A stretch of 64,000 nucleotides of DNA, from the NCBI GenBank assembly GCA_963843015.1, contig CAWJIR010000003.1:3431-67430 (forward strand). The letters run 5' to 3'. The position numbers and the translations under genes were made by a program. This document shows positions 1 to 64,000 of this stretch, piece after piece; positions within the stretch are counted from its first letter, which is position 1; every line of letters starts with the position of its first letter. The notes beneath the pieces were generated by a model. It made no database searches, had not been told where the DNA came from, and saw only the letters and a program-made list of their open reading frames with translations. Source of the stretch: an uncultured Chloroflexia bacterium. GTDB lineage: Bacteria > Chloroflexota > Limnocylindria > QHBO01.

Positions 1-32
1 AGGTCCGGACCGTCATTGAGCATACCATCCGG

Positions 33-231
33 GTGTGCGTCACGGCGATAGCCATGATCTTGGGCGTCGCTGGTCGCGCTGGCTGGAACGGTGTGGATCC
101 TGCAGGGTCTCAACGTGATCGTGTCGTCGAGCTTCATGACCGGGAGCCGGACCTGGGTCGTGATCGGGGCGGTGGCCGTGGTCGGCGGTGCGGCGCTCAG
201 CTGGTGGGGGTGGTCTCGCCGCTCGGGATGA
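33..231 (+). CDS. small hypothetical membrane protein (one frameshift)
   Basis: Joined frames read ...ALAGTVWILQGLNVIVSSSFMTGSRTWVVIGAVAVVGGAALSWWGWSRRSG*; two hydrophobic helices. Confidence 0.5.
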
Positions 232-904
232 CCGCGGCCTGCTGGAGCTGGCGACCGGCCCAGATGCAACCCGCCGGCCAGGACCGCCAGCCAGGCGGCG
301 AGCAGAGCCGACAGCAGCGACGTAGAGGCGAACGAATCCCACCAGGCGTTCGACGCCGCCGAACTCCTCGACCCGGATCGCCAGGTCGCTCGACCGATTC
401 CTGCACCGTCCGCAGGTCTCCGGCGAGGGCGGCCAGGGAGGGTTCGAGCGTCACGAGGTCGCTCGGCAAGGGTCGCCGAATGTCCCGCGAACGTGTCGAG
501 GTCTGACGCGATGGACTCGAGATTCTCGGACGCACCGGCGAATGGCCGCTGGCCCAGGATCGAAACGTTCAGGGAATCGGCCAGGGTCGACGTCGTGGTC
601 GCGAGGCGGTCGAGCAAGTCCGCCGCGTCGGTCAGGGCGGCGCCCATGTTGCCCATCGACCCGGTGATGTCCTCGAGCGCGGCCGCGGTGCTGTCCATCA
701 GGTTGGCCGTGTTGCCCAACGCCGCGGCCACCGCCTGGCGGTCCTCCTCGAGGCGATCGTCGAGATCCTGCAGGGCGACGAGCCCTGCCGAGCCAGGTCA
801 CGGCCAGGATGGCGGTAACGACCAGGCCGACGACGCCGAACGCCGACCATCCCGTTCCCGAGCCGGCGGGCGGGCAGCCCGAGGACCTCCATGTCGCCCG
901 TCAT
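197..904 (-). CDS. hypothetical membrane-anchored coiled-coil protein (frameshifted)
   Basis: N-terminal hydrophobic segment, then Ala/Leu heptad-rich helix (LEEDRQAVAAALGNTANLMDSTAAALEDITGSMGNMGAALTDAADLLDRLA). Confidence 0.5.
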
Positions 905-915
905 CCGTACTCGAT

Positions 916-1523
916 TCAGCTGGCTCGGTCCAGCCAGGACGGCCCCGGCCCGAGCCATCTCGTCGATCGCGCGCGCCCCATCGCCGGGCTCGAGGTCGAC
1001 CGCGGCGATGGCATCGGTCAGCACCGTGACCTCGAAGCCGAGCCCGATGCGCGTCGAGCGCCGTTTCCTTGCACGCAGTAGTCGGTCGCCAGCCCGCCGA
1101 TGACGAGCCGGTCGACCTCCTGCGCCCGCGAAGGATGTGACTCGAGCTCGGTCCGGTGCGTGTCTGCCCGAACTCGGGTCGCGCACCGAGAAGCCCGAGT
1201 AGCCGTCCTTGCCATCCACCCCCTTGCGGACCGATGGGACCGGCCACGCAGCAGGTCCGGATGGAGCTCGGCGCCCCACGTGTCCGCCGACGCAGTGGAC
1301 CGGCCAGATGCCGCCGTCCTTCGCGAAGTGGGGCGTTGACGGCGGGTGCCAGTCCTGGGTGTAGACGACGGGCGCGCCCCGCGTCGAGCGCGCGGCGAAT
1401 CTCGTCGTTCAGCCGCGGGATCAGGTCGGCGCCACCGCGGACGCTCAGGCTGCCGGCCGGGTCGGCGAAGTCGTTCTGGACGTCGACCACCAGCAGGCAC
1501 GTCCGGGGGTCGTAGGTGATCAC
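916..1523 (-). CDS. pncA: nicotinamidase / isochorismatase family cysteine hydrolase (frameshifted; 3' end approximate)
   Basis: LLVVDVQNDFADPAGSLSV, DGYSGF and GLATDYCV motifs across frames. Confidence 0.85.
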
Positions 1524-1557
1524 CGGCCGATGGTAGTGGCTCCCGGCGGCAGGAGGA

Positions 1558-2041
1558 TCAGTAGACCCCGGGGATGAACCGATGGGTCCTGCCCTGGTAC
1601 GCGGGGTAGTCCGGATAGCGCGTCCGCAGCCAGGCCTCCTCGCGCCGCGCCTTGAGATCGAGAACCACGACCAGCGCGATCGCCGCCAGCAGGGCCAGCG
1701 GACTGAGCGTGACGCACGCCCAGCCGATGCTCAGACCGATCAGGCCGGCATAGATCGGGTGTCGGAGACGCCGATAGATGCCGTCCGTGACGAGCGATGC
1801 GTCATCACGCGGGTACGGCATGGCGGTGCGGTTGCTCCCGAGGTCGCGGATCCCACGGATGACGGCCCACCCGCCGAGGCTCACCAGCAGGACGCCCACC
1901 GCGAGGACGGCGACGCCGCCGGATTCCGTGGTCGGCGGTCGGGATCTGCCTCGCGCCGAGGGCGGCGACCAGGAAGAGCAGAACGACCTGAATCGCGACC
2001 CATCCCTCGCCCCTCGGGCCGAGGGCGGGGATCCGGGTCAT
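1558..2041 (-). CDS. isoprenylcysteine carboxylmethyltransferase (ICMT/PEMT) family protein (frameshifted)
   Basis: LVTDGIYRRLRHPIYAG...ARREEAWLRTRYPDYPAYQGRTHRFIP. Confidence 0.85.
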
Positions 2042-2043
2042 GG

Positions 2044-4237
2044 TCAGTCGAGGAGCAGGCGGAGGCGGCGAATCGCCCGCGCCGCGGGCCCTCGACGCCG
2101 GCGCGATGGGCGCTGGCGCGGCGTCGCGGGTGGCGGCGCCTGGGGAGCGGGTGCGGCCGGCTCTCGTCTCTCAGGCTCAGCGGCGGCCGATGGTGGCGGG
2201 ATGTCCAGCCACGCCGGCACCGGGGCCGGCTCCGAGGGCGAGGGGGTCGGCGGAGGCGGGATCGGCGACGACGGTGGCGAGGACGGGACAGGTTCGACCA
2301 TGGGCGGAGGTGCATCGGTCACGGCGGTCAGCGTGGGCTCTTGATCAGCCTCCCGAGCCGGCGCATCCCAGGGGTCAACCGCGTCCCATGCGTCGACCGC
2401 GAACGGTGCTCGGGATCGCGCTTCCGGCTCCCAGAACGCGGGCTCGGGGGGGACGATAGGCGGTTCGGCAAAGGCTGCCGGCCCGACGAGCAGGGCGACG
2501 TCATCGGGAGCCGGCGGCTCGGCGGCAATCTCCACCGCTGCGAAGGGGGACCAGACTCTTCGACATCCATGGTCGCGGCCGCAAGCAATGTGGCGGGGGG
2601 CTCGGACGGCGGGCTCGGCTCAATTGCCTCGACCAGCTCGATTTCCTCGACCGGCTCTGGTGCCTCGCTCGGTCGAATCCGGCGCTATCGACTCGGGTGC
2701 TTCGATCGGCTCAGCGTGCCTCAATTGGTTCAATCGCTTCGTCCAGCCCGATGGATGCACTCCACCCAACTGCTTCGATCGGCTCAACGGTTTCCATCGG
2801 CTCAACGGTTTCCATCGGCTCAACTGCTTCGATGGGTTCCACTGCTGGAGCTGGCGCCGCTGGAGCCTCCAGCTCCGTTACCACAGCGGCCTCAACGGGG
2901 GCTCATCTGCGAGCTCAGGCTCGTCGCCGGCTCCCTCGTCCGCTGTCACCGAGGGCGGAGGCTGCTCGATCGGCTCAATGGAGACCGCCCCGGCGGCGCC
3001 GGGGACGAGGAGATCCTCCTCCGCGATCCAGTCCGGCTCCGGAGTGTCGGTGTTGTAGCCCGCTCGGACGACCGATACGGGCGCTACGTCTGACTCCGGC
3101 TCAGTGGCGACCGCGGCATCGGTATCGCCATCATCCGCGGTCTCCCGGCGGTATGCGGCCACCGCATCCGCCGTCTCCTGGGCGCCGGGCAGGTCGTCGG
3201 CGTCATCGATGAAGTGACCGCCGGACACCGTCGGGTCCTCGGCCCGGGCCAGGGCTTCGGCGAAGCCGGAGATCGCTGACCGAGATCGGCTCCGTTCGGA
3301 CCGCGTCCTCTTTCCAGCGTCACTCTCGGCCATGGGCTCATCAGCATCGAGTGAGCCTTCGGCTTGGGCTTCAATGACCGGTTCCGGCTCAGATCTGGAC
3401 TCTCGTGTCAGCTCGCGCGGCTCTAGCTCGGGCTCCGGGGTGAGCCTGCGTTCCGGCGTCGGCTTCGACCGGGGTGTTGAGCCTCGACGACCCTGTCCTG
3501 ATCGGCCTCGACTTCCGGACTCTGTTCCGGCACGGAAGGAAGCTCCGAAACGGACGGCAGCTCCGGCTCGGAGACCAGCTCACGCTCGGAGAGCAGCTCC
3601 GGCTCGGGCGGCAGGCTCGCCTCCATGATCGGCGTTGATTCTGTTTCGCCTTCCGGCTCGGTGCGGACCGTGCCCAGACTGCTGTCGTTTCGGCGACGGT
3701 CGCCCGCTCGGGCTCGCCTTCGGGACCCTGTTCCGGCACCGACGGGAGCTCCGACACAGATGGCAGCTCTGGCTCGGACGGCAAGGCTGATTCCAGGATC
3801 CGGGTGGGCTCTGCTTCGCTTTCGGGCTCGGGTTCCGGCTCGGGTGCGACCCACCCGGCTGTTGTCGAGGCGGACCAGGGCAGCCGCTGGTCCAGCCGGG
3901 CCTCCAGCAGGTCGACCCGTCCACGCAGCGAAGCGACCTCACCGCGGGACTCGCCGAGCGCCAGCAGCGCCTGGCCGTAGCGCTCGGTCAGGTTGCGGAA
4001 TTCGGTGAGAAGCTCTCGAAAGGGGGACAGCTCCCCATGGCCGTTTCCGTCACCGTTTGAGCCGTTCGACCCCGACTCCTGTGGCGCCTCGACGAGGGCT
4101 GCTCCGCGCAGGAACACACGCATATCGCCGCCAACCTCGGAAGACCCGGCCAGGACGCCGCGAGCCAGAAGCTCCCAGACGCGTCCCTCCGGGATGCCGA
4201 GGACAGCCGCCGCCTCGTTGACCGAGTAGCCATCCAT
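2044..4237 (-). CDS. HTH + coiled-coil protein with long acidic Pro/Glu-rich low-complexity region (several frameshifts)
   Basis: MDGYSVNEAAAVLGIPEGRVWELLARG (MerR/Xis-like HTH), ELLTEFRNLTERYGQALLALGESRGEVASLRGRVDLLEARLD coiled coil, EPE repeats, C-terminal RRRRGPAARAIRRLRLLLD. Confidence 0.65.
2778..2831. repeat. 18-bp coding tandem repeat (about 3 units)
   Basis: atcggctcaacggtttcc twice plus a degenerate copy; encodes EPMETV/EPIEAV on the minus strand. Confidence 0.8.
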
Positions 4238-4306
4238 CAGGGGGTCTGTAGCGTACCGCGTCGCGGTCGATCGTGGTGACTCTCTGACCGATATCATCCG
4301 GCGCCA

Positions 4307-6409
4307 ATGGCGCCACCCGTCCGGGTCCCGACGATCGAGCGCGTGGACCTGCCCCGTCCAGCCCGGACTGGAGGGACTCCGCGACCTTGCCGAGAACCTG
4401 TGGTGGACCTGGCATCCCGAGGCGCTCCGACTGTTCGCCCGCATCGACCCCGATACCTGGGCCCGGACCCGCAACCCGATTCACGTCCTGCGCCGCACCT
4501 CGGCCGAGCGATGGGCGGAGCTGGCCGAAAACGATCGGTTCGTTCTTGACACCCGAACCCTCGCCGACCGGCTGCAGTGGTACGTGGACGATGACGCTCC
4601 CGGCCTGGGGAGCGACCTCGGCGGCTGTGTCGCCTACCTCTGCGCCGAGTTCGCGCTTCACGAGTCACTGCCCGTGTACTCCGGCGGCCTCGGCGTCCTC
4701 GCCGGCGACCTGTGCAAGGCCGCGTCGGACGCCCGGCTTCCGCTCGTCGGCGTCGGGCCGTTCTACCACCGCGGCTACTTCCGGCAGCGGATCGACGCCG
4801 ACGGACGGCAGGAGCACCTCGAGCCTGATCTCGACCCGGCGGACATCCCGCTCCGACGCGCCGCAGGCGCCGACGGCGGTCCGCTGGAGATCGCGGTGGA
4901 GCTCCCAGGGCGAGCAGTCCGGATGGCGGTGTGGGTCGCCCAGGTGGGGCGAGTCCCCCTTCTCCTCCTCGACGCCGATCTTCCGATCAACGAGCCGGAG
5001 GACCGGCGGATCACCGACCAGCTCTACGTGGCCGAGCGCCGGACCCGGCTGACCCAGGAGCTGCTGCTCGGCGTCGGTGCGGCGCAGGCGCTCGGCGCGC
5101 TCGGCATTCGCCCCGCGGTCTGGCACCTCAACGAGGGCCACTCCGCCCTCGTCCTCCTCGGGAGGGCGCGGATGCTGTGCGACGCGGACCCCGACCTCGG
5201 CGGCGCGGAGGCCCTGGCCCGCGCCGGGCGGGACATGGTGATGACCCTCCACACCCCTGTCCCCGCCGGCAACGAGCGGTACGACCCCGCCCTCGCGCTC
5301 GAGCTCATCGGCCCGACGGCCGCTGGCATCGACCTCTCGCCGGAGCGCCTCGCCGAGCTCGGCCGCGGGCCGGACCACACCCTGGGGGACGCCTTCGACC
5401 TCACCGCCTTCGGGCTGCGGCAGGCCGCGATGGTGACCGCGGTGAGCAAGTTGCATGGGAGGACGGCGACCGCGACGTGGCGCGACACGATCGGCAAGGA
5501 CGTGGGGTCGGTCACCAACGGCGTGCACCTGGCAACCTGGCAGGCCGAGCCGATGCGGGCGGCCCTGTCGCCGGGCGGCGAACGGATGGCCAGCGACCGC
5601 GACCTGTGGAGCGCGCACACCGAGCAGAAGCGGGCGATGATCGACTTCCTCGGCGGACGATTGACCCGCCAGGCGGCTCGGCACGGCATCGCGCCGGAAT
5701 CGGTCGGTGACCTGGCCGGCGCACTCGATCCCCATGCCCTGACCATCGGCTTCGCCCGCCGGTTCGCGACCTACAAGCGGGCCGACCTCATCCTCGAGGA
5801 TCCGCGTCGCCTCGAGCGCCTGCTGGCCGACCCGGATCGGCCGGTCCAGCTGATCTTCGCCGGCAAGGCGCATCCCGGCGGACGAGGCCGGGCGGGCGGT
5901 GCTCGGGCGCGTGGTCGAGGCCTCTCGGCGGGTCGGGATGGCGGGGCGCGTGTTCTTCATCGAGGACTACGACCTGCGGGTGGCGCGCTTCCTGGTGGCC
6001 GGCGTCGACCTGTGGCTCAACACCCCGCGCCGCCCCCTGGAGGCCTCCGGGACGTCGGGGATGAAGGCGGCGCTCAACGGCGTACCCGTCGCTGAGCGTG
6101 CTCGACGGCTGGTGGGACGAGGCGTTCAACGGCACCAACGGATGGGCGGTCGGAGGTTCAGCCGGACGCGCTGATCCGCCCGACGCGGACGACGCCGAGG
6201 CCCTGTACCGGGCCCTGGAGACCGAGATCGTGCCGACGTTCTTCGAGCGCGACTCGATGGGCCTGCCGCGGTCGTGGATCGGCTACATGCGCGGAGCGCT
6301 GCGGACGGCGCTGGGCCAGTTCACGGCCGAACGCGTGCTGCGGGACTACGTCGACGAGGTCTATCGGCCGGTCGCGGGCGTCGGGGAGGTTCGAGCCGGC
6401 ATCGGCTGA
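4307..6409 (+). CDS. glgP: alpha-glucan (glycogen) phosphorylase (frameshifted)
   Basis: NLWWTW, YSGGLGVLAGD, HLNEGH, GFARRFATYKRA, EASGTSGMKAALNG, LDGWWDEA. Confidence 0.95.
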
Positions 6410-6445
6410 CCCGAGGACCGAGTCGCCCTCGGAACCGGAGTCAGG

Positions 6446-7762
6446 TCAGGGCAGGTACCAGCGCGGGTTGGTCCACACGCCGTGGTCGTTCACCGCGAAG
6501 TGGAGGTGGCAGCCGGTCGACATGCCGGTGGTGCCTTCGTAGCCGATGGTGTCGCCGATCGAGACCCCCTGGCCGGGGAAGACGACCACCTGGGCCCGCA
6601 GGTGCCAGTACCAGGTCAGGACCCCACCGCCGTGGTCGATGACCACCCCGTAACCGGTGTCCCACGGCCAGAGGGGCTGCCCGGACGCGACGACCAGGCC
6701 GGTGCCCGCGGCCTTGATGGGAGTCCCGCATCCGTTGGCCATGTCGATGCCGCCGTGGAAGTGCGGGTAGTACGTGCCGTTGAAGGTGTACGGCGGCTCG
6801 AGGACGAAGTTGGTCGGGCCCCATTCCTGGGTCACGGTGAAGCTGTCTTCCGGCCAGCGGAACCCACGGCTGCTGATCTGGACCTGCGACTCGGCCAGGA
6901 GGCGAGTGACGAGGGCGGTCGCCGCCTCGGCGGCCTGCTTGGTGGCGGTGATCTGGCGCTCGACGTCACCCTGCGCCACGAGGGCGGCGTTCAGGGCGGC
7001 GGCCTGCGCCAGGCGGCGCTGTTCGGCCGCGATGTACAGCTCTCCGAGCTGCGTCTTCAGGGCGGCCAGCTCGGCCTGGCGTTGGGCAAGGACCGCCGCC
7101 TCGGCTTCCTCGACCTCGCGCGCGTCGGCCAGCTCGGCGCGGCCTTCGCGCAGGACGGATCGGTTCTCCTCGAGCGTGGCCCGGAGCTCGCGGATCTCAT
7201 CGGCGAGCGCAGCGTCCTGCTCGGAAATCGTCAGCAGGTAGCCGACCTGGGTCGCCACCACCTCGAATGAGTCGGCCGCCAGCATGACCTCGAGGAGCGA
7301 GGTCTGGCTCTGCTCATAGGCGTCGCGGTAGTGGTCCTGGAGGAGCGATTCGCGAGCCTCGAGCTCGCGGTTCTGTCGCTCGACCTCGATGGCCAGCGCC
7401 ACGAGCATCTCGTCCAGGCCGGCGATCCGACTCCGGATGGCCTCGAGGCGGGCCTGGACCTCGGCAACCTGCAGCTCGACCTGGACCAGGAGGCCCGCGA
7501 CCCGCTCGTACTCGGCGCCGACGGCGGCCAGCTCGGCCTCGGCCGCGGCCAGGCGGGAGTTCAGGGTCGCCGACAGGGACTTCAGGCTGTCGAGCTCGCG
7601 CTGCTGGGCGGCGAGCGACTCCTGGAGCGCGCGCTGGTTGGCCTGGGCGTCGGCGAGCGGGTCAGCGCCCCGAGCATGGTCGGAAGGCGCCGTGCCGGCG
7701 ACGGTGGTGGCAACCACCACCAGACCGATGATTATTGCGGCCAGTCGTGGCCGACGTCTCAT
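6446..7762 (-). CDS. M23 family peptidase with N-terminal coiled coil (EnvC/PcsB-like)
   Basis: Signal peptide, long coiled coil, HGGID...YWHL...STGCHLHF; intact ORF. Confidence 0.9.
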   Translation of the reverse strand: MRRRPRLAAIIIGLVVVATTVAGTAPSDHARGADPLADAQANQRALQESLAAQQRELDSLKSLSATLNSRLAAAEAELAAVGAEYERVAGLLVQVELQVAEVQARLEAIRSRIAGLDEMLVALAIEVERQNRELEARESLLQDHYRDAYEQSQTSLLEVMLAADSFEVVATQVGYLLTISEQDAALADEIRELRATLEENRSVLREGRAELADAREVEEAEAAVLAQRQAELAALKTQLGELYIAAEQRRLAQAAALNAALVAQGDVERQITATKQAAEAATALVTRLLAESQVQISSRGFRWPEDSFTVTQEWGPTNFVLEPPYTFNGTYYPHFHGGIDMANGCGTPIKAAGTGLVVASGQPLWPWDTGYGVVIDHGGGVLTWYWHLRAQVVVFPGQGVSIGDTIGYEGTTGMSTGCHLHFAVNDHGVWTNPRWYLP

Positions 7763-7922
7763 GAGACGGTGTTGAGAGTAGGGATATTCATCGTCCCATC
7801 CAGCCCCCGCGGAAGAGATGCCCGCCGATGCTACCGCGGGTCGTCAACCACTGACGACCAAGCGAATGTACTACACCGTAGGACACCCAAAGGTACCGGA
7901 CCACACCGCACTGCCCCGGTTC

Positions 7923-7939
7923 GCGGCCCCTCGGGCCGC
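7923..7939 (-). terminator. GC hairpin after the yihY-family gene
   Basis: gcggccc-ctc-gggccgc inverted repeat about 10 nt past the stop; no U-tract. Confidence 0.35.
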
Positions 7940-7949
7940 TGGCTCGAGG

Positions 7950-8876
7950 CTATTCGGAAGACGGGTCCGCTCGATCGGGTCGGCGCGGTGGCGGCGCATG
8001 CGTCGCGGCGGCGACCTCGGTCCCGGCCAGCATCGCAATGGCCAGGAAATCGATATACAGCAGGCCGACGAGGATCGCCCCGAAGGGCCCGGCCGCGTTC
8101 CCCGTGTCGGCCACGAAGAGCTGGACGTACAGGTCGAAGACTAGGCTCAGGCCAAGGAACGCGAGGGCCGTGACCAACGCCCCGAGCCAGACCTCGCGGA
8201 ACGTGGGGTCCTGGGCGGGCACGGCTCGCAGGAGCGCGATCATCACGCCGAACACGACCAGCGGAGGGAACAGGGTCACGGCAAGCGCCCACGGTGACGT
8301 CGACCAGCCCCAGGTCCGGGATGAGCCGATCGACAAATCCGACCACCAGGCGTGACCAGGCTCCCCCACACGCCGGACAGCAGGATCAGGATGCCGGCCA
8401 AGCCGAGCAGGAGGAGGCTGCTGAGCGTGGTGCGGACGTAGGAGCGTCTCCCCTCCTCGAAGGCATTGACGATGCCTCGCTGGACGGCCGATACCCAGGG
8501 GAGGAGCGCCAGCAGGAGGAGCCCGATGCCGATCACGGCGACCACGCCGCGCGCGTCCTCGAAGGAGTCGAGCGTCGCGACGACGACGTCCGGATCCAGT
8601 CCGAAGGCGTTGGAGACCCGCTCGACGAACGCGTAGAAACTCCGGGCCCTTGGGGATGAGGAGCGAGGCACCGACGAGCGCGACCATCGCGAACGGGAAC
8701 AGGGACAGGATGCTGTAGTAGGCGATCGCCGCAGCCCGGGGCATGGACTCGTGGGCATTGAACTTCCCGAAGGCGTCGAGCGCGATGCCGACCACCGAGT
8801 ACCGATCGGCGATGGCGGTAACCCGCTCGGCAATCGCGGTAACCCGCTCAGAGACGCGTCGCACGATGGCGGTCAT
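7950..8876 (-). CDS. YihY/virulence factor BrkB family membrane protein (frameshifted)
   Basis: AAAIAYYSILSLFP, REVWLGALV, GPFGAILVGLLYI...LAGTE. Confidence 0.85.
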   Translation of the reverse strand: MTAIVRRVSERVTAIAERVTAIADRYSVVGIALDAFGKFNAHESMPRAAAIAYYSILSLFPFAMVALVGASLLIPKGPEFLRVRRAGLQRLRTGSGRRRRDARLLRGRARRGRRDRHRAPPAGAPPLGIGRPARHRQCLRGGETLLRPHHAQQPPPARLGRHPDPAVRRVGEPGHAWWSDLSIGSSRTWGWSTSPWALAVTLFPPLVVFGVMIALLRAVPAQDPTFREVWLGALVTALAFLGLSLVFDLYVQLFVADTGNAAGPFGAILVGLLYIDFLAIAMLAGTEVAAATHAPPPRRPDRADPSSE

Positions 8877-8904
8877 TCCCACTCCCGCTACCCTGAGCGC
8901 CACC

Positions 8905-10273
8905 ATGGCGCCGACCAAGGCCGTCACCCTCGACGTCGACGGGCAGACCGTATCGGTCTCGAACCCGGACAAGATGTTCTTCCCCGAGGCCGGGGTGACG
9001 AAGCTGGACCTGGTCCGATACTACCTGTCGGTCGCCGATGGGGCGGTTCGTGGCGTGAGCGATCGGCCGATGGCGCTCAAGCGATTTCCGAACGGGGCTG
9101 GAGGCGACTTCTTCTTCCAGAAGCGGGCGCCCGCCAACCTGCCCGCCCTACGTCCGGACGGTCGAGCTTTCGTTTCCGTCCGGCCGCACCGCCGACGAGG
9201 TGGTGGTCTCGAATGCTGCCGCGCTGGCCTGGGTCGTGAACCTCGGCTGCGTCGACCTCAACCCGCATCCGGTGCGGGCGGATGACCTCGACCACCCCGA
9301 CGAGCTGCGGATCGACCTCGATCCCGGTCCAGGCGTGCCCTGGGCCGACGTGCGCTCGGTCGCCCTCGTCTGTCGAGAGTTGTTCGAGGAGCTGGGCTAT
9401 CACGGCCTGGCCCAAGACCTCCGGCTCACGCGGCATCCATGTCTACGTCCGGATCGCGCGCGAGTGGGGCTACAGCGATGTGCGACGGGCGGCGCTGGCC
9501 GTGGCCCGCGAGGTGGAACGGCGGGCGCCGGCGCTAGCCACCAGCAAATGGTGGAAAGAGGAGCGCCACGGCGTGTTCCTCGACTACAACCAGAACGCGA
9601 AGGACCGAACGGTGGCGTCCGCCTACTCGGTTCGCCCCCTGCCCGACGCTCGCGTTTCGACCCCGCTGACCTGGGACGAGGTGCCCGACTGCGACGCCGC
9701 GGACTTCACGGTGGCCACGGTGCCGGATCGCGTCGCAAGCTCGGGGACGTCGGCGCCGGCATCGACGATGAGGCGTTCTCACTGCAGCCGCTCCTGGAGC
9801 TCGTCGCGCGCCACGAGGCGGAGGGCGAGGGCGACGCGCCCTGGCCGCCGATGTACGCCAAGCAGACCGGTGAGCCGCCGCGAGTCCAGCCGTCGAAGCG
9901 CCGCAAGGCCGCGGATCCGAAGGTCCCTTCCCCCACCGGCCGCCGCCGGTCCAGCGCCCCGCTGGTGGTCGTGGCCCAGGCCGCCACGAAACCCGAGGTC
10001 GAGGACGGACTGGAGCGCTGGAAGGCACGCCATCCGGGCGTCGCGGAGCACCTCGCGGTGGACGATGTCCTGTACGACGCCATGCGCGGCCGGTCGACGA
10101 TCTGGTGGCGGGTTCGGGTCAACCTCCGCCATGTCCCGGAGAAGGATCGCCCGAAGGCAGAGCCTCCCGATCCCGACTACGACCCGTGGGCTGGTTACGA
10201 ATGGCCGGACCGCAGCGGCCAGCTGACGCGCTCGCCCCGCCGACGAACGGGCGCGGAGGAGACGACGGACTGA
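8905..10273 (+). CDS. stand-alone LigD-type primase-polymerase (PolD2/Rv0269c-like) (frameshifted)
   Basis: SNPDKMFFP...TKLDLVRYY, FFQKRAP, PDELRIDLDP, KTSGSRGIHVY, VFLDYNQNAKDRT; C-terminal MRGRSTIWWRVRVNL extension. Confidence 0.9.
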
Positions 10274-10314
10274 CTTTGACCAGGACCGCTGGAGGATAGT
10301 CCGCCCGGACTCGC

Positions 10315-10896
10315 TTAACCGTTCGACAACCGCTCGATGAGGCGGGCCTTCACCGCCGGCCACTCGTCGGCGAGGATCGAGTAGTACACCGTGTCGCGGA
10401 CGTAGCCGTCGGGGAGGCGCATGTGGCGCCGGAGCACTCCCTCCCGGACGGCACCCAGCCGTTCGATGGCCCGCTGCGATCGCTCGTTGCGCCCATCGGT
10501 CTTGAGCGCCACCCGTCCCGCGCCCAATGTCTCGAAGGCGTAGGTCAGCTGCAGGAGCTTGGCCTCGCTGTTCACGGCAGTGCGGTGGCGGGACGGGGCA
10601 ATCCAGGTCCAGCCGATCTCGACCCGGTCGTGCTCGGGTGCGATGTCGCCGAAGCGAGTGGACCCGACGGCGAGCCCGGATGCCCGTTCGACGGTTGCCC
10701 AGGCCACGAAGTCCGGACCCTGGGCGTCGGCGAGGTACGCCGGCCACGTCGTCGCGTCGGCGAGGTCGGAGCTCATGAAGTCCCAGATCGACGGATCCTC
10801 GCTCGCCGCGGCCAGCAGGTCGTCGCGGTGCCGCTCCTCGAACGGCTCGAGGCGAACGACCCGGCCCTCGAGGACGATGCGCTCGGGGCGAATCAT
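10315..10896 (-). CDS. GNAT (RimJ/RimL) N-acetyltransferase
   Basis: VEIGWTW, NSEAKLL, NERSQRAIERLGAVREGVLRRH...RDTVYYSIL. Confidence 0.9.
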   Translation of the reverse strand: MIRPERIVLEGRVVRLEPFEERHRDDLLAAASEDPSIWDFMSSDLADATTWPAYLADAQGPDFVAWATVERASGLAVGSTRFGDIAPEHDRVEIGWTWIAPSRHRTAVNSEAKLLQLTYAFETLGAGRVALKTDGRNERSQRAIERLGAVREGVLRRHMRLPDGYVRDTVYYSILADEWPAVKARLIERLSNG

Positions 10897-10922
10897 CCGG
10901 GCGGTTCCGGGGAGGGCGGACC

Positions 10923-12629
10923 CTAGGCGCCGGCGCCCGTGGTCACCGCCGCCGCGACCCAGCCGGGGATCTCGCGGCGGAGCGTCTCGAGCGGCAGCGA
11001 GCCGTGGCCGAGCACCTCGTCGTGGAAGACCCGCAGGTCGAATCGGTCACCCAGCCGCTCGCCAACATCGGCGCGCGCCCGCTCGATCTCCCGCTGGCCC
11101 ATCTTGTACGAGAGGGCCTGGCCCGGCCAGATCGTGTATCGGTCGACCTCGATCTCGGCGTCGACCATCGGCAGCGATCCGTGCTCGTGCATGAAGTCGA
11201 TCGCGCGCTCCCGGGTCCAGCCCATGGCGTGGAGGCCGGAGTCGACCACCAGACGTGCGGCCCGGAACGACTGGGCGTCGAGCATGCCGAGGCGTTCGGC
11301 ATCGGTCTGGTACAGGCCCATCTCGTCGGCCAGCCGCTCGGTATAGAGGCCCCAGCCCTCGACGTAGGCCGAGCCGGCCATCTTGGCGCCGAGGGTCCGG
11401 AAGCGGCCGAGGCCCTGGAGGTCCATCTCGATCGCGATCTGGAAGTGGTGGCCGGGGGTCGCCTCGTGGAAGGTGATGGCCGCGATCTTGTGGAGCTGCC
11501 GCTGATCCGGCTGATAGGTGTTCAGGTAGTACTGGCCCGGGCGCGAGCCGTCGATCGTCGGTGGCATGTAGAACGCCGGCGCCGACTCGCGCTCGCGGTA
11601 CTCCTCGACCGGGAGCACGACGCAGTTGGCCGCCGGCAGGCGTCCGAAGTACCGGGGAGCGGTGGCGTAGGCGCGATCGGTCTGCTCCCGGGCCAGGTCG
11701 ATGATGTGCGCCGGGTCCGAGGTGCGGTTGGCGGGGTCGTCGGCCAGGGCGGCCGCAAACGCGTGACGGTCGGCGTGGCCCTGGCGTCGGGCGATCTCGT
11801 CCTTCTCGGCCTCGATCCGCTCCAGGTCCTCCATCCCGAAGGCGTGGACCTCCTCCGGCGTGGCGGCCACGGTCGTCTGCATCCGGATCGCCAGCCGATA
11901 CGCCTCGTGGCCGTTCGGGCGTGTCACTCAGGCCCGGGGTGGGGGCGGCATGCGGGGTGTACGTGTCGGCGAGGTAGTCGCGCAAGCCGCTGGAGCGCGG
12001 GATAGATGTCCGTGGCGACCGCGCCGCGAATGGCCTCGCGTCCCGACTCGTCGGCACACGTTGGCCAGGGCCACCGGAGGCGCCACGTCGGCGGGCACCG
12101 ACAGCATCCGATCGATCTGCTCGATCGCCTTCCGAACGGGCACCGATGGCGTGGTGCGCCCATCGGCGATGCCCTCGTCCAGGGTGCCGATGTGCTGCTC
12201 GATCAGCGTCGGGAACGCCGCGTATCGCGCGAGCAGGCGATTCAGGCCCTCGGGGGTGTCGACGCGCTGGTACTGGGCGATCTCGGACGGCCAGGTCTGC
12301 ACCCCGGACATGTGGTTGACGGCCAGCTGGTACAGCTTGCGGTCCAGGGCCTCGAGGTAGTTCTGGGCGATCAGGATCAGCAGGTCGCGAGTGATGACCG
12401 ACTCGACGTCGAGCGCACCGGGATCCATGGCCTCGGCCTCCGCCAGGGCCGCGGACAGGGCGCTGCGCTCGGCGGCTCGCCCGTCGGGACCGAGATCGGG
12501 CCATCGCTCGTCGTACCGGTCGTCGCCGTAGATCGTGGCGGTGATGGGGTCGCGCTCGAGGACGCCCTCCCAGAAGCGCTCGGCGAGGTCACTGACCGCG
12601 GCGTTGGGGTCCTGAAGGGTCACGGACAC
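10923..12629 (-). CDS. DUF885 family protein (frameshifted)
   Basis: HEATPGHHFQ, AYVEGWGLYTE, RAARLVVDSGLH, PGQALSYKMG; AAGGAG RBS. Confidence 0.9.
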
Positions 12630-12675
12630 AGTCTCCTTGAGCTGGGTGGATGATTGCCGGGCGAGTGTAGCCCGG

Positions 12676-13761
12676 TCAGCCCGAACCGAACAGGTCGGCC
12701 AGGAGGGCGGGCGGTGTCTCCTCGAGCTGGTCGTAGCGACACGAATCCGGCTTTCGATCGGGTCGCCAGCGGACGAAGGTCGTGGCGTGCCGGAATCGGT
12801 CGCCCTGGAGGTGGTCGTAGGCCACCTCGCACGACCCGTTCGGGGCGGAGCGGCTCCCAGGACAGGTCCTTCCCCGGTTCCAGCGGCTCGTCGCGCCGGG
12901 CATCCGGCGCCCCTCCCATTCGGCCTCGGCCTCTTTCCACTCCCGCCACGGATGACCCTCAGCGCCTTCTTCCGAAGCGGCGCCAGCTCGTCGACGAGCT
13001 CGCGGCGGCGGGCCTCGGTGAACGAGCTGGTCACGCCGACGTGCTGGAGCGTCGCCCGACTCGTCGAACAGGCCGAGCAGCAGCGAGCCGACCATCGTGC
13101 CCGGCCCGTTCTTGTGCCATCGAAAGCCGGCGACGACGCAGTCGGCGGTCCGCTGGTGCTTGACCTTGACCATCTCGCGCTTGCCCGGGACGTAGCGCAG
13201 GTCGGCGCGCTTCGCCACCACCCCGTCCAGGCCGGCGCCCTCGAACACCGCGAACCAGCGTTCGGCGGTCTTCGGGTCGTCGGTCGCCGGGGTGAGCTGG
13301 ACCGATGGCGGCGGCTTCGCCAGCCGCCGCTCGAGCGCGGCGCGGCGGTCGGCGAACGGCTCGGTCGCAGGTCGCGGTCGCCCTCGGCCAGGAGGTCGAA
13401 GGCGACATACGACGGCGGGACTCGCCTCGGCGAGCATCGCGACTCGCGAGGCAGCGGGGTGGATCCGGAGCAGGAGGGCGTCGAAGTTCAGGCCGCCGTC
13501 GGAGGCGATCACGATCTCGCCGTCGAGCACGAAACGGTCCTCCGGCCGGCCGATGCGGCGCAGCGGCTCCTCGAGCTCGGGGAAGTACCGGTTCAGCGGC
13601 TTGAGGTCGCGGCTCTGGATGTAGACCTCGGCCCCGTCCCGGAAGACGAGCGCCCGGAACCCGTCCCACTTCGGCTCGTAGCGCCATCCCTCGCCGAGCG
13701 GGATTTCCGTCTGCGGTTTGGCGAGCATGGGCTCGATGGGCGGCTCGATCGGAAACGCCAC
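12676..13761 (-). CDS. ligC: ATP-dependent DNA ligase LigC type (frameshifted)
   Basis: PMLAK, YEPKWDGFRA, VLDGEIV, GLDGVVAK, KVKHQRTADCVVAGFRWHK, RWRPDR. Confidence 0.9.
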   Translation of the reverse strand: MAFPIEPPIEPMLAKPQTEIPLGEGWRYEPKWDGFRALVFRDGAEVYIQSRDLKPLNRYFPELEEPLRRIGRPEDRFVLDGEIVIASDGGLNFDALLLRIHPAASRVAMLAEASPAVVCRLRPPGRGRPRPATEPFADRRAALERRLAKPPPSVQLTPATDDPKTAERWFAVFEGAGLDGVVAKRADLRYVPGKREMVKVKHQRTADCVVAGFRWHKNGPGTMVGSLLLGLFDESGDAPARRRDQLVHRGPPPRARRRAGAASEEGAEGHPWREWKEAEAEWEGRRMPGATSRWNRGRTCPGSRSAPNGSCEVAYDHLQGDRFRHATTFVRWRPDRKPDSCRYDQLEETPPALLADLFGSG

Positions 13762-13801
13762 GGGCCGATAGTAGCCGTCGCCTGCCGCATACTCCCGGCC
13801 A

Positions 13802-15326
13802 GTGGCCATCAGCCTCCGATTCCTCGGCGCCGCCGGCGGCGTGACCGGCTCGCAGTTCCTGCTCACCGTCGGCGAGCGACGGCTGCTCGTCGACTGCGGG
13901 CTGTTCCAGGGCGGGATGGAGGAGATCGCCCGCAACCGGATGGCGTTCTCGTACGCAGCCGGACGACGTCGCACGCGGTGCTCCTGACCCACGCCCACAA
14001 CGACCACATCGGGCGCCTGCCGGCCCTCGTCCGGGCCGGCTACCGCGGGCCGGTGTTCGCGACCGATGCCACGGCCGACCTGGCCGAGATCGTCCTCGCC
14101 GACAGCGCCCACCTGCAGGCCCGCGCCGCCGAGCGCTGGGCGCGCCACCACCCCGAGGTGGCCGCGCGCGGCCACCGGCGAGTCGGAGGCCGACCGCCGC
14201 CGAGACGGAGATGGCCGCGGTCGCCGCCCGGGCGCCGAGGCCACCGGACCGATGCGACACCGAATCCCGCGCCCCGCTGTTCGACCTGGACGACGTCCGG
14301 CGCACGATCGAGCATGGTCCGACCGGTGTCGTATGACACGACCACGCCGATCACCGACGGCGTCGAGGCGACCTTCCACGACGCGGGCCACATCCTCGGC
14401 TCGGCGATCATCGAGCTGCGGGTCCGCGACCGCGACGGAACGGAGCAGACGATCGTGTTCTCCGGCGACCTCGGCCGGCCGGACACGCCGATCCTGCGCG
14501 ACCCGACACCGCTGACCTCGGCCGACGTCGTCATCGTCGAGTCCACCTACGGCGACCGCGAGCACCCCGACGCGGACCAGGCCGTGCGACGAGCTGGTCG
14601 AGGTCATCACCGACGTCGCCCGCGATGGCGGGGTGCTCCTCATCCCGGCCTTCGCCATCGGCCGGACCCAGCATCTCGTCTGGCTGCTCGACGACCTCGT
14701 CCGGAAGGGCCGGATCCCGCACCTGCCGCTGTTCATCGACTCGCCGATGGCCTGCGAGGCGAACGACGTCTACCTCCGCCATCCGGAGGGCTACGACGCG
14801 GAGACGCTGGCGCTCCTCGCAGTCGGGCGACTCGCCGCTCGTCTACCCCGGGCAGGCGTGCACCACCAGCGTCGAGGCCTCGAAGGCGATCGTCGGCAGC
14901 CCGCGGCCGTTCATCCTGGTCGCAGCGTCCGGGATGCTGACCGGGGGCCGAATCCTCCACCACCTCAAGGACCTCCTGCCCGACCCGCGGACCACCCTCC
15001 TGTTCATCGGCTACCAGGGCGAGGGGACGCTGGGCCGCCACCTGGCGGAGGGCGGCAAGGAGGCGCGCATCGACGGGGCGAGCTGGCCGGTTCGCTGCCG
15101 GGTGCGCTCGATCACGGGCCTCTCGGCCCATGCCGATCAGACCGAGCTCGACGCCTGGATCGGCCACTTCGCCGCGGCCGCCCGGACCGATGGACGGCCC
15201 CGCGCGGTGTACGTGACCCACGGCGAGCCGGCCGCCGCGTCGGCGTTCGCGGCCCGCATCGGTCGCGACCTGGGCGTGGCCGCCCACGTCCCGGCACTCG
15301 GGGAGACGGTGACCCTCCTCCCCTGA
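13802..15326 (+). CDS. MBL-fold beta-CASP metallo-hydrolase/nuclease (frameshifted)
   Basis: LTHAHNDHIGRLP, AGHILGS, FSGDLG, ESTYG, PAFAIGRTQ, SGMLTGGRILHH, GLSAHAD. Confidence 0.9.
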
Positions 15327-15352
15327 CCGGCGGTCGGGCTACCATCGGGCCC

Positions 15353-16177
15353 ATGTCGCCTCGCCCGGTGATCAGCCTCCTCACCGACTTCGGCGTCCGG
15401 GATCCCTCCGGTGCGATCTGCGAGGGCGTCATCCTCGGCATCTGCCCCGACGCGACCGTCGTCCACATCAGCCACGAGGTGACGAAGTACGCCATCCGCG
15501 ACGGGGCGCTCATGCTGCTGGTGTGCCGTGCCGTTCATGCCGGTCGGCGTCCACATGGCCGTGGTCGACCCCGGCGTCGGCACCGCGCGTCGGCCCGGTG
15601 GCGCTGGTCACCGAGCGCGGCGACATCCTGATCGGCCCTGACAACGGGCTCCTGATGCCGGGTGCCCAGCGCCTGGGTGGGGTCGTCGCCGCCCACGAGC
15701 TCACGAGCGAGGCCCACCGGTTGCACCCGGTCAGCACCAGCTTCCATGGGCGGGACATCTTTGCCCCGGCGGCCGCGCACCTGGCGTGCGGGCTGGACGT
15801 CGCCGAGCTCGGTCCAGCCTTCGATCCGGCACACCCTGGTCGCGCTCGACATCCCGCCGGCGACGCCGATCCCCGACGGCGTGGCGACCAGCGTCGTCTA
15901 CGTCGACACCTTCGGCAACTGCAAGCTCGCCGGACTCCGATCCGACCTGGAGGCGTCGGTTGGACCGATGCGACCGGGCCGCGCGGTGCACGTCGAGGCC
16001 GACGGCGCGGCGCCCCGCGACATGGCATGGGCCGACACCTTCGGCGACGTGCCGGTCGGCACCCCGATCCTCTACGTCGACTCCTACGATCGACTGACGA
16101 TCGCGGTCAACCAGGGCAGCGCGGCCGCGGCGCTGGGGCTGGTCCAGGACCAGCCGATTCGGATCCTGGTCGCATGA
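15353..16177 (+). CDS. SAM hydrolase / SAM-dependent halogenase family (DUF62) (frameshifted)
   Basis: ISLLTDFG, VVDPGVG, GPDNGLL, STSFHGRDIFAPAAAHL, YVDTFGN. Confidence 0.9.
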
Positions 16178-16187
16178 CGCGCTCGGC

Positions 16188-17854
16188 GTGACCGATCCGG
16201 TCGCCGTCGTCGAAGACCTCTCGTTTCGATATCAGCGGCGCTCGGAGGCGGCGCTCCGCAACGTTTCGCTGGAGATCGCCCCGGGCGAGGTGCTGCTCGT
16301 GGCCGGTCCGTCGGGCTGCGGCAAGTCCACGCTCATCCGGGCGCTCAACGGCCTCATCCCGCACGCGTATCGCGGCGACCTCACCGGGCGCGTGGTGATC
16401 GGCGGCCTGCCCACCGACGTCACGCCGCTGAAGACGCTGGCCACGACGGTGGGAACCGTGCTCCAGGACCCGAGCCGCCAGCTCGTGGCGTCGACCGTGC
16501 CCGCGGAGCTGACGTTCGGCCCGGAGAATCTCGGAGTCGATCGCGCCGAGATCGGTCGCCGCCTGGTGCAGGTTGCCGCGGCCAGCGGTCTCGACCCGCT
16601 CATGAGCCGCACCACCGATGAGCTCTCCGGCGGCGAGGCTCAGCAGGTGGCGATCGGTGGCGCGCTGATGCTCGTCCCCAGCCTGCTCGTCCTCGACGAG
16701 CCCCTGGCCAACCTCGATCCCGCCGCCGCCCAGCGGCTCCTGGCGCTGGTCCGTGGGTTGGCGGACCGCGGCACGGCGGTGGTCGTCGTCGAGCACCGCA
16801 TCGAGGACGTCCTCGCGGCCCGTCCCGATCGCGCCCTGTACCTCGACGAGGGAGAAACGCGGTACCTCGGACCGATGGAGGGGTTCCTCGCCACCGCCGA
16901 TCCGGCTGCGGTCAAGCTGCCGTTCGATGCGTGGCTGCGTCGCGCCGCCGACGCCGGCACGGCGTCATCGGTCCAGAAGGAGTCTGCGGAGAGCTGAGCC
17001 GGACGCGGACGACGTCCTCGGCGACCTGCAGGACGACCCGGCGCGCATCGAGTGGCGCAGCCGTGGACGCCGGCTACGACGACCGGACCGTGCTCCACGA
17101 GATCACTGCGCGCCTCGGGCGCCGGCAGCAGGTCGCGGTGCTCGGCCCGAATGGGTCGGGCAAGACGACGATGTTCAAGGCCGCCATCGGCCTCCGCCCG
17201 TTGACGGCGGGCGAGGTCCTGGTCGACGGCGCCACGATCGCCGGGCGCGGTGTGGCCGAGCTGGCGAGGACGTTCGGTTACGTGTTCCAGAATCCGTCCC
17301 AGATGCTGTTCGCGCCGACCGTGCGCGACGAGCTCCTGTTCGGGCCGCGCAACGTCGGTCGCCCCGAGGACGAGCACGACGGCCTCGTCCGCGAGGCCCT
17401 GACCCGCGTGGGCCTGGCGGACGAGCCGGAGATCGAATCGCGCCCGCCGCGCACCCTGTCCCACGGCCAGCAGAAGCGGCTCGCGATCGCCGTCGCGTTG
17501 ACCCTCGAGCCCCAGACGTTGGTGCTTGACGAACCGTCCGCGGGGCAGGACTATCGGAGCGCTACGGCGTTCATGCGGGAGGTGGGTCGGATCGCCGGAC
17601 TGGAAAGCGTCTATTTCGTCACCCATGACGTGGACCTGGCATTGACCCACGCTGATCGGATCCTCCTGCTGCGCGACGGTCGACTGGTGGCCGATGGTGC
17701 GCCGCTGGAGGTGATCGCCGATCGGGAGCGATGGAGGGCCTGCAACCTGCGCACGACCTCGCTGATGGAGGCGAACCTGCGCTGGGGCGGACGCTCCGGA
17801 CGCTTCCTCGGGCCCGAGACCCTGGCTACTCTGGTTGCGTCGGCTGCGACGTAG
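16188..17854 (+). CDS. ECF transporter dual ATPase subunit (frameshifted)
   Basis: Two ABC domains: GPSGCGKS/LSGGE/LDEP and GPNGSGKT/LSHGQ/LDEP. Confidence 0.9.
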
Positions 17855-17892
17855 GTGACATCGGTTCCTATCGGAGGAGGAGCGGACCGCCC

Positions 17893-18474
17893 ATGACAAC
17901 CCTTGCAGCACCACAGCCCACCGCGAGCCCGTGGTCGGTCACGACCCGGGTCATCGTGTACAGCGCCATCGGTGCGGCGCTGTACGCCGTCTTCAACTGG
18001 ATCTCGTTCGCGATCCAGATCCCCGGCGCGGAGAACGTCGCCGTCCGGCCGCACTACGGCCTGCTGACGTTCTTCGGATTCGCCTTCGGCCCGGTCGTCG
18101 GCTTCCTGACCGGCTTCGTCGGCAACGTCGTCGGTGACCAGCTCACCGGCTGGGGCGCGTTCACCTCGTGGCACTGGAGCCTGGCCAACGGGGCCGCCGG
18201 CCTGGTCGCCGGCCTCTTCCCGATCTGGATGGCGAGCCGGATGACCACCGTCGGCAGCAAGGCGCTGATGGCTGCCGTCGCCGGAGTGGTGGCCACCATC
18301 GTTGGCTTCCTGCTGATCTTCCTCGGGCTGATCATCACGCCGGAGATGGACTTCAACGCGATCCTGACCACCGAGTACATCCCGGTCGTCATCGCCAACT
18401 CCATCGCGGCCGCGATCGTGACACCCATCCTCGTCCTCGCCTGGGAGCCGATATCGGCCCAGATGGGACGCTGA
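17893..18474 (+). CDS. ECF transporter S component
   Basis: IVYSAIGAALYAVF...FGPVVGFLTGFVGNVVGD; multiple TM helices; GGAGG RBS. Confidence 0.85.
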   Translation: MTTLAAPQPTASPWSVTTRVIVYSAIGAALYAVFNWISFAIQIPGAENVAVRPHYGLLTFFGFAFGPVVGFLTGFVGNVVGDQLTGWGAFTSWHWSLANGAAGLVAGLFPIWMASRMTTVGSKALMAAVAGVVATIVGFLLIFLGLIITPEMDFNAILTTEYIPVVIANSIAAAIVTPILVLAWEPISAQMGR

Positions 18475-18494
18475 CCTAATCCGCCCGCGCCGCG

Positions 18495-19338
18495 ATGCGG
18501 GCCGCCTTCGCGTACCTGGGTCGGGGATCCTGGCTCGCCCGCCGGGATCCCCGATCGATCCTGCTGGCCGCGTTCTTCTTCGTCCTGGGGGCGCCGCAGA
18601 TCCGCGACTCGCGGCAGCTGCTCGTGGTGGCCGGCCTGGCCCTCGGGTACTACCTCCTGGCCGGCATCCCGTGGCCGGCCGTGCGCCGCCAATGGGTGTA
18701 CCTCATCATCGTCATCGGCGCGGTGGCGACCATCAACGCCCTGATCACCGGCGGCCAGTCCGGCGACTTTCGCGGCACGGACACCCACGTGCTGGCCGAC
18801 CCTGCCGCCCTTTGGCACCGAGGTGACGGCCGAGGGCATCAGCCTGATCGTGACCCAGATGCTCCGTTTCGTGGCCATCGCCGCGGTCGGGTTCCCCGTG
18901 GCCTACGCGATCGCCCCGGGCGACCTCGGGCCGGCGCTCCGGCAGCTCCATCTCGGGGACCGGATGCCGGTCATGGTCGACCTCACCGTGCGCTTCATCC
19001 CGACCCTGTCGGAGGAGTTCGGCGAGACGATCGACGCCCAGCGGGTCCGCGGCTTCGACCCGCTCCAGCGCGGCGGCGGACCGTTGGCGCGGCTCCGACG
19101 GCTGGCCCCGGTGTTCGTGCCGGTGACGGTGGGATCGCTCGCGGGCGCCGAGGACACGATCGATGCGATGGACCTGCGGGCGTTCGGGACCGGCAAGCGG
19201 ACCTGGTACCGACATCTCCAGATGGACGGCCGCTCGTGGCTGGTCGTCGCGGCGTTCGTCACGTTCGTCCTCACTGCCACCGCGTTGAACGTGACGGGGC
19301 GATCCGAGCACTTCCTTCTGCCGTTCCTCGTCCCCTGA
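18495..19338 (+). CDS. ecfT: ECF transporter transmembrane T component (frameshifted)
   Basis: RDPR, RFIPTL, AQRVRG, AMDLRAFG motifs. Confidence 0.85.
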
Positions 19339-19387
19339 TCAATGGCCCGATCAACGGGGCTCTGCGAGCGCGGAGTCGTGGACGGGC

Positions 19388-19427
19388 CGTGGATAAGTCC
19401 GTTACCAACCGCGAAATTCGTGGATAA
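19388..19427. promoter_or_regulatory. two DnaA-box-like 9-mers
   Basis: CGTGGATAA at 19388-19396 and 19419-19427; 8/9 match to TGTGGATAA. Confidence 0.4.
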
Positions 19428-19432
19428 GGCGC

Positions 19433-19461
19433 TTGGCGAACCGTGACTGGTCCCGTATTGT
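19433..19461 (+). promoter_or_regulatory. sigma70-type promoter for candidate sRNA
   Basis: TTGGCG-17 bp-TATTGT. Confidence 0.5.
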
Positions 19462-19468
19462 TCTGGTT

Positions 19469-19537
19469 GTCCCGGAGGAGCCGGACGAGTCCAGAGATTG
19501 CATCAAAGGGCCCGCCAGGTTCCTCCGGGGCGTTTTT
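19469..19537 (+). ncRNA. candidate ~70 nt small RNA, family unknown
   Basis: 14-bp closing stem 19469-19482/19518-19531, internal GGAC/GUCC repeat, U5 tail, starts 7 nt after a -10 box. Confidence 0.5.
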
Positions 19538-19564
19538 GCGTCCCGCGCCGGATAGGACTAGAGT
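19536..19564 (+). promoter_or_regulatory. sigma70-type promoter for the nitroreductase-family gene
   Basis: TTGCGT-17 bp-TAGAGT. Confidence 0.5.
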
Positions 19565-19595
19565 TTCGCTTTACATCTCGTAGCGAGTCCCGTCC

Positions 19596-20018
19596 GTGTC
19601 CAGCCCATCCCCCTCCAACGTTCCGACCGGAACGTCCCACCTCGAACCCCATGTCCAGCGCGCCCTGGCGCGTCCGCACCGCATCGACATCACCACCACC
19701 GGGCGCAAGTCCGGGCGCCCGCGCCGGATCGAGCTCGTCTTCCACGTGATTGACGGCCGGATCGTGATCAGCGGCGCGCCGGGACGGCGCGACTGGTACG
19801 CCAACCTCGTGGCTCACCCGCAGTTCACGTTCCATCTGACGGGACCGGTCAAGGCCGACCTGCCCGCCGTCGCCCGGCCGATCACCGAACCTGAGGAGCG
19901 GCGACGGGTCATGGAAGCGGTGACCCGCAATTGGGGTGCGGCCGATCGGTTCGAGATCTTCTACCAGCGCAGCCCGCTGGTGGAGGTCACGTTCCCCGAG
20001 GTATCTCAGGCCGCCTGA
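19596..20018 (+). CDS. deazaflavin (F420)-dependent nitroreductase family protein
   Basis: ITTTGRKSGRPRRIE...RDWYANLVAHP. Confidence 0.8.
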   Translation: MSSPSPSNVPTGTSHLEPHVQRALARPHRIDITTTGRKSGRPRRIELVFHVIDGRIVISGAPGRRDWYANLVAHPQFTFHLTGPVKADLPAVARPITEPEERRRVMEAVTRNWGAADRFEIFYQRSPLVEVTFPEVSQAA

Positions 20019-20019
20019 A

Positions 20020-21381
20020 CTAGTTCAACGGATCCCCGTCGCCGGCCTGGAACAGGCCCAGCGCTCCGCGACCGACGAAATTGAAGGCGTGGGTGACCAT
20101 CGGGTAGAGCCCGTCCTCGGGCATCACCATCTCGATGATTGCGCCCTGGGCGGGCGAGAGGTCCACGGCCTGGGACCCGAAGTTGCCCGCGTTCCCGACG
20201 CTGAGCTGGACGCCTTCCTTGATGACCCGGCTGAAGATCGTGCCGACCACGTGGAAGCTGCTGTCCACGCTGGGCCCGGCATTGAGAACGAAGATGCGGA
20301 CCCGGTCTCCGGTCCCGACCGCGATCGGGTTGTCGAGGTACTGGTTCGCCACACCGTTCCACACGACGTAGTCGGGAGCCGGCGCGGCGGCCGCCGCCTT
20401 TGTCAGGCTTGCGGGCTCGCCCTGCGGCCCGAGGTACCACTCGCTCTGGACCACCGCGAACTCGGCGTCCACCGATCCGAGCCCCTCGGCCGGCTCGACG
20501 ATGACCATGCCGTACATCCCGTTGGCGATGTGATGGAGCGCGGCGACGTGCCGCAGTGGTACATCCAGACCCCGGCGTAGTCGGCGGTCCACTCGTAGAT
20601 CTTCTCCTCGCCGGGGTTGATGGAGGTCATCTCATCGTTCCAGGCCACCTGGGACGCATGGAAGTCGATCGAGTGCGCGACCTGGCTGGTATCGGGGTTC
20701 ACCAGGTGGACACGGATCGTGTCGCCGACGCGGACCCGGATGACCGGACCCGGAACGGTGCCGTTGAACGTCCAGACCGCCTGGACGAAACCGCCGTCGT
20801 CGCCCTGGGCGACCGTCATCGGCTTCTCCTCGATGACGAGCTCGATGTCATGGACCTGCCCTCGAGGGCGGCGGGAGCCTCGGGCGGGTACAGGACGTAG
20901 TCGGGGGCGTTCGGGTCGGGCTCGACGTCGGTCTCGGTGCCGGGCCACCGTGGCTGTCCCCGCCAGCCGCCTGCCGGCCACCGTGACCGTGCCGGTCATC
21001 CCGCCGTCGGCGTGTCCGGGCACCGAGCACAGGAAGGTCGTCCCGCCCTCGGGAATGGTGACCTCGAACATGATCATCTCGCCCGGCTGCGCGACCTGCG
21101 CGGCTCCGCCCTCGAACGTGATGTCGTGGACCACGGCCCCGTCGTTCATGAAGTGGACGGTGTAGCGACCCGCGCGCCGCGACGTCGAGCGTGCTCGGCT
21201 CGAAGCCGAGGTCGAAGGCGCTGATCGTGATCTCGCCGAGCAGCTCCCCGCTCCCGCCGCCGACGGGATCGGGACTGGCGTCTGACGAACCCGCACCCGA
21301 TCCGGCGGCCAGGATGACGTAGATCAGGGACAGCAGGATGACGCTCGTGACGGCGGCGCCAAAGACAGCGATGCGGCCCAT
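20020..21381 (-). CDS. nirK: copper-containing nitrite reductase with N-terminal membrane anchor and cupredoxin domain (frameshifted)
   Basis: HSIDFH, WMYHCGT...HHIANGMYG, SSFHVVG, YPMVTHAF; extra HDITF...CSVPGHADGGM domain. Confidence 0.8.
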
Positions 21382-21396
21382 GAGGGTTGGTCTCCT

Positions 21397-21789
21397 TTAT
21401 TCGGCCGGACGGTCTCGGCCGATGCGACCCAGGTGGGTGTCCTTGAACCCCGTGGGCAGCTTCAGGCCGTAGCCCAGCGCCCGGTCGAAGCCGACGTGGG
21501 CGGCCAGGATGGCCGCCACCTGCATCGGCCACAGCTCGTGCCCGGCGATGGCCAGGAAGACGAAGGCCACCGGCAGCGCCCAGTTGTGGACGAGGTTGTA
21601 GGTGACCGCTCCGACGCGCGGTCCGGCGAGGTAGCCCAGCGCGGACAGGTCCGGCGCGAGGAGTGCCGGGATGAGGAGGAGGGGCGGCCCGCCCAGGGAC
21701 AGGAAGGCCGCGATGCCCAGGATCCCGATCGCCGCCGACTCGATCCGAAGGATCCACTTCACGTCATCGGCCGGCGTCGTCCCGTTCAT
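21397..21789 (-). CDS. DUF4260 family membrane protein
   Basis: LAPDLSALGYLAGPRVGAVTYNLVH...AHVGFDRALGYGLK...FKDTHLG. Confidence 0.85.
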   Translation of the reverse strand: MNGTTPADDVKWILRIESAAIGILGIAAFLSLGGPPLLLIPALLAPDLSALGYLAGPRVGAVTYNLVHNWALPVAFVFLAIAGHELWPMQVAAILAAHVGFDRALGYGLKLPTGFKDTHLGRIGRDRPAE

Positions 21790-22882
21790 TCCCACTTGAA
21801 CAGCCTCGTCGCGATGACGAACGAGATGACGCCCCACACCGCCAGACCGATGACGTCGATCCCGATGACGTCCAGCCCGGCCCCGTCGTTGATCACGGCT
21901 CGCAGCGCGTCGTTCAGGTAGGTGAGGGGCAGGAAGCGGGTGACCTGCTGGAGGAATTCGGGCATCGCCTCCCGCGGGAAGAACGACCCCGACAGGAACA
22001 TCATCGGCAGGCTGATGAGGTTCGCGACCGGCGCGGCCTGGTTCTCGTTCTTGGCCCAGCCGGCGACCCCGAAGCCCATGGCCAGGAAGACGATCGATGC
22101 CCAGGACGCGAGAGCGCCAGGACCACGGCCACGCTGCCCACCAGCTGGACCCCGAACCACAGCCCCACGGCCAGCAGGATGAGGACCTGGATCAGCGCGA
22201 TCACGAGCCGCGAGCTGACCTGGGCGGACAGGAAGTAGCTCGGCGAGGTGGGCGTCGCGAACAGCCGGCGCAGGGTGCCGGTCTGCTTGAGCTGGACGAA
22301 TCCGAAGGCGACGCTGAACAGGCCGAGCTGCATGATCGTCAAGCCCAGGATGCCGGGCACCAGGAAGTCGATGTAGGCGAGGTCGCGGCCGGCAACCTCC
22401 TCGACCACGACCAGCGGCTCGGGGGAGCCACCGCCGGCGGTCACGAGCGCCTGGGCCACCGCCGCATTCACGATCAAGAGCGCGGTCTGCCCCTCCTGCG
22501 CCGTCGCCGCGTTCGTGTACGCGGTCAATGGCTGGTAGCCGGGGGCGCCCGGCGGCACCAGCTCCCAGCCCTCGGGGAAGACGAGCACCAGCGTTCGGTC
22601 GCCATCCTCGAGGGCCGCCAGCTCATCGTCCAGGCTGCCCTCGGTGACGGTCAGGATCGGCACCTGCTCGAAGGCCGCGACCATGGTTGCGCTCGAGGCC
22701 GTGTCCGCCTCGTCGACCACGCCCAGGTCGAGCTCCGCGGCGGCACCGAAGTTCAGGACCCCGAAGATCAGCATGATCACGAGGGGCAGGAAGAAGCTGA
22801 AGAAGACCGCCGTCCGGTCGCGCAGGAACATCTTTCCCGACGCGACGAACAGGTGCCACAGGATCTCGATCCGCCCGGCCAT
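21786..22882 (-). CDS. ABC-2 type transporter permease (frameshifted)
   Basis: RDRTAVFF, YIDFLVPGILG, GTLRRLFATP, FLSGSFFP...LPLTYLNDALR. Confidence 0.9.
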
Positions 22883-22885
22883 CGG

Positions 22886-23653
22886 TCAGTCCTCTCGGAG
22901 CTCGTGACCGGTGAGGTCGATGAAGACGTCCTCGAGGTTGGCCGGCCGCTCGGTGCGCTCCTTCGTGAAGCCGCGCTCCAGCAGCGAGTCGATCATCGCG
23001 TCCGGCGTGTCGAGGGCCACGATCTTGCCGCCGTCCATGATCGCCACGCGGTCGCAGAGGGTCTCGGCCTCCTCCATGTAGTGGGTCGTCAGGATCACGG
23101 TGTGCCCGCGGCGACGGATGTCGCTGATGACGCCCCACAGGTGGCGCCGGGCCTGGGGGTCGAGCCCGGTGGTGGGCTCATCGAGGAAGAGGACCCGCGG
23201 GTCGTTCACGAGCGCGGCGGCGATGCTGAAGCGCTGCTTCTGCCCGCCGGACAGGGTCTTCACCTGGCTCTTCGCCTTGTCGGTCAGCTCGACGCCGGCC
23301 AGCAGGGCGGCCGCGTCGGCCCGCACGTGGTACAGGTGGCCGAACAGGACGAGCAGCTCGGTGAGGTTGAGCTCCTCGAAGAAGGCCGACGACTGGAGCT
23401 GGATCCCGATCCGGGCTTTCACCGCCCGCGGGTCGGAGGCGACGTCCAGGCCGTCGACGGTGGCCGTCCCACCGTCGATGGGCCGCATGCCCTCGAGCAT
23501 CTCGAGGGTGGTCGTCTTGCCCGCCCCGTTGGGACCGAGGATCCCGAAGACCTCGCCCTCGGCCACCTCGAAGCTCACGCCGTCGACCGCCTTCAGCGTC
23601 CCGTAGGACTTGCGCAGGTCGCGGGCGACGATGATCGGCTGGGCGACGGTCAT
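22886..23653 (-). CDS. ABC transporter ATP-binding protein
   Basis: GPNGAGKTT, LSGGQKQR, FLDEPTTGLD, TTHYMEEAE. Confidence 0.95.
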   Translation of the reverse strand: MTVAQPIIVARDLRKSYGTLKAVDGVSFEVAEGEVFGILGPNGAGKTTTLEMLEGMRPIDGGTATVDGLDVASDPRAVKARIGIQLQSSAFFEELNLTELLVLFGHLYHVRADAAALLAGVELTDKAKSQVKTLSGGQKQRFSIAAALVNDPRVLFLDEPTTGLDPQARRHLWGVISDIRRRGHTVILTTHYMEEAETLCDRVAIMDGGKIVALDTPDAMIDSLLERGFTKERTERPANLEDVFIDLTGHELRED

Positions 23654-23677
23654 GGGAGGCCGATGGTAGCGGCCGGC

Positions 23678-25076
23678 TCAGGCGTGGCGCCAGACCCGCC
23701 AGATGGCTCCCGGATCGGAGAGGGGGTCGCCGTGGACCAGGAAGAAGCGGGCCGGGCCGCCTTCGCGGAGGACACCCGCATCGGGCTCGCCGAGGGCCTC
23801 GCCGCCCCGCCAGGTGACCGCCGCGAGGGCCTCGACCGGCGGGAGGCCCGCGCTGACGAGCGCCTGGAACTCCCAGCCGATGTGGTTCGCCCGACCGGAT
23901 CCCCCGCCGGAGTCGGAGCCGGCGGCGATGGCCACCCCCGCCGCTCGCGCCGTTCGCATCGCGGCCGAGGCGCCCTCGAGCTGGCCCTGGAGGCGGCGCT
24001 GCGAGGAGGGCGCCGCGTAGAACGGGACGGTGGTCGTGGCACCGAAGCTCAGCCAGGAGTGGAAGACGCTGAGCGTCGAGACCAGGATCGTGCCCGTGTC
24101 GTGCATCCGACGCGCGGTGTAGGCATCGAGCTCGGTGCCATGCTCGATGGTGTCGACGCCGGCCTCCACCCCGGTCTGGATGTCGCGGATCCGACCGGCG
24201 TGCGCGGCGACCCGCGCGCCTCGGGCGTGCACCGCGTCGACGACCCGCCGGGTCTCGGCGATGGACCACGGGGTCGTGCTCGGATCGGGTCCCTCGAGGT
24301 ACAGCTTCACGAGGTCGGCCCCCTGGTCCAGCTGCTGGAGGGCAACCGCGAGCAGCTCGTCGGCGTTGCGCGGCCTCGGCGCTGACCCGGCCCCCGAGGG
24401 AGCCGGCTCGGCTGACCCAGCTCCCCGCGGCGCGGATCTCGGGGAAGCCGGCGCGGCCGCGGAGCCGGTCGCGGACGCCAAGCGACGCGGCCCGCGTCTG
24501 GCCGTCGACCGGGTCGGTGACGATCGGGGCGCCGAGGTCGCGCACCCAGCGCACGCCCGCCTGCCAGGCGAGCGCGGCATTGGCCTCGCCCGGTCGCCGC
24601 CAGCGTCGCCGGCGGGTCGCCGAAGCGGGCGATCCAGTTCACCCCGCCCGCGCCGGTGAGGTGGGCGTGGGCGTCGACGAGACCCGGCACGATCGTGGCG
24701 CCGGCGGCATCGACCACCGTGGCGCCGCTCACCGGCTCCTCTCCGTCGGTCGGCCGAATCCAGCGCACGACGCCGTTCTCGGTCAGCAGGCTGACGTTCC
24801 GCTGGAGGCTCGGCGAGCGCCCGTCGGCCAGGGCCGCTCCGCGGTAGAGGACCGGCGCCGCCGGGCTCGGGGTGGGCGCCGGCGTCGGAATGGAGGATGG
24901 CGGTCGGCGTGCCGACCGGCGTCGAGGACGTCGGCCGGGACGGTGGTGGGCCGCGGCGTGGGGCTGATGGTCGGGATGAGCGTCTCGGCACAGGCCACGA
25001 GGAAGGCGGCGGGCGTCAGGGCCCCGAGCTGCAGGATGCGGCGCCGCGAGATCCGCGTGGGATCAGGCCCGCTCAC
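23678..25076 (-). CDS. amidohydrolase family protein with Tat/lipoprotein signal (frameshifted)
   Basis: SRRRILQ...FLVAC; PGLVDAHAHL, GADLVKLY, VAAHA, TIEHG, AGSDSG. Confidence 0.8.
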
Positions 25077-26275
25077 CCCACGACCGCCTCGTACACCGTC
25101 AGCGTCCGATCGGCCACGCCCTTCCAGCTGAACTCCTCCACCGCACGCTGGCGGCCGGCCTCGCCCATCGCGGCGCGCCGGGCGGGGTCGGCAACGAGGC
25201 CGTTGATGGCCGCAGCCAGCTCGATCGCCACGGACTCCTCATCGGCCTGACCCATCGGTCCGTCTCCCGGAACGTCCACCAGCAGCCCGGTCCGACCATG
25301 GACGACCACCTCGGGGATGCCGCCCACCCGGGTGGCGACGACCGGTGCGCCGCAGGCCATGGCCTCGAGATTGGTGATGCCGAACGGCTCGTAGACCGAT
25401 GGGCAGGCGAACACCGCAGCGTGGCTGTAGAGCTGGCGCACGGTCCGTCGGTCGAGCATCTCGGGGATCCAGTGGATGGCCCGGGTCGGGGCCACGGCCC
25501 GCGCTTCGGCCACGCCGGCCTCCACCTCCGCCGCGATCTCCTCGGTGTCCGGCTGGCCGGCGGCCAGCACGACCGCGATTCGGGGGTCCAGGTGCCGAAT
25601 GGCCCGGACCAGGACGGTGATCCCTTTCTGACGGGTGACGCGGCCGACGAAGAGGACGTACGGCGCGGCCGGGTCGATCCCGAACCGGGCGAGGGCGTCG
25701 CGGTCCGGATCGGGCGCAAAGCTCTCGGCGTCGATCCCGTTGTGGACGACATGGATGCGGGCTGGATCCACCTCGAAATGGGCGAGGACGTCCTGGCGGG
25801 TGGCATCGCTGACCGCGATCACGGCGTCCGCCTGCTCGAGGGCCTGGCGCTCGACCCAGGCCGAGGCGTCGTACCCGCTCCCCAATTGCTCGCGTTTCCA
25901 CGGCCGGAGTGGCTCGAGAGAATGGACGGTGACGACCAGCGGCAGCCCGTAGGCCTGACCGATGACCAGGCCACCGAGGTGCACGTACCAGGTATGGCAG
26001 TGCACGAGGTCGGCGGTGGGCGGATCCGCCGCCATGGCGAGGTTCCGACCGAAGGCCGTCAGCACCGGGCGCAGCGCCTCGGGGGCGTCGGCCGGGTCGA
26101 GGGGAGAGGGGTAGCCGCGGACGCGCCACCCCGGCTCGTCGTGGTGCTGGTCGCCGAACGTCCGGATGTCGAGGTCCACGCGCCCGCGCAGCGCGTTGCT
26201 CAGCTCGGCGACGTGCACGCCCGCGCCGCCGTAGACCGACGGCGGGAACTCGTTGGTCAGGAGCACGACGCGCAC
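25073..26275 (-). CDS. glgA: glycogen synthase, actinobacterial GlgA/GlgM type (GT4)
   Basis: EFPPSVYGGAGVHV, HCHTWY, HSLEPLRPWKREQLG, YEPFGITNLEAMAC. Confidence 0.9.
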   Translation of the reverse strand: MRVVLLTNEFPPSVYGGAGVHVAELSNALRGRVDLDIRTFGDQHHDEPGWRVRGYPSPLDPADAPEALRPVLTAFGRNLAMAADPPTADLVHCHTWYVHLGGLVIGQAYGLPLVVTVHSLEPLRPWKREQLGSGYDASAWVERQALEQADAVIAVSDATRQDVLAHFEVDPARIHVVHNGIDAESFAPDPDRDALARFGIDPAAPYVLFVGRVTRQKGITVLVRAIRHLDPRIAVVLAAGQPDTEEIAAEVEAGVAEARAVAPTRAIHWIPEMLDRRTVRQLYSHAAVFACPSVYEPFGITNLEAMACGAPVVATRVGGIPEVVVHGRTGLLVDVPGDGPMGQADEESVAIELAAAINGLVADPARRAAMGEAGRQRAVEEFSWKGVADRTLTVYEAVVG

Positions 26276-26323
26276 GTGGGGAGCCTACCGCGGACCGGCT
26301 ACGGCGGGCCGGACCGCCTCGCG

Positions 26324-26355
26324 TTGACGATCCTCGGATACTCCCCCATAGTATC
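26324..26355 (+). promoter_or_regulatory. copA promoter with CsoR-like operator
   Basis: TTGACG-17-CATAGT overlapped by palindrome GATACT-CCCCCAT-AGTATC. Confidence 0.65.
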
Positions 26356-26378
26356 TGGAAGACGAGCCCTCTCGACCG

Positions 26379-28694
26379 ATGACGACGACCTCCCCGCCCC
26401 CTCCCAGCACCCTCCTCGAGATCGTCCTGCCCGTGGAGGGCATGACCTGCGCGAGCTGCGTGAACCGGATCGAACGGTTCCTGTCCCGCGCCGAGGGCGT
26501 CCAGGGGGCCACCGTCAACCTCGCCTCCGAGCACGCGTCGGTGCAGCTACGACCCGGCACGCATCGATCGCGCCGGGATCGTGTCAGCCATCGAGGCGGC
26601 GGGGTACGACGTCCGACCCCAACCGGTCATCGGGCGGGATCGCGCCGCGGTGGAGGCGAACGCCACCGACACCGATCGTGCCCGCGCCGCCGAGCGGCGC
26701 GGGCTGCTGCGGGATGGCCTGGCTGCCGTCGCCATCGGCCTGGGCATGATGGTCGTGACCTTCTGGCCCGGTGGACCGCCACTGCCGATGGAGCAGCTGA
26801 ACCGCGTCCTCCTGCTGCCCGCCGCCTTCGTCCAGGTCGTCCTCGGCCGGCGCTTCCTGTCGCGGGCCCTGCGCGGCCTGCGTCATGGCGAGCTGACGAT
26901 GGACACGCTGGTCGCCATGGGCACGTGGGCGGCCTTCGGGTATTCGCGTGGCCATCACCCTCTTCCCGGCGGCCGCCACCGCCGCCGGCCTGCCGCTCGA
27001 CACCTTCTACGAGACGGCCGCGATCATCATCGGCTTCGTCCTGATCGGTCGGTGGCTCGAGGCACGGGCCAAGAACGAGGCGGCGGGCGCCGTGCAGGCC
27101 CTCCTCCGCCGACGGCCGGCCGTGGCTCGGGTCGTCCGAGATGGCGCCGAGGCCGAGCTCGCGATCGACGAGGTACGGGTCGGCGACCTGGTGCGGGTGC
27201 GGCCCGGCGAGCGGATCGCGGTCGACGGGATCGTGGTCGAGGGTGCGAGCGCGGTCGACGAGTCAACTGCTGAGCGGCGAGTCGGAGCCTGTCGAGAAGG
27301 CGCCGGGCGACCGCGTCACCGGTGCGACCGTGAACGCCACCGGCACGCTGCTCGTTCGGACCGACCGGGTCGGCCCGGACACGACGCTGGCCCAGATCGC
27401 GCGGCTGGTCGAGCATGCCGAGGGGTCGAAGGCTCCCATCCAGCGGACGGTGGACCGCGTCGTCGCCTGGTTCGTCCCGATCGTGGCCCTCGTCGCCGCC
27501 CTGACGTTCGTGGCCTGGATGGTGCTCGGCCCGGAGCCGCAGCTGCCGCTGGCCCTCGCCAGCGCGATCGGGGTCCTGATCATTGCCTGTCCGTGCGCCA
27601 TGGGCCTGGCCACCCCAACCGCCCTGATGGTGAGCACGGGCGCCGGTGCCGAGGCCGGCATCCTGGTGCGCGACGGCGCGGCGATGGAGCAGGCCGCACG
27701 GGTCCGCGACGTCGTGTTCGACAAGACCGGCACCCTCACTCGGGGCCGACCCGAGGTGACCGAGATCCTGGGCGTCGCGGATGGCCCGGATGAAGCCCGT
27801 CGGCTGCTCCTGCTCGCGGCTGCCGCCGAGCGCGGAAGCGAGCATCCGTTCGCCTCGGCCATCGTGCGGCGAGCCGGCGGCGAGGGACTCGACGTCGAGG
27901 ACGTGCCGGTCACCGCGTTCGAGGCTGTCCCGGGGGGCGGCGTCCGGGCGCGGGTGAACGGCCACGAGGTCGTCATCGGGAATGCGCGGTGGCTGGCGGA
28001 ATCCGGCGTGGAGGTAGCGCCTCCACCGGCCCTGGCCGAGGCCGCCGACGCGGCCGAATCGGAAGGTCGGACGGCCGTGTGGATCGCGCAGGACGGGACA
28101 CTCTGCGGCGTCCTGTTCGTGGCCGACCGGCTCAAGCCGTCCGCTGCGCCGGCGGTGGCCGCGCTGCGGGCGGCGGGCATCGAGCCGTGGATCCTGACCG
28201 GTGACCGGCGCGCGGTGGCATTGACCGTGGCGCGCGAGGTTGGGATCGGCCCAGATCGGGTCCTGGCCGAGGTCCAGCCGGCCGGCAAGGCCGAGGCCGT
28301 GGCCGCGCTCCAGCGCGAGGGCCGAACCGTGGCGATGGTCGGCGACGGTCTCAACGACGCCCCCGCCCTCGCCCAGGCGGACCTCGGCGTGGCCATCGGC
28401 ACCGGCGCCGACGTCGCGGTCGAGGCCAGCGACCTGACCGTGATCGGCGACGACCTGCGCGCGGTGTCCGCCGGGATCGGACTGGCCCGGGCAACGGTCC
28501 GGGTCATTCGCCAGAACCTGGTGTGGGCGTTCGGCTACAACGTCGTCCTCATCCCGGTCGCCGCGGGCATCCTGTACCCGTTCACCGGGTGGACGCTGAG
28601 CCCGGCACTGGCCGCCGGCGCCATGGCGCTCTCGAGCGTGAGCGTCGTCACGAACTCGCTGCGGCTCCGTCGATCCGGGGCCAGGATCGACTGA
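26379..28694 (+). CDS. copA: copper-translocating P1B-type ATPase (frameshifted)
   Basis: GMTCASC, CPCAMGLATP, DKTGT, SEHP, MVGDGLNDAP, YN and MALSS. Confidence 0.95.
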
Positions 28695-28714
28695 CCGATA
28701 CGGAGGAGGACCAC

Positions 28715-28909
28715 ATGGACACCACGATCGACACGCTGCCCCACGACCCGGTCTGCGGCATGAGCGTTGAGCCGCTTCGCGCCGAGGCGAACGGTCTGGT
28801 CGCCGAGCACAACGGGGTCACCTACTACTTCTGCGGACGCGGCTGCCTCCTCGACTTCCGCGACGATCCCGACCACTACATCGACCCGGCCTACGTCCCG
28901 CACATGTAG
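28715..28909 (+). CDS. YHS domain protein
   Basis: DPVCGMSV...YYFCGRGC...DPDHY; GGAGGA RBS. Confidence 0.85.
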   Translation: MDTTIDTLPHDPVCGMSVEPLRAEANGLVAEHNGVTYYFCGRGCLLDFRDDPDHYIDPAYVPHM

Positions 28910-28918
28910 GCTGCCGAC

Positions 28919-29997
28919 ATGGGGAGTGGGCAGGCTCCAGGGCCTCCGTGGGGCCACGACTGGGCGGGCCGATTCGAGGAGCATGTCTTCGACTCGGCGG
29001 TCCTGAAGGCCAACCCGCTGGGCGACCCGCACCAGCGCCCGTTGTACGTCTACACCCCGCCGGCCTACGAGTCGGAGCCGGAGCGGCGGTTCCCGAGCAT
29101 CTACCTCATCCAGGGCCTCACCGGGCAGGTCGACATGTGGCGCAACCGCAAGGCGTTCCGCCGCACCGTGCCGGAGCTGATCGATGCCGCGTTCGCGCGA
29201 GCCGGGGCAGGCGCCGGCCGTCGTCGTCCTGGTCGACTGCTGGACGAGCCTCGGCGGTAGCCAGTTCCTCGACTCGCCGGGGACCGGGCGATACCTGACG
29301 TACCTGTGCGACGAGGTCATCCCGTGGGTCGATGCCACGTACCGGACACGGCCCGAGGCGCGGCACCGGGCGATCACCGGCAAGTCGTCGGGTGGCTACG
29401 GAGCCATGGTCCTGCCCATGCTCCGACCGGACCGATTCGGCGCGCTGGCAACCCACGCCGGCGATGCGCTGTTCGAGGTCAGCTACCTGCCGGACATCCG
29501 CCAGGCGGCACGCGGCCTCCGGGATCGGTATGACGGGTCATATGAGCGCTTCTGGTCCGCGTTCCGGTCGCGGGTCGGCGCCGTCCCGCACGGCGATCCA
29601 TGAGCTGCTGAACATGTGGTGCATGGCCGCGTGCTACTCGACCGATCCCGATGGCACGGTTCGGCTCCCGTTCGACCCGTCGACCGGCCGGCTGATCCCC
29701 GAGATCTGGGACCGATGGCTGGCCCATGACCCGGTGCGCATGGTCGCCGCGCGCGCCGAAGCCCTGCGCCAGCTGAGCGGGATCTGGATCGACGCCGGCA
29801 CGAGCGACGAGTTCTACCTCGACCTGGGTGCCATCGCGTTCCGCGACGAGCTGGCGGCCATCGGGGTCACCGAGCCGGTCGTCCGCTTCGAGCTGTTCGA
29901 GGGCACGCACTCGGACCTCGAGTACCGGTACCCGATGGCAATCGCCTGGCTGGCCGACCGAATATCCGATACGGCCGGAGGCGTCGAAGCCGGCTAG
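28919..29997 (+). CDS. alpha/beta hydrolase esterase, enterochelin-esterase-like (frameshifted)
   Basis: NPLGDP...VYTPP, GKSSGGYGA nucleophile elbow, DAGTSDEF, GTH. Confidence 0.85.
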
Positions 29998-31655
29998 GCG
30001 GCCACCACCCGGTCGCGGCCGCCGCGCTTGGCCATCGAGAGGGCCACGTCGGCGGTGCGGAGCAGCGCTTCCGCCGTGGGCTCCGCGTCGTCCAGGGCGG
30101 CGCAGCCGGCGGAGACGGTCAACCGCAGGGGCGCGCCATCCTCGGCCGGGATGGTGCGCGACCCGAGGCGGATACGGACCTCTTCGGCCACCCGCACCGC
30201 CTGGTCGCGATCGGCCCCGTCGAGGACGACCACGAACTCTTCGCCGCCAAAGCGGGCCACCATGTCGGTCTGGCGCATCCGCTCGCGCATGACGTGGGCG
30301 AAGACGCGCAGCGCCTGGTCGCCGACCTGGACGCCGTGGAGCTTGTTGAACGAGCCGAAGTGGTCGAGGTCGAACAGGATGGCGGCCACCGGGCGCCGCT
30401 CCGACTCGGGCATGGCATTGCGGGCGGTCAGCAGGCGCGCAACGCTGTCGTCGAAGAACCGGCGGTTGTGGAGCCCGGTCAGTCCGTCGCGGACGGCGAG
30501 ATCGGCGAGCGCCTGGCGGTCCCGCGCCAGGGCCAGAGCGGCGGCGATCTTGTCGGCCATGGTCGCGACCAGGTCGCGGTCGATGCGGTCCAGAGGCTCG
30601 GAGGCCATGGACTCGATGTTCAGGACGCCGAGCAGGACGCCGTCCAGGACCATGGGGGCCGCGATCTCGCTGACGACGCGGCTGTCCCCGGGCACGTAGT
30701 CCGGGTCAGCCTGGACGTTCTGCACGAGCTGTACCGCGCCCGTCCGTGCAGCGCGGCCGACCACGCCGCGGCGCGGGTCGAACTGCGACATGTCGATGGC
30801 GTAGCCGCGCTGCGCGCCCAGCTTGAGCGTGTCCCCCTCGGCGATGAAGATGACGGCAAGCGCGTACCCGAAGCGCTCGACCATGACGTCGGCCACCCGT
30901 TCCAGCAGCTCGGGCGTGGCCCCGGCCGTCACGAGCAGCCGGCTGACCGCCTCGAGGCCGGCGATCTGGCGGGACCGCCGCCGCTCGGACACGGCCGTCG
31001 CGCGGAATTGGTCGCTGACCTCTTCCAGCTGGCCCACCAAACGCCGGGTCCCGATCGCCAGCACGGTGGACACGCCCACCAGGGCGACTCCACGCGGCGT
31101 CACGCTCGGCGACCGCGAGCGGGTGCAGGGCGGTTTCCGGATCGAGCAGGATGGCGAGCTCCGGGACGAGGTAGATCACGGCCGCGGTGACCCCGATGAC
31201 GATCGCCTGCGCCGGGCCCAGCGCGGCAGCTGCGACCACGACCGGGAGGTAGAGCGGGAAGAGCGGGCGGGTCGGGCCGCCAACCGTGTTCACCAGGGCC
31301 CACACGAAGAGCAGCCCGATCGTCAGGCGCATGAACGTCCAGCCTCGCGGGGTCAGGAACCGATGGCGAGCGGGGACGAGGCCGGCGAGGGCCTGCAGGC
31401 CGATGAACACGACGCTCAGGACGATGGCGCTGGCGGTGTCGTCGGTGAAGAAGCTGACCGATGCCACCGCCACCGCGACCGGCGCCAGCAGGGCGGTGTA
31501 CATCAGCGCTGGGTCGCGAGCGAGGCGTCGCAGGCGCTTCGACCGCCCGCCGGTCGAGCGCGGCCGCTGCCGCGACGGACGCGCGAAACCTGCCGCGGGT
31601 CGGACAGGCCGGCCACCGGCAGTTCGGCGACCCCCCGGTCCACCAACTGTGACAT
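29994..31655 (-). CDS. membrane GAF-GGDEF diguanylate cyclase (frameshifted; start uncertain)
   Basis: TM helices, GAF domain, DGLTGLHNRR, DLDHF, ARFGGEEF. Confidence 0.85.
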
Positions 31656-31734
31656 CCAGGCCGGACCGTACCGAACTGCCCAGCAACGCACCATGAACCG
31701 GAAGTACCGATCACGCCGCGTACACTCCTCCGCG

Positions 31735-32760
31735 ATGCGCCTCGCTCACGTTCGCGAACGGAATTCGCCGATCGGGACCCCGTGGCGCCTCGCGGCTGCC
31801 CGTGACAACGGCACCGAGTGGCTCGACCTCGAAGTCGCAAGGGCCCGCCTCGTCGCAGAGGATCCGCGCCTCGTACATAACTCACCGCTGTTTCGGCAGC
31901 CACTCGGCACACTCGACGGCCATCTGTCAGCCGCGGCCTCCGGGTGGACGCGCTGGCCGAGATCGTCGAGTCGTTCGACGGGTCATCCTGCCGCCGACCC
32001 GCCCCTGCTGCCAGCGGAGCGATCTGGCCTTCGGGCCGCCCATCCTCTCATCCGCCGTCCTTTCGCGACTTCTATGCCTTCGAGCAGCACGTCGGGACGA
32101 TGTGGCGGCGCCGCGGGCACGACATCCCCGAGGCGTGGTTCCGGCTGCCGATCTTCTACTTCGGCAACACGTCGGAGGTCCGCGGTCCGGACGAGCCGGT
32201 CTGGGCACCGGACGGATCGGTCGAGCTCGACTACGAGCTGGAGGTGGGGGCCCTGATCGACACGCCGGCCATCGACCTCGCCTCGGAGCGGGCCGAGGAG
32301 GCCATCGGCGGGTACGTCATCCTCAACGACTGGTCGGCGCGCGACCTCCAGCGCGAGGAGACGACGGTTCGCCTCGGGTCCGGCCAAGGGCAAGGACTTC
32401 GCGACCAGCATCGGTCCGTGGCTGGTCACCCCCGACGAGCTGGCCGATGCCCGCTCGGGAACGGGCTACGACCTCGCGATGACCGCCGATGTGAACGGAG
32501 CCGAGATCAGCCGCGGCTCGTGGTCCGCGGCGCACTTCTCGTTCGGCGACATGCTGGCCCGCGCCTCGGCCGACGCTCGGCTCCGGCCTGGCGATCTCGT
32601 CGGCAGCGGGACTGTGGGGAGCGGCTGCCTGCTCGAGGTCGGCGAGGAGCGCCTCGGGCGGTGGCTGGAGCCGGGCGACGAGGTCACGCTCCGCATCGAA
32701 CGTCTCGGGGAGCTGCGAACGCCGGTCGTGAGCCGGCCCGAAGGGAGGACCGCACGTTGA
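31735..32760 (+). CDS. fumarylacetoacetate hydrolase family protein (frameshifted)
   Basis: RDFYAFEQH, LDYELE, NDWSARDLQ, KDFAT, GSGTVGSGCLLE. Confidence 0.9.
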
Positions 32761-33254
32761 ATGAGCAGATGGACCTGATGGCGCGGCTGGCCGTGGCCGA
32801 AGGCCGGCTGGCGGCGTTCGCCGAGAGCCCGCCGCCGGGACTGACCGATCCCGATCCCGCCACCGGAGAGCAATGGGACGCCGGCCAGGCGTGGGCCCAC
32901 GTCGCCGAGTTCGTCCCGTACTGGCAGCGCGAGATCCACCGGGTCGTGGCCAGCGCGGGGTCGGGCGCCGATCCAGTCCCGTTCGGTCGGACCTCGGAGG
33001 ATGCCGGTCGGGTTGGGGCAATCGAGGCCGGCCGCCACCAGCCGCCGGCCGAGCAGATGACCGAGCTGGCTGCCGCGCTGGGCCGGCTCCGGACGTACCT
33101 CATGGGGCTGAGCGGCCCACAGTGGTCCGCCCGCGGGATACACGCGAGGCTGGGAGAGATGACCGTCGCCCAGATCATGGAGCGATTCGTGGTCGGCCAC
33201 CTCGAGGAGCACGCCGATCAGCTGGAGAAGCTCGCCGCAGAGCCTCACTCGTAG
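32757..33254 (+). CDS. DinB family protein
   Basis: WDAGQAWAHVAE...VGHLEEHADQL. Confidence 0.7.
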   Translation: MNEQMDLMARLAVAEGRLAAFAESPPPGLTDPDPATGEQWDAGQAWAHVAEFVPYWQREIHRVVASAGSGADPVPFGRTSEDAGRVGAIEAGRHQPPAEQMTELAAALGRLRTYLMGLSGPQWSARGIHARLGEMTVAQIMERFVVGHLEEHADQLEKLAAEPHS

Positions 33255-33265
33255 GAGCCGACACG

Positions 33266-33604
33266 ATGCAGACCATCGGGATCGTCCTGAACGTGGGCGA
33301 AAGCCATTCCGCGGAGTTCGAGCGCGGTTTCCGGGCCCAGGAAGAGCCAATCTGGCGTGACCTGGAATCACGCGGGCTCCTGGTCCGAGCGACCCTCAGC
33401 CGAGTCGACATCAGCACCATGCGGGTCGATGGCGCGGTCCAGTACCTGGTCGTCGCCATCTTCGCCACCGACGAAGGACACCACGCCCACGACGCCGATC
33501 CGCGCTTCGAGGCATGGAACCGGGAAGCCGACGGCTATCAGATCGCGGAGCCGTACGTCTTCGGCGGCGACGCCATCGTCGCGGTCGGCCAGGAGCAGTC
33601 CTAG
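33266..33604 (+). CDS. hypothetical protein
   Basis: AGGAG RBS and ATG; MQTIGIVLNV...HHAHDADPRFEAWN; follows dinB on the same strand. Confidence 0.65.
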   Translation: MQTIGIVLNVGESHSAEFERGFRAQEEPIWRDLESRGLLVRATLSRVDISTMRVDGAVQYLVVAIFATDEGHHAHDADPRFEAWNREADGYQIAEPYVFGGDAIVAVGQEQS

Positions 33605-33640
33605 GTCAGCGCCGTCGGCATCGGTACAATCCTCGCGCAG

Positions 33641-33716
33641 GCGGGAGTAGCTCAGTTGGCAGAGCGTCAGCCTTCCAAGCTGAATGTCGCGGGTTCGATC
33701 CCCGTCTCCCGCTCCA
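33641..33716 (+). tRNA. tRNA-Gly (anticodon TCC)
   Basis: Cloverleaf GCGGGAG/CTCCCGC, anticodon loop CTTCCAA, GGTTCGATC T-arm, encoded CCA; TACAAT -10 at 33625-33630. Confidence 0.97.
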
Positions 33717-33745
33717 CCCGGTTTCGCTGCGAACCTGATCGCATC

Positions 33746-34048
33746 ATGGCGACGCGGAATGGGCCGGTCAGCGTCGCGTGCGAGCCCGCCGATGACGGGC
33801 TGGCGCTGCACGGTCACCGTCGGAGAGGATCCCGCCGCGGTCACCTATCGCGTCGCGGTTGACCGCAGCCGATCTCGAACGCCTCGCTCCCGATGGCACG
33901 CCCGCCGAACGCCTGGTCGAGGAGTCGTTCGCCTTCCTGCTCGAGCGCGAGCCGCGCGAGTCCATCCTCCGCGACGTTCGAGCTGCCGGTGATCGGTCGC
34001 TACTTCCCCGAGTACGAGCGCGAGATCCGACGACGGCTGGGCGGCTGA
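33746..34048 (+). CDS. hypothetical protein (frameshifted)
   Basis: ERLVEESFAFLLEREPRESILR...IGRYFPEYEREIRRRL. Confidence 0.7.
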
Positions 34049-34054
34049 TCGCCC

Positions 34055-34438
34055 CTAGCCGTCCTCGCTGGTTCCGTCGTCCTCGTCGTCCTCCGGCTCA
34101 CCGATCTCGAAATCGATGCAGACGTACGGCTCGTCACCGGTCACCCACGCCCGATGGCCCGGGCCGATCCAGAGGTGGTCGCCGGGACCGGCCGTGACCT
34201 CGTCCCCCTCATCGGTCAGGTAGCGGATCCGGCCCGAGATGACGTACTCGCGATGGACCATCTGGCAGCTCTCGTCGCCATCGGTGTGGGGCTTGACGTA
34301 CTCGTCCCAGCTCCAGCCCGGCTGGAGCACCGACCGAAAGACCATCGAGTCGCCGACGACGGTGTAGCCCGATGCGCCGGCGTCACCGTCGGAGAATGCC
34401 TCGTCCGGCTGATCGAGGTTCTTGACGATGATGGCCAT
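34055..34438 (-). CDS. cupin domain protein
   Basis: LQPGWSWDEYVKP...SCQMVH...PGHRAWVTGDEP; AAGGAG RBS. Confidence 0.85.
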   Translation of the reverse strand: MAIIVKNLDQPDEAFSDGDAGASGYTVVGDSMVFRSVLQPGWSWDEYVKPHTDGDESCQMVHREYVISGRIRYLTDEGDEVTAGPGDHLWIGPGHRAWVTGDEPYVCIDFEIGEPEDDEDDGTSEDG

Positions 34439-34485
34439 GACGCGCTCCTTGAAGGCGATGAACCGATTCGGCCCGGAAACGACGC

Positions 34486-34524
34486 AGGGGCCCGGCAAAC
34501 CCCTCTCGGAGTCGCAAGGCCCCT
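34486..34524 (-). terminator. 3' hairpin closing the large ncRNA
   Basis: AGGGGCC...GGCCCCU stem with inner UCC-GAGA-GGG; followed by GCGUCGUUU. Confidence 0.5.
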
Positions 34525-34532
34525 ATCGGCCC

Positions 34533-35013
34533 GCCAATCGGTCCGGGTTTCACGCCGGACAAACGGACGCGCCCGCGTCGCGCCCGACGCTGGACTCCGG
34601 GGCCGAATCTGCCGTCCAAGCAGGACGACCGACGTGACACCAGAACCGTTGTCGGACTTCTTTGGCGACGCCTGACTTGAAGTGCCGCCCGACGACGAGC
34701 CCGCCGCCGAACCAGGACCGTAGGCCAGTCCAGTCGAGTTCGAGCGTCACCCGAAGGTGACATCCCACCGGTTCCCGACTGTAGCCAGCTCGCCCACGAC
34801 ATTGTCACCGAGTCATCCCGGTCGTCCCTGTCACGGTATTTCGACCGTGCCGGGGGTCAACCGGGCGGTGGCAGTGAGTCGTCTGCGCGCTGGAGCGGGC
34901 GCTTACCTCCGCTTCCTACGCTACCAGCACCCGGCGAAAGCACCGTTGCCAACGAATCGACTTCGGTGCCTCCGTACCACCCGAGTCGCGGCAAGCCGCG
35001 GTGTTCAGATGGC
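34533..35013 (-). ncRNA. large structured ncRNA (~480 nt), OLE-RNA-like candidate
   Basis: No credible ORF; UUCG and CUUG tetraloop hairpins with G-U pairs valid only on the minus strand; 5' and 3' ends pair; own promoter; ordered motifs resembling recalled OLE sequence. Confidence refers to it being a structured RNA; the OLE assignment is about 0.5. Confidence 0.75.
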
Positions 35014-35019
35014 TGGCCG

Positions 35020-35048
35020 AGTCTACCCCTTTCATCGGGGCGTGACGA
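35020..35048 (-). promoter_or_regulatory. promoter of the large ncRNA
   Basis: TCGTCA-17 bp-TAGACT on the minus strand, 6-7 nt before the predicted 5' end. Confidence 0.55.
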
Positions 35049-35063
35049 GCATTTTCTGCAGGG

Positions 35064-35777
35064 TCATGCGGGCTTCAGCGAGGCCAGCAGGCGGAGCATC
35101 GGGGTGGCCGTCGCAAAGGCATCGGCGAGGACGTCCGGGAGCTCCGGCGACAGGGCCTCGGCATCGGTCAGGCCGCGACCGAACAGGACGTCCTTGAGCT
35201 TCAGGAGCTCCGCGTCGGGGTGGTCGGCGGGATACCCGGGCGGGACGCGCTTGAGCCGATCCTCGGCCTCGACCTCGCCGAACGCCTTCTTGAACTTCGG
35301 GGCGTCGATGACCGCGTGCAGCCGCTTCGGCTCGTCGACCACGATCCGTCGCCACGCCTCGAGGAGCGGACGGTCGGCGTGCCACATCCCGCCGCCGACG
35401 TAGACGTTCTCGGGAGAAAACGAGAAGTAGCCGCCAGGCCGATGAACCGCCTCGGTCCGACCCCGCGCCGCCGTGCCCGCGGTGTCCGGGTCGTCCCACG
35501 GAAAGCTCGCGCTGACATACGTCTTGTACGGCGACTTGTCCTTCGAGAACCGGACGTCGCGGTAGATCCGAAACGGAGAGCCGGTGTCGGCTCGCAGCGG
35601 GATCTTCCGCTTCCGGAACTGCTCGCCAAGATCGGTGCAGAGCGCTTCGAGCGGCTCCTTCAGCAACCGCTCGTAGTCCGCCTTGCGCGGCTGGAACCAG
35701 CCGCGGTCATTGTTCAGCGACAGCTCGAGAGGAAGTGGGTGGCTTCGGGCGCTGAACCCGGTGAATGCGCCGGGCAT
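35064..35777 (-). CDS. DUF2461 family protein
   Basis: NNDRGWF, FRIYRDVRFSKDKSPYKT, LKRVPPGYPADHP...LLKLK. Confidence 0.9.
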   Translation of the reverse strand: MPGAFTGFSARSHPLPLELSLNNDRGWFQPRKADYERLLKEPLEALCTDLGEQFRKRKIPLRADTGSPFRIYRDVRFSKDKSPYKTYVSASFPWDDPDTAGTAARGRTEAVHRPGGYFSFSPENVYVGGGMWHADRPLLEAWRRIVVDEPKRLHAVIDAPKFKKAFGEVEAEDRLKRVPPGYPADHPDAELLKLKDVLFGRGLTDAEALSPELPDVLADAFATATPMLRLLASLKPA

Positions 35778-35794
35778 CGGTCAAGCCTCACCAG

Positions 35795-36280
35795 TCAGTA
35801 GTGGATGCGGTTCGGGATGGCCGCGAACTCGCGCCAGACCTCGAGCATCTCGTCGCGCAGCAGCTCGCGAGCGGGCAGTGGCCGATCCGGTCCGGGCTGG
35901 GCGACCGCCTCGTAGATCGACTCGTCGTCGAAATCGCCGTACTCCAGCGCGTCCCGGCAGGTGGATGAGTAGTAGATGGCCTCGATCCGCGCCCACCATG
36001 CTGCGGCATAGCACATCGGGCACGGCTCGCCGGTGGTGTACGCCGTGCATCCGGCCAGGACATAGGTGCCCAGCGACTCGCAGGCGCTGCGGATGGCGAC
36101 GACCTCGGCATGGGCAGTCGGGTCGTTCGAGGTGGGAACCTGGTTCACGCCCTCGCCCACGATCTCGCCGTCGCGGACGATCACGCAGCCGAACGGGCTG
36201 CCGGTGCGGTCCACGATCGCGCTCTGGCGGGCGAGGGCGATGGCCCGCCGCATGAACGGGGCGTGGTCGACGTCGGGCAT
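35795..36280 (-). CDS. nucleoside/guanine deaminase (cytidine deaminase-like Zn fold)
   Basis: PFGCVIV, NDPTAHAEV, EPCPMC, C-terminal Tyr as in GuaD. Confidence 0.9.
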   Translation of the reverse strand: MPDVDHAPFMRRAIALARQSAIVDRTGSPFGCVIVRDGEIVGEGVNQVPTSNDPTAHAEVVAIRSACESLGTYVLAGCTAYTTGEPCPMCYAAAWWARIEAIYYSSTCRDALEYGDFDDESIYEAVAQPGPDRPLPARELLRDEMLEVWREFAAIPNRIHY

Positions 36281-36339
36281 CGTCCGAGGAATCTACTCCA
36301 CCGAGCCGGCGCGCGTCGGATCGGTCAGACTGGCGGCCG

Positions 36340-37264
36340 ATGCGTCCGTTCCGGTTCGGCCTGACCGCTGGCTGGGTCGGCAGCGGGGACGCCTGGCGGG
36401 CGATGGCCCAGCGGGCCGAGTCGCTGGGCTATGACGTGCTGCTCGTGCCCGATCACCTGACCGGCCAGCTGTCCCCGGTGCCGGCGCTGGCGGCGGCCGC
36501 GGCCGTGACCTCGCGGCTGCGCATCGGCTCCTACGTGTTCGCCAACGACTTCCGTCATCCGCTGCTCCTGGCCCGCGAGGCGGCCACCCTCGACGCCCTG
36601 TCGGGCGGGCGGCTGGAGTTCGGGATCGGGGCCGGCTGGCGGGTCAGCGACTACACGCAGCTCGGCGTCCCGTACGACGCGGCCGGCCGCCGGATCGACC
36701 GGATGGAGGAGGCGGTCGCGCATCATCAAGCGGCTGCTCGGCGGGGAGACGGTGACCCACACCGGCCGCCACTACCAGCTGCGCCGGGCCCGCGTCTCCC
36801 CGCACCGGTCCAGCGGCCGCGGCCGCCGATCATGCTCGGCGGCGGCGGGCCACGCATGCTCCGGATCGCGGCCCGCGAGGCGGACATCGTGGGCTTCGTC
36901 CCGCAGTTCAACGCCGCCGGCCGGCCGATCGTCCGGCAGGCGACCGAGGGCGCGCTGGTGGAGAAGGTGGCGCTCGTCCGGACGCGCTGCCGGCGAGCGC
37001 TTCGACGGCCTCGAGCTCAACGTGTTCGTCGCCCTGGCCGGCATGGTCGGCAGCGGGAGCGGGCTGCTCCCGTCCGCGGTGGCCGCCGGGCTGGCCGCGG
37101 CGGGCGGCCTCGTCCGCTCGCCGTACGTGCTGCATGGGACGCGCGCTCGGCTGCGGGAGATCCTCGAGCGTCGCCGCGAGCGGCTGGGGATCAGCTACTA
37201 CTCCATCCCCCAGCCGGCGATGGAGTCCATGGCTCCGCTGGTCGAGGACCTGGCCGGCCGCTAG
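36340..37264 (+). CDS. LLM class F420-dependent oxidoreductase (frameshifted)
   Basis: MRPFRFG, AESLGYD...PDH, NDFRHP, LSGGRLEFGIGAGW, AAREADIV. Confidence 0.85.
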
Positions 37265-37268
37265 TGGT

Positions 37269-38463
37269 CTAGGCCACGACTCCCTCGGCGCGGAGCGCCG
37301 TGATCTCGGTCAGGTCCAGGCCGGTCTCACGCAGGACCTCGTCGGTGTGCTCGCCGAGCCGGGGCGGAGGGAGGCGCAGCGGGAGCCGCTCGCCGTCGAC
37401 CAGGATCGGTGAGGCCGGGACCTCCACGCCGCCCACGGACAGTGATCCAGTCGGGCTCGATCCGGCGCATGGCGGATGCCGCCTCGCCCACGCCGTGGAC
37501 CGGGCCGCCCGGCACGTCCGCAGCCTGCATGGCGGCGACCAGATCGTCGCGCCGCCAGCGGGCAATGGCGGGCGCCAGGACAGCCAGCACATCCTCGCGC
37601 CGCGTCACTCGCTCCGGGTTGGTGGCCCACTCCGGCCCGGGGACGACGTCGAGCAGCGCGCACAGTCGCTCGAACTGCGGATCGTTGCCGACGGCGACGA
37701 CGACGTGGCCGTCCGCGGCGGCGAAGACCTGGTACGGGACGATGTCCGGGTGGCCGCTCCCCCAGCGCCGCGGCTCCTCGCCGGTGGCCAGGTGGTAGCC
37801 GAGCACGTTGACGAGCCCGGCCACGGCGGCCTCGACCAGGCTGACCGAGGTCTGCGCGGCAGCGGCGCCCGGCGAGGCCGCGCTCGCGAGCGGCCAGGCC
37901 GGCGAGGGCCGCAACCGCTGCCTCGAGCCCGGCCAGGAGATCGAGCATGCCGACGCCGATCTTGATCGGTTCGCCGCCCGGCACGCCGGTGACGGCCATG
38001 TGCCCGCTCCACGCCTGGGCCACCAGGTCGTAGGCCGGGCGCTCTGCCTCGGCGCCGCTGCCGGGGAAACCGCGCACGACCGACACGACGAGATGGGGGT
38101 GGCGCTCGCGGAGCCGGCCCGGATCCAGGCCCAGCCTGGCCGCGACCGATGGCAGGTAGTTGTGGACGAGCACATCGGCCCGGGCGGCGAGCCGGTCGAA
38201 AACCTCCCGCCCGCCATCGGTCTTCAGGTCGACCACGATGACTCCGCTTGTTGCGATTGACGGCGGCGAAGTAGGCGCTCCGCCCCTCCGCCGGGTCGCC
38301 CCAGAACGGCGGGCCCCAGCGCGCGGGTCTCGTCGCCGCCGGGCGGTTCGAGCTTCCAGACGTCGGCCCCCAGGTCGGCGAGCAGCATCGTGGCGTGCGG
38401 ACCGGCGAGGACCCGCGAGCAGTCGAGGACCGTGACGCCCGCCAACGGCAGGCGATCGGTCAT
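37269..38463 (-). CDS. CaiB/BaiF CoA-transferase family III (frameshifted)
   Basis: [35 protein letters not shown]; [13 protein letters not shown]. Confidence 0.9.
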
Positions 38464-38933
38464 GCGCCCGCCTCGCCACCCGCCGGGAGGTTGGCCAGGA
38501 TCCGCGACTCGAGTCGGAGGATCTGGGCCTCGAGCCCTTCGATCCGACGCAGGATCTCGGTGTTCCCGCGCAGGAGCTCGTCGTTCTGACGTTCTTCCAG
38601 GTCCGTCTCCTCCGCCGCGTGTTCGAGCGTGGCACGGTCACGGATCGCCTGGCGATTCGCCGCGATCAGGATGAGGGGAGCCGCGTACGCCGCCTGGGTC
38701 GAGAACGCCAGGTTGAGCAGGATGAACGGGTACGGGTCGAAGTGAAACACCAGGTAGACGTTCCCCACGATCCAGATCAGCACGATCACCGTCTGGATCG
38801 CGACGAACCGCCAGCTACCGATGAACCCGGTCACGCGGTCGGCTACGCGAGCTCCGATCGGGGCTTCGTCGATGAGTCGGATGTTGACCGGATGGCGGTA
38901 GGTCTGGCTCGCGCTCGACGGCGTCTCGGGCAT
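38460..38933 (-). CDS. DUF1003 membrane protein
   Basis: GSWRF...[25 protein letters not shown]...NRQ. Confidence 0.9.
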
Positions 38934-38983
38934 CAGCGGCACCTCAGGCTGGGAGTTCAGCCGCAAGCCTAGCCGCCTCGGGG

Positions 38984-41300
38984 TCAGACGGGGGCGCGCT
39001 CCGCGGGCGGCACCGGAGCCGGCGCCTCGTACAGCCCGACCTTGGCCACGGCTCGTTGGACCCAGGCAGGAGCCCACCAGTTCAGGCGGCCCATCACCCG
39101 CATGAAGGCGGGCACCAGCACGCCTCGCACGATCGTCGCGTCGATGAGGACGGCGAGCGCCATCGAGAAGCCGATGGCCTTCAGGAACAGGACGTCCGAC
39201 AGGGCGAAGGCCGAGAAGACGACGACCATGATCAGGGCCGCCCCGGTGATGATCCCGCCGGTGATTCCGATCCCCTCAGCCGACCGATCGGGTGTTGTCA
39301 CCGGTCGCGATCCACCGCTCCCGGATCCGGGACAGGAGCAGCACTTCGTAGTCCATCGACAGCCCGAACAGGATGGCGAACATCAGGATCGGCAGCCAGG
39401 CGCCCAGGGATCCGGTGGCCTCGAAGTTCAGCAGCCCCGACAGGTTCCCCTCCTGGAAGATCCAGACCAGGGCCCCGAAGCTGGCGGTGATCGAGACGAG
39501 ACTCATGAGGACGGCCTTCACCGGCAGGAAGACCGATCCGAAGGTCAGGAACAGGACGATGAGAGTCACCGCGATGACGATCGCGACCGCCACCGGGACG
39601 CTGGCCCGGAAGCTGTCCATGAAGTCCGCGGAGCGGGCGGCCAGGCCGGCGACGCCCACCGTGGCGCCGTCCGGGTCGGCCACCTCGCGGACCTCGGCGA
39701 CGAGCGCCGCGGCCCTCCTCCGAGTCGGGGAGCCGTGACGAGAAGATCGTGACCTTGGTCGTGTCTCCGGCCACGGTCTGGGCGACCCATTGGTCGAGCC
39801 CGTCCGGCCACTGGTCCGGCGGCATGGCGAGGACGGCGAGGTACTGGTCGGCGGGAAGCCCGGCCGGCGCGTCGAGCACGCTTTCGACCGACAGGACGCC
39901 GTCGAGCACGGTCACCTCATCGATGTACGCCTGGAGGTCGGCCAGCCGCTCGGGGGTCAGCTCGCCATCGGTCAGGTCGGGGACGTCGTAGGTGACCGCG
40001 GCCAGCATCGGATCGGCGTCGCCACCGGGAAAATCGTCGCGCAGGACGATGAAGCCCTCCTTGGCCGGCGTGTCGGGGAGGTCCTCGAGGTTGCCGCCGG
40101 TGGACAGCTCGATGCGCAGGAACGGCGTCCCGGCCAGGAGCAGGAGGATGAGGATCGGCCCACCGATCAGCAGCGGCCGCTTCATGACGCGGGCGGCAAC
40201 CCGGGACCAGAAGCCATGGCCGAGGCGCCGCTCGGCCTCGACCGGGTCATCCTCGACGAACCGCAGGAAACGCGGCACGGGCACCTTGAGCCGGTTCACG
40301 CGGTGCCCGAGCATGGCCAGCAGGGCGGGGAGGACGGTCAGCCCGAAGAGCATGGTGGCCACCACGACCACCACGCCGCCGATCCCCATCGAGCGCAGGG
40401 CGTCAGCCTCGAACACGATCAGCGCGGCGAGGCCGATGGCAACCGCGATCCCGGACACGGCCACCGCCTTGCCGACCGTGGCCATCGTCCGTTCGACGGC
40501 CTTGTCGACCGGATGGTGGAGCAGCTCCTCGCGGAACCGGCTGACGAGGAAGAGCGAGTAGTCGATGGCCAGCGCCAGGCCGATCATGGTCGCGAGGTTC
40601 GTGACGAAGATCGACATGTCCGCCTGGTTCGCCAACAGGCCGATGATCGCGAAGGTGCTGATCAGCGAGAAGCCGGCGATCAGCAGCGGGAGCCCGGCCC
40701 CGACCAGCGTCCCGAACACGACGAGCAGGATCAGGCCGGCGAGGGGGAGGCTGATGATCTCCGCCTGGCGCAGGTCCTCCTCGATCACGGCGTTGAACTC
40801 TTCGTACACGACCGGCACGCCGGTGACCCACATCTGTTCGACGCCAGCGGGCTGCGCGACGAGGCCCACGAGTCGCCGCGAATCGGCGACCGCCTCCTCG
40901 TCGGGCGAGTTCAGCCGCACGAGGGCGAACGTCGTCGATCCCGTCGAATGAGAGGAAGCGGGCGTCGCCGTTGTCGGCGTAGGTGATGATCTCGTCCACC
41001 GCCGGGTCGTCGGCCAGTGGCGCCACGGCGCTGTCGACGACCTCCTGGAACGCGTCCGAGGCGGCATCGCCCGGCAGGGTCGGCGAGGATCACGAAGATG
41101 GCCGTCGCCTGCTCACCGAAGCGGTCCGCGAGCAGCTGCTCGGTGACCATGCTCTCGGAGCCTTCGATCTGCCAGCCACCCTGCGACAGCTCCCCGCCGG
41201 CCTGGCTGGACCACAGCGCCAGACCGATGACGGCGGCCATGCCGATGGGTGGGATCCAGCGCCGGAAGCGGTAGTCGAATCGGCCGAGGGCGGCGAACAT
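38984..41300 (-). CDS. MMPL family RND transporter (frameshifted)
   Basis: GLALAIDYSLFLVSRFREE, FGLSMDYEVLLLSRIRE, IDATIVRGVLVPA. Confidence 0.92.
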
Positions 41301-41355
41301 CGGGCGCCACTCTAGCCGACCTTTCTCGAGCACGCCCCGGCTATGATCGGCGCCG

Positions 41356-42746
41356 ATGCAGCGGCCCGACCCGTCGTGACGGCCCTCGCCCCGGCCACCT
41401 GGTGGCGGGGCCTCGGGGCCATGACCCGGTCGGGAAGCCCGGTCGAGGGCCTCTCGTGGGCGCTCTACGACTTCGCGAACACGATCTACTCGTACGCGAT
41501 CGTCAGCTTCGCCATGGGCCATGGACCGTCGACCGCTTGGCGCAGGCCAACGGGCAGCTCTGCGTTCACCGTGGCCGCGGTTTGCGTCGCTGGCTCAACG
41601 CCCTCGTCTCGCCCGTCCTGGGGGCGATCAGCGATCGAACCGGAGGCCGGCTGCGCTACCTGCTCGTGTTCACCGTGATGTGCGTGGTGCCGACGGCGGT
41701 CATCGGCCTCGTCCCGTAGGAGGCGTCTGACGCATTGGGGCTGACTCGCCTTCGCCATCGCCAACTTCGCGTTCCAGGCGGCGTTGATCTATTACGACGC
41801 AATCCTGCCCGACGTCGCCCGTCCCGAGAATCGCGGGCGCCTGTCCGGGCATCGGCGTCGGCCTCGGGTACGTCGGGAACGATCGTCATCGGGCCTGCTG
41901 ATCCGGTTCACGCCGATGACGGAGGGTCCAGCACCGCGCCAGCTTCGTGCTCGCGGCGCCCATGTTCGCGATGTTCGCCATCCCGATCTTCCTGGTCGTC
42001 ACGGGAGCGGCCGAAGAATGACCGACGCCGATCACGCGCTCGGTCAGATCGCCCTCGGATCGTGGCGCCAGCTCGGCGATGACCTGGCAGCACGCCGGGG
42101 AGTAGCCGGGCCTGCGCCGCTTCATCGTCGGGCCGCTTCTTCTACTCGGACGCGGTCAACACCGTGATCGCGGTCATGAGCCTGTACACGATCAACGCCA
42201 TCGGGATACAGCGAGGGCGAGGCCCCTGTGTTCTGCTCGGGCTCACCGTTGTCGCGGTGATCGCGTAGTTCCGGTGGGGGAACCTCGTCGATCGCTGGGG
42301 TCCGAAGCGGACCCTGATGATCGTCCTGGCGTCATGGGTGCTCGGCCTGTTCATCTGGGCCTGGTGATCGAACAGAGCGTGCCGACTTCCTGATCGCCGG
42401 GGTCATGCTCGGCTGCGGCGCTGGGCGGCACGTCGGTGACCGATCGGCTGCTTCATGCTGCGGCTGACGCCGCCGGCACGGGTGGGCGAGATGTTCGGCC
42501 TGTATCGGGCTCGCCGGGAAGTTCAGCGCCGTGATCGGGCCCGGTCGTCTTACGGGCGGTGGTTGCTCTTTCTCCTCCTCGAGCCGGTGGGCACGGTGGC
42601 GTACCAGGTGGCGATCTTGTCCCTGCTGGGCTGATGGTCGTGGGCTACTGGATCGTCTGCGGGGAGTGCCGGAGCCGCCGCCCGAGGCCGAGGATGCGGC
42701 GCTGAGGCGCGATCGCTGGGCGTGTGCGAATCAGGGCCTCCCGTGA
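41356..42746 (+). CDS. MFS transporter (UMF1/Atg22-like), heavily disrupted
   Basis: SWALYDFANTIY, PVLGAISDR, YYDAILP, DRWGPKR; many frameshifts and in-frame stops. Confidence 0.7.
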
Positions 42747-43501
42747 CCCTGGTCGTCGCCCACCGGGGGGCGTCGCAGGTGGCCCCGGAGAACACGATGG
42801 AGGCGTTCCGGCTCGCGGTCGAGGCGGGCGCCGATGCCATCGAGCTCGACGTGCATCTCACCGCCGACGGGGAGCTGGCGATCATCCACGACGCGACGCT
42901 GGACCGCACGACGGACCGGACCACGACCGTGGCCGACGCGAGCATGGCCGACCTTCGCGAGGCGGACGCGGGTTGGGCATTTCCCGGACCGGAGGGCACC
43001 TTCCCGTTTCGGGGCAGCGGCCTGGCCATCCTCACCCTCCCCGAGGTGGTGGCCTGGCTGCCTGCCGGAGTCGGCCTGGCGGTGGAGATCAAGGCCGCGG
43101 CCGCCTCCGACGGGGTGGTTGCCGCCCTCGACGGCTCAGCCGTGCGGGCCGCCGGTGCGGTCACCGTGATGAGCTTCCAAGAGGCGGCCATTGAACGGGT
43201 CCGGGAGCTCGGCCCGGATCTGCCGACCGGGCTCCTCCTGGTCCCCGGGGACTCGTTCGAGCGCGGCCTGCGATGGGTGGTCGAGCACGGCCATGCGGCG
43301 GTCATGCCGTATGACGCGGACCTCGGGATCGATCCGCAGCCGAACGTTGCCCTCGCCACGGCGTACGGAGCGAAGGTTGGCAGCTACGTCGTGAATGACC
43401 CGGAACGCATGCGCCAGCTCGCCGCCACCGGCGTTTGGGGCTTTGTGACCGATATCCCCGACGTGGCGCGCGCCGCACTCGGCCCGCGCCACGCCGGATA
43501 G
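42743..43501 (+). CDS. glycerophosphodiester phosphodiesterase
   Basis: AHRGAS...PENTMEAF, IELDVHLTADG...IHDATLDRTT, EIK. Confidence 0.93.
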   Translation: MTLVVAHRGASQVAPENTMEAFRLAVEAGADAIELDVHLTADGELAIIHDATLDRTTDRTTTVADASMADLREADAGWAFPGPEGTFPFRGSGLAILTLPEVVAWLPAGVGLAVEIKAAAASDGVVAALDGSAVRAAGAVTVMSFQEAAIERVRELGPDLPTGLLLVPGDSFERGLRWVVEHGHAAVMPYDADLGIDPQPNVALATAYGAKVGSYVVNDPERMRQLAATGVWGFVTDIPDVARAALGPRHAG

Positions 43502-43904
43502 CTAGCCGGCCGCGACTCCCGACAGCTCGCCGAGGGCGGCCTTCGCCGCATCGACGTTGTCGACGCCGAACAGGATCCCGACCTTTCCGTCCTTCATCCC
43601 GATCGGGAAGAAGGTCTCGATGTTGACGCCGGCGTTGGCGAGTCGGCGGGACGGCATCGGCGAACGTGCCGGGCCGGTCCTCGAGCCACGCCGAGGCGGT
43701 CTGGATCTCGCGAAAGTCGGCGCCGATGCCCTGGAGCGCGCTCCGAGTGGCCTCGTCGTCGTTGGCCTGGATCGCAATCGCTCCGCTGTCACCCCAGGTG
43801 GTGGCGCCACCAGAGATGACGTTCACGCCGCGCTGGGCAATGGCATCCAGGATGTTGGCCAGGCTCCCTGGCTTGTTTTCGGCCTTGATCGCGAATACGT
43901 GCAT
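43502..43904 (-). CDS. ACT domain protein (frameshifted)
   Basis: Tandem ACT: ENKPGSLANIL...GVNV and EDRPGTFA...LANAGVNI; GAAGGAGG RBS. Confidence 0.8.
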
Positions 43905-44036
43905 GGAACCTCCTTCGTCGGGCTGCACTTTCGTGGTTGGGACGAGCGTACACCCGAGGGTGAGCCGCGTCGATCAAGGGCGCCGAATGACCGATAAGCG
44001 ACCGTTGAGGACCGCGCGGGCGGCTACCCTCCGGCC

Positions 44037-44933
44037 ATGACCTACAGCATCGTCGCCCGCGACCCGGTGACCGGCCGGTTCGGCGTGGCGGTCCAGTCCC
44101 ACTACCTCGGCGTCGGCCCGTCGTGCCGTGGCTGGCGCCGGGCGTCGGCGCCATCGCGACCCAGGCCCAGGTCGACATCTCCTTCGGGCCGATCGGCCTC
44201 GAGCTGCTGCGGAACGGCCGCAGCGCCGAACAGGTCGTCGCGGCCCTGCTGGCGAGCGATGCCACACCCGAGGTCCGCCAGGTGGGGGTCGTGGACGCGC
44301 ACGGCCAGGCGGCCGCCCACACCGGGACGGCCACGATCCCCGCCGCGGGCCATCTCGTCCGTGACGGGTTCACGGTCCAGGGCAACCTCCTCGAGCGCGA
44401 CACGTGCTGGCCGGCGATGGCCGAAGCGTACGAGGCCGCGCTGGCCCAGGGCGAGTCGTTCAGCGAGCGCCTCCTGCGCGCCCTCGAGGCGGCGGAGGCC
44501 GAGGGAGGCGACGTCCGTGGACGGCAGAGCTCGGCCATCGTCATCGTGGACGGGTCACTGCAGCCGAATGCGTGGAGGGGGCGCATCCTCGATGCCCGGG
44601 TCGACGATCATCCTGACCCGGTGCCCGAGCTGCGTCGCATCGTCGACCTGTACGAGGCGTATGCGCTCTTCGACGAGGAGGGCGACGCCGTCGCCGCGGG
44701 CCTGAGCGAAGCGGAGCGGTACGCGGCGGCGCGGACGCCGAGCCCCCGAGGCCATGGAGCTGGTCTTCTGGATGGGGATCGAGCACGCCAAGCGAGGGGA
44801 GCTGGACGCCGCCCGGCGCGAGCTGGCGGTCGCCTTCGCTGCCGACGGGCGGTGGCGGACGACGCTCGAGCACCTCGCGGCCGCCGGCCACGAGGGAATG
44901 ACGGCGGACCTCGCGGCGGAGCTGTTGTCCTAG
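44037..44933 (+). CDS. DUF1028 (Ntn-hydrolase-like) protein (frameshifted)
   Basis: MTYSIVARDP...GVAVQS, GAIATQA, QGNLL, GGDVRGRQSSA, RVDDHPDP. Confidence 0.9.
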
Positions 44934-44967
44934 GCGCCGGCAGGCGCCATCGGTCTGGCGGGCGCCG

Positions 44968-45978
44968 CTACCAGTTGGTGGCGGTGGTGGCGACGTGCTC
45001 GCCGATGGATTCGAGCCACCGCTCGGCGTCGATGGCCGCCTTGCAGCCGTCACCGGCCGCAGTCACCGCCTGGCGATACCGGTGGTCGTGGACGTCGCCG
45101 GCCACGAACACGCCCTCGATGTTGCTGCTCGTCTCGCCGGGGCCGCGCCCGGACACTTCGCAGTAACCACGCGCGTCGAGGTCGAGCTGACCGACGAACA
45201 GGTCCGTGTTCGGCTTGTAGCCGATGGCGATGAACAGGCCCTGGGCATCGAGCATCTCCTCGGAACCATCGGTCGTGTCACGCACGCGGAGCTGGTTGAC
45301 CGTCGTGTCGCCCATGACCTCGGCCACCTCCCGGTTCCACCGAACGTCGATCTTCGGGTGGTCGAAGGCGCGGTCCTGCATGATCTTCGAGCCGCGGAAC
45401 TCGTCGCGCCGGACGAGCATCGTCACCTTGTTCGCGAACTTGGTGAGGAACAGGGCCTCCTCGAGGGCCGTGTCGCCGCCGCCCACGACCGCCACGTCGC
45501 GGTCGCGGAAGAAGAATCCGTCGCACGTGGCGCAGGCGGAGACCCCGCGGCCGCGGAACTGCTCCTCGGAGTCGAGGCCCAGCCACAGCGCGCTGGCCCC
45601 GGTGGCCACGATCACCGCGTCGGCAAGGTAGGGCTCGTCGCGGACCCACAGCTTGAATGGCCGCTCGCTGAAATCGACCTTCGTGACGTCCTCCTCGAGG
45701 ATGGTGGCCCCGAAACGCTCCGCCTGGCGGCGGAAGAGGTCCATCAGCTCCGGACCCAGGATGCCGTCGGGGAATCCCGGATAGTTCTCGACGTCGGACG
45801 TGATCATCAGCTGCCCGAGCGGCGCATTGCCGGCGAAGACCAGCGGCGCCAGGTTCGCGCGGGCGGCATACAGCGCGGCCGTGAGGCCGGCCGGGCCCGA
45901 ACCGATGATGGCGAGCTTCGGATGGGAGGGGTCCACCGCCGGCGTCTGGCCGTTGGTGGGGGCGGTGGTGTTGGTCAT
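44968..45978 (-). CDS. trxB: thioredoxin-disulfide reductase
   Basis: GSGPAG, CATCDG, GGGDTA, YRQAVTAAG; intact ORF. Confidence 0.97.
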   Translation of the reverse strand: MTNTTAPTNGQTPAVDPSHPKLAIIGSGPAGLTAALYAARANLAPLVFAGNAPLGQLMITSDVENYPGFPDGILGPELMDLFRRQAERFGATILEEDVTKVDFSERPFKLWVRDEPYLADAVIVATGASALWLGLDSEEQFRGRGVSACATCDGFFFRDRDVAVVGGGDTALEEALFLTKFANKVTMLVRRDEFRGSKIMQDRAFDHPKIDVRWNREVAEVMGDTTVNQLRVRDTTDGSEEMLDAQGLFIAIGYKPNTDLFVGQLDLDARGYCEVSGRGPGETSSNIEGVFVAGDVHDHRYRQAVTAAGDGCKAAIDAERWLESIGEHVATTATNW

Positions 45979-46026
45979 GTCCTCGGGTCGCAGTCTAGTC
46001 CGCGTTCGGTCCGCGGAACCGGTGTC

Positions 46027-46055
46027 ATCGTATCAGTAGTTGCGCAAGTACGCAA
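46027..46055 (-). promoter_or_regulatory. trxB promoter
   Basis: TTGCGT-17 bp-TACGAT on the minus strand. Confidence 0.6.
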
Positions 46056-46121
46056 GTACTTCGGGCGTGGACGCGGCCGCCACACGGCCGGCATCGGTAC
46101 ACTCGACGACGACCATGACCG

Positions 46122-47357
46122 ATGCCGCTCGGCGCCCCTCCGCGCCGTCACACGCCCACCGTCGACGTCGGCGGCGTTCTCGTCGGCTCCGACCATCCCA
46201 TCGTCGTCCAGTCGATGACGAACACCGACACCGCCGATCCGGACGCGACCGCGATCCAGGTGGCCCAGCTGGCGCACGCCGGCTCTGAGCTGGTCCGGGT
46301 CACGGTCAACACCGATGCCGCGGCGCAGGCGGTGCCCGTCATCCGGGACAAGCTCGACCGGTTGGGCGTGGGCGTCCCGATCATCGGCGACTTCCACTAC
46401 AACGGGCATCTGCTCCTGACGAAGTACCCCGACTGCGCGGCCGCGCTGGCGAAGTACCGAATCAACCCGGGAAACGTCGGCACCAAGCGCCGCGACGAGC
46501 AGTTCCGCCAGATCGTCGAGGTCGCCATCGCCAACGGGAAGCCGGTCCGCATCGGCGTGAACTGGGGCTCCCTCGACCAGCAGCTGCTGACCGAGCTCAT
46601 GGACGCCAACGCCGCGAGCGCCGAGCCCCGCGACAGCCGCGACGTGATGATCGAGGCCATGCTCGAGTCGGCCCTCCGCTCGGCAGCCCTCGCCGAGGAG
46701 ACCGGGTTGGGCCATGACCGGATCATCATCAGCGCCAAGGTCAGCGGCGTCCGGGACCTGGTCGAGATCTATCGGCTCCTGGCGGCTCGCTGCGACTACC
46801 CATTGCACCTCGGCCTGACCGAGGCGGGGATGGGGGCGAAGGGGATCATCGGCTCGACCGCAGGCCTCGCCATCCTGCTGGATGAGGGCATCGGCGACAC
46901 GATCCGGGTCAGCCTGACCCCCGAGCCGGGCGGCGACCGGACCGAGGAGGTCCAGGTTGCCCAGCAGGTGCTCCAGTCGCTCGGCCTGCGCTCATTCGTC
47001 CCCCAGGTGTCGGCGTGTCCGGGATGCGGGCGGACGACCTCGACCTTCTTCCAGGAGATGGCCCGGGACATCCAGGCCCATCTCCGCGACCAGATGCCGG
47101 CCTGGAAGGCGGCGCATCCCGGCGTCGAAGAGCTGCGGGTGGCGGTCATGGGCTGCGTGGTGAACGGTCCCGGCGAGAGCCGGCACGCCGACATCGGGAT
47201 CAGCCTGCCTGGCACGTTCGAGGAACCGGTGGCCCCGGTCTACGTCGACGGCGCCCTCAAGACGACCCTTCGCGGGGACGACATCGTCCCCCGCTTTCTC
47301 CTGATCCTCGACGAGTACGTCGCCGCGCGCTACCCCGGGGTGCCTGCGTCGGCCTAG
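46122..47357 (+). CDS. ispG: (E)-4-hydroxy-3-methylbut-2-enyl-diphosphate synthase
   Basis: [54 protein letters not shown]. Confidence 0.97.
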
Positions 47358-47842
47358 TTGCAGATCCCCAGCTGTGCGGGCTTGCTGAGGCTGGTGCCGG
47401 CCGCCACCGCCGAACCCTGCGATGAGTCGCCGATGACCGGGCGCGCCTCCCCCTCCTCGGTCACTTCCATGGTCGCGATCATGTTCGTCTCGCCGTCAGC
47501 CGGAACGCCATTCTCCAGCTCGTCGGAGATGATGATCGGGACGTCGTCGACCAGCAGCTCGAATGGGACGACGACCGCGTAGTGGACGATGATCGCGTGG
47601 CAGGACTCCGCCGTCTCCTCGTCGGGGCTGCTCGCCAGTGGGGCGCCACCCGAGTAGGACAGGGTGTGCTCCGCCGAATCGCGGTTCACGAGGAGGACGT
47701 ACAGCACGTAGTCGGTGCTGCCGCCGCCTCCCCCGCCTCCGCCCCCGCTCGTGCAGCCGGCCATGAGCAGCAGCAGGGCCGCGGCTCCGGCCATGGGTCG
47801 GAGAAACCGGCGCGGGCCGCGCCGGGCGACGGGTGGGCGCAT
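47354..47842 (-). CDS. hypothetical lipoprotein
   Basis: Lipobox LMAGC followed by a Gly linker; GAAGGAG RBS. Confidence 0.7.
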
Positions 47843-47918
47843 CAAGGTCTCCTCTCCTTCGAGCCGTCGGTGACGGCTGTCGCGCATCGTACCGAGTCGA
47901 GCGAACGGTGGCGAGGGC

Positions 47919-48128
47919 TTACAGGCCGCTGCCTCCGGTCGTGGTCATCAGTGTCCAGAGCCCCAGCGCGAGGAACACGACGATGAGCAGGCCGAGGGCG
48001 ATCGGAAACAGCCCGGTCGTGATGTTCTGGCGCCCGCGGGAAGCCGGGCGATCCTCGGGGGCCGCGATGGTGGCCGGCACCGCGGCCGCCTGATCGGTGG
48101 TGGCCGGTAGGTTGGGATCCTGCGTCAC
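47919..48128 (-). CDS. small single-TM hypothetical protein
   Basis: GTG overlaps the upstream stop; hydrophobic LFPIALGLLIVVFLALGLW. Confidence 0.55.
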   Translation of the reverse strand: MTQDPNLPATTDQAAAVPATIAAPEDRPASRGRQNITTGLFPIALGLLIVVFLALGLWTLMTTTGGSGL

Positions 48129-48709
48129 TCGTTCTCCTCCGCGCTGCCCGAGCCGAGCAGTCGGTCCAACTCCGCCGCGAGCTCGGCCTCGGTATACGGT
48201 CCGATCTGCCGGCTGGCGACCCTTCCATCGGGGCCGATCAGCCAGCTCTCTGGCGGCCCGAACACGCCGAAGGCTCGTGCGACCGTCTCCCCCGGGTCCA
48301 TGGCCAGGGGCCACGTGGCGTCGAACTGCTCGGCGAATGCGCGTGCCGCCTCCGAGCGGTCACGGTACACGATCCCGACCACCGCGAACCCGTCATCGGC
48401 ATGCTCGCGGAGGGCAGCGCCGAGCAGCGGGAACTCGTCGACACACGGCAGGCAGAAGGACGCCCAGAAGTTCACCAGCACCGTCTGACCGCGGTAGTCG
48501 CTGAGCCGCACCTCGCGACCATCGAGGTCGGCCAGCGCGAAGTCGGGTGCCCGGTCTCCCACCCGCAGGGCTGGCGTCAGGAGCCCGGCGCCACCGGCCC
48601 AGATGAGGAGGAGCGCGCCGGCCAGGAGGAGCGGCACGGCAGCGGCGACGAGCAGCCACCACCGTGGCAACCGGGACAGATCGAGCTGGCGGATGGAACT
48701 GGGCCTCAG
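48125..48709 (-). CDS. TlpA/ResA-like thiol-disulfide oxidoreductase (start approximate)
   Basis: APDFALADLDG, VNFWASFCLPC, GPPESWLIGPDG. Confidence 0.9.
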   Translation of the reverse strand: MRPSSIRQLDLSRLPRWWLLVAAAVPLLLAGALLLIWAGGAGLLTPALRVGDRAPDFALADLDGREVRLSDYRGQTVLVNFWASFCLPCVDEFPLLGAALREHADDGFAVVGIVYRDRSEAARAFAEQFDATWPLAMDPGETVARAFGVFGPPESWLIGPDGRVASRQIGPYTEAELAAELDRLLGSGSAEENE

Positions 48710-49050
48710 TGGTGGGCCGCGCCCTCGTCGTGTGACCCGTGCTCGGTCTCCCGCCACTCCCGGCTGGCCACCCGAATCGAGACTACCGCCGCCACGACGA
48801 TCAGGATGAGGCCCGGCAGGGCGAACCACCAGTTCATGACCTGGTCCTCGGGCTTGAACGCGAAGCCCGCCCCGAGCAGGCCAGCGGCGCCCGCCCAGGC
48901 CACCGGGAGCCAGCTGCCGGGCGGGACGTGAACGCCCGGCGGCGGGTGGAGCGGTCCGCGCGCCCGGCCTCGTGCGGCCCCGGCGACGACAGCGGCAGCC
49001 GCCACCACCCCCAGGCCGATGAGCAGGTAGCCGATGAGCTGGTCCGGCAT
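48706..49050 (-). CDS. small membrane subunit, cytochrome c oxidase subunit 4-like
   Basis: Directly after subunit III; VHVPPGSWLP motif; three hydrophobic segments. Confidence 0.55.
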   Translation of the reverse strand: MPDQLIGYLLIGLGVVAAAAVVAGAARGRARGPLHPPPGVHVPPGSWLPVAWAGAAGLLGAGFAFKPEDQVMNWWFALPGLILIVVAAVVSIRVASREWRETEHGSHDEGAAHH

Positions 49051-49064
49051 CGGTCAGCGGCCCA

Positions 49065-49649
49065 TCAGCGCAGGATGTAGAGGGTCGTGAACAGGGCGAC
49101 CCACACCAGGTCCACGAAATGCCAGTAGTAGCTCACCGCTTCGACCGCCACGTGGTTCCGCGCCGAGAACTGGCCGGCACCGGCGCGGGCGGTGAGGATC
49201 GCCAGCCCCACGACGCCGCCGAACACGTGCGCACCGTGGAACCCGGTGAGGGTGTAGAACTCGGTCCCGAACACCCCGTCGGAAATGCCGAAGCCCAGCT
49301 GGGTGTAGTCGTAGACCTGGCCGGCCAGGAAGACGAGACCCAGGAGGAGCGTCACCACCAGCCACAGGCGAAGGCGGTTCACGCTGCCATGGGCAATGGC
49401 ACGGACCCCGAAGTGCATGGTCACGCTCGAGGTCAGAAGGATGATCGTGATCGGGAGCGCGATGGGCAGGACTTCCAGCTCCGGGGCGCCGGGTGGGGGT
49501 CCCCACTCGCCGGCGAACGAGGCGCGGGCGTTGAAGTAGGTCGCGAACAGGCCGCCGAAGAACATCACCTCCGAGGAGATGAACAGGAGCATCCCGACCA
49601 GCGGGATCGGGAAGCCGCCCTGGCGGCGGGCCGGGGCTTCGGCGCTCAT
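49065..49649 (-). CDS. ctaE: cytochrome c oxidase subunit III
   Basis: LFISSEVMFFGGLF, FYTLTGFHGAHV, YYWHFVDLVW. Confidence 0.95.
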   Translation of the reverse strand: MSAEAPARRQGGFPIPLVGMLLFISSEVMFFGGLFATYFNARASFAGEWGPPPGAPELEVLPIALPITIILLTSSVTMHFGVRAIAHGSVNRLRLWLVVTLLLGLVFLAGQVYDYTQLGFGISDGVFGTEFYTLTGFHGAHVFGGVVGLAILTARAGAGQFSARNHVAVEAVSYYWHFVDLVWVALFTTLYILR

Positions 49650-51316
49650 CGGTCCTCTCCGTCACCGGGTGCGGTGTGGGCCAACTCGGGGTGGAACATC
49701 GGATCGTCGCGGTGGCGGAGGTCGAAGACCGGCCGCTCGCTGCGGATCGGTGGCAGGCTGTCGAAGTTGTAGGTCGGCGGTGGCGAGGTCGTCGCCCATT
49801 CGAGGGTGTTCCCCTCCCACGGGTCGTCACCAGCCTTCTCACCGTTCATCAGCGAGGTCACCACGTTCACGACGAAGGGGACCATCGACGCGGCAATGAG
49901 GAAGGCGCCCAGGGTGGAGATGAGGTTCATCTCGGTCCAGCCGGCGTCGGCCGCGTAGTCCGCAATCCGGCGTGGCATGCCCTGGATGCCGAGCATGTGC
50001 TGAACGAAGAACGTCGCGTTGAAGCCGACGAACAGCATCGCGAAGTGGACCTTGCCCAGGGTCTCGTTCAGGAGCCGCCCGGACATCTTCGGGAACCAGT
50101 AGTACGTCGCGGCGAACACGCCCATCGCCGCCCCGCCGAAGAACACGTAATGGAGGTGGGCGACCACGAAGTACGTGTCCTGCAGGTGGAAATCGACCGG
50201 CGCCGCGGCCAGCATCACGCCACTGATGCCACCGATCAGGAACATGCTGACGATGCCGAGGCCGAACAGCATGGCGGTCGTGAACACCAGCGAGCCTCGC
50301 CACACGGTCGCGAGCCAGTTGAACATCTTCACCCCGGTCGGGATCGCGATCAGGGCCGTCATGAAGGTGAAGAAGGGCAGGAACACGACGCCGGTCGTGA
50401 ACATGTGATGGGCCCACACGCTGAACGAGAGCAGACCGATGCCGATGGTGGCCCACACGAATGCGCGATACCCGAAGAGCGGCTTGCGGCTGAACGTGGG
50501 CAGGACCTCGCTCACGACTCCCAGCGCGGGCAGGATGACGATGTAGACCTCGGGATGGCCGAAGAACCAGAACAGGTGCTGCCACAGCACCGGGTCACCG
50601 CCGACCGCGGGGTCGAAGAACGATCCACCGTAGTTGCGGTCGATGAACAGCGCGATCAGGGCGGCGGTGATGACCGGCGTCGCGAGCAGGATGAGGGCCT
50701 GGGTCACGAGCACGGTCCAGACGAAGATCGGCATCCGGTAGAGCGTCATGCCCGGGGCCCGCATCTTGAAGATCGTCGTCAGGAAGTTCACCGAGCCGAG
50801 GATCGACGCGGTCCCGACCACGGCCAGTCCCATGATCCACAGGTCCGTCCCATCCCCCGGCTCGAAGCGCGCCTGGGTCAAGGGGTTGTACCCGGTCCAT
50901 CCGCCAGCCGCGGCCCCACCGACGAGGTAGCCCGACACGATCAGGAGACCCCCCAGCGGCAGCATCCAGAACGACAGCGCATTGATCCGCGGGAACGCCA
51001 TGTCCGGCGCGCCGATCATGAGCGGGACGACGTAGTTCGCGAAGCCGGAGAAGATCGGCACGATGAACAGGAAGATCATCAGCGTCCCGTGCATCGTGAA
51101 CGCCTGGTTGAAGGTGCTCTCGTCCACGAACTGGAGGCCGGGCACCGCCAGCTCGCTGCGGATCACCAGGGCCAGCGTGCCGGCGAAGAAGAAGAACAGG
51201 AACGCGTTGGCGATGTAGAGGACGCCGATCTTCTTGTGGTCGACCGTGGTCAGCCAGTCAAGGACCCACGAGCGCTCGTAGGCCTTGTCGCCGGGGGCCA
51301 GGGTCGTGGTCGCCAT
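49646..51316 (-). CDS. ctaD: cytochrome c oxidase subunit I (type A1)
   Basis: TVDHKKIG, FTMHGT, WFFGHPEVY, VWAHHM, VVAHLHY, GMPRR. Confidence 0.97.
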   Translation of the reverse strand: MATTTLAPGDKAYERSWVLDWLTTVDHKKIGVLYIANAFLFFFFAGTLALVIRSELAVPGLQFVDESTFNQAFTMHGTLMIFLFIVPIFSGFANYVVPLMIGAPDMAFPRINALSFWMLPLGGLLIVSGYLVGGAAAGGWTGYNPLTQARFEPGDGTDLWIMGLAVVGTASILGSVNFLTTIFKMRAPGMTLYRMPIFVWTVLVTQALILLATPVITAALIALFIDRNYGGSFFDPAVGGDPVLWQHLFWFFGHPEVYIVILPALGVVSEVLPTFSRKPLFGYRAFVWATIGIGLLSFSVWAHHMFTTGVVFLPFFTFMTALIAIPTGVKMFNWLATVWRGSLVFTTAMLFGLGIVSMFLIGGISGVMLAAAPVDFHLQDTYFVVAHLHYVFFGGAAMGVFAATYYWFPKMSGRLLNETLGKVHFAMLFVGFNATFFVQHMLGIQGMPRRIADYAADAGWTEMNLISTLGAFLIAASMVPFVVNVVTSLMNGEKAGDDPWEGNTLEWATTSPPPTYNFDSLPPIRSERPVFDLRHRDDPMFHPELAHTAPGDGEDR

Positions 51317-51333
51317 CGGTCCTTCGTGCTCTC

Positions 51334-52388
51334 CTAGCGTGCCGTCAGGGTACCGGTCATTTCGGCGATGGGGTGGAAGTCGCAGATGAACGTGTACTCG
51401 CCCGGGTCGAGGGCAGGAATGAGGTAGTCAATCGTCGCATCCGGGCCAGTGACCTCGCCGCCCTCGAAGAGCGTCTCCTGACCCGTCATACACCGAAACG
51501 TTGTGGACGATCGCATCGAGGTTCGTGAAGCGGATGACGAACGGCTCGCCGGCCGGGACCTCGATCTCGTGGGTATCGAACGCGATGTCCTCGGCCGAGA
51601 GCTCGACGACGTGGACATCGGGCGGGATCGACGGCTCGGGCGGGGTTGGCGTCGCCTCCGCGGCGGTCTCGAGCCAGGAGGCAAAGTCGGCCGCCGGGCG
51701 GGCGTCCACCGTGAACGTCATGTCGGCGTGGAGGTCGCCGCAGAATTCGGCGCACTGGCCACGATAGATCCCCGGATCCTTCACCGTGAACTCGAGCTCG
51801 TTGGGCGCCTGGCCCTGGCCAAAGGGGATGACGTCCTTCTTCACCAGGAACGCAGGCACGAAGAACGAGTGGATGACGTCGTCGCTGCGGAGGACGAGCC
51901 GCACCGGCTCCCCGGCGGGCACCACCATCGCCGGCGGCTCCGGCGGATTCCCGTGGACGGTCACACCGTTGGCATAGTGGAACGACCAGGCGAACTGCTG
52001 GCCCTCGACCTCGATGACGACCGGGTTGTCACTCCGAGCGCTGATGTTGCCCGAGCGTGAACATGCTGGTCACGAACAGGATGAGCACGATGACGGTCGG
52101 GATGACGGTCCAGACGATCTCGACCTTCGTGTTGCCGTGGTGCTGGACTGGCAGCCGGTCGTCCCGCCGGCGGTAGCGGAAGACGGCATAGAGGAGGAAG
52201 CCCTCGACGCCGACGAAGACCACGGCACCGAGGAAGAAGATGACGAGGAACAGGGTCCGGACCTCGTCGGCCTCGGTCGTCGCCGGTTCAGGTGGGAACA
52301 GGCAGCCCGCGAGAAGGAGGGCCGGCAGGCCGATGGCCAGGAGACGGACCACGAAGGTCCGCCAGCGGTGTGGGGCCCGTGCTCGCAT
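51334..52388 (-). CDS. ctaC: cytochrome c oxidase subunit II with C-terminal cupredoxin domain (frameshifted)
   Basis: Lipobox LLAGC, EIVWTVIP, DVIHSF, CAEFCGDLHADM (CuA); extra VHNV...CDFHPIAEM domain. Confidence 0.9.
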
Positions 52389-52519
52389 CAGTCCGACGAG
52401 TCGCTCCTGTATGGGAGGCGCTTCGGGCTGAGGCCGGGACGCGCCCCGATCAGGCCGCTCGACCGCGGCACGGCGGGCATTGTACCCGTCGCGTCGGACG
52501 GGGAATCAGGCGGCGGGCG

Positions 52520-53428
52520 TCAGCCCTCGGCGGCGCCGCAGTCCAACGGCTCGTCGGGGAGCAGCGGGCGCGGGGTCACGCGGTAGACGTGCCCGTCGTG
52601 CGACCAGCTGGTCAGCTGGTTCGCTCCCTCCAATGCCGCATACCAGGCCACGGCCTCGTCGCCACTCACCACGCCGCAGCGGAAATCCTGGACCGTGCTC
52701 GGCGTCCCGAGCTCGTCGGGCGCCGTCGTGCCGGGCCACGGCAGCGGTTCGCCGTCGAGCCCGTCGGGGTCAGGCGGCTGGCCGTCGATGTTCGCGACCA
52801 GCAGGCGGAGCGCCTCGGGCTGGTAGGTCTGCCAGGCGGGCTCGGCCCAATCGTCGGCCGGAATCCAGGACTCGAGGTCCATGAGGTTCGCCTCGAGGGA
52901 GGCGAGCGTCTCGTGCGCCTGCCGCTCGGCCTCGGGGACGGTGATCTGGCCGCCGACCGCATCGGTCAGGAGGCCCAGGGCGTAGACATCGACCACCACC
53001 TCGCGATCCGCGGCCCGCACCGTGAACACCGTGGAGTTGGCATCGGCGATGAACTGGGTCGCGGCGTTCCACGAGTGGCTCTCGTCGAGCTGCCCGGTCT
53101 CGGCGATGCGATACAGGACCGATTGGATGCCCTCCTCGGTCAACCGACGGACCTGGAGGTTGGGAAGCGCAGGACCGGGATAGATCTCGATCTGGGGCCC
53201 CTCGACGATGACACGGCCGTCGCCGAGCAGGGTGAAGCGGGGCAGGCTGGTGAACAGGTGCTCATAGGGCACGAAGCCACCGGTCCACTCGATGCGGACG
53301 ACGACCGCCGAGCCGTCAGGGTGGGGCACCGGGCCGCCGGCGCCGGGCGTGGGGCTGAGGAGCCCGCAGCCGGCCGTGAGGGCCATGAGCGGAGCAGCGA
53401 CGAGCAGGCGGCGGCGGACAGCTGTCAT
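52520..53428 (-). CDS. hypothetical lipoprotein
   Basis: Lipobox LTAGC; GGFVP...PRFTLLGDGRVI; C-terminal RPLLPDE. Confidence 0.7.
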   Translation of the reverse strand: MTAVRRRLLVAAPLMALTAGCGLLSPTPGAGGPVPHPDGSAVVVRIEWTGGFVPYEHLFTSLPRFTLLGDGRVIVEGPQIEIYPGPALPNLQVRRLTEEGIQSVLYRIAETGQLDESHSWNAATQFIADANSTVFTVRAADREVVVDVYALGLLTDAVGGQITVPEAERQAHETLASLEANLMDLESWIPADDWAEPAWQTYQPEALRLLVANIDGQPPDPDGLDGEPLPWPGTTAPDELGTPSTVQDFRCGVVSGDEAVAWYAALEGANQLTSWSHDGHVYRVTPRPLLPDEPLDCGAAEG

Positions 53429-53509
53429 GCCTGCCAGACGCCGGTCAGGCCTCGGCCGAGTGACCGGTTGCGCCGACCCACGGCGTCCGGCATGAACCAG
53501 AATGCGGCG

Positions 53510-54508
53510 ATGAGCAGATGGCGGCCGAGCCCGATCCGCCGGCTTGCGGCTGCTGGGACCGGAGCCACGGCGATGCTGCTCCTGGTCGGCGGCCTCGTCC
53601 CGGGGACGGCGTCGGCTCACGGCCCGGTTCCGCCGGCGCCGACCTGGCCGGGAATCCTCGCCGCCTGGACCTTCGACCCGCTCCCGGCGCTCGGGGTCCT
53701 CGCTGCTGCCGTCGGGTACTGGTGGCTCGTGCGGCGCGTTGCCCAACGACATCCGCGCAATCCCGTACCGCCCCTCCGTCATTGGGCCTGGGCCGGCGGA
53801 TTGCTGGCCATCGTGGCCGCCCTGCTGTCCCCGATCGAGACCTACTCCGGGGCGCTGCTGACGGTCCACATGGTGCAGCACCTCCTCCTCCAGTTCGTCG
53901 CCGCCCCGCTCCTGCTGCTGGCCGCCCCGGTCACGCTCGTCCTGCGCGCCGTCGACCAGGACACCCGGCGCCGGCTTCTCGTCATCCTTCACAGCCGGGT
54001 GGTCAAGGCGCTCACGTTCCCGGTCCTCGCCTGGTTCCTGTTCGCGGCCGCGAACTGGGGATGGCACTTCTCCGAGCTGTACGACTACGCCCTGGAGGTG
54101 GACTGGGTGCACTACCTCCAGCATCTCACCCTGTTCGGGGTCGCCCTCCTGTTCTGGTTCCCGGTCGTCGGCGCCGACCCGGGCCCGTGGCGGCTCCCCT
54201 ACCCGGTCCGACTCTTCTACCTCTTCCTGGCCATGCCCCAGAACTCGTTCCTGGGCGTGGCGATCATGAACGCGGCGGACGTCCTGTACCCCCACTACGC
54301 GACCCTGGCCCGCGACTGGGGGCCCGATCCGCTGGTGGACCAGCAGGCGGCCGGGACGCTGATGTGGGTCTGGGGCGACCTGACATTCCTGCTGGCCATG
54401 CTCCTGGTGATCGTGGCCTGGGTCCGCCAGGAGGAACGACGGACGGCCCGCGACGAAGCGCGGCAGGACGCCGAGGCCGCCCGGCGCGCGCCACTCGGTT
54501 CGGGCTGA
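53510..54508 (+). CDS. ctaG: cytochrome c oxidase assembly protein (caa3 CtaG family)
   Basis: VHMVQHLLL...[21 protein letters not shown]. Confidence 0.9.
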
Positions 54509-54512
54509 TCGG

Positions 54513-56315
54513 TCAGCCAGTGGCCGCGCGGACCAGGGTGTCGGCGGCCACCGCGACGAACAGCAGGGTCAGGTAGAGCGTCGAGTAGCGGAACAGTCCG
54601 ATCGCCGCCGGGCCGGCGGTTGGCGATCGACGGACGCGCAGGGCCCACACCACGAAGCCGATGCCCAGTGCGGCGGCGGCGACGAGGTACACGACGCCCA
54701 TCCCGGCCGCCGGCAGGAGGACGAGGCTGACGGCCACCAGGACGAGCGAGTACAGGAGGATCTGGCGCGCCGTCTCGACCTCGCCGCTGACGACGGGCAG
54801 CATCGGCACCCCGGCCGCCTCGTAGTCGGACCGATAGCGCAGGGCGAGGGCCCAGAAGTGGGGCGGAGTCCAGACGAAGATGACCGCGAACAGGACGATG
54901 CGCCGGGAGCCCGACCGTGTCGGTCACCGCAGCCCACGCCACGAGGACCGGAACGCAGCCGGCCGCTCCACCGATGACGATGTTCTGCGGCGTGGACCGC
55001 TTGAGGACCGCGGTGTAGACGACGGCATAGAAGACGATGGCGCTCGCGGCCAGGACGGCGCTCAGCAGGTTCACGGTGACCGCCAGCCACGCGAACGACA
55101 GGACGCTGAGGACGAGCCCGAAGGCCAGGGCCGCGCCCGGCGCGACGGCGTGCCGCGGGAGAGGGCGATTGCGGGTGCGGCGCATCCGCTCGTCGATGTC
55201 ACGGTCGAGGTACTGGTTGATGGCGTTCGCGCCGCCGGCGGCCAGCGAACCGCCGACGAGCACGGCTCCCACCAGCGGCAGCGATGGGATCCCGCCCTCG
55301 GCCAACACCATGGTCGGGACGGTGGTGACCAGCAGGAGCTCGATGATCCGGGGCTTGGTCAGGGCCACGTACGCGCGCAGGACGTCGCCCCGGGCGTTCG
55401 GCGACGGTCCCGTCTCGGCCACGGTCGACACCGCCAGCGCGACCGAGGTAGTGCGCGGACATGGCCAGCACGCTGAGCACCCCGAAGACCCCGGCACCGA
55501 GGGCGACATGGGCGACCTGCGTCCAGGGCGCGAGGTCGGTGAGGACCTGGGCGCCGCCCACCACGACCTGGATGAGGTAGAGCACGCCGGCCGCGGTGGC
55601 GATGGCGGGCAGCGGCGCGGGCTCCCGCCCGCGGCGGGCCGCGACGACCAACCCGGCGACCAGGATCCCGACCGCGACCGTCGCCCATCGGTGCAGGACG
55701 TGGGGAAGGACGCCGGGATCGAGAACCGGGAAGAGGCCGCCGTCCATGAACGGCCAGTCCTCGAAGACCAGCGCCGTCCCGGTGGCGGTGACATGGGCGC
55801 CGAGCAGCATGAGCCCGTAGGTGGCGAGTGCCGCCAGGGCGGCCAGGATCGTGAAGCCGCTCCATCCGCCGGTCCGGTCGAGCTGGCGCGGGTACCGGCT
55901 GCGAACCCAGACGAAGAGCAGGATCGCGAACAGGCCCATGGCCGTGGCCAGGTGGGCGGTGACGATCTCGCCCGACAGCTCGCTCTCGACCGTCACCTTG
56001 CCGAGCCAGGCCTGGAAGACGACGAGGCCGGCCGCCGCGACACTGCCGACGACGATCGCCGGACGGTCACGCTGAGCGAGCACGCGCAACCACGGCCAGG
56101 GCAGCCACCACGGCCCCGGTCAGCGCGGCCACCGTCCGATGGCTCCATTCGATGATGGCGTGCGGGTCGTCGAGGGGCGGGATCCACGAGCCGTGGCAGG
56201 TCGGCCATTCGGGGCAGCCGAGCCCGGAGTCGGTGGCGCGGACAATGGCCCCGACCACGACCAGGAGGTAGGTCATGACCACGGCCAGGGCGGCGAGGGT
56301 CGTGAATCTCGACAT
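54513..56315 (-). CDS. heme A synthase (CtaA) plus heme O synthase (CtaB), probably fused (frameshifted)
   Basis: [23 protein letters not shown]; then [47 protein letters not shown]. Confidence 0.85.
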
Positions 56316-56386
56316 GACTCTGCGTAGCGGTCGACGCTCGACGGGCAGGTGGCGCCGATGCCGGGCCATGATAGTCGCGCTCGGCG

Positions 56387-56413
56387 GCCGGCTCCGCCGG
56401 CTCCGCCGGCTCA
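56387..56413. repeat. 9-bp tandem repeat x3
   Basis: gccggctcc gccggctcc gccggctca. Confidence 0.7.
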
Positions 56414-57240
56414 GCCGAGTGGCCGACCCCGAGCCGGCGGGACATGCCGCACCGCCGGGGGGAGGAGCGGGACGATCCGTCGGCTGGCCGCCGCGAGGCG
56501 AGCCACGCCCCGTTCCCGACGCCGATTCCACGGCAGACCGTACTGGCGTCGGATCCGCGGGTCGAGGATGGATATCGACGCGAGGTGGGCCGCGTCCCAC
56601 ACCAGGCGGGGCGGAAAACGGGTCGGGTACAGGATGGCGGGCATCAGGCTGCGGGCCGTCGGTCCCACCCGGACCTCGCCCGAGGCGATCAACCCGTCCA
56701 TCCAGGCTCGCAGCTCGACCAGGGTGGGCGGCAGCAGGGGCTCCGGCACGCCGAGGCGGACCGCGACCTCGGCCGCCTCGAGGTGGTAGTCATTCATCTC
56801 GGCCGGACTGAGCGGCGCGACGAAGCGGTCGTGCATCCGGAGCGCGGTGTCGACCAGGGTGGCGTGGACCCACAGCAGCAGAGCCGGGTCCAGCGCGCGG
56901 TACGGCCGCCCGGTCTCGGACACGACGCCGGAGACCAGCTCGTGGACGGCGTTGATGCGCCGAATCGCGCGCTCGGCGGACGATCGGTCTCCGAAGACGA
57001 TCGCCCAGCTGGTGCCCAGCGTCCGCCGCAGGCGGGCGAACGGGTCGGAGCGAAAGTCGGAGTGCGCATCGACGCCCGCGGCGACCGCCGGATGGGCGAT
57101 CTGCATCAGCAGGGCGCAGGTGCCGCCGGCCAGCACGACGCTCTCGCGGTCGACCCGCCACGAGATCGAATCGGGCTCGAACAGCCCATCGCGCGGGGCG
57201 CGACGACGCGTGCCCGCGGACTGCCGCGAGGATCGGTCAG
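56411..57240 (-). CDS. oxygenase MpaB / DUF2236 family protein (ends approximate)
   Basis: SISWRV, ALLMQIAHPAVAAGV, RLRRT, YRALDPALLLWVHATL. Confidence 0.85.
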
Positions 57241-57698
57241 TCGGCGAGGATGACGATGCGGTCGCCGACACGGATGTGGCCTCCGGCCAGGACGTCGGCC
57301 CGCAGACCGCCGCGTCCCGCGAGGCCCTCCCGGACTCCGGGATAGGTCACCGACTCGAGGTGGTTGCAGGGGTTGCACTCCTTCACCCCGTAGCAGACGG
57401 CCTCGCCGACCTGGAACCGACGACCAACCAGGTCCGGCACGTCGACGCCGCGGGTCAGGATGTTGCGACGGGTCTCGTGCGGGGCGAGAGCGATGCCCGT
57501 GTCGCCGACCATCGCCTCCACCCCCTCGGCGGCGATGAACGTGACGTGCGTGCCGGGGATCCCGAGCCCGGCCAGCCGATCGCCGACCAGCCCGTGCCCG
57601 GCCACGAGCTCGGCATCGGGCACGACGAGCATGTCCTCGCCCCGGTCGCCGTGCAGGTGGATCCCTTCCACCACCCCGGACGCGGTCAGCTCAGCCAC
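57237..57698 (-). CDS. MOSC domain protein
   Basis: GLVGDR, RRNILTRG, CNPCNHL, GRGGLRA. Confidence 0.85.
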   Translation of the reverse strand: MAELTASGVVEGIHLHGDRGEDMLVVPDAELVAGHGLVGDRLAGLGIPGTHVTFIAAEGVEAMVGDTGIALAPHETRRNILTRGVDVPDLVGRRFQVGEAVCYGVKECNPCNHLESVTYPGVREGLAGRGGLRADVLAGGHIRVGDRIVILAD

Positions 57699-58708
57699 GG
57701 CAGGCTCACCGGCAGGACGACGTTCAGGAGGAGCCCGAGGATCAGGGTCGCCCCAGCCCGGCGGGTGTGGAGGAATGCTCCGCCGACGAACCACAGCGGC
57801 CAGCCGACATAGCTTTGGGGCGGGGTCTCGGGCCTGGGCTTCGAGAACTGGCGCAGGACCTGGATGAGGCGCGGGATGGCGAGGACCACCAGCAGCACCC
57901 ATGGACCGATCAAGCCCACGAGCGCCGAGCCGATGACGATGGGATAGAACGCGATCATCAGTCCGGAGGCAACCACCCGGGCGTTGCGGTCGCCGAGGAT
58001 GACCGGGAGGGTCCTGATCCCGCGCTCCGCGTCGGGCACGATCTTGTCGATGTGCTTTCCGAACAGGACCGTCGTGACCAGGATGGCGTACGGCAGCGAC
58101 GCGACCCAGACCCAGCCCGGGATGGTGCCGGTGGCCACGAAGTAGGTCCCGCCGATCATCAGCGGGCCCCAGGTCAGGAAGACCCCCGGCTCCCCGAGGC
58201 CGCGCTTCTTGAGGCTGATCGGAGGCGCCACGTAGAAGACGCTGATGAACAGGCCACTCAGCGCGAAGGCCGCCACCAACGGCCCGCGGGCCCACATCAG
58301 GAGCAGGAGGATGGCCAGGTCGACGAGATTGACGACGATGATCGCGTTCCGAAGCTGCGCCTTGGTCAGCCAGCCCGACAGCACCGGGTGCGGGGCGTAG
58401 AGGGCGCGAACGTATTCGTCGGTGTCGATCCCCTCGGTCATGTCGAAGTAGTCGTTGATCATGTTGTTGGCCGCGTGGGCCGCGACGAGGCCGATGATGG
58501 CGAGGGCCAGGTAGCCGTAGTGCACCGCCGCCGGGTCCGCGCCCACGGCCAGCAGTCCGCCGACGAGCCCGGACGTGACCGTCATGCTGAACACGGCGGC
58601 CCGGGTCACGACCAGCCACTTGGTCACGCCATCGAGCGGCACGCCCGGCGGCGGGTTGGCGGTGGCGAGCGCGTATCGCCAGCTCGCGACACGTTGGCCG
58701 ATGGTCAC
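57686..58708 (-). CDS. UbiA/MenA family prenyltransferase
   Basis: NMINDYFD, LKKRGLGE, KHIDKIVPDAERGIRTLPVILG. Confidence 0.85.
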   Translation of the reverse strand: MTIGQRVASWRYALATANPPPGVPLDGVTKWLVVTRAAVFSMTVTSGLVGGLLAVGADPAAVHYGYLALAIIGLVAAHAANNMINDYFDMTEGIDTDEYVRALYAPHPVLSGWLTKAQLRNAIIVVNLVDLAILLLLMWARGPLVAAFALSGLFISVFYVAPPISLKKRGLGEPGVFLTWGPLMIGGTYFVATGTIPGWVWVASLPYAILVTTVLFGKHIDKIVPDAERGIRTLPVILGDRNARVVASGLMIAFYPIVIGSALVGLIGPWVLLVVLAIPRLIQVLRQFSKPRPETPPQSYVGWPLWFVGGAFLHTRRAGATLILGLLLNVVLPVSLPWLS

Positions 58709-58717
58709 GGATCGATT

Positions 58718-59361
58718 CTAGCCCTGCATCCCGGTCCGGGCCGCGGGCCGTTCGAGCCGGATCCGCCAGGCCGTCCGGCCCGGCACCGGGTGGCGCAGGA
58801 GCCGCTTGCCCCACGACGAATGCGCCGCAATCGCGTCGTCCAGGGTGGCGGTGCGGATCTCCATCGGCGCGCAGCCCGAGCTGCTCGTGAGCGGCGACCA
58901 CGGCCCCGATGTCGATCGGGACGGCGCCGTCCCGCTCGGCGTCGGCAAGCAACAGCTCGAGGCGGCCGCCGGGACGCACGAGCGTGGCCAGCCGCGACGT
59001 CAGCTCCGGGTCGTGGCCGGCGGCGGCGGACCGCAGGGACCCCCACGGGAAGTGGACCGTCACGAGGTCGGCCAGGCCCTCGAGGCCGTCCAGCTGCTCG
59101 AGCGGGAGCCACCACGAATCGGGCGTTGGGCCTTCCGCCGCGGGCGACCGGGCGTGCCGCGCGGCGCGACACCTCGCGCATGGCGTCTGCGCTGGCGTCA
59201 ACGCCCAGCACGAACCGTTCGGGATGGGCGGCCGCGTGCGCCAGCACGAAATGGCCATCGCCCGTGCCCAGGTCCACCGTCGTCGCGGCGTGCGCCGCGG
59301 CGAGATCGGTCAGTTAGCCGACGTCCACCTCGGTGAGGCGGCGTCCGGTGAGCAGACGCAT
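58718..59361 (-). CDS. KamB/NpmA-like 16S rRNA m1A1408 methyltransferase homolog (in-frame TAA and frameshifts)
   Basis: VDLGTGDG, GVDA, GGRPNARFVVA, VHFPWGSL, SSWGKRL. Confidence 0.7.
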
Positions 59362-59388
59362 GGGCCGATCATACGGTCGGGCCCTCCG

Positions 59389-60768
59389 TCACGCCAGCGG
59401 CTCGAATCGGGCGGTGAAGTGGCGCAGCGTGCTCGGCTGCTCGGTGATTCGGAAGCCGCGCAGGTCCGCCGCGCGGTCCGCGACCCACCGCGCGACTTCG
59501 ATCACGTAGTCGACATGGCTCTGGGTATAGACCCGGCGCGGGATGGCGAGGCGGACGAGCTCCATGCGGGCCGGCGTCTCGCTCCCGTCGGGCTGGCGTC
59601 CGAACATGACCGTTCCGATCTCGCAGCCGCGGATCCCGCCCTCGCGATAGAGAGCCACCGCCAGCGCCTGGCCCGGGTACTCGAGGGGCGGAATGTGGGG
59701 CAGCAGCGCGGCGGCATCGAGGTACACCGCATGGCCGCCGATGGGCTGGACGCAGGGGATGCCGGCCGCGGTGACCCCGTCCCCGAGGTACTCGGTGGAG
59801 CGGATCCGATAGCGGAGGTAGTCCTCGTCCACGACCTCGCGCAGCCCGGCGGCGATCGAGTCCAGGTCGCGTCCGGCCAGCCCGCCATACGTCGGAAATC
59901 CCTCGGTCAGGATGAGCAGGTTGCGTGCCTGCTCGGCCCACGAGTCATCGTTCAGGGCGAGCCAGCCGCCGATGTTCGCCAGCCCGTCCTTCTTGGCCGA
60001 CATCGTCATCCCATCCGCGAGGGACGCCATCTCGCGCACGATGTCCGGGATGGGCGTGGTCTCAAAGCCGGGCTCGCGACTCCGGATGAACCACGCGTTC
60101 TCGGCGAAGCGGCACGCGTCGAGGAACAACGGCAGGTCGTACCGGTCGCAGACCGCGCGGACCTCGCGCAGGTTGGCGAGCGACACCGGCTGCCCACCGC
60201 CGGAGTTGTTCGTGACGGTCATGAACACGACCGGGACGGCATCGCGCCCTCGGTCGGCGATGAGCTCCTCGAGCGCAGCCGCGTCCATGTTGCCCTTGAA
60301 GGGATGGAGGGTCGCCGGCTCGCGTCCCTCGGGAATGGGCAGGTCCACGGCCTCGGCGCCGGTGAACTCGACGTTGGCCCGCGTCGTGTCGAAGTGGGTG
60401 TTGTTCGGGACGGCCTTGCCCGGCCCGGCGACGACGCTGAACAGGATCTTCTCCGCCGCCCGTCCCTGGTGGGTTGGAATCACGTGGCGGAAGGGAAACA
60501 GCTCCTGAACGGCCTCGAGGAAGCGGAACCACGACGGGCTGCCGGCGTACGACTCGTCGCCCCGCTGAATGCCCGCCCATTGCTCGGCGCTCATCGCGCC
60601 GGTGCCCGAATCGGTCAGGAAGTCGATGAGCACATCGGCGGCGTGGAGGTTGAACAGGTTGTATCCCGCCGCCTGCAGGGCGGCTTCGCGTTCGGGAACG
60701 GTGGTCAGGCGGATGGGCTCGACCGACTTGATCCGGAACGGCTCGATGATCGTCCGCCAGCGCTCCAC
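59389..60768 (-). CDS. tnaA: tryptophanase
   Basis: EPFRIKSVE, DFLTDSGT, MSAKKD PLP-Lys, EGFPTYGGL, LRHFTARF (His as in tryptophanase rather than TPL). Confidence 0.9.
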   Translation of the reverse strand: MERWRTIIEPFRIKSVEPIRLTTVPEREAALQAAGYNLFNLHAADVLIDFLTDSGTGAMSAEQWAGIQRGDESYAGSPSWFRFLEAVQELFPFRHVIPTHQGRAAEKILFSVVAGPGKAVPNNTHFDTTRANVEFTGAEAVDLPIPEGREPATLHPFKGNMDAAALEELIADRGRDAVPVVFMTVTNNSGGGQPVSLANLREVRAVCDRYDLPLFLDACRFAENAWFIRSREPGFETTPIPDIVREMASLADGMTMSAKKDGLANIGGWLALNDDSWAEQARNLLILTEGFPTYGGLAGRDLDSIAAGLREVVDEDYLRYRIRSTEYLGDGVTAAGIPCVQPIGGHAVYLDAAALLPHIPPLEYPGQALAVALYREGGIRGCEIGTVMFGRQPDGSETPARMELVRLAIPRRVYTQSHVDYVIEVARWVADRAADLRGFRITEQPSTLRHFTARFEPLA

Positions 60769-60869
60769 CCGGTCAGGATACGGGCGGCCGGGCCGGTCCG
60801 GATGGCTGGCCGGAGTGGGGCATTATTCGGGTCGCGTTCAACGCGACGAGCGATGGGAGGCCGACCACG

Positions 60870-61287
60870 ATGAGCTGGGAAGACCTGGGAGGGAGCGTGG
60901 CCTCGACGCCGGCCGTCACCACGCTGGGCCGAAAACGAGATGCAGGTCTTCGCCATCGGCTCGGATGGCGCCCTGTCGAGCATCTATTGGGACGGCGAGG
61001 CCTGGCACGAGTGGCATGGGCACGGTGGCGATTTCATCGGTTCTCCGGCGGCATGCTCCTGGGGTCCGGAACGGATCGACGTGTTCGCCCGCGGCCGCGA
61101 CGGGACCCTCATGCACCAGTGGTACGAGCCCGCCGGCTGGTCGGAATGGGAGTCGCTGGGCGTGGTGGTCGAGGGCGACCTGTCCGCGGCGTCCTGGGGC
61201 CCGAATCGAATTGACCTGCTGGCACGGTCGGCCGGGGGGCTGCTCCACGCCTGGTGGGACGGCTCGACCTGGTCGTTTGCGACCTAG
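60870..61287 (+). CDS. lectin-like beta-propeller repeat protein (PLL/fucose-lectin-like, three blades) (frameshifted)
   Basis: WEDLGG, PAACSWGPERIDVFARG...WY, SAASWGPNRIDLLAR...WWDG. Confidence 0.7.
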
Positions 61288-61289
61288 GA

Positions 61290-62740
61290 GCTGACCATCG
61301 ACCGTCTGCGGGCGTACATCGGATTCCTGCCCGTCGCCCTGGAACGATGGGTCAGGGCAGCGGTTGGGCCGCTGCCGTTCGACGTGGCGCCATGGGCGGC
61401 GCTCGGTGCGCTGGTCCTCGCCGTGGCGCCACTCCTGTGGGCCGGGGCGGAGCGGGAGATCCTGACCGTCTCCTCGGCGGACATGGTCGAGCGCAATGTG
61501 CCGACGACGGTCACGTACGTCAGCCTGCCCGGTCTGGCGATGAGCCTCCGTCTCCCGGCTCCCGGCAGCGCTGCCCTGCCGCCATACGGGCTCCTGGTGC
61601 GGGACACGGTGGCCAGCGACACGTTCACCGTGGTCATGACCAACACAGATCCTCTGGCGCTTCGGACGCGGACGATCACCGGGCGCCTGCAGTCACGGCC
61701 ATACGCCGAAGGCGCGGCCGAGATATTCGACCGCCGGGGCGAGGCGACCGCAGGATTGGTGCCCGGCATGGTGATCATCGAGGTGGCGCCCACCGAAGAC
61801 GAGCCGATCCACGACGTGGCCAGCATCGCCGAGCTGGCGAACGTCGCCAACGACACGCTCGTCCGGCTCGCGCTCCATTTTGACGGGGAGGCGCTGGCCA
61901 CCTGCGCCTTGGCCGATGACGGCTGCGGGGCTCGAGCGTTGGCCCAGGGCTCCGGCGTGTTCGTCCACCTTGCCCATGGCGAAGGGGCCGAGCCGCGTCC
62001 GCGGTGCTCGTCCAGATGCCGACGCCCGCGTCGGTAGTCGCGGGTCAGTGGCAGGGCGGCCAGGTCCGCAACGAAGACGATCTTGCAGACTTCGTGTCGT
62101 CGGTCCCGGTGCAGGCGCTCGCCGGCTGGGGTCGCATCCTGATGGTCGCCTCGATCGATGACGTCCCGGGGCTGATCCGGGATCGGTCCTGGCTGGGCCC
62201 CGTCCTGCTCGTCGTCTTGGCGGCCCTGCTCTGGCTCGGCGGGCGGCTCGGGTATCCGTACTTCCGACCGATGGTCGAAGGCGGGCGACGCTGGGGCCCG
62301 GGCGCGGCGCCGGCGACGGCCGGGACCCGACCCGTGCCCTCGGCGGTCGAGGCACCACCTGAGATCTCGGTGCGTGTCAGCGGACATGCCCTGACGACGA
62401 GCGGGCAGCGCCGCCACCTCGATCAGGCCCGGGCCGTGATCCGTCCCTCGGTAATCGGCGAGGACGGTCGGATGACCGCCGCCCTCGACCTCGCAGACGG
62501 TTCCCGGGTCGCCCTCGCGGCCTACGACACCGGGGTGCTCGGCCGGGTCGAGCGTGGCGAGGTCGTCTCGCTGGCCGGGGTCCAGCCTGCCCTGTGGGCC
62601 CACTGGTACGGGACGGACCTGCGGATGACATTCTCGACCGCAGCCGACCGCGACCACGCAGCGGAAGCTCGTCGGCGGCCGGCGGCCCATCGGTACGATC
62701 ACCGTCGTGAGCTCCGAACGGGGTACGGGACGGTCGTCGC
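61290..62740 (+). CDS. hypothetical membrane protein (frameshifted; ends approximate)
   Basis: Consecutive frames 61384-62037 and 62004-62870, each with a TM segment. Confidence 0.5.
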
Positions 62741-63718
62741 GGCTGGCCCTCGCCCTGATGCCCGACGGGACGCTCGACACCCTCGACGAGAGCGCGTTCG
62801 AGGGCATCGACCGCCTCGTCAGCCGGCGCAACACCCTCGTGTGGCTGGACGTTGGCGACCCATCCGATGACGACCTGGCGCTGCTGAAGCGGGAATTCGG
62901 CATTCACCCCCTGGCCGTCGAAGACCTCCGGAAGCGCCGCCAGCGGCCAAAGGTCGACACCTATCCCGGTCATCACGTGATCGTGGCCTACGAGGCCCTC
63001 CCGACATCCGACTCGATGCGGTCGTTCGACCTCGGCGAGCTCCACCTGTTCGCGGGGCGTGGCTTCGTGGTCAGCGTCCACTGGGGCGGCTCGCCGGTCA
63101 TCGAGTCGGTGCGCGACCGCTTCCAGCATCGGGTTTCCGCCATCGGCCCGAACGCCGGGTGGCTGCTGTACGCGATTCTCGACACCGCGGTCGATGGCTA
63201 CTTCCCGCTGCTCGATCGGCATCTCGGAGGCCATCGACAACCTCGAGGACCGGATCCTGGGAGGCAAGGGCAACGTCGTCCTCCTACGCGAGGTGTTGAG
63301 CCTGAAGCGCCAGCTCCTCGAGCTGCGACGGGTCCTGGGTCCGATGCGTGACTGCGCCAACCAGCTCCTGCGGCGGGAGGTCGAGATCCTCGACGACGAG
63401 GCGCTCCCCTACTACCAGGACCTGTACGACCACCTCGTCCGGGTGCTCGACTCGCTCGACCTCTACCGAGACCTCGTGGCGGCGACCCTCGACGCCCATG
63501 AATCGGTCACGACCAACAACCTGAACCAGGTCGTGAAGCGGCTGACCGCGGTCACCGTGCTGCTGATGGTGCCCACGCTCATCGCGGGGATCTATGGCAT
63601 GAACTTCTTCTTCATGCCCGAGCTGGAGCTGAGGTACGGCTACCCGGCCGTGCTGCTCGGCATGCTGATCATCGTCATCGGACTAGGCTGGTACATGCGC
63701 CGCAGGGGCTGGTTCTGA
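62707..63718 (+). CDS. corA: magnesium/cobalt transporter CorA (frameshifted)
   Basis: FGIHPLAVED, QRPKVDTY, YYQDLYDH, PTLIAGIYGMNF...MPEL...YGYP. Confidence 0.95.
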
Positions 63719-63864
63719 CCCTCCTGTCTAGCCGGGGGTGGACTCACATCCGTTCGGCGGCTGCGTTAACTCGCTGAGTGGTTGCGTTGACGCGCCCAAG
63801 AGGCATCGGTAGTAGGGTGTAGTCACCCGTTCCCGCCCAACGCTGTGACGCAATGGAGGAAACG

Positions 63865-64000
63865 ATGGCAACCCGCAAACGCTTCCACCGGTTTGCCTCT
63901 TTGCCCTTGGCCGTTGCCCTGGTCATGGGTGGCGTGGTTCCCAACGACGTGGCTGAACCCAGCTCGGCGACCGCCGTCCAACGGCCAACGGCGATCTTCT
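63865..64000 (+). CDS. partial secreted protein (truncated by window end)
   Basis: GGAGGA RBS; MATRKRFHRFASLPLAVALVMGG signal-like N-terminus. Confidence 0.5.
   Translation, partial: MATRKRFHRFASLPLAVALVMGGVVPNDVAEPSSATAVQRPTAIF

Follow-up and report, generated by a model that had tools for sequence, protein, structure and literature searches.

A probable stand-alone gene for a large, highly structured non-coding RNA in the Chloroflexota class Limnocylindria

Large structured RNAs of bacteria

To our knowledge, just a handful of large ornate bacterial RNAs that lack an assigned function have been described: OLE, GOLLD, ROOL, raiA and a few others. Among better understood RNAs, 6S RNA forms a rod-like helix whose central bubble imitates an open promoter. 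The raiA motif RNA, at ~200 nt, is much shorter than the RNA considered here, which is encoded on the minus strand at positions 34479..35013 of the window (the whole 64,000-nt stretch of DNA that was analysed). This locus is in all probability a stand-alone gene for a ~540-nt, highly structured and highly expressed non-coding RNA, which lies outside the catalogued families and is patchily distributed in the class Limnocylindria. It has no ORF, exceeds 400 nt and combines many covarying helices with pseudoknots, conserved unpaired nucleotides and independent transcription, and it fits the category of large ornate bacterial ncRNA, which is a descriptive category rather than a homologous family.

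Comparison with the described systems reveals both likenesses and differences. OLE, as portrayed in one account (PMC12054373), is a bacterial ncRNA of ~550-600 nt with an elaborate conserved fold; it is very abundant and is not essential in every relative, all features in which the Limnocylindria RNA resembles it. According to the same account, the ole gene colocalises in most hosts with oapA, the gene for a small transmembrane protein (PMC12054373). The Limnocylindria RNA, however, has its own promoter and lies outside any conserved operon, without a conserved neighbour of the oapA type; it comes from soil and freshwater, whereas the hosts of OLE are anaerobic and/or extremophilic Bacillota. 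ROOL and GOLLD, which are likewise large, pseudoknotted, ornate and without an assigned function or protein partner, are described as residing in phages and prophages, often near tRNA islands, and ROOL can equal 16S rRNA in abundance and yet be non-essential (PMC12286853). The Limnocylindria RNA is also abundant and dispensable, but it is chromosomal, has stable synteny, is not found in viral contigs and has no consistent tRNA neighbourhood. Like raiA, as the latter is presented in PMC10861870, it is a structured ncRNA that has no assigned biochemical function and is transcribed on its own. Finally, it shares with the housekeeping RNAs (RNase P, tmRNA, SRP and 6S) a stand-alone gene, a strong promoter, abundance and covarying structure. 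Five of five genomes, including the window's own, have RNase P, tmRNA and SRP RNA at other places, above cut-off; unlike these, the present RNA is not found in several near-complete genomes and is thus not a universal housekeeping RNA.

The RNA gene and its coding potential

The stop codon of a DUF2461 protein gene (35064-35066) and the next minus-strand ATG (34438-34436) are separated by 625 nt. The first-pass annotation had described this stretch as a gap without a credible ORF that encodes a large ornate minus-strand ncRNA of ~500 nt, and both statements hold up, the second through folding and covariation. The gene is about 535-545 nt long, with a 5' end (~35013) that is predicted from the spacing to the -10 element and a 3' end (~34479) that is placed where conservation and the last covarying helix stop. 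It is single-copy in its own genome.

High-GC DNA yields long spurious ORFs and low folding energies, and the locus is overlapped by six ORFs with lengths of 45-173 aa. The stretch might accordingly contain a protein-coding gene or a small ORF, or it might fold by chance, without function, owing to its GC richness. However, there is no conserved ORF in 34439-35063: each of the six is open in just 3-15 of 30 homologs, and their length differences are multiples of three in just 6-10 of the 30. On the minus strand the folding energy is -294.9 kcal/mol (z -4.63), a value matched by none of 100 shuffles, whereas the plus-strand fold has a z of -1.46 and is equalled by 7 of 100. At the syntenic site of a related genome (G077), where a glyoxalase/pterin-4a protein gene stands in place of the RNA, a coding region of similar GC content gives a z of +1.06. 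Furthermore, 367 of the 2009 paired cells (18-19%) are G-U, so that the opposite strand would be only 76% canonical. The folding signal at the locus therefore exceeds chance and is specific to the minus strand, as had been proposed from the G-U pairs and tetraloops. Given these results and the covariation controls below, which argue against a chance fold, the coding or chance reading retains a practically negligible probability.

Search for known RNA families

The ordered motifs of this RNA had originally been likened to those of OLE, and a shortened or relocated member of the OLE family had been suggested. The resemblance is not borne out. When all 4227 models of Rfam 15 are used, no match beyond tRNA is found in the window or in 18 homolog loci. 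In particular, the OLE model RF01071 has no match in the window at its gathering score (50 bits); it is absent among matches up to E 10 on 34300-35200, where the best score of any family is 16.8 bits; it has no match in the 18 homolog loci; and it finds nothing at E <= 1 in five whole genomes, a search that had no positive control and in which the control genomes were also blank. The absence of an RF01071 match argues that this is not a shortened or relocated OLE RNA. While size, ornate fold and high abundance are shared with OLE (as the latter is described in PMC12054373), the host belongs to the Chloroflexota rather than the Bacillota, and no neighbouring gene of the RNA recurs across genera, whereas ole and oapA, on the same description, colocalise in most hosts. 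Membership in the OLE family is consequently extremely unlikely. The initial remark that the host appeared to be a high-GC non-Bacillota organism without an oapA context is in keeping with the Chloroflexota lineage and with the lack of a neighbour shared across genera, and the fallback proposal, a new large RNA class, gains support from the lack of an Rfam 15 match. No published description of the RNA was found in the literature within reach of the search, which did not extend to subscription journals and supplementary files.

Secondary structure and covariation

A search for homologs with compensatory changes yielded 57 distinct full-length sequences, 48-96% identical, in which such changes are dense. 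Within the genus, the 168 predicted pairs are 94.7% paired in 12 sequences, compared with 37-48% when the partners are slid, and 50 of the 168 have changed on both sides, compared with 10-20 for slid partners. For the core, 30 sequences from five genera give 96.6% of 1048 cells paired (27-45% slid), with changes on both sides at 22 of 35 pairs (2-5 slid); none of 500 shuffles reaches the observed values for pairing and double change. Two predicted pseudoknots are also supported by covariation, with 99.6% of 506 cells paired across the 57 sequences, versus 24-58% slid, and changes on both sides at six of nine pairs. (It should be noted that at many covarying columns a few clades differ by two states, which makes the independent events far fewer than these cell counts, and that the cross-genus alignment is unreliable at helices 8, 10 and 17-20, where pairing in the wider set is not judgeable.) All of the hairpins listed in the first-pass annotation, along with the TAGACT hexamer, lie where it had placed them.

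The 5' domain (34936..35011) consists of two long hairpins, whose helices 1-3 covary within the genus. SL1 (35011-34978) carries the apical hairpin CGCGG-CUUG-CCGCG (35000-34987), and SL2 (34973-34936) contains GCACCG/CGGUGC (34969-34940). When the 5' segment is folded alone, the same two-hairpin shape is seen in 41 of the 46 sequences examined out of the 57. A long-range pairing between the 5' GCCAUC and a 3' GAUUGGC, which had been proposed for this RNA, does not survive: the 5' strand pairs locally in a covarying helix (35011-35007 with 34982-34978), and GAUUGGC is present in none of 11 same-genus homologs, eight of which have GAUAGGC and two GACGGGC.

Downstream of this domain, a near-invariant stretch, GCUGGUAGCGUAGGA (34914..34928), includes the 5' strand of pseudoknot 1, GUAGG (34919-34915). 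It overlaps a helix, spanning 34863..34932, in which GGGUG.CUGGU (34932-34923) pairs with GCCA.CGCCC (34872-34863). This helix is 91-97% canonical in the 57 sequences, with a U-A to A-U swap, although its pairing register is tentative. It takes the place of helix 4 of the genus-only RNAalifold model (34935-34925/34720-34711), which was rejected because 35 of the 57 sequences have A.G at one of its pairs. Inside it lies the conserved hairpin GGAAGCGG...CCGCUCC (34913-34892). The hairpin CACGGU/ACCGUG (34849-34832) follows, and then the conserved GGGAUGAC (34812..34819), which holds the 5' strand of pseudoknot 2, UGAC (34815-34812).

The most conserved core (34665..34787, 30 sequences from five genera) has five helices. 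The first is formed by 34781-34774 and 34738-34731. The second (34762-34755/34752-34745) has a UUCG loop and contains GUCACC-UUCG-GGUGAC (34761-34746). The third (34730-34726/34720-34716) has the loop GCCUA and provides the 3' strand of pseudoknot 1, CCUAC (34724-34720); compensated variants of this pseudoknot are GUAGG/CCUAC, GUGGG/CCCAC and GUAGA/UCUAC. After a fourth helix (34710-34704/34695-34689) comes the fifth (34688-34681/34672-34665), whose loop, CAAGUCAGG, includes the 3' strand of pseudoknot 2, GUCA (34676-34673), for which the variants UGAC/GUCA, UCGU/ACGA, UCAC/GUGA and ACGAC/GUCGU are found.

Beyond the core is a variable long hairpin domain (34582..34657; helices 17-20), which is closed by GUCCGAC/GUCGGGC and in which helix 20 shows double changes in six of eight pairs within the genus. 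The 3' domain (34479..34581) is formed by pairing of GCGACGC (34581-34575) with the 3' tail GCGUCGU (34485-34479). It encloses a hairpin (34573-34528) that includes GUCCGG/CCGGAC (34560-34541) and a terminal hairpin (34524-34486), in which all 12 same-genus sequences have a GNRA loop. Across the 57 sequences, canonical pairing reaches 91% in helix 21 and 99% in helix 23.

Promoter and expression

The -10 hexamer TAGACT (35020..35025, minus strand) is found at the same alignment position in relatives as TAnAnT, in 12/12 same-genus and 18/18 other-genus sequences (30/30 in all). Of the other-genus sequences, 15 of the 18 also have TTGACC positioned 17 nt upstream of the -10 box, and the promoter scan finds TTGACC-17-TAGACT in one homolog locus (L030). 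The corresponding -35 sequence of the window, TCGTCA (35043-35048), agrees with the consensus at three of six positions. A simple consensus scan of the window finds a good -10 box alone, not a full sigma-70 promoter, and finds no U-rich terminator. Upstream of the -35 position lies a conserved A-rich element, GCAGAAAA (35052..35059), which in the alignments matches the GAAAAC found immediately 5' of TTGACC in other genera and which is a candidate UP-like element.

RNA libraries contain the RNA at high depth. Four such libraries, each from a different study of soil or rhizosphere, gave contigs over 34526-35000, with a depth of up to 1336 in a run of 326 million letters and of 17.6 in a run of 6.8 million letters. 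By their nature these contigs do not reveal the strand or either end of the transcript; adaptor sequence is seen at contig ends at 34526/34530 and 34977/35000, and the lack of contig cover in the four runs at 34300-34516 and 35013-35200 is not counted as evidence for a discrete transcript. At the 3' side the contigs end at 34526-34548, before the terminal hairpin and ~50 nt short of the conserved 3' end, perhaps because a GC-rich end was lost during library preparation or assembly.

Great abundance and a strong promoter of the housekeeping type are what one would expect of a functional analogue of 6S or Ms1, that is, an abundant RNA polymerase-binding RNA that replaces an undetectable 6S. The 6S model RF00013 has no match in the RNA region and finds no 6S in 10 of 10 genomes of the family. 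However, since the model has a match in just 5 of 14 control genomes, little can be read into its silence. In addition, 6S goes undetected whether or not a genome carries the RNA, and the complementary pattern that such a replacement would predict is therefore rejected. The RNA is roughly three times as long as 6S; its predicted fold is multi-domain with two pseudoknots rather than a rod with a central bubble; and it is not found in near-complete genomes. A 6S-like role is accordingly unlikely.

Distribution and genomic neighbours

Public records that contain the RNA are titled Candidatus Limnocylindria, Chloroflexota or Chloroflexia MAGs. The gene is accessory, with a patchy distribution in two families of the class Limnocylindria (Chloroflexota), and the RNA is not found in 136 other Chloroflexota genomes. 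No credible match is present in five genomes that are 91-99% complete and that belong to the two best-sampled genera. In the genera g1 and g34, about half of the species have the RNA. At the syntenic site of one genome (G067) there is no gap, and in two others (G011 and G013) an ORF that is not the cupin-like gene starts about 16-30 nt after DUF2461, which indicates merely that the RNA has no space at that spot.

Patchiness is also what would be seen if this were an ornate RNA of the ROOL/GOLLD kind, borne by phages or mobile elements and carried horizontally, and a tRNA gene is indeed situated ~760 nt from the RNA in the window. This association was rejected, as a tRNA lies within 1.5 kb in just 6 of 33 homolog loci and is absent nearby in the other 27. 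Neither the window nor the 18 loci searched contain an Rfam ROOL or GOLLD match. Among 2.9 million viral contigs there are 0 matches, while the same pattern picks up 23 genome contigs and 31 metagenome contigs. Each genus keeps the RNA in a stable syntenic position beside ordinary chromosomal genes, and the single-copy state of the gene also speaks against a mobile element. Carriage by a phage or mobile element is thus very unlikely.

The neighbours themselves, which include DUF2461, glyoxalase and methyltransferase, or DUF4446 and MgsA, differ by genus and are often on the opposite strand. Across 29 homolog loci and the window, a Pfam scan of flanking ORFs reveals no neighbour shared between genera. 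The upstream DUF2461 gene (35064..35777, minus strand; Pfam E 2.6e-54) adjoins the RNA in the window and at eight loci of the same genus but in no other genus. The downstream gene (34055..34438, minus strand), earlier called a cupin, does exist, but its resemblance to cupins is weak (Cupin_2 E 4e-4, with 20.4 bits against a cut-off of 27.2), and it is downstream in the window and four close relatives (L002-L005) only. In these five loci the RNA lies between two same-strand genes, an arrangement that could be that of a cis-acting leader (a riboswitch or attenuator) of the downstream gene or of a long DUF2461 3' UTR. The variability of the neighbours contradicts this reading: the upstream gene varies by genus, and the downstream gene is not the same at all loci, at many of which it runs on the opposite strand. 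Moreover, a promoter is located between the upstream gene and the RNA, the conserved block closes with a stable hairpin domain ahead of the next gene, and an RNA of 540 nt and over 20 helices greatly exceeds known leaders. Such a cis-acting role is exceedingly improbable, and the RNA gene is independent of its neighbours.

A possible role

Because the RNA matches no catalogued family and is restricted to a group of uncultured bacteria from soil and freshwater, it has the appearance of a new class of large RNA rather than of OLE. The stand-alone gene has its own promoter, and the 3' domain closes the conserved block. The transcript folds into a 5' pair of long hairpins, then a conserved multi-helix core locked by the two pseudoknots, then the variable hairpin domain, and finally a 3' domain whose tail pairs back onto the body. 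In the mechanism that we propose, the RNA would act in trans through its folded shape, most probably at the heart of a ribonucleoprotein or of an assembly made of RNA alone, as is thought for OLE, ROOL, GOLLD and raiA; this scaffold or assembly role is suggested by analogy with those RNAs.

On balance, we lean slightly towards a broader reading, in which the RNA, at ~550 nt with more than 20 helices and two pseudoknots, and chromosomal rather than phage-borne, would be the founding member of an undescribed ornate class and a dominant Limnocylindria transcript with a role that has no known counterpart. Should this be true, the RNA might function as a new ribozyme, in a new ribonucleoprotein machine or in a higher-order assembly of RNA alone, and it would be among the dominant transcripts of an abundant uncultured lineage of soil and freshwater. 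Accounts of other such RNAs report new biology in the form of membrane-bound ribonucleoprotein particles and RNA-only nanocages (PMC12054373, PMC12286853). The present candidate comes from a different phylum and an uncultured class, is chromosomal, shows clean presence or absence among sister species, and reaches high depth even in small soil metatranscriptome data sets. In vitro transcription, genomes with and without the RNA, and existing raw reads make the questions that it raises directly testable. It also indicates that soil RNA surveys contain abundant transcripts missed by current annotation libraries.

Additional observations

Several weak matches were set aside, on inspection or because of their scores, as probable chance or coding matches. 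These comprise model matches at L088 and L089 (28.6 and 25.4 bits), at L093 and L094, in G008, G089 and G097, and at a second place in G129; a match of 21.6 bits at a second place in the window's own genome (C12:78858-78948); and blastn matches of 22-35 nt at L013-L017. A search at the level of the order yielded nothing further, as the order to which the host belongs contains just one family.

A structured RNA outside the known families

The RNA encoded on the minus strand at about 35013-34479 is a stand-alone, abundant, structured molecule of ~540 nt whose class is absent from Rfam 15. It occupies a 625-nt gap between two minus-strand genes, a DUF2461 gene (Pfam E 2.6e-54; stop codon at 35064-35066) and the next gene past the RNA, which begins with an ATG at 34438-34436. 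Every hairpin that the first-pass annotation had drawn in this gap is present in the window at the coordinates it gave. When the minus strand of 34470-35030 is folded as RNA, its energy is -294.9 kcal/mol (z -4.63), a value equalled by 0 of 100 shuffles; the plus strand of the same interval has a z of -1.46 and is equalled by 7 of 100 shuffles, and a coding control of similar composition, taken from the syntenic site of a relative, has a z of +1.06. The six ORFs overlapping this region encode 45-173 aa, and each is open in just 3-15 of 30 homologs, in keeping with the earlier statement that no credible ORF is found here.

When the whole window was scanned with the 4227 models of Rfam 15 at gathering thresholds, the sole match was a tRNA gene (33641-33713, plus strand, 71.8 bits), located ~760 nt past the 3' end of the RNA. 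In E-value mode, the best Rfam match within 34300-35200 scores 16.8 bits against a cut-off of 59.5 bits, and OLE (RF01071) is absent from the matches. Scanning 18 homolog loci from all clades yielded three tRNAs and nothing else, and the OLE model gave no match at E <= 1 in five whole genomes, in a run made without a positive control. The label of OLE that had been proposed from the sequence is thus lost, and what stands is the fallback offered with it, a new large RNA class. All five genomes tested, that of the window among them, have RNase P RNA, tmRNA, and SRP RNA at other places, each scoring above its cut-off. The 6S RNA model (RF00013) detects nothing in ten of ten genomes of the family (G000, the window's own, and G012, G005, G054, G046, G013, G001, G011, G067, and G077), and the same model detects 6S RNA in just 5 of 14 control genomes; the 6S RNA of this lineage is either too divergent for RF00013 or missing. 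Searches of the main text of openly available papers found no description of the ~540-nt RNA.

Secondary structure and pseudoknots

A consensus obtained with RNAalifold from 12 sequences of the window's genus contains 168 pairs in 24 helices. Within this model, 94.7% of 2009 cells are paired, compared with 37-48% when the pairing partners are slid by 1-3 columns; both-side changes are seen at 50 pairs versus 10-20 after sliding, and at most 1 of 500 shuffles attains any one of five measures. Five core helices can be followed through 30 sequences from five genera, with 96.6% of cells paired (27-45% slid) and both-side changes at 22 of 35 pairs (2-5 slid). Many of the columns that covary show just two states, which separate a few clades, and the independent events therefore lie far below the cell counts. 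G-U pairs fill 367 of the 2009 paired cells within the genus and 200 of the 1048 across the five genera; because the opposite strand would consequently be just 76-78% canonical, the RNA strand is the minus strand.

Two pseudoknots were traced by a mutual-information scan and by inspection of all 57 homologs. The first joins GUAGG (34919-34915, minus strand) to CCUAC (34724-34720), which lies within the loop of the hairpin at 34730-34716; its variants are GUGGG/CCCAC and GUAGA/UCUAC. The second joins UGAC (34815-34812, minus strand) to GUCA (34676-34673), which lies within the loop CAAGUCAGG; its variants are UCGU/ACGA, UCAC/GUGA, and ACGAC/GUCGU, and by eye it is ambiguous in two sequences, L087 and L090. 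Across the 57-sequence alignment, 99.6% of 506 pseudoknot cells pair versus 24-58% slid, and both-side changes occur at 6 of 9 pairs.

A helix predicted from the genus alone (34935-34925 with 34720-34711) fails in the wider set, where 35 of 57 sequences place A.G at one of its pairs, and was rejected. Its replacement, 34932-34923 with 34872-34863, is 91-97% canonical and includes a U-A to A-U swap; it competes with the three outermost pairs of a further helix, which leaves the junction tentative. The 5' domain is too divergent for alignment across genera, and folded alone it takes the same two-hairpin shape in 41 of the 46 sequences examined (of 57). At the other end, a GNRA loop caps the terminal hairpin in all 12 sequences of the window's genus, and the 3' tail GCGUCGU pairs with GCGACGC ~100 nt upstream in a helix that is 91% canonical in 57 sequences.

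Distribution

A DNA search found a single copy in the window's own genome; eleven of the 17 other genomes in its genus gave full-length matches at 70-89% identity, and other genera gave just three short ones (25-35 nt), which were set aside. A core covariance model (R1) detects the RNA at E <= 0.01 in 36 of the family's 151 genomes. The positives by genus are 12/17, 3/4, 1/1, 7/8, 11/29, and 1/6, where one of the 12 and the single match among six are weak, and the remaining genera (including sets of 38, 14, and 8 genomes) have none. A second, weak R1 match in the window's genome (G000:C12:78858-78948, minus strand, 21.6 bits, E 0.005) lies outside the window and is probably due to chance. A broader model (R2) extends the range to another family within the class, with four strong and two weak matches among 151 genomes; the four strong ones are full-length and have the promoter and 3' tail of the first family. 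Under stricter filters, sampled genomes from three other families of the class (49, 6, and 1) and 136 from other classes of the phylum gave no match.

A degenerate 2-block pattern was found in 23 records among 185,579 species genomes, in 31 metagenome contigs, and in 0 viral contigs. Of the 23 records, 21 are titled as Candidatus Limnocylindria, Chloroflexota, or Chloroflexia MAGs, and the cores of 22 were already in the homolog set. In one record, titled Steroidobacteraceae (L051), the core is identical to that of a locus from another genus, g34; a second record, titled Actinomycetota (L062), adds a new sequence resembling the window's genus (70% identical; -10 box TAGAUU); these titles probably reflect mis-binning or loose labels rather than other phyla. 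In total, the homolog set counts 57 distinct sequences of full length, with identities to the window of 48-96%. Three genomes flagged as unpublished (G015, G021, and G153) enter the homolog alignments A1, A3, A4, and A5 as L009, L034, and L042, respectively, and are counted in the tallies; the conclusions are independent of them, except for the UCAC/GUGA variant of pseudoknot 2, which is seen in L042 only.

The RNA is an accessory gene. Five genomes that are 91-99% complete, three from the genus of the window and two from g34, have no credible match even with lax filters (best 17.4 bits). At the g34 syntenic site in G067 (L135), the two flanking genes are ~11 nt apart; in the sister species G077, which has no RNA, a gene for a protein with Glyoxalase_6 and Pterin_4a domains (L134, 2792-3478, plus strand) lies at this spot between the MgsA gene and the upstream neighbour. 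Glyoxalase genes also adjoin the RNA in a genus other than g34.

Promoter and gene neighbourhood

A consensus scan of the window reported neither a promoter nor a U-tract terminator. In the alignment, a TAnAnT hexamer occupies one position in 30 of 30 sequences examined; in the window it is the -10 box TAGACT (35025-35020, minus strand), a hexamer shared with 21 others. In 15 of 18 loci from other genera, TTGACC lies 17 nt upstream of this box and is preceded by an A-rich tract. The tract (GCAGAAAA or GAAAAC; 35052-35059, minus strand) directly precedes the -35 position and has the same alignment position in L030-L047. In the window's genus, the tract is kept and the -35 sequence is poor; its conservation in loci whose -35 hexamer is not conserved makes the tract look like an UP-like promoter element.

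The neighbouring genes are constant inside a genus and different between genera. DUF2461 lies upstream in the window's genus; a second genus has a TPMT-like methyltransferase upstream and a glyoxalase downstream, and in a third the neighbours are DUF4446 and MgsA, each encoded on the strand opposite to the RNA. Of 33 loci, 6 have a tRNA gene no more than 1.5 kb away. In the close relatives L002, L005, and L010, the equivalent of the window's tRNA gene is tRNA-Gly(UCC), and in L011 and L012 a tRNA-Arg(UCG) lies ~75 nt upstream of the RNA.

Expression

Twenty public sequencing runs contain part of the stretch, fifteen of which are soil or rhizosphere RNA libraries; nine studies are represented. 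Contigs of four RNA runs, from four studies, span 34526-35000, with library adaptor sequence at the contig ends 34526/34530 and 34977/35000. Their mean word depth climbs to 1336 in a run comprising 326 million letters, and a 409-nt contig has a depth of 17.6 in a run of just 6.8 million letters. Contigs show neither strand, ends, nor level, and stretches lacking cover carry no weight here. Depths of this order in small data sets from soil would be hard to attribute to DNA carry-over. Contigs of all four libraries end within 34526-34548 (minus strand), 45-70 nt before the conserved 3' end and ahead of the terminal hairpin, which could arise from loss at a GC-rich end or from 3' processing of the mature RNA.

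Likely mode of action and known large RNAs

The RNA probably works in trans by virtue of its three-dimensional fold, and its conserved loops and junction nucleotides would provide contact surfaces for proteins, other copies of itself, or a substrate. It may serve as a ribonucleoprotein scaffold, the role we tentatively favour; an RNA-only assembly seems rather unlikely, a ribozyme is improbable, and a polymerase-binding RNA more improbable still, with the remaining probability left to something else.

The nearest counterparts are the OLE, ROOL, GOLLD, and raiA RNAs, a likeness that is descriptive and not one of homology. This RNA differs from OLE in having no conserved protein neighbour and a host that belongs to Chloroflexota, and from ROOL and GOLLD in being chromosomal and outside any phage or tRNA-island context. 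With these counterparts it shares being large, pseudoknotted, abundant, and dispensable.
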